Positions 1 to 64,000 of a DNA stretch of 64,000 nucleotides are shown piece by piece. The DNA is from Eledone cirrhosa (taxonomy: Eukaryota). The DNA is taken from positions 184,698,001 through 184,762,000 of the forward strand of contig OZ024743.1 in the NCBI GenBank assembly GCA_964016885.1, in the 5' to 3' direction. The position numbers were made by a program, and so were the translations under genes. Within the stretch, counting starts at the first letter, position 1. Each line of letters opens with the position of its first letter. Below the pieces are notes generated by a model, which was given only the letters and a program-made list of their open reading frames with translations, did no database searches and was not told the DNA's origin.

Positions 1-11807: not shown

Positions 11808-12706
11808 CTAGCAGTAAAGCCCGGCGTTGCTCGGGGTCGCTCAGTAGCTGTGTTAAAGTTACAATGTTAAGTTTCTTTTTTGGCTTAAAAACTGTAGTGT
11901 CTACTGTGCAGACTTGCATGTGGTGTTTTTGATTAATATTCCCTCAACCAACAATATGCCTTATGAAGTTAAGAAAACATAAGGATAACCCGAATGTTAT
12001 AACAAAAGAGGATGCTGGGGATAAAAACTGCACTGGTTATTTATTAACAAAGATCGAAAATGTAAACACTGCAACGCAGAGAAAAACATTAGCGTAACCA
12101 AATTATCAGTTATGTCTGTCTGCACGCCTATATCACCTCTCTGCACGACTGTCTGTCTGCACGCCTATATCACCTCTCTGCACGACTGTCTGTCTGCACG
12201 CCTATATCACCTCTCTGCACGACTATCTGTCTGCACGCGTATATCACCTCTCTGCACGACTGTCTGTCTGCACGCCTAACGACGAAATATTTGCTTGTTT
12301 TACGTAGTCTTTAAATAGACTTGTTTTCAAGTAAAAATATTGTTTTAAAATGCTTTTAAATGGAAATGAAGCAAAACGGAAGCTTAGTGTTCGAACTGAT
12401 GAATTTTGCAGGTCAATATTTTGCTGGCTCGACAACTGTTAAAGCCAGCGTAATTTTTTACGTAAGACGCTCAATGTAAACAGAACAAAGGGAAATAACT
12501 GATCACTTACGCTCAAAAATCGATACATTATATTCGATTTCGTCACATAGGGTGGGTCAATTTGAAATATTTTTTTTCCCGATGTCTTCGCTAGGGCTCA
12601 ATGTACAAGTATAGCAATTTCGGTGCAATTCCGTGAGAGATTCTAAGAGGAGATGTGTGCCAAAAATCGATAGACAGACAGACAACCACAGTTTTATATA
12701 TATAGA
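11808..12706 (-). mobile_element. Non-autonomous Helitron containing a 37-bp minisatellite
   Basis: CTAGcagtaaagcccggcgttgctcggg ... cagttttatatatataGA. Confidence 0.82.
12113..12278. repeat. 37-bp tandem repeat, ~4.5 copies
   Basis: Unit tgtctgtctgcacgcctatatcacctctctgcacgac. Confidence 0.93.
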
Positions 12707-12709
12707 AGA

Positions 12710-13905
12710 CTAGCATTAAAGCCCGGCGTTGCTCGGGGTCATTAAGTTACCAAAGTTAGGTTGCAGCACTTTTTTGTCTGCCAGGCACTGGGTGAATGAA
12801 TTGCAGACCTGGAAGCATGAGCTGCGCCAGCAGTGACAATTGTAGTTTCGCCTATGGATATTATCTCTGTGCAAAAAAGTGTTGAAATTTATTGTTTCAC
12901 AGTACTTGCGCAACACGCGAGTAGACGATGCCAGCCGAACAACAGAGCTGCGATGGAGTTGTTCTGCATGGTTGTCTGTGTGTTTTCTAAATTTAAGACA
13001 GTAGGGAGGGTTGTGATATGAGGGAGAGTAAGCTGTTGTTTCTAGCAGGTTTAGTGACCTCATAGAGGATATGTGTTTTCTAAATTTAAGACAGTAGGGA
13101 GTGGTGTGATATGAGGGAGAGTTAGCTGCTGTTTCTAGCAGGTTTAGTGACCTCATAGAGGATATGTGTTTTCTAAATTTAAGACAGTAGGGAGTGGTGT
13201 GATATGAGGGAGAGTTAGCTGCTGTTTCTAGCAGGTTTAGTAACCTCATAGAGGATATGTGTTTTCTAAATTTAAGACAGTAGGGAGTGGTGTGATATGA
13301 GGGAGAGTTAGCTGCTGTTTCTAGCAGGTTTAGTAGCCTCATAGGGGATATGTGCTTTCTAAATTTAAGACAGTAGGGAGTGGTGTGATATGAGGGAGAG
13401 TTAGCTGCTGTTTCTAGCAGGTTTAGTGACCTCATAGAGGATATTATTGTTTATCATCTATATATATAAAACTGACTGCACGCGTAACGAAATTTACAGA
13501 TACATATATTTTAAATAAACTTATATAATTTTTGCTTTTTTTTACGAAATATTTGCTTGTTTTACGTAGTCTTTAAATAGACTTGTTTTCAAGTAAAAAT
13601 GATTGTGTTAATGTCATTTTAAACGCTGAGAAAGCCAGCGTAATTTTTTTAATTTTTGCACGCAGACGCTCAATGTAAACAGAACAAAGGGAAATAACTG
13701 ATCACTTACGCTCAAAAATCGATACATTATATTCGATTTCGTCACATAGGGTGGGTCAATTTGAAATTATTTTTTTTCCGATGTCTTCGCTAGGGCTCAA
13801 TGTACAAGTATAGCAATTTCGGTGCAATTCCGTGAGAGATTCTAAGAGGAGATGTGTGCCAAAAATCGATAGACAGACAGACAACCACAGTTTTATATAT
13901 ATAGA
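12710..13905 (-). mobile_element. Non-autonomous Helitron containing a 93-bp minisatellite
   Basis: CTAGcattaaagcccggcgttgctcggg ... cagttttatatatataGA. Its 5' ~350 bp is nearly identical to the preceding copy. Confidence 0.82.
12979..13443. repeat. 93-bp tandem repeat, 5 copies
   Basis: Unit tgtgttttctaaatttaagacagtagggagtggtgtgatatgagggagagttagctgctgtttctagcaggtttagtgacctcatagaggata; shows as 31-aa periodicity in the ORF track. Confidence 0.95.
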
Positions 13906-14216
13906 TTGAATATTATACTCCAGAAAACTTGTCGAGTGCTCTGAATCAGTTATAATCATTTATATTTGTTGAATTACCAACAAATTGAATATCCCTTTTG
14001 CTTATATATTTATATATATTATCCTGAGTTGGTTTTCTCGTTGCTTTGGTCCTTGCGTCTGGCTCACCGGTCGCAATCTTCAATTTGTCAAGCTGTCTAA
14101 ACGTAATGTTATTACTCTAAGGTAAAAACTACCTTATTGAGTGCTTAGCTGTACATTCCGAATTGCATTCGTTAGCATGGTCGCAGCCAGAGCTTTGATT
14201 CTACTGAACTTCCATT

Positions 14217-14268
<52 letters not shown>

Positions 14269-14363
14269 CAGAAGGGAAATTCAATTTGCTGGTAATTCAA
14301 CAAATATAAATATTTATAACTTATTCAGAGCACTCGACAAGTTTTCCGGAGTATAATATTCAA
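13906..14363. repeat. Inverted repeat (~100-bp arms, 13906-14006 / 14262-14363)
   Basis: ttgaatattatactccagaaaacttgtcgagtgctctgaat... is mirrored by ...attcagagcactcgacaagttttccggagtataatattcaa. Confidence 0.88.
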
Positions 14364-14404
14364 TGATATTAAATAAATGGAAACTATATTTATAAGACCA
14401 TATT

Positions 14405-14465
14405 TATTCTATTATATATATTTCAAGGGTACCAACATTTTGGTACGCTATCATCAGATAAAATA
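14405..14465 (-). ncRNA. Type I hammerhead ribozyme motif (intact core)
   Basis: Reverse complement: tattttat-CTGATGA-tagc-gtacca-aaatgt-tggtac-cctt-GAAA-tatata-TA-atagaata. Confidence 0.72.
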
Positions 14466-14602
14466 CGAAGTGTGTTTTATAAATTTTGACATAACCAAGG
14501 AAAATATACCTAACGTTCAAGTTTTCCTATACTATCCAAGGAAAACTTGAACCGTTAGGTATATTTTCCTTGGTTATGTCAAAATTTATAAAACACACTT
14601 CG

Positions 14603-14662
14603 TATTTTATCTGATGATAGCGTACCAAATTTTGGTATCCTTCAAATATATATAATAGAATA
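14603..14662 (+). ncRNA. Hammerhead motif, mirror copy with GAAA changed to CAAA (predicted inactive)
   Basis: tattttat-CTGATGA-tagcgtaccaaattttggtatcctt-CAAA-tatata-TA-atagaata. Confidence 0.55.
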
Positions 14663-14690
14663 AATATAGTTTCCATTTATTTAATATCAT

Positions 14691-14740
<50 letters not shown>

Positions 14741-14741
<1 letters not shown>

Positions 14742-14860
14742 AGGAGTGGCTGTGTGAAAGAGCAATCCTTGCTCCCCAAAACATCACAGCGAACGCCATC
14801 AACGAAATTTCTCTCAAATGATCCCTGAAGGTAGCCAAACTTATAAATCTATCGACACTT
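14741..14860 (+). pseudogene. Helitron Rep/Hel PIF1-helicase fragment
   Basis: EEWLCERAILAPQNITANAINEI, a frameshift, then QMIPEGSQTYKSIDT. Matches the WLxERAILAPxN...YKSIDT segment of Helitron helicases. Confidence 0.8.
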
Positions 14861-15033
14861 ACAAACATTATACTGAGTTCTATAAATGTTTTATAATTAT
14901 GTTATGCAATATTTAAATACCTTTTAACATCTTTTGTTCTAAGGAAAATGAACATTACGACAGATGACAATAGGTAATAGGTGCATTGTGAAAAGATTAG
15001 AGTACAGTACTGACGGGGAGACGGCTAGTACAT

Positions 15034-15066
<33 letters not shown>

Positions 15067-15301
15067 AAGGATCGGGAAAAAAAAAGATTATAAACAGCTT
15101 TGAAGTCTGAAAATATAGATACTACATGTTTCTCGGATAATTATTTTGAAAAGGAACATTTTTAATGCTTCTATTCATAAACGGTGTCATTTAGAAAGTA
15201 TATAGCAAACTAACAAAAAGTTTTTTTTGTTTTGGTATTATTGTTTTTAAACCTGTTGGTAAAGAATTAGAAAAACAAATGGTGAAAAGAATTATAATAA
15301 C

Positions 15302-15382
15302 CTGTGAAGATGCTTTCCTCTGTTGAAAATATTGTGTAGTGAAGGTCTGCCTTAATAAACGAAAAATACGTGACCGGTTCAT
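15302..15382 (-). CDS. Putative first coding exon of a mitochondrially targeted protein (MNRSRIFRLLRQTFTTQYFQQRKASSQ)
   Basis: ATG-started, Arg/Ser/Thr-rich, no acidic residues. Ends CAG|GTTATT (weak donor, phase 0) in non-repetitive sequence. No downstream exon identified. Confidence 0.4.
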
Positions 15383-16059
15383 ATCTTTGTAATTAACGTG
15401 GTTTGTCTCTCAAGTTTGGTTGTCATGAATAAACAAAACGAAAGTTACCCATAAACGATTGCTCCTGGGATTAAATAAAATAGCAATATTTTTTCTGTGA
15501 GTATGCTCTCTTGAAATATAGTTTTAACACGCTATCGAAGTAAAACCTCCGTGGAAATTTGTTGAGAATATGAACGAAAGACTTCTAATGATAACATGCC
15601 ACAAAAAAGTAGGACACTTTTCTTTAAAAATAAAAATACTATGATTTCTTTTCTGATTAAAAAGATAATATAATGTCAAAATCTCTCAGCTTTTTATTAT
15701 CCAGTGATAGCAAAAGTTATTTGAAGGGTAGGTCGGGGAGAGAGTAGATGTATTGTATCCGATAGTTCATAAATAAACAGAACTATGCCCAAACTCAAAC
15801 AAGGGCCGAAGGTTATCACTACACAAAAGTTTTCAGTTACAAAAGGAAAAATTTTGTACGTATTCATTACAAAGAAAAAATAATTCAAAAAGATCAGGCA
15901 AAAAAAAAAGACTACTCTTTATACATATTTTTCTCAAAAATAATATCAGTTTTTTTAAACTGAGTTTCAGTAGTACATTTAATCCCCCACCCCAGTAATT
16001 CATTGATTAATCATTATCTTAAAAGAAAGCAAGATAATGATTAGCCCCAAAAGCTGTTG

Positions 16060-16185
16060 CTGCTTTTAATTTTCAGCTGAATGGACTGAAACAACGTAAA
16101 ATAAAATGTCTTGCTTGAGAACACAATGCTCCACCAACTTCAAAAATCGAACCCACGACCTTGCAATAATGAGCCTAACCACTAT
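16060..16185 (-). mobile_element. Second tRNA-derived SINE family, degenerate (other copies ~26900-27060, 29690-29800, 41560-41695)
   Basis: Shared agcaatgtgaaatgaa..tcttgctcaagaacacaatg...ggaatcgaaccc-type text, which is the reverse complement of a B box. Confidence 0.65.
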
Positions 16186-16327
16186 GTTCGCCTTCATTTG
16201 TCCAAATATATGTGCTTTCTAATCCCCAGAATATTTCGTTTGCATCTTCTTGGCTTCATTGCTTCTGGGGAAACTGAAACGTCTGACTGGCATTTCAAGT
16301 TCTGAATAATCATCTAATGCCATTTAA

Positions 16328-16723
16328 CCCTTTTAATACCTAAACAACTGAAATTGCATATGGTTCAATAATGTTAATCATCTTTTTTTTATGTCCACTT
16401 TTCCATGCTGACATAGGTTTAATGGGATGTTTTACAGGCATATACCCTTCCTGATGCCAATCCTTTTAGTCGCTTCTTACAACAGAGATATTGTGTATGG
16501 GTTTTAAAAACTTGGATGCACAAGTCAGTATGTTTTAAAGTGCTTATATTTATCTAAAAACCTATCATAATTTTATGTAAGTACATTTGTTAAGTTATCC
16601 TCCAAACACCAGATAAATAGCAAAAAAGTTGTATTACTAAATCTCTCAAAATTCTTCATTATTTTCAAAATTATTTGAAAAACATTAGCAGTGCTTTGCA
16701 TTAGAAGTATAGTCATGAAAAGG
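16328..16723 (+). mobile_element. piggyBac-type MITE (family also at 20073-20320, 29140-29384, 49770-49982)
   Basis: TTAA-cccttttaatac ... atgaaaagg-TTAA; body shared with the other copies. Carries a small SINE/RTE-tail insert at ~16385-16470. Confidence 0.72.
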
Positions 16724-17029
16724 TTAAACATCAGACATTTACTTGTATATTGTTCCTTCCACAGATCTAGTTTGTAACTTGCAGCTTGTCTCATAAAAAC
16801 TTGAAGTTCCTTCTTCCTTCTCATCATACATGCCATATGTTACTTCTATGAAGCTATGTCTAGCTGAGGGTGTACTGATATATCATATTACAACTGTAAA
16901 AAAAAAAAAAAAAAGGCACTCAATATATGTGAGAGACGTCTGAATGAGTATCTTCCACTCCCAACTAACTTACCCTCTGCCTCTGGGTCTTGGTCGACTG
17001 GGTGGAGAATGCATTGCTTTAGAGGATGG

Positions 17030-18245
17030 CTAGGGAGACTTGCTGGAATAGCTACTCCACCACGCAGGGCTCGCACCTGTGAGCGGCCAACTCTGCTCTG
17101 ATAGCAGTGAGTAGGGATGTGGTCTGGGGGCCAAGAATGCCAGAAGTCTCCACTGCTACAGGCTCTACCACAAACCTATCTGAGAGCAACAGATACTTGG
17201 TCAGTTTACTCTCTTCAGTTTAGTGGGCAGCAGAGCCTGGGTTGGTAGCTGACCGCACCAGGTTGCCTCTTGAGTAGGTGTCACAGCATATGGCATCCCA
17301 GATGAGGGGTCTACTCCTGCAGAAAGGAAGATTGTCATGTCATCTGGCCTTTTGTCGCCCTACTGGCTTGAGCTGGGAAGAGAAGCCTGCGCCATCCAGA
17401 CCATGCTTTATGATTTTGTTAAGAGCAGTATTACATGGGAGGCGGCCAGCACAGTAACAGCATGACAGTGGGTGGAGATCAAAAAGATCCACAATAGTTC
17501 TGCAATGACATTTGTGAGGCTCACAGATGTGGAGGTTGAGCCTCAGGGAAACACCAGTGCGCAAGCAGTCACTGTCCAGTTGAGTGCCAGTCATGAGTGA
17601 GGGAACTGCATTGAGCCAGGCACCACTGTGGGGTTGAGAGGGCGGTGCACCAGCCCATCTGAAATCATGTTGCAAAGGATGACGTCCCATTTCCCCATTT
17701 CTTTTGGGGGGACTGGATGTCTACTGAGGGGAGAGTGAGATGGACTTTGACAGGCTAGAGGCCAAGCTGATTCCCATGTCATGTAGGCCGCCTCACGCCC
17801 TTTAATCATAGAAGGTTCAGTTGTGTTGTAGAGAACTCTGTTGGTGAGGACATGGCAGGAGGTCACTGATGAAAGGAAAGCAAGCACAGCCAGTGGGACA
17901 GGAGACCTAAGACCCAGGCCACTATATTTGATGGGTGACGGGGCCATCCAGTGTCATCAAACCGGACATTGCATATCTCTTCAGCAACTCGTTGGATGCA
18001 GGCCTCAAGATCTGAGAGCAGAAATGTTTGGTTGTAGCAGGGGGCACTGTGGAAGGTGTATAAGAGTTTCAGTATGGTGAAGCAGTTCTTCAATAGAAAA
18101 AGTGCCAGGTGGGCATTAACCAGGCTCAGTCCACACGTCATGGATTCAAGCTGGCATAGTCTGAACCTGAGAGTAGAGCGAACGGCAGCTGGGAGGATCG
18201 GCAACCTGAGGATAAGGACCTCTTCCTTGGGGGGGTCACCTGCAC
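17030..18245 (-). mobile_element. Degenerate CRE-like non-LTR retrotransposon (restriction-like endonuclease C-terminus)
   Basis: SGAWLNAVPS..GTQLD...SLRL, zinc-knuckle remnant, LIWDA, EPVAVETSGILG; many stops and frameshifts. Confidence 0.82.
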
Positions 18246-19639
18246 TATTTCAGTTTCCACACCCTCCTGTTCCATGTTGTGTCTCCATGTCTGTCTAGCT
18301 TATAATGTGGTGTTACTTATTACCAGTGGCAGACTGGATCTAAAAATTAGTTGCCAGGAGACAAACTACAATACTATTATTTTATTTTTATAAGGGATAA
18401 ATAAAATTTTCAATAAAACCTCTCTATTTCAGTGTATGCAATTGACCATAAAATTGTAAAGTAAAAATATGGATTATAGAATATACTATAAATAACAATC
18501 AAAGAGTGTTTAAAACATTTAATCATATATGATCGTTTAACCCTAGCACAAAGCTGGAATCATATAGAATATATTAAGAATTTCTTAATTTCTCCAATAA
18601 AAAAGATCCTTATGAAAAGTAAGTCTTACATGGGCTGAGAGATACAAAGCAGTTTGGAAAAGGATGGTATAAAGGTGAAAAATCCCTTAGCTATATATAT
18701 AAGTTGAAAGTACTAGATGACACATGTCAAGAATGAGGAAGACTCAAAGAAACAGAAGAAAATTTGTGAATTTCTGCTGCATCTACAGCAGGAACAAAGT
18801 TCCAGTTAGGTAGAAGATTACATACATTGTGGTAGAGTGGTATGGTAGATAGAGCCATAAAAGTACAGAAGTAAACCTGGAAAGAATGAAAGCAAGGAAC
18901 ACTATCAAGTACCTAAAAAAGAAAATTAGGTAGACATAGCAAGCATAGAAGTGGAAAGAAAGGTTTGTCAATGTTCTGTGACACAAGGTGTTTCACATTG
19001 TGAACAAGTGTGTCAGTATAAATCAGGGTGTCCTAGCTCAAAGGTGAGGACATAATGATAGCAGCTGATTTGCCCTCACCAGCAACAAAGAGAAAGAGGT
19101 AATGAGAGATGGGGAGGGCAAGAGAGACGGAGCTGATGACAGTGGGAGTTTAGTTCCTCTGTGTTCAAACCAGGTGTACATGTGTGTGTAATTTTACACT
19201 ATCAACCCTTTCATTTCCTCTACAAACATGAACATCTATTAGGTACATACATCTAACACTAGGTATAGAGAAAGAGATATGGAACTAGTACTGCAAAAGG
19301 TTTCTGAATGGGGAGAATGTATGGGAGGAAGAGGGGTTATTCTTTAGTAAATCAAGCATTAGAAAAAAAAAAACTGATACTCTCTTCTCTGTGTACCATA
19401 ATCACTTAATTTCATAGATAATTCAGCTGGTCTGGACATTCCTAAAAAAAACTAGGTGTAATATTCAAGTACTGGGGTTGATTAAATTGACAATATACTT
19501 CACTGCAAATGTATAGCTTTGTGCCAAATTTAGGAATTGTTTTTATTTTATTTCAAAAACAAAAACAAAAAAAAACAAAAGTAAAAATATTGCTCTTAAA
19601 GACAACAAGCGTTTTAAGACCACATTCCTTGAGAAGGTA

Positions 19640-19850
19640 GGGGTTAGCATTCTAGCCCCCATAACAAGCTTCTCCATTTTGCCATATTGTCTGCATTCTC
19701 CATCACCAACACTCTGGCTTTTATTTCTTCTTTTATCATCTTTACCCATATCTTTCTTGGTCTTCCTCTTCTACTTCCTTCAACATTCATTTCCATCACT
19801 TCTCTCACCCAGTCTATGTCATTCTTCATCAATATATGAGCCAGCCAACT
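19640..19850 (-). mobile_element. RTE LINE 3' fragment
   Basis: DWVREVMEMNVEGSRRGRPRKIW...KWR. Confidence 0.75.
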
Positions 19851-19997
19851 AATTCACTTAAGAAAGCCATTTTGGAATGAAAGAAGAAAAATCTTGATAT
19901 AAAATGTTATGTTTATTCAATTTCTGGTAGATTGTTTATAGTTGTGAAGTTGACAGTCTAGAAAGGCTTAGTGTCTGCTTAGCAGATATTATCATCT

Positions 19998-20046
19998 CTA
20001 CATAAAATCTTGAAAGTTTGGCCGTCGCAGATGATCAGGATCAGGT
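19998..20046 (-). CDS. PSMF1: Proteasome inhibitor PI31, last coding exon 7 ((L)PDPDHLRRPNFQDFM*)
   Basis: Acceptor ttttctccattccAG, phase 2. PDPDHL motif of the PI31 C-terminus; TAG stop. Confidence 0.88.
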
Positions 20047-20072
20047 CTGGAATGGAGAAAAAATATTATTAA

Positions 20073-20320
20073 CCATTTTAATACTAAACCACCTGAAACA
20101 ATTCATGTTTTAACTATACAAAACTTTATTTTAAAGTGCATATATTTACCTAAAAATCTTCATAATAAACTTATCTAAGAACCTTTTTTATGTTATGATC
20201 CAAACACCAGCTTAATAACGAGAAAGTTATTTTAGTAAACTCTTTCAAATTCTTGATTATTTCAAAATTATTTGAAAATCTTATGTAGTATCTTTCATTA
20301 GAAATATATTAATGGAAGGG
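20073..20320 (+). mobile_element. piggyBac-type MITE
   Basis: TTAA-ccattttaatac ... aatggaaggg-TTAA. Confidence 0.75.
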
Positions 20321-20803
20321 TTAATGGTTAAGAAATAAAATTAATAATATGGAAGATTTGTAGTAAAAGAATATGTTTGCTGCTGTGGAAAGTGATGGCA
20401 GAGTTTAATCAACACTGAGGTGGTTGGTGATAAGAAAGCCATCTAGTCATCCACGTTTTTTCTAGTGTTGTGCATGGTAGATGATGGAGGACTGTGACAA
20501 ATATAGAAAGGCACTGAGACCTATCTAACTCATACCACCATGGAAAATCAGATGTAAGATTATAATAATATGATGATGATGTGGCAAGATAGGAACTAGT
20601 AACAAGCTTTATAAATAAACAACAAATTAGATGCTTGCATTTCAAATCAAATACTTCACCCAGTCCTCTGTATATTTGAGAATCTATTCAATGGCTTAGC
20701 CAAGAGAGAAGCCCTTCCAGGTTAGTATGATTAAAATACAATATATGAAGACAACAGCAGTGAATTTTTAGTGTTTTTAGGGCATAGGATAAAATACACA
20801 TGC

Positions 20804-20856
<53 letters not shown>

Positions 20857-20860
<4 letters not shown>

Positions 20861-21245
20861 CATAGACTGGAGAGAAATGAAGCAACCATGCTCCATTGGA
20901 TGTACAATGTAAATGAGAGAGAAATACAGAGCTTGGATGAGTTGAAGGAGAAGCTGGGTTTAAGAGAAATCCAAGGTGGTGTGCAGGAGAGAAGACGCAT
21001 TGGTATGGACATGTGATGCACATAGACAATGATTGTTGGGTGAAGGAGTGCCAGTGGAAAGGAGCTGTGGCAGAGGTAGACCAAGAAAGACCTTGGCAGA
21101 GGTTGTGAGAGCTAACCTCAAATCACTGAGACTCACAGAGGTGATGACAATGGATTGCGACATATGGAGAGATGCCGGGCTGAGAAGGACCCGGCCAACC
21201 CATGCAAATGTGGAAAAGCGGAGGTAAAAACTATGATGATGATAT
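20857..21245 (+). mobile_element. RTE LINE 3' fragment with (GAT)n tail
   Basis: RLERNEATMLHWM...GRGRPRKT...; starts at a (TA)n run. Confidence 0.85.
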
Positions 21246-21843
21246 ATGCATGTTTAGATACAAAATGCTTTGCAGAATTTGTTCTATCACTCTGGTTGCT
21301 GTTAAGAAGAGCATCCAGCTGTAGAAAACATGCCAAACAAGGGACTGTAAAGAATCTTCAGTTGTGCCGTGAACATGACAACCTCTATAGTGATTTGCCA
21401 CAATAAGATGCATCCAGTACACTCTGTAATGTGGCTGGTGTTAACAAATGCATCATGCTGAACAAAGAGAGGACTTTTCAGTTATGTCAAGGGTATGATA
21501 ACTTCTTTAGGATTGGTACGACGATAAAATACACCCAGTAAACTCTGTAAAATGGTTGGTTTTAGAAGAGCATCCAGCTGTAGAAACCATTCCCAAACTG
21601 GAAATGCATGTAGTTGTAATGTGGCCCGTGGCCCATCTTGGAGGACAATAGATCCAATTAAATACTGACTTGGTCTATGATGATCCATCGAACACATACC
21701 AGAATGGAAAAATGGATATTAAATGATAATGATGACTGTACTCTGAATTCAAATCCCGCTGTGGGGTGTACCTCATCTACCCAATAATGCACGACACCCC
21801 TACGCCACACCCATTAATAAGAACGAGTATGTCAATAACTTAC

Positions 21844-21873
21844 AATACTCCTGGAGGTCCAATTAAATCAAAT
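21844..21873 (-). CDS. PSMF1: PI31 exon 6, 30-nt microexon ((R)FDLIGPPGV(L))
   Basis: Acceptor tttctttttcttccAG, donor GTAAGT, phase 2-2. Corresponds to the RFDPxGP motif of PI31. Confidence 0.85.
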
Positions 21874-21994
21874 CTGGAAGAAAAAGAAAGAGAATAAATC
21901 AATCAAATGCTTATTTTCATGTAATGTGAGGTTTCATAGATGAAACAGTAAGGCCATATTTCAGAACATTGGACTTCACTAATAATATAGCACA

Positions 21995-22899
21995 TCATCA
22001 TCATCAACGTTTAACGTCCGTGTTCCACGCTTGCATGGGTTTGGACGGGGGTTTTCCCACTTGAGGCAAGAGTGATTATCTTGCTCGCATATATCTGGCG
22101 AGTTTTCTACAGCTGGATGCCCTTCCTAACACCAACCACATTTACAGTCTGGGGCTGGGAGGTTTTTACCGTGTTGCCTACACGGCCACATTACAGCGTG
22201 GACTGTCTGGCGGGTTTTCTACGGCTGGATGCCCTTCCTAACACCAACCACATTTACAGTCTGGGGCTGGGAGGTTTTTACCATGTTGCCTACACGGCCA
22301 CATTACAGCGTGGACTGTGTGTTTTTTTGTCGTGACACCTACACGATCTCATTTGTTTCGGCCTGGATGTTGTGGCACCAACATAACTTTACATTGAAAG
22401 GGGCGGTGTGGATGTATTTTGTTAGAGATGCCTACTGACTGTAGTAGGTTTTACTTTGTATTTAGGTAAGGCGGGTCTTCTCTATTACTGAGTCCCGCCA
22501 AAGGTCTCGGTCCAGTGACATTGTCTTGGAGAGGTGTAAGTGTGTGAGGTCGGAATTTATCAGCTCGTCCCAGGTTTTTCTGGGTCTGCCTATTCCGTGG
22601 CTACCATCTATCTATATTGCCCTGCACTTTGTTATACAGCTGTCGTCTTTCATGCGCATCACGTGACCATACCAACGTAGCCTTCTCTCGAGTAAACAAC
22701 ATCTGATCCCTCTTATTTCTAATTTTTTCCTTAGTTCGTTTATGCTTTGCCGTTCACGTATATTACTATTACACATCCAGCGGAGCATGCAAGCTTCATT
22801 CCTCTCTAGTCTGCGTATATCCTCTGCACACAATGCCCAGGTCTCACTGCCATGCAACATTGCTGTTCGTATGCAGGCATCATACAACCTGCCTTTCAA
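21995..22899 (-). mobile_element. RTE LINE 3' end with long 3' UTR and (GAT)n tail
   Basis: KGRLYDACIRTAMLHGSETW...RLRWYGHVMR. The UTR has a duplicated ~112-bp unit. Confidence 0.9.
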
Positions 22900-23412
22900 T
22901 ATTGAGAAAAATGACTACAGGCAAATTCTCTGCCAGTATGAAAAAAAATGGACAATAAAACATCAAACATTGTACTGTTACAGATGTTTCCACTGTTTTG
23001 GTTGAGAGGACTCTTCAGTTATGCAAAGGATATGACAGACCTCACTGTTGCTGGTATCCTGATAAAGTGCACCCAGTACACTCTGTAAAGTAGTTGGTGT
23101 TAGGAAGGGCATTCAGCTGTAAAAACTATGCCAAAACCAGAATGTATGTAAGTGAGATGTCACCACTTGGCCGTCTAGGAAGATAGTAGCTCTAATTGAA
23201 TACTGAATTAGTCTGATGACCTATCCAATCCATGCAAGGGTGAAAAAAAAACATGTGGAATAATGATGAAGATCATGAAATACAAAATATTTTTATAAAC
23301 TTGATTCCACAAGAAAGGAAGTGGAAGATAAATTCTTTCAAAAACCATAGGCAGTGTTTATCAGTAGAAATATAGTAAGGAAAGGGTTAAGAAAAGAGAA
23401 AAGTCAACAAAC

Positions 23413-23532
23413 CTTGGTCTTGGAAGCTGCCCAAAATTCTGTGGATTGTTCATTGGATCAAATGTCATTCCACTACCCTGTCCAAGTGGATCAAGATCCC
23501 TAGCTCCATAACTATAGGGATCAACTCGATTC
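23413..23532 (-). CDS. PSMF1: PI31 exon 5 ((R)NRVDPYSYGARDLDPLGQGSGMTFDPMNNPQNFGQLPRP)
   Basis: Acceptor ttttgttgttAG, donor AG|GTTTGT. Contains the GxxDLDP and GMxFDP motifs of PI31; phase 2-2. Confidence 0.92.
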
Positions 23533-23719
23533 CTAACAACAAAAGGTAGGTAAATAGAAAAGAAATATAAGTCATAATGGTATTGATGAGGCAGAAAACA
23601 ATGAATCAATATTTTTACCATCATGTATGTATCCTAATTGCCTTCAATAACCTGGTTGCTTTGTGCATTTCAGTTGCCCAGTGTATACCAGTTGCCTTAT
23701 GTATCCCAATTACCTTGTG

Positions 23720-26442
23720 TACAGGGTAAATGCAAGAATCATTAAACTCAGACTAGTCCTGAATAAGACAATTACCACAATAATATCAGCTTACGCACCC
23801 CAATCGGGGCTGCCAGACGAACTTAAGGATAGGTTTTACGAGTCCCTAATACACACTACTGCTCTAACAGACGACAAGGACTTCCTAATCATTGCAGGAG
23901 ATTTTAACGGACATGTAGGTAAACACTGCGACGGCTTCAATAGAGTACATGGAGGCCATGGAGTTGGCACAAGGAATGAGGAAGGATTCAGACTTCTAGA
24001 ATTCTGCGACGCCAATGACATGTCGATATGTAACACAAACTTTAAAAAACCCGACAACCACCTGATCACCTATAGATCAGGGGAGCACTCTAGTCAGTTA
24101 GATTTTATCCTCATCAGAGGACGTGACAGATGGACGGTCGTAAACACAAAAGCCTTCCCTAGTGAGGAATGTACATCCCAACATAGCTTAGTTGTCAGCG
24201 ACCTCACGGTCAGAACTAGACGAGCCCTGAAACAGAGGCCAACCTGGAGAAGAAAGATCTGGAAGCTGAAAGTCCCCTCAACCAGTAACAGATTTAAAGA
24301 TATTTTACTCAACGCCTACGACAGTAAAGAAGAACAGATAGAGACATTTAACGTAGAAGAGAACTGGGAGTTCCTAAAAAATAACTTACTAGAGGCGACG
24401 GATGAGGTTTGTGGCTGGAGTAAGACCTCAAGCAGGAGGAGAGTGACTTGGTGGTGGAACAATAAGGTAGATGAAGCAGTCAAGGCCAAGAGACAGGCAT
24501 GGAAAGAATGGAAGAACGGGGGGAGCAGGGTACATTACATAGAGACCAAGAGGACCAGAAACAGGAGGTATTCAAGATTGCGAGGCAGTGTGTCAGAGAT
24601 AGTTGTGATGTCATTGGAGAGAAGTGTATCCGGAATGATAAAGGTGAGCTTGCCCTCACAAGTGCTGAGAAGAAAGATGCATGGAAGAGTCATTATGATA
24701 GATTACTAAATGAGGAGAATGCATGGGAAGAAGAGACCCTACCCCACGTAGACCCTATAGAGGGACCAGCAGTACAAGTCAGCGGCAGCGTAGTAAGTAA
24801 GGCAATCAGAGATATGAAGATAGGGAAGGCAACCGGTCCATCGGGTATAGCTGCCGAGATGTTGAAGGCATCTGGGTCTGTAGGTCACACTATAACCACA
24901 CGTATCGTTAACCAGGTAATACTAGAGGGGGCCATACCAAAAGATTGGTGCAGTAGCATCATTGTCAACTGCTACAAAGGTAAAGGCGATGCACTAGATA
25001 GAGGAAACTATAGAGGTATAAAGTTGATGGACCAGGTCATGAAAGTAACAGAAAGAGTTATAGCACAGCTGATTAGGGACCGGGTGAATATAGACGAGAT
25101 GCAATTTGGGTTTGTACCAGGGAAAGGCACCACTGATGCGCTCTTCCTTGTGAGGCAATTACAGGAAAAGTACCTAGCTAAAAGTAAGCCACTCTACTTG
25201 GCATTTGTCGACCTTGAGAAAGCCTTTGACAGAGTTCCACGTGCAGTAATCTGGTGGGCTCTTAGAAAACTAGGAGTAGATGAATGGCTTGTGAAAGCGG
25301 TACAAGCCATGTATAGGGGAGCAGTCAGCAAAGTTAGGATTGGCAATGAGTATAGCGAGGAATTTAGCGTACAGGTTGGGGTCCACCAGGGCTCTGTTCT
25401 TAGCCCTCTCCTGTTCATCATAGTCCTGCAGGCAATAACGGAGGAGTTTAAGACCGGATGCCCATGGGAACTCCTGTATGCTGATGACCTCGCACTCATA
25501 GCTGAATCTATGGTAGAACTAGAGAATAAATTCCAAACCTGGAAGCAGGGACTAGAGAGAAAGGGCCTCAAAGTCAACATGACAAAGACTAAGGTCCTTA
25601 TAAGTAGACGAGAAAACAGAACCCAGATCCCCTCAGGGAAATGGCCTTGCTCAGTATGTAGGAAAGGTGTAGGTAGGAACTCCATTCTTTGCCCCAAATG
25701 CAAACAATGGGTACACAAGAGATGTAGCGGGATCTCAGGAAGCTTAATTAAGAATGTAGGATTCACATGCAGCAGCTGTGCTGAAACAGCAAGCAAACAG
25801 CCACAGGAAACAAGTACCACCAATCTCTGGGAGGGCCCTGTAGAAACAGTAGACAGCTTCTGTTACCTAGGTGACCGAATTAGCAGCGGAGGTGGGTGCT
25901 CAGAAAGTACAATAACTAGGGTAAGAACGGGATGGAAGAAGTTTAGGGAACTACTACCACTGCTAGCTGCAAAAGGCTTCTCCCTCAGAATGAAAGGCAG
26001 ACTGTATGATGCGTGTATCCGAACAGCGATGTTGCATGGTAGTGAGACCTGGGCGCTGAAGGTGGAAGACTTACGTAGATTAGAGAGAAACGAAGCCTGC
26101 ATGCTCCGATGGATGTGTAACAGTAATATACGTGAACGACAAAGCATAAATGAATTGAGAGAGCGACTGAGCATAAGAGGAATCAAATGCTGCGTGCAGG
26201 AGAGGCGGTTACGCTGGTATGGACATGTGATGCGTATGAAGGATGACAGCTGCATAAAAAGGTGCAGAGCACTAGAAGTTTATGGAAACCGCGGAGTGGG
26301 GAGACCCAAGATGACTTGGGATGAGGTGATAAAAGCCGACCTTACCCAACTACACCTCTCAAAGTCAATGACACATGACCGTGACTTCTGGCGTCACGCA
26401 GTAATACAGGGTACCCGACCTCCCATGGGTACATGCTGAAGC
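23720..26442 (+). mobile_element. RTE LINE, 5'-truncated: APE endonuclease + RT + PHD-like finger, one frame break (~24550)
   Basis: SAYAPQ, GDFNGHVG, QLDFIL, SQH; QFGF, FVDLEKAFDRV, GVHQGSVLSP, LYADDL; C4HC3 finger; RLRWYGHV. Confidence 0.95.
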
Positions 26443-27160
26443 ATATAAACAATATGTATTGTATCCCTGCATGTCATAGGTAACTAAAATGGTTGGCATC
26501 TGGAAGTATATCCAACTGTTAAAGCATTGCTTCAAAACGTCCCATCCAACTCATGCTATTATAGAAAAGTAGAGGTAAAAAATGCTGATGATAATCCTCA
26601 TCATCATCACCAGTATTTTGTTAACCTGCTGTACTCTACTGTACTAAACTCAAATTTCTATCTGAGAATAAACACCTTTCTCCAGAAAGAGAAGTGTTTG
26701 TTCAGCAACAATGATGCCAAAAAATATACCTGTCTTTGCGAAAAAGACTTTTTTTTAGCTCACACCTATGTAGGATTAACTGGCCTCCAACGAAGTTGCA
26801 TCTCATAGACAATTTCTCAAGTATTTTAATGACAGAGCCCCAGTCCTACCATGAAAAGCCTTCCCCCTACACCAGATGCCTATCTATAATAAGAGTTAAC
26901 ACAGTTGTGGCAGGTACTCTTTATTTCCAGCTGAGTAGACTGGAGCAATGTGAAATGAAATGTTTTGCTCAAAATGATAATGTGTCACCTGGAAGTTCAG
27001 GAATCAAATCCCTAGCTACAAGATCATGAGTTCAACACTCTAACTACAAGGCCACTTAGTCAAAAAAAACTAATATTTGAAAAAGGAACTTTATTATTTA
27101 TTATTTTAAATTACAAGTAAATGTAAGCAATTTTGTAAAGTCCTTTAAAGTATGACAAAC

Positions 27161-27358
27161 CTGAAAGGGAAATGTTGGCCTGGAGGACCTTTTGGACTAC
27201 AATGAGGAGGCGGCTTGTTGGGTTGTGAGGATTCTGGCTGCGGTCTGGTGTTTTGAGGTGTTGCTTCTGCTTTTGTATCCTTTTGTACGTCTTTGCATGG
27301 GGTAGAGAGAAGTTCATCAACAATCAATACTTTGAATGCTACAATATTCTTGTAAGCA
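27161..27358 (-). CDS. PSMF1: PI31 exon 4 ((N)AYKNIVAFKVLIVDELL...GPPGQHFPF)
   Basis: Acceptor ttgtattttcAG, donor AG|GTTTGT; 198 nt, phase 2-2. Start of the Pro-rich region. Confidence 0.88.
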
Positions 27359-27522
27359 CTGAAAATACAAGAACATAGGAATTTTAGTTCAATAAACACT
27401 GAATTCCATGACACAAAATCTCTAAACACAATGCAGCTTTATTCAATCATGAGTGTACAGGGTGCATTTTATAATGACATCAAAGGAAAAATAATAATAG
27501 CAACAAATGACGGAATGCTTAC

Positions 27523-27602
27523 TTGGGAAAAAATTTGTAATCAGGATTGACAAAGTCTTCAATTTCTATGGAAACAGAGGATAGTTTTTCATTGTCCATA
27601 TT
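27523..27602 (-). CDS. PSMF1: PI31 exon 3 (NMDNEKLSSVSIEIEDFVNPDYKFFP)
   Basis: Acceptor ttctctctctttgcctAG, donor GTAAGC; 80 nt, phase 0-2. Confidence 0.88.
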
Positions 27603-28796
27603 CTAGGCAAAGAGAGAGAAGTGAAGAAGAAATGAATAAAGATTTGTGTTTCAAAAAATTCATTATAGCTACTTGTTGAAAAAGAAACAAAAATGGAAAA
27701 AATATTCCAATATTCGAGCTTTATTTATCTAACTTATATAAAGTATTTTACTGCTTTCAGTCATTTGGCTGCGAACATTCTGGGGCACCGCCTTCAGTAG
27801 TTTTTAGTTGATTTTATCGACCTCAATACTTATCTCAACATTGTAAAATACGAGATAAAATGTAAACATTGGTGTAAGGGAGATAACTCAGTCAAACATA
27901 ATAGCAGCACGTATTTCTGTTGGACTATACCAGCCGTTGTTTAACCCACTTTGATGTAAACATATAAATACTGCCTTTGCGTTGAAGATGATCCGACGTT
28001 TTGACTATATCTTTCTCCCTTCCACCAGTCTCAGAGGCCATGAAAAGGGACATGAACATTGCCCTTCCCTTTCTAATTAAACAGTAAAGTATATAAAAAT
28101 ATTAAGTAACAAGCAATTCATTTAGATGTTTCAAGATCATATGGGGATGTTAAATATATAGGGAGCACATTTACCTATAATCTACTTCCTGGGGCTCAAG
28201 AAGGCATTTATATACATTGCAATAAATATATTAAATACTCTACTAAGCAGCATTATAAATTCATATGTGTACACAAACAGTGCTGTTTGTGTACACATAA
28301 GAACTTATAGCATACTTCAACTGCTTAGCACTAAAATTAGTAGATTCAGTTTGCTGTTACTGGTACATTTGATGGTTTTATTAAGCCTTTTGTTATATAT
28401 TTCTCCATGGATAGTAAGATATGCAAATAGCTTCTGAAAGTGATTTCAACAATAACTAAAACATGGGTCGAGCTGTTCATCTTCCTCTATCTATAGAGAA
28501 ATATGTAAATAAGACATGTTTATAAGTTTACATATAAAAATGTGTGTGTTTATATACAAATTTCTTGCAGCTTTGGGTAAATTCTGTTCTGTTGTGTACA
28601 GGTATGAATTCATAGAATAGGTACACTGTATCCCTGCATGTCATAAGAGGCAACTAATAAGGTTGGAATTAAGAAGGGCATCCTGCTGTGAATCATTGTC
28701 TTTAATCATCATATCCAACCAATGACAGCATGAAAAAGTGGACAGGATTATGATGAAATGGACAAACAAAATGTAGGTAATGTATATGAATCTTAC

Positions 28797-28946
28797 CATC
28801 AGATTTAACGACAAAAAATTTTCAATTAGAATAGCTTTCAACAGGAAATGTTCTACTTTCCCACTTTCTGATTTTCTGCAGTAATTAAGTATATATATAT
28901 CTTGTGAATTGTTCCAACCTTGAGGCAACAGTTCAGAACCAACATC
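28797..28946 (-). CDS. PSMF1: PI31 exon 2 (DVGSELLPQGWNNSQDIYILNY...LLKAILIENFLSLNLM)
   Basis: Acceptor tttttttttcAG, donor ATG|GTAAGA. SELLPxGWN and LLKAI motifs of the FP domain. Confidence 0.93.
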
Positions 28947-29139
28947 CTGAAAAAAAAAATTCAGCACTATATATTCATATCATTATCTGAAGCAGTATTT
29001 TCCAAAGTTGGTTCAATGAAAACATTCTGGGTTCTGCAAGATAAAGTGTTTTTTTCATAAAATTTAATATTACTTATTGGCTTTTTTTTTAATATGTCTC
29101 TCAAAAACAATTTTTGTTTCATGCAATATCTTATTTAAT

Positions 29140-29384
29140 CCTTTTGATACCAAACTGCCTGAAACCATCCTTGGTTCTACAAGACAATGTTATATATTTT
29201 AAAGTGCTTAAATTTATTTGAAAACCTTCCATCATAGATTTATGTTAGAGAATTCATTAAATTATGTTCTAAACATCAGATAAATAATGAGCAAATTAGT
29301 TATATCACTAAATGCTTCAAAATTCTCGATCATTTTCAAAATTATTTGAAAATAATAGACAGTGTAAATATAGTAATGAAAGGG
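29140..29384 (+). mobile_element. piggyBac-type MITE
   Basis: TTAA-tccttttgatacc ... aatgaaaggg-ttga; body shared with 20073-20320. Confidence 0.72.
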
Positions 29385-30944
29385 TTGAATATGAGTGTTG
29401 GTGATTAGTCATAAAATATAGGTTCTGTGATTTTTGGAAAATCTTATGAGGATTCTGTGACAAAATACATTTGGGAGCCACTAGACTTTGCAATGATTGC
29501 ATCAGTCTTGACTGAATTAAACTCAGTTATTGACACTCTGTTCATCAGTTCTAACATTATTTGTAGTGAATGTATCACTAAAAAATGAAATTTACAGCTC
29601 ACACCTATGTAGATTTAGCTAACCTCCTGTAAGGTTGCATCTCAGAGATTTCTTGGTTGTTTTAATGACAGAGGCTCCAGTAATATCAAGAGAAGCAATG
29701 TGAAATGAATTGTCTTGCTCAAGAACTTAACAAATCATCTGGTCCAGGAATGAAACCCGTGTTCTTATGATCATAGGTCCAACACTCAAACCACTAGGCC
29801 TCCTGTATCATTAATAAGTTATATAACCCAGATTTGTCAGGCTGGCTGAGAACAGATTTCTTTTGTTTTAATCTAACGTCATATATTTCCTTTATTTACT
29901 AGCCTGAGAAACAGGTGTGATGCCTATAACTGTAGCAAGCCTTTTTAGAGTGAAGAGTAGGAGTGAGGTTGATGTGTGGAATTTTGAAGTGCAGTTTTTG
30001 TATTGAAAAGACGAGTTGGAAAAGAGATTCAGAATGATAAAGTTATTGAAAGAAATGTTATCAAAGGCTGTATGAAACACAGTAAGGATAGTGAGAAATA
30101 GGATAAGAAGAATGCCTGGCTAAGAATGTGAATTACAGATACACAGACATTTTGTGGAAGCGCAAATTGAACGAAAAGCACAGATAGGCTGGAGTTTGCT
30201 TTGCAATTTGTTCTAAAATATTTAAGAAGTTGGAACAGATTCCTATCCATATAAACAGCCAATTAATAACTCTACATTTGCATTGCAAAGCTAAGTTGTT
30301 TGCTACTCTAATAGTGCCCCTGCTCAAACTCTTCTCTCTAAATCATAGCATATTAACTAATATGGCGTGTGAGTTTGTATATTTATACATAACTCCCTCT
30401 GTAACTCTTTGTATCCAAGAAAACATGTCTACAACCAAGCGTACCATTTTCTGTTTGGTTTTTGCATTCACATTGTGTGGATCTTCCCTGCTGCTATCAC
30501 CAAGACATTTTTTCTTAAGATATCTAATGGTATTTGAACTTTACTATTTAAATATCATTAATATTTGGAAATAGAAATATGTGAGTGAATTTGATACTAA
30601 TATTATTAAAAAGCATTTCTTTCTTGGTTAAAATTTATTTCTTAATGTGCAGCATCTATAAGTGCTGTCAGTACAGTGAGCATATATGATATGCTCACAT
30701 CTAATTTAAATATCCTGGACTCCAAAAATTAAATTATTATCTGTCATATAATTGGTGTAGGCTTGACAACTGGTGATTAGTGTACAAGAAAGAAGCAGCA
30801 AAATTGAATAAGAATCAACTAGATTGAAATTGTAGGACATTATGTTTTCAAACATTACTTTGAAACAAAATAATTTTTTGTCAGTTGTACATTCAAAATT
30901 AAAATGAACTGACATTGACTACAATAACAGTTTGTTAATTTAGT

Positions 30945-31352
30945 TTCATGTGCAGTGCAATGCTGCATGATAGTGAAACATGGGCAGTGACTGCAGAGGA
31001 CATGTGCAAGCTGGAGAGAAATGAAGAAACTATGCTTCGGTGGATGTGCAATGTAAATGTGAGACAAAAGCAGAGCTTGGATGAACTGCAAGAGAGAAGA
31101 CTGCATTGGTATGGACATGTGATGCACATAGACGATAGCTGGGTGAAGAAGTGCCAGGAAATTCCAGTGGAGGGAAGCCACAGTAGAGGTAGACCAGAGA
31201 AGGCCTGGGCAGATGTGGTGAAAGCTGCTCTTAAATTGCTGAGACTCACAGAGGAGATGACAAAGGAACGTGGCGAGTGGAGAGATGATGTGTTGAAAAG
31301 GACCCATCTAATCCATGCAAGCATGGAAAAACGGACATAAAAACGATGATGA
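30945..31352 (+). mobile_element. RTE LINE 3' fragment with (GAT)n tail
   Basis: SAMLHDSETW...RLHWYGHVM...RGRP. Confidence 0.88.
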
Positions 31353-31539
31353 TAAATTGTATAAATAACATTTATAATTCTAACAGAATGAAAATATACA
31401 CACAAATAATATATACAATACTTAATTACTTCAATATTTCACATGAAAATATAAAATCAAAATGAAAGAAAATATTAATTCAGCACTAAGTGTGTTAATT
31501 GTTCACACACCAAAAGGGGTGCCAAAGTCTCCCTCAAAT

Positions 31540-33790
31540 ACTTTTTGAGGCAAGCCAATACACTCACAGCATTACCACAGGTGATAGGCTAATGTGCTGG
31601 AACAACCTGATACTTTGGTAAAGCAAGCCACCAATTATGACAAGAACAACCTTGTCAGCAGCCCAGCTCTTCCAAATGTTTCAAATGCCACAAGCTGGAA
31701 AAAATAGTTTGCTGATAATTCCCAGTATTTTAGAATTCTATTCCATCACTTTTACTACAGTATCCAGGATGTGGGAAGGAGCAAAAAAGTCACTGACTGT
31801 GGCATCCCAAATGAGACATCTACCTCTTACCCATGGACAAAAGATAAAACCATCTGTTTTCTTCCTAACAACTCTGGATAATCCAGTCAGCTCCAAAATT
31901 GAGTGGATATTTACCCAAGCCAGGGTCTGTTTAATAATTAAGTTTAGCTCAGTATGGCAAGCAAAACAACCTGCATTCAGGCAGCAAGGCAAATCACGAA
32001 GACCCGAGGAGTCAAGGGGCCTACCACAGTGACATCTCAGTTACCCATAAACATAAGATGTAGGGCTCATCCAGACAGTAGGTCACCGATGTTGGTCATG
32101 GGCAGGGCATCAATCCAGTTACCCAAGAATTTTACACTTATACCACCTTGAGAATTGATCAAAGAGAGAGTTGAAAGTGTCTCTCGAATGCAAATTGTCA
32201 TCAAAAACTCTGTTTCAGTCTATCCTCCTCTGTAACAGGAACTGACAAAACTAGCTCCCTCCACTGTAGTAGAGCTTCATCCATCTCCTTGATGGAGCAA
32301 GTCCATGTTGGAAAGGAGAGAATGTTAGCCACCAAAGGGGAGCAAGCATGGATGGCGGAAAGAAAGCAGGAAAGAGATGAGCATGTATGCAGACATAGGT
32401 TCCCAAATCATTTAAGCAATGCAGCCAGGTCATGAGACTCTGGAGAGAGTCTGACATTGATCAAGCATTCAAGTTTAGCAAAGATTGGACTGTCAAAAGG
32501 TTGGAGAGACAACAAGAATCTATAAGATGGACTGACTTTGAGCACATTCAATAACTTACGAATCGATAGGTAATTTCTAAGTATGAAAAAAAAATTGATG
32601 GGGCTCAATTACCTCAATATTTTTTAGTCATTGCTTGAGGTTAGTCATCTTGGATAGAAAAATGGGTTAAAAATCTAGGTTAGTAATTGGGGCTCCTGGG
32701 GAGTACCATGCCAATGAGGGAGGGACCACGATAAACAGTTGTACAGTTTGCTGATGAGAAGCAGGGTGGTTGAGGAGCCAGAGCTCGCATGTGGAGCTGC
32801 TGACTTGGAGGCCCCTACGACCAAGTTCCTCAATCATTGTTTACCCAACCCTAGCTAAGTATGGGGGAAGTTCTGCAGACAGGCACTCTGAGACTGATGA
32901 CAGATATTTTTGCTGTGAGCTGTTGCAGAGTACACCCAACTGCTATGGGGCAGAGGTCGCCATTGGGATTTGTGAAGCCAAACAGTTTAGCTTAAAAAAA
33001 CTAGGGGTGAATATAGAGGACACCCTTAGATGAGAAATTGTTCACAAACTGGATCAGATTCTCCAAGAGCTTGAGGCAGGCATCACTGGCCGACAGGAAG
33101 ATACGTTCCTTAAGATACCGGGGTCATAGACCATCAATCACTGCTCTAGAACCCACAGGAAAGGATGCAATTGCCTTCCTGATGTTATCCAAGGTGAAAA
33201 CTGGTTGTAAATAACCTGGTGGATTGGACCAGTGTAAACAGCCATCCAGAGGGGCTGGAGGAGGTTTTTCTCTCGATCGTTTGAGAGAATCTGTATTACA
33301 CTGAGCAAGGGAAGAACAGCCCCTTTAATGTCAAATTCGCTGAATTTGGCACTGACAGCTTTCTTTAGCTTTGGTGAAAGTCCATTGCTTGGAACCGTGC
33401 TGATTTCCGACCTGAGATGAACAGTGGTTGGGGTGGACTTAAACAACTCAAGCTATCATTTTAGGGAAGATGTGAGGGAACCAATTTTCACATTAAGCTC
33501 ATAGAGAGAAACAAGAGGGAATAAGAACAGTTTCTGTCAATCCGATGTGTTAGAGAAACGTTCTTCAGCAATTTGAACAGAGCATGAACAAAACAATTCC
33601 AAGCTCCCTTTGGTTATGGGCTTCAACAGGAAGCTGGTGTTTGGAGCAAGGTTCTGCTCTGTGAAGTATGTCGGAGTAACATAGCATGGGTTACAAGTCC
33701 AGTTTGAAAAATTCTCGACTACAACCTAAGAAATACCCATGCAACTCTTGTGATAGCTTTAGCAACACAAGTGGCATTTGATAGTCTTCA
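31540..33790 (-). mobile_element. Degenerate CRE-like non-LTR retrotransposon
   Basis: GRCLIWDATVSD, LNLIIKQTL, AVSAKFSEFDIKGAV and an N-terminal Cys/His cluster (~33690-33790); many disablements. Confidence 0.75.
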
Positions 33791-34509
33791 AATTGCAACT
33801 TGTGTGGATCGAGAGAATGTAATTTGGTATCAGATTTAATTGATGAATTATATAGCTGGAAATTTATTGAACAAAACTTATAGTGATGAAAATATTAAAA
33901 AAGAATAAAAACAAAAATTAAGAAATGAAAAAAAAAAGAGGGAAAAGAGGAAGGATTAAAGAAGAGCAGATCTGGCTGTATATGAAAGTAAAGGAATATA
34001 AATGCCATAAATGAGAGGAAAAAGAAGAGAAGTGCAAGAACTACAAGGCACGAAAGGGGGAAGGGGAGAGGGTGGTAGACCCTACACCTTGGTCAGAGCG
34101 GTGTTTCGGCTATACAGGGTCTGAGAACGCCCTGAAGTCTAGATGGCAATTGGTCAAAAAGGAAGCGGCTGGGCAAGCCCCTGTATTTGCCTGTCTTCCT
34201 GTTCTCTGCATTGAGGGCCACCGTATCGGGGTTTGTGGCCGAAACAACTAAGTTGGGGGCGGAGAACATGTCACAGTATGCCGCGTCCCAGATGAGGGAT
34301 TGATATCAGAACTTTAGTTACCTATTCTATCACTCCGTCCAAGGAGCGAATAATGAGGGGCATAGATGATGGCATCGCCAAATGTATAGAGCAATGCGAG
34401 GGACATCTGATAATTTGTTTGCTATATATCTGCAGTAGATTATTTGGTGGAGTATGAACAAGTATTCATTCTTCGATCACATTTCTTCCATAATAAATAA
34501 TATAAAGAT

Positions 34510-34700
34510 TAAAATACGTTTTGTATAGTGTATTTTGTAATTTACGTCGTTAAAATTATCTGTATATTAAAATGTGTTTAATATGAGGTATTTTGTTAAT
34601 TTACGTCGTTAAAATTATTTATTAGCATATTAAACTGTGTTTTGTAATTTACGTTGTTAAAACTATTTATAACACAAAGTGAGTGTATTTTGTAGTTTTT
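34510..34700. repeat. Degenerate ~50-60-bp tandem repeat, ~3 copies
   Basis: ttttgtaatttacgtcgttaaaattat recurs at ~34533, 34591 and 34640. Confidence 0.7.
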
Positions 34701-35232
34701 GGATCTGAAATGAACATACTATCAACATACTCATGAATTGACTTTTATTTTTAACGTATCAATAACAAAAGAAAGCCAGTTTGTGTAAGAGACCAAAAAG
34801 CTGACACTCTTGTACGAACGCCAGTTTTTTTTTTGTTTTTCCTTTTTAGCTTTAAATATGTAAGTCGTGTCAAACTTAATGAATTGTCTAGTCAATCATA
34901 ATGTCATTCATATACAGGATATTTTATAAGAATATAGAATCAATATCTGTACTTAACTGGTTCTTTATTTTATCACCTCTCCCCGTCGATGCTAACTAAA
35001 TAGCGCAGGTATTTTGTCCGACGGTCTATTCTGCCAATTGTTATTGTGTTGATAGTTAGTAACTAATGTAGAAACAAAAATTAATTTTATTTCTTCCCTT
35101 CCACAAAATCAAGTTTTCATTCATTTATATTATCTAAATTAACGACGAAACACACATAACACTTATCTGGCAAGATTTCACTCTTTGAAACTAAACCCAC
35201 CTTAGAAATAAAAACAAGCTGAACATCGCAAG

Positions 35233-35450
35233 GTGTTGAAGTATCGGTTTTTTTCTGATAGGTTCATCATCAAATCTATAGCAGTGGAAACTTCTGGCAT
35301 CCTGGGTTACCGATCATCCCCCTACTCAATGCTCTCGGGACGGAGATGGTCACCCGCAAGGAAAAGCCCGCAAATTGAACAGGTTTTTTTAACGGATTTC
35401 CCTCGCTATCCTTTGTGTAACGCTTTTCCAATTGTCAACTGGGACCCATG
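35233..35450 (+). mobile_element. CRE-like LINE 3' fragment
   Basis: KYRFFSDRFIIKSIAVETSGILG matches the element at 17030-18245. Confidence 0.7.
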
Positions 35451-35791
35451 AGGCAACACCCACCCGAGGTTTTGCCTCTGAGACACAGGGTGAACGAAAA
35501 TACGTGACAACCTTTTGATGATTGATTCGTACTGTTACTGTTTGTCACTACCATTACACAAAGTGACTTCAAAAGAAAGCTCAGAATTGTCTATATTTAC
35601 AAAATGAAATACTTCCTGGATGCCATTATAGTTTTATTACAGCACATTTCTGTCTCGACCTGCCTTTAACATGTTCATAAAGCTACATAATCTGAAGTGT
35701 AGAGAAAAAGTTCATGTATTTCTCAAGAAATGCATTAGCAATGTTCCATATGACAACAACACTATGAAATGTAAACATAAACATAAACAAC

Positions 35792-35923
35792 CTGTTCTTT
35801 GGAACTTGAGCATTTAAATCCATTTCCGATTAATTCCCAATGTAACAAACAAACGGCTGCATCTTGGATCGACTTGAGCTCTACGCTACGAAACAGCAAT
35901 TCCAAACCTGGATGGTCTGCCAT
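35792..35923 (-). CDS. PSMF1: PI31 exon 1 (MADHPGLELLFRSVELKSIQDAAVCLLHWELIGNGFKCSSSKEQ)
   Basis: aagATGG start context; GLELLF and DAxVCxLHWEL..G motifs of the PI31 N-terminus; donor CAG|GTTGTT. The seven exons total 759 nt = 252 aa + stop. Confidence 0.93.
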
Positions 35924-36008
35924 CTTATTAGCAACCAAAGGACGATATAAAGCAGCTAAAATTCTACTCAAGATGGTGACGTTTTCATATCTGTTCCGTA
36001 AACATACA

Positions 36009-36028
36009 GTGATGACGTCATCACCAAT
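36009..36028. promoter_or_regulatory. PSMF1 proximal promoter: palindromic CRE (TGACGTCA) plus CCAAT
   Basis: 16-bp palindrome gtgaTGACGTCAtcac directly followed by ccaat, ~90 bp upstream of the ATG. A YY1-like AAGATGGC overlaps the start codon. Confidence 0.6.
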
Positions 36029-36599
36029 AGCGTAATTATCCTCATAGAATATAAAAATCACACTTGATTGATAAAAAATAAAAATAAAATGAAATAAAAA
36101 TAAAAATAAATAAAATAGTCAAGCAGATATTTAATAGAATTTTTATTATCCTTATTTTTTTTTTTTTTCTGTTCACCTGGTTTTTCGAAGAGACCGGTGA
36201 CATTTCGCTGATTGTCGACTACGTAGAATTATCTGGTATCTTCAGGTTGTTTCTGTCTCGGGTGGAGTATCACTTTAGTATACCTGTGCGACTGGAGAAA
36301 GAGATGGCACGTTTCTATGTTTTAGTGTAGATAAGTGTCTAATTAGACGACACGAGTTTACAATTAGCAACAATCATGTTTTCTAATTTAGAGGCACGAC
36401 CAACAATTTGGGGAGGAGTTCGATTAAATCGACTCCTGTGCGTTACTGGTGCTTTATTTTATCGACCCCATAAGAATGAAAGGCAAAGCTAACCTCGGCG
36501 GTATTTGAACTTAGAACGTAAAGGGTCGTAACTATATGCCGCAAAGCATGTTGTCCAACGCTCTACCGATATTACCAATCCACCGCCCTTTTTAGCAAC

Positions 36600-37525
36600 A
36601 ATCATAATCATCATCACCAGTCGTATGACTTCTGAAGTCGTCGATGGGATCCAACTGCAGAAGCAGCACACGCTTAAAATAGTCTACCATCGGCGTCGTC
36701 ATTTGCGCCCATTCTTTGAAATTGTCCAACCAGTTTTTGCGTTGGTGTCCCCACTTGCATCCACCTTCAACGGTGCCTTGCATGATGGTCTTGCACCGGC
36801 TGTCATGTTGTGTGATGTGGCCAAACCACGGCAGTTTCCTCCTCTTGACAGTGGCGAAGAGAGGTTCCTGGTGACCCACAAAACTTTTAACCTTACTCCA
36901 CACATATTCATTGGTTTTACGTTTCCAATAGCAAATATGAAGGAGTTTTCTCATGCATTTGTCCACAAATTCCTGGACCCTTCTCTCTGTTTCTGCCAAA
37001 AGTGTCCAGATCTCACATAAGATCCTGCTTCACATCATCTTGAACCGTCTGAAATCCAAGGCCAAAGAATTATTGTCAGAAGAACAAGCAAGTTTTAGAG
37101 CCGGACGAATACAATGGAACAAGTCTTCAATTGTAGGATCCTTGTAGAGAAACACCTGCAACATCAGAAGGACGTGTTCCACAACTATATTGATTTCAAG
37201 AAGGTGTTTGATCGTGTATAGCATGACGGTCTTTGGTATACCCTCAGGGAATCCAAGGCAGAAAATGGAATTATCCAAGACATCCAGGCCCTATAAAATG
37301 CCACCAGCGCAGTTCTTTTGGGAAAACAAGGGGGAAACTTCTTTCGGACAACTGTTGGTGTGAGATATGGGTGTGTACTTTCACCAATGTTGTTCAATTT
37401 GTTTTTAGAATGAATCATGCAAGAAACCCTCAACAACCATGATGCCTCAATCTCTGTCAGTAGTAGACACATCTGTAACCTACATTTTGCACATGACATT
37501 GACCTCATAGCAGGCAGTAACAATC
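36600..37525. mobile_element. RTE (BovB-like) LINE fragment with internal inversion
   Basis: Minus 36600-37000: KRRKLPWFGHI..KTIMQGTVEGG. Plus 37005-37525: KILLHIILNRLK..EEQASFR, IDFKKVFDRV, LSPMLFNLFLE, NLHFAHDIDL. Confidence 0.85.
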
Positions 37526-39556
37526 ATAACAACACAAAAATATCTCGTCTGATCCAATGAATTCATTGCATATTTACATGTTATTGCAGAATTATTTCTA
37601 GTTAGCTTTTTAATGCACCCTACACATTTACCTCTCATACCTGGATATCAGCATCAAAGACTCCCTATTACTAGTTCAAAGTCTCCTTCGTTCACTCTTT
37701 CAACTAAATTTCCCCCTTTACTACTCTTTGAAACACCAGTAACACATCTACTTTGATGACAAATACCTTACTTCATCTCTGCAAAGTCATTGTCATCTCA
37801 ACATTGATGCTCTCAACTCCTCCTAACATAGCTAAGAACACATTTCAAGACTGGTCCTTTTCTTCAAGGCCAGAAAATGAATCAGCAATCCGACAATTAC
37901 TGTTCTCTGACGAGACTCACAATAGAGTAGTTTTCCCACATCAGGGAGAGTGCTACTGCTACACACCTTGCATTCTAGACCACATGCAAACAAATTTGCT
38001 TTGACTATTTGGCATAAAGTCACTCACAGACATAATTTAGATTCTTGCCCACAGGTATACTGTCTCTCCTCTTTGCCTTTTCTATTGATACTACAATAGC
38101 CTCTCCTCTCATCACTCATATAGTATCTACCTCCAGACCCCGCCCTAATCCCTATGCCCAGTCCTTCTGGTTCAGAATGTCGGCTCTTTGAGTCAATATA
38201 ACTTTGTGGTTTGTGGTTCACTCTGAGTTCAAATCCTGCTGAGATCAACTTTGTCTTGCCTTCTTTTGGGGTCAATGTACCAGTCAAATACTGGTATCAA
38301 AATAATCAACTTACACCTCCTCCAAAATTGCTGGTCTTGTGCCTAAGTTAGAAACCATAATTAATAGCATTATCTTGTTAATGAAGTCTTGTTTTCTTTT
38401 GCATTCATCTGTACTCCCTTCTTTACTGTAACGGTGGTAAATTCCCCTCTTTACTTTCTTTTAACTGAATCGCAGAATATGAAAATGTATTTTATTTTAT
38501 TGAACTTTCTTTCCTTTAGAGTTTTCTCCCTTGAAATTGAATGTACGTATTAAAACTTATTTTACTATTTGTTCTGGCTCTTTGTGTTCCGAGTTCAAAT
38601 CCTGCTGAGGTCAACTTTGCTTTTCATTCTTTCGGGGCTGATAAACAAAGTACCAGCTCAGGGTGGTGTTCTGGTGAAATTATTAGTGTTGTAGTATCTC
38701 TTATAACCCTTTGAGTTCCTCTGCAGTCACTATTACCAGGCTGTATTGGCCTTTGCCTTTCACTTTACCTTGGATAATATCAGTGCCATGGAGAGGGAAG
38801 ACCTGCATACATACTACATACGCAACTGCTGGCTTGCAAAAGAAAAAATAACCTGCGGGGGACTGTACCTTGGCGAGGAACCTTCCAGTTGTTGACATCA
38901 ACGTATGGTCTAGTCAGCCATTACCAAAGGTAGCCAATTAGTGCTCTTGGTAATCTATAACTCAGCCCTATTACTGTTGGATAGTGAACCAACACAACCA
39001 CTGACTGCTGAGATTAAAAGTTTAAGATGTTAGATTTGATTTCTGCTTGTATATTAGTACTTTACTGGTAATATTATTGCTACAAAAGAGTATTTGCCCA
39101 CCAGGGAATTCTGTGCAGTTGTGATTAAACCCAATCTTAACCATAGTCATCTATTTACTGTACAGGCAACAATATTTTTCTTCTTCACATATATTAAAAT
39201 TCCATATAGGTATCTACTGAAAGAACCTCAACAGATGACTTATAATGTATCTCTCTCTCTATATATATATATTCATCAATTTGACTTAACAAAAGGTTGA
39301 AGGTACATCTGATTTTCATCCATATTCATATTATAATGTCATAGGATCACAGCTTGTCTAATCTATAGGATATCAAATTACAGGCTGAAGAAAAGATAAA
39401 TCATACTTAGTCTTATTATGTATGTCCTGGTTAGATATACTGTAACTCTATGTTGTAAGAGGCAACTAAAAGGGTTGGTACTAAAAAACAGGTATTCTAC
39501 TCTAAAACACCACATGAAAAAACCTATCATGGAGCCTGCAGGGAAGATTGCCTTAA

Positions 39557-39775
39557 CCCTTTAGCATTTACATTACTCTATATTTACCATTGTATTTTCA
39601 TGGTAAAATCTTTACCTCACATAATTATCACATAATATTGAGTCTATCAGATTTTGATATTGCTTATTTTGAGAACACTACCTTAACATCAATATGAACG
39701 GCCAGTTACAGCCGGTTTGAACAGAAAGAGGTGAGAGAATTCAGGCTGGATATGGCCGGTTTAAACGCTAAAGGG
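39557..39775. mobile_element. piggyBac-type MITE (different family)
   Basis: TTAA-ccctttagcattta ... taaacgctaaaggg-TTAA: 14-bp TIRs with 1 mismatch and a TTAA TSD. Confidence 0.85.
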
Positions 39776-42309
39776 TTAAAACACTTATGTTGTGTTTCAT
39801 CATCATCATCGTTGTGTAGTCACTGGAATTATGCTATTTTTCAAATGTCCATGGGTCATAAGGTCACCTTTGAATATTTTACTCTTCTTGAAATTAGTAA
39901 ATATATTTATTCAAAGTAAATTATTTATTTGAGCCGTTAATCTTTTATATTTGCCAACATCAGAATTAAGCTGTTACAGTTCTCTGAAATTATTGTACTA
40001 ATAGTTTATACTACATGTACATTATTTTAATTACATTTGTTCTCACTCTGTGCATTCTGAGTTCAAATTCTACCTTCTGTCATCAGAAAAGTGGTGATGT
40101 TTCTGCAAAGAGTTTCAATTGACAGATACCAGCAATGGAAACATAGTTTCCTCGAACCAATTGGAGGATTGTCTTCTTTCCATTTCCATTTATTTAATTA
40201 AAACATACTGAAGTTCACATCAAAATGACCAATACCCTTTTTTCTATAATGTGCCACTAACATCCAACTCTAAAATATCAATTTTGTGAAGTTCATTTAT
40301 TGAGAATTACATAATCTCTATTACCACATTTTAATATAATTTTTGTGGACATTTAACTTCACTTTTAGCATGTATGTTTATGATAATTATATTTTTACTT
40401 TTTATTAATAAATGTTTCTACTTTAGGCACAAGGCCAGCAATTACCCAGTGCATTACTGGTACTTTATTTTATCGACCCCGTAATGTTTCAACACTACTT
40501 CAATAAACAAAAGGTATCACATGTGATGTAAATGCTTTATCCTGGCACACAAAATGGCAAATGCCTTACCCAGGAGGACAGTGGGGGAGATGTGCTGAAA
40601 AGGCCAGTCTTTCTTACAAGGCTTGTTCTTGCTCATGGGCAACTTCATCCAGATTGAAGTGAATAAGGAGGCAGTTTAGGTGCCTGGATGTGAGTTAGAC
40701 AAAAAAGCTATCAGAAATCATTTGGTACTTTGTTAGTTTGTGATCTTCAGCCTGTTCGATGATGAAGCTAGAGTCATGTTTCTACTATGTTTAAGACAGT
40801 TTGATCTTTGATCAAATATTTTGTTGTGTACATTGTCCCAAACAGGATACAAAATAGGTATCTTTATTTCTAAACATGTATCAGTGGCTAAGTAGATAAG
40901 AACATTATTACACTTAATTTAGAAATAAAGGTTCCTACTTTGAACCCTATCTGAAACTATATGCATTCAGGAACAGGAATAATACACCTGATGATAATCG
41001 AAGATCAAACCAATCAAAATATAGTAGATATAAAGATGAAGTTCTTCCTCTTTAAGATATAGTAGTCTACAGGGCTTATTTGGGTGGTAGACTTAATGAG
41101 TTGTCAGGTTTAACAGCACCTGCTCTGCAGGGGCTTATATTCTTTGTTCTAAGAATTCAGACCAGGTCTCTCATTCAAAGATACTTTTTCTTCCCACCAA
41201 CTTCAGAGGTTCTGAAAACGGTTATGGACATTGCTTTTCTTCTTTGACAGAAAACATCACCATCATCATCATTTTTACACCCACTTTCAAACACATGGCA
41301 ACCTCTCTAGTGCTGATGATACAATAAAATGCACCTAGTACACTCTGTAAAGTAGTTTACCACTGCACAGTGACAGGAAACATAGAGAGGACACTTAAGG
41401 ACAAAACAACTTCTCTTGTGTTGGTCAAGTTAAGTTAAAGTCTGCCCAAACCATTAGGCCAGTGCTTATCTGCAGTTTCACTTTTCATCAATGGAAATAC
41501 AAGATTTCCCTCTGGATTGGATAAACAGTCTATCACAGGGTTAATCACCAGCCACTGCTGATATTTAGTTTCAGTACTAGAGCAATGTGAAATGATGTAT
41601 TTTGCTCAAGAACACAATGTGCCACTTGGTCCAGGAATTGAACTCTCGACATTATGATTGTTAAGTCCAATACTTTAACTACTGTGCCATGTACTCTCAG
41701 ATCTAGTGCTGGTGCCATGTTAAAATGCACATGCCCCATTCTATAAAGTTGTCAGTTTAATGAGAGACATCCAATTGTAGAAACCACACCAAAAATTGGA
41801 ATTTATGTGCATGACATGCTCTCTGAATATGAACTGACTTGAACTGTGATGATCAATTCTAAGATTAAAGTAGCCACTATGAGCTGCATATATATGATAT
41901 ATATACATATAATCATCATCATCACTGTCTAGCGTTTATTTTCTATGCTAGCATGAGTTAAACAGATTATCAAGTACTGAGGCTTGACTAGTCAGGTGAT
42001 TACATCAAACTCATGTTCTGCTTTGGCTGGGTTTCAATGGATGCTTTTCCTAATGCCAACCATTTTACAGCATGTACAGAGTGGTCTGGGCACTTTTTTG
42101 TTGTGTCACCTACACAACCACTTTACAGTGGACTGGGCGCTTTTTGTCATGTCGCCATCACAACAACTTTACAGTGTAGGCTGGGAGCTTTGGTGGGAAA
42201 GGTGTGTGGGGATTGGGGAGGTGTGTTTATGGGTATGTGTGAGGGGTAGAGTGTTAGGATATGAGAGGTGTATAAAAGTAGGGATGAAGGTGAATGAGGT
42301 CCATACTAT

Positions 42310-43803
42310 ATCATCATCGTTTAACGTCCATGTTCCACGCTAGCATGGGTTTGGACGGGAATTTCCCCACTTGAGGCAAGATTAGTTGTCTTGCTCGTAT
42401 AGGACTGTCTGGCGGGTTTTCTACGGCTGGATGCCCTTCCTAACACCAACCACATTTACAGTGTGGACTGGGAGGTTTTTACCGTGTTACCGACACGGCC
42501 ACATTACAGCGTGGACTGTGTTTTTTCGTCGTGACATCTACACGACCTCATTTATTTAGGATTGGATGTTGTGGTACCAACATAACTTTACATCGAAAGG
42601 GGTGGTGTGGATAAGGTGGGGGTAGTGGGATGGGGGTGTATTTTGTTAGAGGTGCCTACTGACTGTAGGTTTCGCTTTGTACTTAGGCAAGGCGGGTCTT
42701 CTGTATAACTGTGTAGCGCCAAAGATCTCGGTCCAGTGACATTGTCTTGGAGAGGTGTAAGTGTGTGAGGTCGGAATTTATCAAGTCGCCCCAGGTTTTT
42801 CTGGGTCTGCCTACTCCGTGGCTACTGTCTATTTTTATTGCCCTGCACTTTTTTATACAGCTGTCGTCTTTCATGCAAATCATGTGACCATACCAACGTA
42901 GTCTTCTCTCGAGTAAACAACATCTGATCCCTCTTATTCCTAATTTCTCCCTTAGTTCGTTTATGCTTTGCCGTTCACGTATATTACTATTGCACATCCA
43001 ATGGAGCATGCAAGCTTCGTTCCTCTCCAGTCTGCGTATATCCTCTGCACACAATGCCCAAGTCTCACTGCTATGTAACATTGCTGTTCGTATGCAGGCA
43101 TCATACAGCCTGCCTTTCATTTTTAGAGAGAACCCTTTAGCGACCAATAGTGGTATAAGCTCTCTGAACTTTTTCCACCCTGTTCTGACTCTAGCTACTG
43201 TACTTTCAGAGCACCCTCCACCACTGCTGATTTTGTCACCCAGGTAATGGAAGCTCTCCACTATTTCTATAGAACCATCTGTGCAATGGAATGAGCTAGT
43301 ATTCTGTGGGCACTTGCTGCTACTTATTGCACCAGAGCACCGGCCACATATAAAATCTATATTCTTAGTTAGCTTACCTGTGATCCCACTACATCCTTTA
43401 TGCACCCATATTTGCATTTGGGACATAAAATGGAGTTTCTGCCTACTCCTTTCCTACACACTGAGCACGGCCATTTCCCAGATGGGACCAGTGCCCTATT
43501 TTCCTTCCTACAAACTAGAACTTTAGTCTTAGACAGGTTAATTTTTAGGCCTTTTGATTCTAGGCCATGCTTCTATGTTTGGAATTTCTACTCTAGCTCG
43601 GCCATTGATTCAGCTACGAGCGTTAGATCATCTGCATATAGGAGTTCCCATGGGCAGCCGGTCTTGAACTCCTCTGTTATAGCCTGAAGGGCAATAATAA
43701 ATAGTAGGGGGCTAAGAACGGAGCCCTGATGAACACCAACTTTTACGCTAAACTCTTCACTATATTCGTTGTTAATTCTAACCTTGCTGACTGTTTCTTT
43801 ATA
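42310..43803 (-). mobile_element. RTE LINE, 5'-truncated and frameshifted
   Basis: GVHQGSVLSP, LYADDL, PHD-like finger, RLRWYGH, 3' UTR and (GAT)n tail. Confidence 0.93.
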
Positions 43804-44029
43804 CATATATATATATATAGTAAGTGAACAACACAAAATATAACTACTCCATTACCAAAGGTTTCTGGATCCCAGACAATATTTTGTGTTGTTCACTTTC
43901 TAATTAAAAAGCTCTGTTCTATACATAGAACACTTTTTTCCTTTGCTTTTCCTTCGGAATTACCTAACATGTATATATATATAGTAATAATAAATGTGAA
44001 GACTAAAATCTGAAGAGGGCTCAATAAAG

Positions 44030-44067
<38 letters not shown>

Positions 44068-44174
44068 TGTAGAGCAAAACGCCAGCACCAACAGTTTTGC
44101 AAGAGATGTCAACATGAATGGACCTGTTATTTTTATCTAAAGACATTTTTTCCAATTCCAACCCGCCCGTCCCC

Positions 44175-44215
<41 letters not shown>

Positions 44216-45254
44216 ATATATATACGTGTGTGTGTGTGTGTGTGTGCTCCCGGATTGTACTTCTCCCTCCTACCTTCCTACTTCCTCAATTCACCTTTTC
44301 CTAGTAAGTAGAAGGGAAAACAGAGCCCTGATCCCCTCAGGGAATGGCCTTGCTCAGTGTGTAGGAAATTTGTAGGTAGAAATTCCTTCCTCTATGCCAA
44401 ATACAAACTATGAGCACACAAGAGAGTGCTTCAGCCTGTGTTCATGGGAAGGCGAGTATTCTGTATTACTGCATAACACCAGAGATCTTGGTCCTGTGAG
44501 AGGTGCACATGTGCAAGGTCTAACTACATCACCTCATCCTAAGTCTTCCTACTCCATAGCTTCCATCAACTTTGAGCACTCTGCACCTTTTTATACAGCT
44601 GTCATCCTTCATACTCATCACATGTCCAAACCAAGGCAATCTCCTCTCCTGCACACTGAATCTGATTCCTCTTATGCCTAGTTTCTCTCTCAGTTCGTTT
44701 CTGCTTTGCCATTCACGTATATTACTATTACACATCCATCGGAGCAAGCAAGCTTCATTTCTTTTCAATCTCTGCAAGTCCTCTGCACACAGTGTCCAGG
44801 TCTTACTACCATTAAACATTGTTGCTCGTATACATGCATTATACAATCTGCCTGAACTTCTCACTCTGGCTATTGTACTTTCAGAACACCCACCTCTGCT
44901 GCTAATTTGGTCACCCAGGCAGCAGAAGCTATCTATTGCTTTTACCAAACTTTCCCATAATTTGATAGTACTTGTTTCCTGTGGTCATTTGCTGCTTACT
45001 GCTCTGATGCAACAACTATATGTAAAACCTACGTTCTTAGCTAAACTACCTGAGATCCCACTCTCTTGTGTGCTCATAGTTTACATTTGGCATAGAGGAA
45101 GGAATTTCTACCTACAAATTTCCTACACACTGAGCAAGGCCATTCCTTGAGGGGGATCAGGGCTCTGTTTTCCCTTCTACTTACTAGGAAAAGGTGAATT
45201 GAGGAAGTAGGAAGGTAGGAGGGAGAAGTACAATCCGGGAACACACACACACAC

Positions 45255-45303
<49 letters not shown>

Positions 45304-45649
45304 GGGGACGGGCGGGTTGGAATTGGAAAAAATGTCTTCAGATAAAAATAACAGGTCCATTCATGTTGACATCTCTTGCAAAACTGTTGGTGCTGGCGTT
45401 TTGCTCTACAGGTTTATATATATATATATATATATATATAATCTTTATTGAGCCCTCTTCAGATTTTAGTCTTCACATTTATTATTACTATATATATATA
45501 CATGTTAGGTAATTCCGAAGGAAAAGCAAAGGAAAAAAGTGTTCTATGTATAGAACAGAGCTTTTTAATTAGAAAGTGAACAACACAAAATATTGTCTGG
45601 AATCCAGAAACCTTTGGTAATGGAGTAGTTATATTTTGTGTTGTTCACT

Positions 45650-45665
<16 letters not shown>
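43803..45665. repeat. Large inverted repeat (~610-620-bp arms, 43803-44429 / 45059-45665)
   Basis: agtaagtgaacaacacaaaat...gagcacacaagagagtg is mirrored by cactctcttgtgtgctc...attttgtgttgttcacttact. Confidence 0.92.
44430..45190 (-). mobile_element. RTE LINE 3' fragment (spacer and part of right arm of the inverted repeat)
   Basis: IDSFCCLGDQISSRGGCSES...RRLPWFGHVM; 3' end resembles 26400-26442. Confidence 0.88.
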
Positions 45666-45679
<14 letters not shown>

Positions 45680-45680
<1 letters not shown>

Positions 45681-48165
45681 ATCATCGTTTAACGTCCATT
45701 TTCCACGCTAGCATGAGTCTGGATGGGAATTATCCACTTGAGGCAAGATTGGTTGTCTTGCAGGTTTTCTATGGATGCCCTTCCTAACACCAACCACGTT
45801 TACAGTGTGGACTGGGAGGTTTTTACCGTGTTGCCTACAGGGCCACATTACAGCGTGGACTGTGTGTTTTTTTTTCGTGACACCTACCCGACCTCATTTA
45901 TTTCAGACTGGATGTTGTGGTACCAACATAATTTCACATTTTAGGGGATGGTGTAGATGGGTGGGGGTAGTGGGACGGGGGTGTATTTTGTTAGAGGTGC
46001 CTACTGACTGTAGGTTTCGCTTTGTACTTAGGCAAGGCGGGTCTTCTGTATTACTGAGTACCGCCAAAGATCTCGGTCCAGTGACATTGTCTTGGAGAGG
46101 TGTGTGTGAGGTCGGAATTTATCAAGTCGTCCCAGGTTTTTCTGGGTCTGCCTACTCCGTGGCTACCGTCTATTTTTATCGCCCTGCACTTTTTTATACA
46201 GCTGTTGTCTTTCATGCGCATCACGTGACCGTACCAACGTAGTCTTCTCTCGAGTAAACAACTGATCCCTCTTATTCCTAATTTCTCCCTTAGTTCGTTT
46301 ATGCTTTGCCGTTCACGTATATTACTATTACACATCCAGCGGAGCATGCAAGCTTCGTTTCTCTCCAGTCTGCATATATCCTCTGCACACAATGCCCAGG
46401 TCTCACTGCCATGCAACATTGCTGTTCGTATGCAGGCATCATACAGCCTGCCTTTCATTTTTAGAGAGAACCCTTTAGCGGCCAATAGTGGTATAAGCTC
46501 TCTGAACTTTTTCCATCCCGTTCTGACTCTAGCTACTGTACTTTCAGAGCACCCTCCCCCACTGCTGATTTTGTCACCCAGGTAATGGAAGCTCTCCACT
46601 ATTTCTATAGAACCATCTGTGCAATGGAATGAGCTAGTATTCTGTGGGCACTTGCTGCTACTTATTGCACCAGAGCACCGGCCACATATAAAGTCTATAT
46701 TCTTAGTTAGCTTACCTGTGATCCCACTACATCTTTTATGCACCCATATTTGCATTTGGGACATAAAATGGAGTTTCTGCCTACTCCTTTCCTACACACT
46801 GAGCATGGCAATTTCCCAGATGGGACCGGTGCCCTATTTTCCTTCCTACAAACTAGAACTTTAGTCTTAGACAAGTTAACTTTAAGGCCTTTTGATTCTA
46901 GGCCATGCTTCCATGTTTGGAATTTCTTCTCTAGTTCCGCCATTGATTCAGCTACGAGCGTTAGATCATCTGCATATAGGAGTTCCCATGGGCAGCCGGT
47001 CTTGAACTCCTCTGTTATAGCCTGAAGGGCAATAATAAATAGTAGGGGGCTAAGGACGGAGCCCTGATGAACACCAACTTTTACGCTAAACTCTTCACTA
47101 TATTCCTTGTTAATTCTAACCTTGCTGACTGTTTCTTTATACATGGCTTGTATAGCTCTCACAAGCCATTCATCAACACCTAGTTTTCTAAGGTTCTAAG
47201 GGCCCACCAGATAATCGAGCAGAGTACTCTGTCAAAGGCTTTCTCCAAGTCAACAAAGGCTAAGGGGTTTACTTTTAACTAGGTACTGCTCCTGTAGTTG
47301 TCGTACAATGAAGAGAGCGTCTGTTGTACTTTTACCTGACAAACCTGAATTGCATTTCGTCTAGATCAATTCGCTCTCTGATTAGTTGCGCTATTACTTT
47401 TTCTGTGACCTTCATGACCTGGTCAATTAATTTAATGCTTCTATAGTTTCCCCTATCTAGGGCATCACCTTTACCCTTGTAGCAGTTAATGATAATGCTG
47501 CTGCGCCAGTCCTTCGGAACGACCCCATTCTGTATGACTTGGTTTACTATCCGAGTGACCATAGTGTGTCCCACCGTTCCAGATGCTTTCAGCATTTCAG
47601 CAACTATTTCCAAAGGCCCGGCCGCCTTGCTCCTTCATGTCTTTGATCGCCTTACTTATTATACTACCTTCAACTTGCACTGCTGGTCCCTCTATTGGGT
47701 CGATGTGGGGGAGACTGTCTTTCTCCCAATTATTCTCCTCATTTAGTAGCCTTTCGTAGTGACACTTCCAAGCTTCCTTCTTATCAGCGTCAGTGATTGC
47801 AAGTACACCATCATCATTAAGGACACACTTTTCCCCGTGACACATTGCCTACGTTTTTGGTCCTCGCGTTGTAGAACATGCTTGAACTTTCTTTCCTCTG
47901 CTTCCCTTCTTGCGAAGTACACTTGTCTCCTAGCTTCCCTCCTGGCCACTTGATAGTCTTCTCTACTTCCCCCATCCCACCATACTTTCCAAGCCTGCTT
48001 TTTGGCCTTAATTGACTCCTCCACCACCACGTTACTCTCCTCCTGCCTATAGGCCTGCTCCAGCCACAGACTTCATCTGCTGCCTTCAGCAGGTTAGCTT
48101 TCAGGAATTCCCACTGTTCCTCTATATTGTACGACTCTAATTGCTCTTCCTTACTGTCGAAAGCA
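45680..48165 (-). mobile_element. RTE LINE, 5'-truncated, multiple frameshifts
   Basis: RT motifs in ORFs 46051-46764, 46707-47162, 47332-47613 and 47597-48030; highly similar to 42310-43803. Confidence 0.93.
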
Positions 48166-48171
48166 TCAAGT

Positions 48172-48175
<4 letters not shown>

Positions 48176-48242
<67 letters not shown>
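48176..48242. repeat. (GA)n microsatellite
   Basis: Direct inspection. Confidence 0.95.
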
Positions 48243-48247
<5 letters not shown>

Positions 48248-49408
48248 GGAATATGCATGGTAGTATAGATAGACGAGTTGATCTGGTAATAGATCAACTC
48301 AAAATGTTCATTGCAGAGGTTTGCAGTTTGTTTTCCTGTAACTGACACTGCATTGTGTCACAAGGCGAAGATGTTTAGATCCATGGTACCATACTCTATA
48401 GACGCTAACACTTACCTTTGGAAGATGAAATATACATATTGCACAAGCTTACATGACACATGAATGCACATGTGCATACACACATACACACAGATCTGTT
48501 GAAACATATTGAAACCAGTAAATAAAAAGGAACACATTTAACAACTGAAATCATTTTCTACCATTTATTGTCATCACCACCATCGTTATCGTCAACACCC
48601 ATCATTATTATCATTATTCTCATTACCATTGTCATGAAAATTATCATCATCCTCATCCTCATCATTCTCCTCATTATTATCAACAGTATCTAAATTGAAG
48701 TTTCATCCTTCATCCATCATCAATAAGTTGACTTAATGTGTTAGCAGAGAACAGTGGTTAGTAAAGAAGGTTAGAGCCACAGATGAATAAACATCAGTAG
48801 CTAACCACTCAGGCTGTTTTTGCTGCACATAGCTCCTACATAAACAGACAATTTACAATCATACCAATACATTAAGTCAGGAGAAAAAAGGGTCAGTGAT
48901 GCAAATCTGCCAAGAAAGATATGTTCATCGGCATATATATATGCCAAAAGATGAATTCATCACAAGAAAAGGCTAAAGAAGAGATTATATGGGGGAATGA
49001 TTTAAAAAAAAAAGGACCATATTATTGATATTATTATTATTAAATGTGTCTATATGGTTTAATTTTTTTTAATGATCATTAAAACTAACTAAATGAAATA
49101 TTGGGGAAAATATGTCATGTTCTTTTTTAAATTTAATTTTCTTTGGGGATGGAGTGAAGAACTATTTTAAATATATATATTCCTGTTAAAAATAGCTTCA
49201 GTTATATTACTTAATACAACCAAAGCTTTTAATCCTGGTTAGTAAACTGGAAGCAACTGTCCCAAAATAAAATAAAAAAAAAAGTCTTGAGAAAAAGACT
49301 GGAATAAAAACCAGCTGCAATAATAGGAATACAGGAGGAAGTAGTAAAAGTAGAATGTTCATGGAAATAAACAGCTTTTCTATTGAAGTTCAATGTCTAC
49401 AGTCGTAC

Positions 49409-49519
49409 CTTCTCTTCAGGCAGAGGAGGATTATCCTCGGATCGTGGGGTACTTGGTTCACTGGATGCCTGGAAACTTTCATTGAGGCTCTGGTTGGATT
49501 TGCTACCTTTCACTCGAGA
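49409..49519 (-). CDS. Orphan internal coding exon of an unidentified gene (SRVKGSKSNQSLNESFQASSEPSTPRSEDNPPLPEEK)
   Basis: Acceptor ttttactctttacttgcAG, donor AAG|GTACGA; 111 nt open in phase 0-0; GC-richer than its flanks. Confidence 0.65.
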
Positions 49520-49769
49520 CTGCAAGTAAAGAGTAAAATGAAAAGATTTTGTATACATGTCATAAATATTAAAACATTTTCTTGTCTGGTTGTAACATCC
49601 CACAGGCATCTCATAATTAAGCTGGTGTTTGGAATATAACTTAACAAAGGCTCTTACATAAAATTATAATGGAAGGTTTTTAGATAAATATAAAAACACT
49701 TTAAAACAAATTGCTTTGTACCATAGAATCAAGGGTAGGTTCAGATGGCTTGGTATCAAAAACGGTTAA

Positions 49770-49982
49770 CCCTTTCATTACCATATTTTTTTAACACTTT
49801 GAAAATACACAAGAATTTGGAGGAATTTAAAATTATAAAACTGGTGTTTGAAACATAACTTAAAGGTTCTTACATACGATTAAGATGGAAAGTTTTTAGA
49901 TAAACATAAACACGTTAAAATAAAGAGCTTAATATTGTTGAATCAGAGACAGTTTGAGGTTTGAGGTTTGGTATCAAAAGGG
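49770..49982 (-). mobile_element. piggyBac-type MITE, with a partial tandem copy (~49610-49765) sharing the TTAA
   Basis: TTAA-ccctttcatt ... ggtatcaaaaggg-TTAA. Confidence 0.78.
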
Positions 49983-51045
49983 TTAATAAACAGAACAAAA
50001 TAATTTTATATATTTCTATCACAATCAGTAAACATTTCCATTTCTAATAAACTGGACATTAAAAAAAATTGTGACAGAAAAATGTTAGATAATGAATAGT
50101 CATGACTGAAGGTACAAGCACCCTAACACCCACATTCCTAGCAAATACTATCTGTTAAATTGTTAGATATAAAGCTATGAATAAAAGGGCTATCACAAAA
50201 TGAATGGCAAAAATGACATTTCTAATAGTTTTCATACATCTGAAATAAAAAGAGCAATATATATAGAGTGCATAATTTTCAAAACATGGGACACTGAGAT
50301 GACATGATAGTTGTGTCTTTCTCATGAGTAATAGCAGAATGAGGAAAAAAAATTAATAAGGAACTGCTACAATCATGAATCAAAAACTGATTATCTCTTA
50401 TGTTCAAATGGTTAGTTTTGGATCATGCACAACAAAACTCCACACATATAATGGAGCAGAAATGGCACAATGTGGTATTCACGCCTTTGCCAAGGGTATT
50501 AATAGTATAAGTAATGTGAAATTAGTTCAATCAGGAGTCAATATCAAGCCATGGACTTGGTTTACTACACCATGGGGTTTGTCAAATAAGAACAGCAATA
50601 ACCAGAACAGACTTAGAATATTCAAGGAAGGGTGGAGAGAATTTCAATTTGAAACAGAGTGTTGGTATGGGTGTGGTGATAACAAAGTTCACTTTGGAAT
50701 CACATGTTTTGGGGTTTATAAATAAAGTACTTCAGCAGGATTTGAACATAGAACCCAGAGAGTCAGAACAAATACCTCAAAGCATTCTTTCTGATGACTG
50801 CCAATTCACTGCCTAATAACTCTGCCAATTTATCACCTAATGTCTTTGCCAATTCACATAAGGAGAAAATATCTCTACTGCCCCCACCTGCTATTTTGGA
50901 GTTGGGATTTCAAAATACTAGGACTAATAACAGTGAAAGGGAAAGAAGCAGAGAAGGTGCAATAACACATCTAACATAAACCAAGCATGGATTATGGTTA
51001 TTTTAAAATGTTATGGAGGGATTTTTTTCTACATATTTTACTCAC

Positions 51046-51087
51046 ACTTGCTGAAATCTCTTCTGACGAATTCACCTCAGTGGCATC
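51046..51087 (-). CDS. Orphan 42-nt exon (DATEVNSSEEISAS), in phase with the 49409-49519 exon
   Basis: Acceptor gttccatcttcAG, donor GTGAGT; phase 0-0. Confidence 0.5.
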
Positions 51088-51257
51088 CTGAAGATGGAAC
51101 CACAAGGGGAATTTAAGACAATCTAGTAGTCACCCTGAGTTTCCAGATACCATTAAAAAATGGAAGCAGGAAACTCAGAGAAGTGATGGAAATGAAAGAC
51201 AGCTTCAAATAAATAATACATGTATTGAGTACTTTTTTCTCTTGTCATTCAATCCCA

Positions 51258-51615
51258 TATATATATTATACACACACACACACATACATATATATATATA
51301 CACATATATATATATTATATATATATATACACATATATATATATTATATATATATACGCACACATATATATATATATATAGATATTAGATATATATACAT
51401 TATATATACACACACACACACACACATATATATATATTAGATATATATACATTATATATATATATACACACATATATATTATATATATATACACACACAC
51501 GCATATTATATATATATACACACATATATATTATATATATATACACACACACACATATACATACACACACACACATATATACACACATACACACATATAT
51601 ATATATATATATATA
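51258..51615. repeat. Compound (TA)/(CA) microsatellite
   Basis: Direct inspection. Confidence 0.93.
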
Positions 51616-51869
51616 ATTTTATTCTAAGTTAAGATTCTATTGGTTTTTTTCCCTGGATTACACAAAATTTGTGGATAAAGTTTCTGTCTCGACTTTTTTT
51701 GAATTGAGATTGAATTATTTTTTCCCATATCTTACGTTAAATATTTACCATCTTGATGTAATAGTCACTTATATGTATGAATTACTGTTGGCTTCTTGCT
51801 CAGATTAATTTCTCTATTTTCATTTATATATATTATATATATATGCACACACAGACATATATATATATA

Positions 51870-53994
51870 TATCATCATCATCATCATCATCATCAGGTTT
51901 AGCGTCCGTGTTCCACGCTTGCATGGGTTTGGACGGGGGTTTTCCCACTTGAGGCAAGAGTGGTTGTCTTGCTCGCATAGGACTGTCTGGCGGGTTTTCT
52001 ACAGTTGGATGCCCTTCCTAACACCAACCACATTTACAGTGTGGGGCTGGGAGGTTTTTACCGTGTTGCCTACACGGCCACATTACAGCGTGGACTGTCT
52101 GGCGGGTTTTCTACAGCTGGATGCCCTTCCTAACACCAACCACATTTACAGTGTGGGGCTGGGAGGTTTTTACCGTGTTGCCTACACGGCCACATTTACA
52201 GCGTGGACTGTGTGTTTTTTGTCGTGACACCTACACAATCTCATTTGTTTCGGCCTGGATGTTGTGGGACCAACATAACTTTACATTGAAAGGGGCGGTG
52301 TGGGTGGGGTGGAGGTGGTGGGACGGGGGTGTGTTTTGATAGAGATGCCTACTGACTGTAGTAGGTTTTTACTTTGTATTTAGGTAAGGCGGGTCTTCTG
52401 TATTACTGAGTACCGCCAAAGGTCTCGGTCCAGTGACATTGTCTTGGAGAGGTGTAAGTGTGTGAGGTCGGAATTTATCAGCTCGTCCCATGTTTTTCTG
52501 GGTCTGCCTACTCCGTGGCTACCGTCTATCTTTATTGCCCTGCACTTTGTTATACAGCTGTCGTCTTTCATGCGCATCACGTGACCGTACCAACATAGCC
52601 TTCTCTCGAGTAAACAACATCTGATCCCTCTTATTTCTAATTTTTTCCTTAGTTCGTTTATGCTTTGCCGTTCACGTATATTACTATTGCACATCCAGCG
52701 GAGCATGCAAGCTTCGTTCCTCTCTAGTCTGCGTATATCCTCTGCACACAATGCCCAGGTCTCACTGCCATGCAGCATTGCTGTTCGTATGCAGGCATCG
52801 TATAACCTGCCTTTCATTTTTAGGGAGAACCCTCTAGCGGCTAATAGTGGTATAAGCTCTCTGAACTTTTTCCATCCAGTTCTGACTCTAGCTACTGTAC
52901 TTTCAGAGCACCCTCCCCCACTGCTGATTTTGTCACCCAGATAACGGAAGCTGTCCACTATTTCTATAGAACCCTCTGCGCAGTTGAAGGAGCTAGTATT
53001 TCGTGGGCACTTGCTGCTACTTATTGCACCAGAGCACCGGCCACATGTAAAATCTATGTTCTTAGTTAGCTTACCTGTGATCCCACTACATCTTTTATGC
53101 ACCCATACTTTGCATTTGGGACATAAAATGGAGTTTCTACCTACGCCTTTCCTACACACTGAGCATGGCCATTTCCCAGATGGGACCGCCGCCTTATTTT
53201 CTTTCCTACAAACTAGAACTTTAGTCTTAGCCAGGTTAATTTTAAGGCCTTTTGATTCTAGGCCGTGCTTCCATGTTTGGAATTTCTTCTCTAGTTCCGC
53301 CATTGATTCAGCTACGAGCGTTAGATCATCTGCATATAGGAGTTCCCATGGGCAGCCGGTCTTGAACTCCTCTGTTATAGCCTGAAGGGCAATAATAAAT
53401 AGTAGGGGGCTAAGAACAGAGCCCTGATGGACACCAACTTTTATGCTAAACTCTTCACTATATTCGTTGTTAATTCTAACCTTACTGACTGTTTCTTTAT
53501 ACATGGCTTGTATAGCTCTCACAAGCCATTCGTCAACACCTAGTTTTCTAAGAGACCACCAGATAATGGAACGGGGGACTCTGTCGAAGGCTTTCTCCAA
53601 GTCGACGAAAGCTAAGTATAGGGGTTTACTTTTAGCTAGGTACTTCTCCTGTAGTTGTCGTACAATGAAAAGAGCGTCTGTGGTACTTTTGCCTGACACA
53701 AACCCGAACTGCATTTCATCTAGATCAATTCTCTCTCTGATTAGTTGCGCTATTACTTTTTCCGTGACCTTCATGACCTGGTCGATTAATTTAATGCCTC
53801 TATAGTTACTCCTATCTAGGGCATCTCCATTTCCCTTATAGCAGTTAACGATGATGCTGCTACGCCATTCCTTCGGAACAACCCCATTCTGTACGACTTG
53901 GTTAACTATCCGGGTGACCATGGTGTGTCCCACCGAACCAGATGCCTTCAGCATCTCAGCAACTATTTCCGAAGGCCCAGCCGCCTTACCCGTC

Positions 53995-53999
<5 letters not shown>
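51870..53999 (-). mobile_element. RTE LINE, 5'-truncated, uninterrupted 539-aa RT-PHD-C-terminal ORF
   Basis: ORF 52380-53999 with all RT motifs. 3' UTR has a 112-bp duplication; (GAT)n tail. Confidence 0.95.
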
Positions 54000-54026
<27 letters not shown>

Positions 54027-54033
<7 letters not shown>

Positions 54034-54925
54034 AATTAGTATATCTACCAACATATATATACAGATGCATACCTATGCTAGCAAATATATAGGTTTTGTC
54101 TTAGTAACTTTGTGGTTCAATGCAAGGGGATGCAGAACAATTATATGAATGAGGTAAAATAAGAAAATTATAAAAATTAACTTACTAAAATTTCACTCCA
54201 ACTAATTAGTTTCTGAAAGGGAATAAACATGGTTTACAAATGATTAACTCGATGTCACGTGATTGATTCTTTTGAATTTGCCACCGACCAAGTAGGCAGT
54301 GATTTTTTCAATGTCTTGGAATTTAGTCCACGCTTGCTTTTTTCCATCCACTGAATTATTTTTGTATAAGTTCCCTGTGTCCACGCACCGCCAGGTATCT
54401 TAGCTGAGAACAGACTTCCTGATGACGAAATGGCTTCTACATGCTTTCCATTTGGAAACCATGTTTATTCCCTTTCAGAAACTAATTAGTTGGAGTGAAA
54501 TTTTAGTAAGTAAGTTAATTTTTATAATTTTCTTATTTTACGTCATTCATATAATTGTTCTGCATCCCCTTACATTGAACCACAAAATTACTAAGACAAA
54601 ACCTATATATTTGCTAGCATAGGTATGCATCTGTGTATATATGTTGGTAGATATACTAATTCTTTATAATTATCTCCAAATTATTTTGTTGAGCAAAACT
54701 TTTCTAAAACTGCTACTATAGTTCATAGTAATGGCTTGGCTACTGTCTTTTTAACACCCACTCCTCACTGATTAACCTCGATGTCACGTGATTGATTCTT
54801 TTGGATTTGCCACCGACCAAGTAGGCAGTGATTTTTTCAATGTCTTGGAATTTAGTCCATGCTTTAGTTGGAGTGAAATTTTAGTAAGTTAATTTTTATA
54901 ATTTTCTTTTTTTACGTCATTCATA
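54027..54925. repeat. Composite inverted plus direct repeat unit with hammerhead-like core
   Basis: 54027-54242 is inverted at 54449-54668. 54242-54330 is directly repeated at 54770-54860, and 54487-54550 at 54865-54925. CTGATGA..GAAA at 54419-54458. Confidence 0.85.
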
Positions 54926-57711
54926 TCATCATCATCATCATCATTTTACGTCCGCTTTTCCCTGCTTGCAAGGGTGGGACGGGTCTTATTCAGCACAGCA
55001 TCTCTCCACTCGTCACGGTCCCTCATCATCTCCACCGTGAGCTTCAATGATCTGAGGTCTGTTCTCACCACCTCCGCCCATGTTTTTCGTGGTCTACCTC
55101 TACCACGTCTTCCTTCAACTGGCATTTCCTGGCACTTCTTCACCCATCGGTCATCCTCCATGCGCATCACATATCCATACCACCTCAGTCTCCTCTCCCG
55201 TACACTACATTCTATCCCTCTCAGACACAGTTTCTCTCTCAACACATTTATGCTGGGTCGTTCACGCACATTTACACTGCACATCCAACGGAGCATGCTT
55301 GCCTCATTTCTCTCCAGCCGTCGCATATCCTCTGCGGTTGCTGCCCATGTCTCACTACCATGCAGCATCGCGCTCCTCACACAGGCATCATACAACCGGC
55401 CTTTCGTATGCAGGGAGAAACCCTTCTTCGTCAACAGAGGAAGCAGCGCCCTAAACTTCTTCCAACCCATCCTTATTCTAGATACTATGGCCTCGGAACA
55501 CCCTCCTCCCATGCTAATCTGATCTCCCAGGTACCGGAAGCTATCCACCACTTCTATAGCGCCCTCTCGCATTTGAAAAATGTGTCTATCAGTGCGACTT
55601 CTACTGTCTAATTTCCCTGTACATCTACTGCATACATATTTCTCCCTACCTGTTAGTTTGCCTGCTATCCCGCTACATCTCTTGTGTACCCATGATCTGC
55701 ATTGTGTGCATTTTATAGAATTTATGCCAGTTCCTTTTCTGCAAATCGAACATGGCCATTTCTCTGACGGAATCAGGGTTTTGTCCTCTTTTCTACTCAT
55801 CAACACTTTTGTCTTAGCTAGATTTACTCTCAGTCCTCTTGCTTCCAACTGCTGTTTCCATAGCTGGAATTTATTCTCTAGCTCCTCTACTGATTCTGCT
55901 ATAAGAGCCAGATCATCAGCATAGAGAAGTTCCCATGGACAGCCAGTCTTAAACTCCTCTGTTATGGCTTGGAGGACTATAATGAACAAGAGCGGGCTGA
56001 GGACTGAACCTTGATGTACTCCTACTTGTATCTGGAATTCCTCACTAAACTCCATTCCTACCCTGACTTTACTGAGAGTACCTCTGTACAAAGTTTGCAC
56101 TGTCCTCACAAGCCATTCCTCAACACCTAGCTTCCTTAGGGACCACCAGATGACAGATCGGGGTACCCTATCAAAGGCCTTCTCTAGGTCAACAAAGGCT
56201 AAGTATAGTGGCTTATTCTTCTCTAAGAACCTCTCTTGCATTTGTCTCACCAAGAAGAGGGCATCTGTTGTACTCTTCCCAGGCACAAAACCAAACTGCA
56301 TCTCATCTAGTTTGACCCTTTCTCTAATTAGTTGTGCTAAAATCCTTTCTGCCACTTTCATAACCTGATCTATCAGTTTTATACCCCTATAATTGCTCCT
56401 CTCCAAAGCATCCCCTTTACCTTTGTAGCAATTTATGAGAATACTGCTGCACCAGTCTTTGGGTATGACACCACCATATATAGCCTGATTGATGATGCGT
56501 GCAACCAGTTTAGTGCCTACGTCCCCTGATGCCTTCAGCATCTCAGCAACTATTCCCGATGGTCCGGCCGCCTTACCATTTTTCATTTCCCTAATCGCCT
56601 CTTGGACCCTATATTCGTCAATCTCAATAGCTGGTCCCTCTGTCGGATCTACCAAGGGTAATTTCTCTCTCTCCCATTCGTTCTCCACATTCATCAGTCT
56701 CTCATAATGACATTTCCAGGCCTCCTTTTTCTGGTCATTCGTGACACTAAGTACACCGGCATCATCCCGGACACATTTATCACCAACAACATCCTGATTT
56801 GCATTGACACACTGCCTTGCAATGTGGAACACCGCACGCCTCTGATCTTCCCGTCGCAAACCTCCTACTCTCTGCCTCCCTGCGTGCTAAGTACACCTGA
56901 CGTCTAGCTTCTCTCTTAGTGGCTGTATATTCTTCCCTACTCCCACCCTTTTTCCAAGCCTTCCATGCTAGTCTTTTGTCTCTAATAGCCTTATCTACTG
57001 TGCTGTTCCACCACCAGGTCACTCTCTGTCTGGTTGGAGCTCTGCTCCAGCCACAGGTTTCATCAGTAGCCTGCAGCAAGTTGTCACATGAGAACTTCCA
57101 GTTATTATCTATGTCATACGTCTCTAAATCGTCTTCTTTTTCGTCATATACATCTTGAAGGGCTTTCCTAAATTTGAATTTTAGTGAAAGGTCTTTTAGC
57201 TTCCAGACCTTTCTTCTCCACACCTTCCTATATGTCTCATTCCATCTCTTGCTTACTGAGATATCACTAACAACTAACCTATGCTGTGGGGTACATTCTT
57301 CCCCAGGGTATGCCTTGGTATTAGACACTATCCGCCTGTCCCGCTGCCTAACTAGCAGGAAGTCAATCTGGCTTATGTGCTCACCAGATTTGTAGGTTAT
57401 TAGGTGATTGGCAGGTTTCTGGAAGTTTGTGTTGCAAATAGTCAATGTACTTGCATCACAAAATTCAAGAAGTCTCACTCCTTCTTCATTTCTTGAACCG
57501 TAACCGTGCCCACCCCAGTGTAACCATCCTGGAGCTGGCCAACATGACCATTGAAGTCTCCTGCTAGCATAACGATGTCTCCGTCCTCTGTCATTGTGGT
57601 TGTTTGCAAAAGTTGCTCATAAAAGCAGTCTTTCTCATCTTTGCCTAGGCCTGCTTGGGGAGCATAGACCGAGATGATTGTCAGTAGTCTCCTACCTACA
57701 ACTAATCTAAG

Positions 57712-57713
<2 letters not shown>
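54925..57713 (-). mobile_element. RTE LINE (distinct subfamily), APE + RT + PHD-like finger, frameshifted, 5'-truncated
   Basis: SVYAPQ, GDFNGHVG, QIDFLL, PQH; 637-aa RT ORF 54946-56859; (GAT)n tail. Confidence 0.95.
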
Positions 57714-57749
<36 letters not shown>

Positions 57750-57890
57750 CTAAGCTCATATATATATATATATACATACATACATACACACACACATATA
57801 TATATATATATACATACATACCACCCTTGCAAGCAGGGAAAAGCGGACGTAAAATGATGATGATACATACACACACACACATACACACAT

Positions 57891-57931
<41 letters not shown>

Positions 57932-58003
57932 ATTTGTGTTGGATTCTTAAAGCGTCCATATGCGGTAGGCTGTATGAGCACTCGCTCTCATAGAGCAGAG
58001 TAT

Positions 58004-60679
58004 GATATCACAGAAAAAAAGAGAATCAGTGTTGCGACGAATGGAATTTATTGGACATATTACAATCGTTTCTGTCGACCAGCTCGAGGCATGATCGATG
58101 TGATGATCGAACCTGACTCTGAAAATCTCAAGGTCCTCAGATACGTCTTGATTCTATGAAGCAGATTTTCCTATGTCCTTTTACATCGATATACTTCGCC
58201 TGTCGGCTTAGATCCTGTTGTTGTCATTCTATGAGTGGTCAAGAATTGTACACGTCATCAGTATTTCTAGCCACTCATGGTTGTCGACTATTTGGTTCTT
58301 TTCATTCTCCACCTGTCAATCAAATTTGTTTCTTAGGTCGGAATTACTACTGTAGTAGGTAAGGGGTTGTATGCTTGAACTGCTGGCGGCACTTTGACGT
58401 CTTCACTGTCTTTAGGCGCCCTCCTCTACACCGATCACGTACACACCCGCAACTGTATTGTATGTGACGATCACTGTAAATAATGCTTGGAGGGAATTTT
58501 TAAATCAAATTAGAAAAATATTAGAAAAATACTTAGCATAACATTTCAAGAACACAGCCTCAGAATACCTTAAAACATACATATTTCAAAAAGAAAAAAA
58601 CAAAAACTCTGTACAAAGAACGTTTTTAAATGAATGCTTGGAACAACCTTTCAAAAAAAGTTATTTCGAAGGCATTTTTGATAAATATACTCATATCTAC
58701 ACTCACACACTGTACTTAAGGAAGTGTGTACTGTTGAGACGCTGCACATATATACACAGATGAAAAAAAGAAAGATCTACACATAGGCATTCATACCCTC
58801 ACACAGACATATGCATACATGTGTGCATGCATATCTGCGTGGACGCGCACACATACTTGATGAATGCCCTCCCATCCGTACACACACGCGCAGCTGTGCA
58901 CACAGTATTATATGGGACAACGTTCTTGAGGCTTGGACCCAACCCGATCATGTGGCGATATAAGCCCGAAAGTGCATGCACAATATGCATAAATGTTATA
59001 GCCGCATAGTATCCTGCCCTAATCACATATAACTTGGGTGGCACATATATATATATATATATATATAAAAGTGCCTGTATGTAAAATAAAATAATATAAT
59101 ATAATATAAAATAAAATGCTAGAAAAAGGAATGTATACATGACGAGGATGCAGAGGGGTCCAGACATTATTGGGGTGTGCGTAAAGTTGCATAAAATACT
59201 TGAGGGCTGTGGTGCATATGGTTATATAATATACATGGGGACTGACTGGTGATCTAAGGTACTGGGTAAGAGCCTGTACATGATGCAGGTCTCATGGTTG
59301 GTGGACACAAGGGGACCTTGCGTGCGTACACAAACAAGTTATATATGTTGTGGATGTGTATAACATCCATTTCATAATAGTATATATGAGATGTACATGT
59401 AGTGGCTGTATACATAGAATACATAGGGTGTGTATATAACCATATGCACCACAGCCCTCAAGTATTTTATGCAACTTTACGCACACCCCAATAATGTCCG
59501 GACCCCCTCTGCATCCTTGTCATGTATACATTCCTTTTTCCACCATTTTATATTTTATTTTATGTACATACAGGCAATTTTTTTATATATATGTGCCACC
59601 CAAATTATATGTGATTAGTGCAGGGATACTATGTAGCTATAACATTTATGCATATTGTGCATGCACTTTCGGGCTTATATCGCCACATGATCGGGTTGGG
59701 TCCAAGCCTCAAGAACGTTGTCCCATATAATACTATGTGTACCATGTGCACAGTTGCACGTGTGTGTATGGATGGGAAGGCATTCATCATGTATGCACTC
59801 TCGATATGAGCGAGTGCAGGTATAAGTATGTATGTGTGTCCATGCAGATATGCATGCGCACGTGTATTCACATATCTGGGTGGATGAAATTGTATGAACA
59901 TGTCTGTGTGAGGGTATGAATGCCTATGTGTAGATCTTTCTTTTTTTCATCTGTGTATATATGTGCAGCGTCTCAACAGTACACACTTCCTTAAGTACAG
60001 TGTGTGAGTGTAGATATGAGTATATTTATCAAAAATGCCTTCGAAATAACTTTTTTTGAAAGGTTGTTCCAAGCATTCATTTAAAAACGTTCTTTGTACA
60101 GAGTTTTTTTGTTTTTTTCTTTTTGAAATATGTATGTTTTAAGGTATTCTAAGGCTGTGTTCTTGAAATGTTATGCTAAGTATTTTTCTAATTTGATTTA
60201 AAAATTCCCTCCAAGCATTATTTACAGTGATCGTCACATACAATACAGTTGCGGGTGTGTACGTGATCGGTGTAGAGGAGGGCGCCTAAAGACAGTGAAG
60301 ACGTCAAAGTGCCGCCAGCAGTTCAAGCATACAACCCCTTACCTACTACAGTAGTAATTCCGACCTAAGAAACAAATTTGATTGACAGGTGGAGAATGAA
60401 AAGAACCAAATAGTCGACAACCATGAGTGGCTAGAAATACTGATGACGTGTACAATTCTTGACCACTCATAGAATGACAACAACAGGATCTAAGCCGACA
60501 GGCGAAGTATATCGATGTAAAAGGACATAGGAAAATCTGCTTCATAGAATCAAGACGTATCTGAGGATCTTGCGATTTTCAGAGTCAGGTTCGATCATGC
60601 CTCGAGCTTGTCGCCAGAGAGATGATTCTAATATGTCCAATAAATTCCATTCGTCACAACACTGATTCTCTTTTTTTCT

Positions 60680-60686
<7 letters not shown>
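58004..60686. repeat. Very large inverted repeat (~1.2-kb arms, 58004-59227 / 59433-60686; ~200-bp spacer)
   Basis: Identical 68-aa ORF on opposite strands (58156+, 60339-). Ends atatcacagaaaaaaagagaatcagtg / cactgattctctttttttctgtgatat. Confidence 0.95.
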
Positions 60687-60741
<55 letters not shown>

Positions 60742-60749
60742 CATATCCA

Positions 60750-60915
60750 TATCATCATCATCATCATCATTTAACATCCATCTTCTACGCTAGCATGGGT
60801 TGGACAAGTTTGTCCCACTTGAGACAAGATTGGTCGGGTGACCATGTCTCGCTCGTACAGAACTGTTTCTGGCAGGTTTACTATGGCTGGATGCCCTTCC
60901 TAACACCAACCGCAT
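60750..60915 (-). mobile_element. RTE-type 3' UTR / SINE tail fragment
   Basis: (CAT)n, gctagcatgggttggac and ggatgcccttcctaacaccaacc shared with the RTE 3' UTRs. Confidence 0.75.
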
Positions 60916-61920
60916 TATATAAGAAGAAAAACGCAAATAAACAGACAGGAGTTGACCAGTGGATAAATGCTAAGGAGGAAAAGACTAGAACTAAGAAAAA
61001 CAAAGACCTTGCAAAAAAAGAAAGCCCAAGTACTCTGTAAGTTCTTCAAAAAAGAGACCTGTTGTCATGGGGAGGTTGGGACAAACTGTGGTTTTGCACA
61101 CCCCAGACTATGCAAGTTGAGCCCAACCTGCTCATGCAAACTACCCAAGACAAAACCAACCAACTCGGTCTGTGACATGCTAATAGTACACATGAAGCAA
61201 CTCAAAATGGTAAAATGTGTCACATATCGACCACCAGGTGTCCCCAGACATGAGGACAAGTTTGAAGATAGCCTCAGAAGGATTGAAGAAGTGCTGATCA
61301 ATTGGGATCAGAGTCCCAACATCCCACTGTTGAGAGATTTCAACCTCCCCAAGGTCAAATGGGACGAAGACCAGCCCCTCTCAGGAATGACGGCACCTGA
61401 ACAAAGGCAGACAGAATCGTTGTTGGACCTTATAAACAGACTCTTCATAGAACAAATTGTACTCCACCCAACAAGAGGTGAGATTATCCTGGATCTCTAC
61501 TTCACAAATAACATGGTGCTCATCCACGATGTGAAAGTGACATCAACAATTTTCTCGGATCATAACTTAGGAGAACTAGGAATGTATAGTCCAAGCAAGA
61601 CTGTAGATATACAACCGACAGGAAACACTCAATCTCTGTCCAGCTTAAACTTCCACAAAGTTAACTGGAAAAGGATTCAGGAGGAGCGACAGTCTCTCTA
61701 TGGAAGATGTCAACAGATAACTTGAACAATTCACGGAAATAATACAAGCCATAAGCTCCAAGTTTGCCTTGGAAAGAAAGGTCAATAGGCACAAGAATAT
61801 TATTCCCAGAGACAGGACAATTCTTATGAGAAGAAGAACAAAAATCTCAAACTGGCTACATACACAAGTAAGGAACAAGATGGAGTCCCATCTGAAGCAG
61901 GCACTATTATAAACTGTCTT
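60916..61920 (+). mobile_element. CR1/L2-group LINE relic: ORF1 CCCH zinc finger joined by deletion to APE endonuclease
   Basis: CKFFKKETCCHG..CGFAHPRLC; YRPP, DFNLP..W, PTRG.IILDL.FTN, SDHN. Confidence 0.8.
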
Positions 61921-61924
61921 AAGC

Positions 61925-63905
61925 AATCAACAGAGGAAGTTGCACTTGCCACCCTACCTAAAAAGAAAAGCCGAAGCCAAATGAAACCTAGTACCTCAGA
62001 GAAGGTAGTTGAGGCAAGAGCCCATCTTAGGTCAATATCCCAATCTCACCATCAATCACCATCTCAAGGGAAAAAGATACAGCTTATCATGGCCAAAAAA
62101 TCACTAGACGACGCTTATCTTAATGCTGAAGCCAACTATATCTCAGGTAGGATTGATCAGCTATCACAACATCACATCAGCAAACACCATCATCTTGCTT
62201 GGAAGGTTGTCAAAGATCTTTCAGGCAAAAACTCAAACTCTGCAGTTAGAATCAAAGGAGGCTCTGCCAAAAAACGTCTTGAAAATTGGTCTACTCATTT
62301 TAAAAACCTTCTAGGGAAAACGGCCAGACTCCCTGATAACTATCAACTGCCATCCGTTCAGGTCTCAGAGCCTTTAGGAATCAACACCTCTCCTTTCACT
62401 ATGCCTGAGCTCAAAGAAACCATCAAACAGATCAAAGCCTCAAAAGCCTTTGGGCCGGATAATATACCTACCCTGATTTGGAAGAATGAGCATTTCCACA
62501 TCCTTTTGCTCAACTTATGTAACCATACTTTCGAGACCAATAAACCACCTAGCGTCTGACATGCAGCTCAAATTATCCCCATGCCCAAAAATGGAGATCT
62601 TTCTTTAGCCACCAACTATAGAGGAATTTCTCTCATGGCAATTGCTGCAAAAATATACAAGCTTCTTCTTAACCGCTTAATCCCATTTCTTGAGCCAATC
62701 CTTCGTAACAACCAGAATGGATTTAGGAGAGGTAGATCAACACTTAGCCAGATTCTCTGCCTTCGCTGACTTATAGAGGAGTCCCAAAACCGTAATCTAG
62801 ACCTTGCACTCATCTTTGTTGATTTTTCAAAAGCCTTCGACTCAGTTGACAGGTCGGGGATGTTTGAAATTCTACAACTCTATGGGATTCCTGATAAAAT
62901 CATCGCGGCCATACGTGTAATGTATACAGATACCAAATCAACTGTCCTGACCCCAGATGGGGAAACACCACCTTTCTCAATCCTCGCTGGAATTTTACAG
63001 GGCGATACCCTTGCTCCATATCTATTTATTATTGTTGTGGATTATGTTTTGCGCATGTCTGTGGATAGGATTCAGGATAGGGGATACCAACTACAGCCTA
63101 GGAGAAGCTCACGCTACCCAACAAAATACTTGACCGACACCGACTTTGCTGACGACACCGCATTGATCAGTCGGACACTGGAAAATGCTGAGAGTCTTTT
63201 GAAGTCATTAGAGCAAGCGTCCAACTGTGTTGAACTGTACCTCAATCCAAGACTGAGTATGTGAACAGATGCGCAAACAGCCCAAACTACCCCATCAGAA
63301 CCCTTAATGGTACCACCCTTAAGCAGGTGGAAGATTACAAGTATCTTAGCTCATATATCTCCTCCTCCAAAAAAGATTTTCTAACCAGGAAGGGTATGGC
63401 ATGGTCAGCGTGCAATGACATGCACGCCATATGGACATCTCAACTTACCAACAAGCTAAAACTGGAAATATTCCAAGCAACCATTAAGCCCATATTACTT
63501 TATGGATCCGAAACTTGGACACTAACATCACAACTTGAGAGGAGATTGGATGGCACATATACCCGCCTCTTAATGAGAGTGCAAAACCTATCCTGGAAAC
63601 GACATCCCACCTTGTCTAAAATCTATGGCAAACTCCCTCGACCCTCTGCCCTTTTAAAATCCCAGAGAGCTCAATTTGCTGGCCACTGTCACCGTGCCAG
63701 CAATGAAATCATATCCGCTCTCTTGCTCTGGAACCCTGACTCCAGCCTGACTAGGAGTAGGAAGCTGTCATTTCCTGACGTTATCTCTAGGGATACGGGA
63801 ATCAGTAGACAGGACCTGGGGGCAGCGATAGGGGACAGGGAATTCTGGGGCATGAAAGTGAGATCCATCATCTCGACAGTAGTCGACGAATGATGATGAT
63901 GATGA
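61925..63905 (+). mobile_element. RTE-group LINE, 5'-truncated, with stops/frameshifts and (GAT)n tail
   Basis: KAFGPDNIP, NYRGISL, QNGFRRGRST, FVDFSKAFDSV, GILQGDTLAP, DFADD, LLYGSETW, FAGHCHR. Confidence 0.93.
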
Positions 63906-64000
63906 TTATAAACTGAAAATGAGCTCAAACTCTCCCATGAAAAGGGCTATAGAAAACAAAGATAAACCCTAAGGCCTTCTTCAAATTTGAAAAAGAGACC

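Follow-up and report, generated by a model that had tools for sequence, protein, structure and literature searches.

Two 3' ends of an abundant repeat, head to head in a (TA)n tract of Eledone cirrhosa: a probable short Penelope-like insertion with hammerhead motifs

A 332-base palindrome at positions 14361-14692 of a stretch of Eledone cirrhosa DNA (64,000 nucleotides of contig OZ024743.1, hereafter the window) carries a hammerhead motif in each arm. This arrangement raises two questions: what kind of element leaves two ribozyme-like sequences head to head, and did selection act on the palindrome or on the RNA of its parent? The window is AT-rich, abounds in (TA)n tracts and LINE reverse transcriptase frames, and is animal-like. 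An earlier note on this DNA treated the palindrome (copy 2) as the second member of a ribozyme-palindrome family, the first being the palindrome at 11-379 (copy 1).

Comparison of copy 2 with its relatives in the window, with sequencing reads and with published systems leads to the following reading, which we hold with good though not full confidence. In copy 2, two 3' ends from a high-copy repeat are joined head to head inside a (TA)n tract, one arm bearing a tail and the other none; copy 2 is most likely a short insertion of a Penelope-like element (PLE), or of a non-autonomous derivative of one, made by target-primed reverse transcription.

The palindrome, its tail and its target

The features of copy 2 and of its relatives are as follows.

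1-379, no strand assigned: copy 1, a near-perfect palindrome (181/184 identical) with a tail start on the left and (TA)n on the right
10609-10770, minus: third, more divergent family member, with hammerhead C3 at 10710 and stem III AUGCGCAU (descriptor and sequence-only model)
10777-10848, plus: family 3' end fragment without a hammerhead core, head to head with the third member
13909-14002, plus: solo tail of the same family with TA-rich flanks, likely a separate insertion
14219-14266, plus: TGTG(TA)22 on the left flank, one of two copies of a 48-nt direct repeat that may be a target-site duplication
14267-14360, minus: 3' tail of the element (94 nt), which only the left arm has, 92.6% identical to the solo tail 13909-14002
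14361-14528, minus: left arm, the element's 3' end with its sense on the minus strand (arm alignment)
14405-14465, minus: type I hammerhead motif with C3 at 14457, G12 at 14424 and predicted cleavage after A17 at 14413 (AUA)
14529-14538, plus: asymmetric centre, 10 nt at the 5' end of the right arm, mostly family sequence (loose ends of 19 contigs, run X1)
14529-14692, plus: right arm, the element's 3' end with its sense on the plus strand, stopping at the family's near end point (alignment)
14603-14662, plus: hammerhead motif (C3 at 14611) that is predicted to be inactive owing to G12>C at 14643
14691-14738, plus: the 48-nt direct repeat again, on the right flank; the element's end overlaps its first 2 nt

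Alignment of the minus arm with the plus arm gave 150 identical bases among 153 aligned, with three internal gaps. Relative to the minus arm, the plus arm carries three substitutions (G12>C at 14643, C>T at 14638 and G>T at 14631), and the arms differ further by two 1-nt indels, one in the loop and one at 14552, and by a 14-nt deletion in the plus arm that lies downstream of stem I and is flanked by two ATAAATAT repeats. The part shared by the arms thus holds six differences, including this microhomology deletion, and the flanks are not mirrored. At its inner end, the plus arm has 10 additional bases (14529-14538) that are absent from the minus arm; the loose ends of 19 contigs of run X1 extend the inner end of the left arm with this very sequence. 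The palindrome with its motifs, the C at 14643 and the short deletion described in the earlier note are all present in the sequence, and the differences between the arms do speak against a simple read artefact, each arm having family sequence that is missing in the other. The limits 14361-14692 hold for the palindrome but not for the element, which runs on to the left into the 94-nt family tail.

The earlier note had proposed that arm-versus-arm divergence be compared with copy-versus-copy divergence. Arms within one copy are about 98% identical, whereas copies 1 and 2 share about 75-78% of their aligned bases and differ in their centres. The inner sequence of copy 2, reported as different, does differ; it is not unrelated, however, given this degree of identity and the inner motifs common to both copies. 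In all four arms of the two copies, the first base lies 71-83 nt upstream of C3.

The start of the tail is also found at the cut left edge of copy 1 (positions 1-10 of the window), and tail variants occur in contigs of two organisms (A and B). The right arm of copy 2 stops at 14692 and is tail-less. The solo tail at 13909-14002 begins almost exactly at the near end point of the family and faces the tail of copy 2, so that some 230 nt of other DNA are enclosed by a small inverted repeat.

Copy 2 sits in a (TA)n tract, each flank having (TA)22, and TA-rich loose ends were found in runs X1, X4 and X5. Among the 36 TA runs of at least 8 units in the window, only these two flanks have 22 units. The 48-nt direct repeat lies inside a microsatellite and was seen at one locus; we regard it as a candidate duplication only, because equal TA lengths have a chance of about 7% among the runs of at least 12 units in the window.

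The abundance of the family was assessed in four sequencing runs compared with 14267-14545 at 80% likeness, the right arm being visible by reverse mapping only; X1 may be the source sample. Matches were obtained for 5,604 contigs in X1, 373 in X4 and 8 in the second organism (B), and for 25,540 of the 12.47 million reads of run X10. The family is high-copy and is present also in the second organism; summed depth is not to be read as a copy number in any of the runs. In X1, the summed depth drops 4-fold from bin 14357-14366 to bin 14347-14356, and TA-rich loose ends occur at this step, in 36 and 27 contigs, with a further set near 14270. The family has two 3' end points in the reads, near 14357 and near 14270. 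X1 also contains two joints between opposite strands at different positions (14434/14468 and 14358/14499). The C at 14643 is in the window sequence and is not among the 40 read variants listed out of 106. Within the window, a sequence-only model found six family segments and nothing else below E 0.03, and exact-pattern scans of metagenome contigs for the family returned 0 matches.

Several other inverted structures were observed in the window. Large inverted duplications at 43800-45672, 54027-54668 and 58005-60686 (88-96% by blastn, one 418-nt stretch being 100% identical) surround unrelated sequence and are either real rearrangements or assembly artefacts. An older palindrome at 6906-7729, in which no hammerhead core was found, has arms that are 77% identical; it is TA-rich at its centre and contains a short inserted repeat. 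The fragment at 10777-10848 is interrupted by a different repeat (10849-11398), which has an inverted relative at 9539-10074 (82%) and whose start recalls what we take to be Helitron-type ends.

The hammerhead motif and its conservation

The minus arm contains the core of a type I hammerhead (CUGANGA, GAAA and UH in type I order), and the plus arm departs from it by G12>C. Stem I has 8 of 8 pairs in either arm of copy 2. Stem II of the minus arm comprises a basal U.U, two pairs, a C.C mismatch and seven further pairs (9 stacked pairs). Stem III is a self-complementary 8-nt palindrome (14421-14414), which reads AUAUAUAU in four of the five family arms and AUGCGCAU in the fifth, that of the third relative. 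Cleavage is predicted at a distance of 52 nt from the near end, or 146 nt if the tail is counted. For copy 1 the distance to the end is 51 nt, so that the outer terminus and the hammerhead position are shared with 11-379, as had been claimed, while stem II of copy 2 is indeed unlike that of copy 1. The description of the minus arm as intact applies to the core, but the base of stem II is U.U and not G-C.

G12 is the general base of the hammerhead, and the G12A change slows cleavage about 10^5-10^6-fold (PMC2553840). The plus-arm motif is predicted to be inactive by analogy with these G12A data, since G12C itself is not covered in the relevant part of that source.

In the isolated 71-mer, stem I has a predicted probability of only 0.12-0.14 and distal stem II one of about 0.99. 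When the motifs were cofolded as homodimers, only two of the five arms (the left arm of copy 2 and copy 3) gave the stem III duplex, the other three favouring a stem II duplex. A strict descriptor that calls for a stem I of at least 6 bp, a palindromic stem III of at least 6 nt and at least three of four basal stem II pairs matched two sites in the 64-kb window (279 on the plus strand and 10710 on the minus), with a mean of 0.0 in 200 dinucleotide shuffles. The motif of copy 2 itself has two of the four basal pairs and is missed by this descriptor because of the U.U and C.C in stem II. An Rfam search of the window gave no hammerhead match at the gathering score; at E<=10 it returned 26 matches, none to a hammerhead family, with hairpin-type miRNA and sRNA models, all below gathering.

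Comparison of the three subfamilies in the window revealed several compensated changes: (i) stem II pair 2 is A-U, G-C and A-U, (ii) pair 3 is G-C, G-C and A-U, (iii) pair 5 is G-C, A-U and G.U, and (iv) pair 6 is U-A, U-A and C-G. Position 4 of stem II is a C.Y mismatch in all three subfamilies, and the core is also kept. In stem III, the change from AUAUAUAU to AUGCGCAU alters two dimer pairs on both sides, and the two central bases remain complementary. Such a change fits dimer pairing, because central complementarity matters only between two molecules; it is a clean natural hint of stem III dimer pairing. Stem I changes are one-sided and keep the pairing, except for one U.U in the left arm of copy 1. 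The structure-level conservation suggested earlier is therefore borne out by compensation at stem II pairs 2, 3, 5 and 6 and at two stem III pairs, in a set of three lineages that is too small for a significance test.

The reads agree with conservation of the core, with no variant in CUGAUGA or GAAA among the 40 listed of 106 and strong variation at neighbouring positions. At position 10.1, A makes up 52% of the X1 depth, G 30% and U about 18%. The loose-end consensus of six X4 contigs, read by hand, has C-G at pair 6. A one-sided A>G at 14417, in the majority in the minus-strand reads of X10 and in X5, breaks the exact symmetry of stem III and keeps G.U pairing. Selection most likely acted on the RNA of the parent retroelement and not on copy 2 itself, and the conservation of the motif is best read as inherited from active parents.

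Relation to Penelope-like elements

Several features of copy 2 point to a PLE: an inverted, 5'-truncated copy placed head to head, a tail at one end, a (TA)n target, and a dimer-type hammerhead near the 3' end. We base membership on this anatomy because no coding partner was found. There is no reverse transcriptase or endonuclease frame linked to the family in the 64-kb window, nor any in or adjoining the element. A protein search with the frame of a neighbouring PLE yielded 76 relatives, mostly unnamed, and tblastn of these against the window gave matches at 1226-3057 only, with no link to the family of copy 2. A possible frame upstream of the copy 1 hammerhead, which by eye resembled the end of an endonuclease, was dropped as unconvincing. 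The hammerhead most likely sits in the terminal repeat of the element, as is normal for PLEs.

The closest published counterparts concern truncated PLEs. Cervera and De la Pena (2014) describe minimal hammerheads with a palindromic stem III that act as dimers, and ascribe opposite-strand pairs 100-700 bp apart to truncated PLEs (PMC4209133). The truncated Cercyon PLEs of Schistosoma mansoni resemble copy 2 in having two opposite-strand type I hammerheads, a long stem II and a palindromic stem III, and share with it a high sequence variety inside one genome (PMC4209133). Stem I has 7-8 bp here versus 4-5 in the hammerheads of that paper, and stem III is here an 8-nt palindrome. The same source calls the G10.1-C11.1 pair highly conserved in PLE hammerheads. 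This pair, with an extra base after A9, is absent here, the five arms having U.U, A-U or G.U instead; unlike the published motifs, they have no base bulged at 9/10.1 in the register that pairs best, and a register with a base bulged after A9 was rejected by hand, as it loses pairs in all three subfamilies. Lack of G10.1-C11.1 rules out the 2014 consensus. It does not exclude a PLE origin, because U.U and G.U occur in Hydra-clade PLE hammerheads.

Among the 26 Hydra-clade hammerheads listed by Craig et al. (2021, supplements S1 and S2), the basal pair of stem II is U.U in 14, as in copy 2, and G.U in 3. These PLEs have a (TA)n target in common with copy 2, and for one listed family a 5'-truncated inverted copy with a hammerhead on both strands is given, as found here. 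All 26 have AC...GU in stem III, versus AU...AU here, and stem II is longer here. We assigned no clade to the family, because the Hydra stem III differs and no protein is linked to the repeat. A basal U.U is also found in an axolotl motif, whose monomer cleaves to 22% in 1 h and whose dimer does so more efficiently (PMC7229834). Like the non-LTR retrozymes treated in that paper, the repeats of the family are short, non-coding and low in GC, and carry a type I hammerhead; retrozymes are head-to-tail tandems with circular RNA, whereas the copies here are head to head or single.

Insertions of endonuclease-bearing (EN+) PLEs show comparable structures. Craig et al. (2021) report that an inverted, 5'-truncated copy lies at the 5' end, that one end carries a tail of 30-40 bp and that microsatellites serve as targets (PMC8557442), and Arkhipova et al. 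(2013) describe head-to-head palindromic junctions, duplications of 8-10 bp in A. vaga and microhomology deletions (PMC3846280). Copy 2 shares with such insertions the head-to-head inversion, the one-sided tail, the AT-rich or microsatellite target and the microhomology-type deletion (PMC3846280, PMC8557442, PMC11167929). It differs from them by having no ORF between the inverted ends, a tail of 94 nt rather than 30-40, and a candidate duplication of 46-48 nt versus the 8-10 published for A. vaga (PMC3846280). General background is provided by a review (PMC6765202).

The anatomy is already known for PLEs. For this particular family, we found no description in the open-access literature searched. 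Lunse et al. (2016) reportedly treated dimers of PLE hammerheads and may already list similar variants.

Other PLE-related sequences were observed in the window. A separate, degraded PLE of a different family occupies 826-4819, with reverse transcriptase-like and GIY-YIG frames on the minus strand (1214-3057; GIY-YIG match PF01541, E 7.6e-5) and inverted terminal repeats at 826-1152 and 4505-4819 (92% over 327 nt). Each of its ends has a hammerhead with a G-C base, C3 lying at 1023 on the minus strand and at 4634 on the plus. At 556-760, between TA tracts, a minimal hammerhead (C3 at 637, plus strand) has an extra A after A9, G10.1-C11.1 and a palindromic ACGU stem III; the 59 nt upstream of it recur at 44125-44183 and 45295-45353. 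The motifs at 637, 1023 and 4634 were likewise missed by Rfam. The region 5880-6900 contains a GIY-YIG-like C-terminal frame, by eye akin to the Hydra-clade endonuclease ends of Craig et al. (2021), which has no Pfam match at E<=0.001; a long UTR comes after this frame, and near 6875 there is a decayed stretch that looks like a hammerhead.

Formation of the head-to-head pair and its meaning

The biochemistry of PLE insertion offers a possible route to copy 2. According to Frangieh et al. (2024), the PLE protein, a predicted dimer, cuts and extends both strands of AT-rich DNA and starts at two internal RNA sites that bound the tail; cleavage by the hammerhead is dispensable for insertion in vitro (PMC11167929). 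In copy 2, a PLE reverse transcriptase/GIY-YIG protein acting in trans, likely as a dimer, would have nicked both strands of the TA tract 46-48 nt apart. The 3'-OH of the top strand would prime cDNA from the far RNA start, giving the tailed arm that ends at 14267, and that of the bottom strand would prime cDNA from the near RNA start, giving the tail-less arm that ends at 14692. Synthesis of each cDNA would cease at a length of about 170-260 nt, and joining of the two growing ends would produce the palindrome, with the target duplicated as a direct repeat on either side. In the parent, stem III of the hammerhead would pair between two same-sense copies in a tandem transcript, and the hammerhead in copy 2 would be a passenger. 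The arms were likely primed from both target strands, double priming being what we infer from the arm-specific family sequence on each side; such sequence argues against a fold-back, biological or artefactual, and fits double priming. G12>C and the 14-nt deletion likely represent neutral decay after insertion. An open-access literature search for twin priming with inversion in Penelope elements listed no title on the PLE mechanism.

Several observations weigh against this explanation: the starts of the four arms, which are more uniform than random truncation suggests; the greater lengths of the tail (94 versus 30-40 nt) and of the duplication (46-48 versus 8-10 nt); the absence of G10.1-C11.1 in five arms; and the combination of no family-linked frame in the window with blank metagenome scans. 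The formation of PLE inverted repeats is itself called open by Craig et al. (2021; PMC8557442). There is an appreciable, if lesser, chance that the same PLE-type element formed the pair by self-priming, a fold-back in one reverse transcription after which an endonuclease trimmed one end and a small central deletion arose. For head-to-head palindromes of PLEs, self-priming is the mechanism preferred by Arkhipova et al. (PMC3846280), and Craig et al. ascribe the tail to EN-mediated resolution (PMC8557442). The almost perfect centre of copy 1 and the minority family bases common to both arms, such as U at 10.1 (about 18% of X1 depth), agree with it. In copy 2, however, some 8-10 inner bases are found in the right arm only and the tail in the left arm only, which requires two extra trimming steps, and the right arm terminates at the near end point shared by the family. 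Compatible with the chemistry of double priming, and tentatively entertained, is a dedicated non-autonomous unit of about 270 nt, SINE- or retrozyme-like and PLE-derived, with a fixed 5' end, the palindromes being near-full-length pairs. The 71-83 nt spacing in four of four arms suggests such a unit, as does the collapse of depth beyond about 14510, and animal retrozymes have been proposed as PLE derivatives (bioRxiv 10.64898/2026.07.22.740005). The drop in depth is confounded with the divergence between subfamilies, given a cut-off of 80%, joints lie elsewhere in the reads, one 853-nt X4 contig continues 775 nt past the hammerhead, and the six family segments in the window include no head-to-tail tandem.

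The remaining readings have low probability. The earlier note had considered that the palindrome arose repeatedly or that it is the propagated unit. Repeated origin agrees with our results; propagation under selection, for example as an ambisense RNA with a ribozyme per polarity, appears improbable, although two independent palindromes of similar size lie within 64 kb and copy 1 keeps both cores. Read-through RNA is predicted to form a hairpin of about 150 bp instead of a ribozyme (-222 to -228 kcal/mol, with a probability of 0.0 for stems I and II), and motifs on opposite strands allow no dimer within one transcript. The asymmetry of the arms, one core being broken in copy 2, the junctions elsewhere, the different centres and the contrast between arm identity (about 98%) and copy identity (about 75-78%) also count against a propagated palindrome. 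Slightly less probable still is a palindromic DNA-transposon derivative (MITE) with terminal inverted repeats, a TA target and an incidental or captured hammerhead. Near-perfect inverted arms, shortness and TA-rich flanks would suit it, but the left end runs into the 94-nt tail, so that the true ends are not inverted repeats as in a MITE; solo tails and single arms exist, and the hammerhead changes are compensated. Least probable is a chimera of assembly or amplification, a fold-back artefact. The window has several other large, near-perfect inverted repeats and no listed read contig spans the locus of copy 2; against this stand the six differences in the shared part, the microhomology deletion, the family sequence specific to each arm and the unmirrored flanks.

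The preferred reading of copy 2 remains a short PLE-type insertion, probably primed from both strands. As a discovery it is modest, the arrangement being in print for PLEs, and its value lies in the material: the palindromes are short, numerous and datable, and the asymmetry of their tails and centres can be used to tell double priming from self-priming. If transcribed, these palindromes are a predicted source of long hairpin RNA. A broader generalization, which we put forward as a doubtful possibility, is that an abundant non-autonomous PLE-derived family inserts routinely as double-primed head-to-head pairs with a duplication of about 46-48 nt and a 94-nt tail. If true, the family would define a hammerhead variant with an AU...AU 8-nt dimer palindrome, a non-G-C base of stem II and a conserved C.Y mismatch. 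Its thousands of copies would record a dimeric PLE enzyme, the cutting of both strands and two RNA start sites, and the origin of PLE inverted repeats could be settled by sequence alone.
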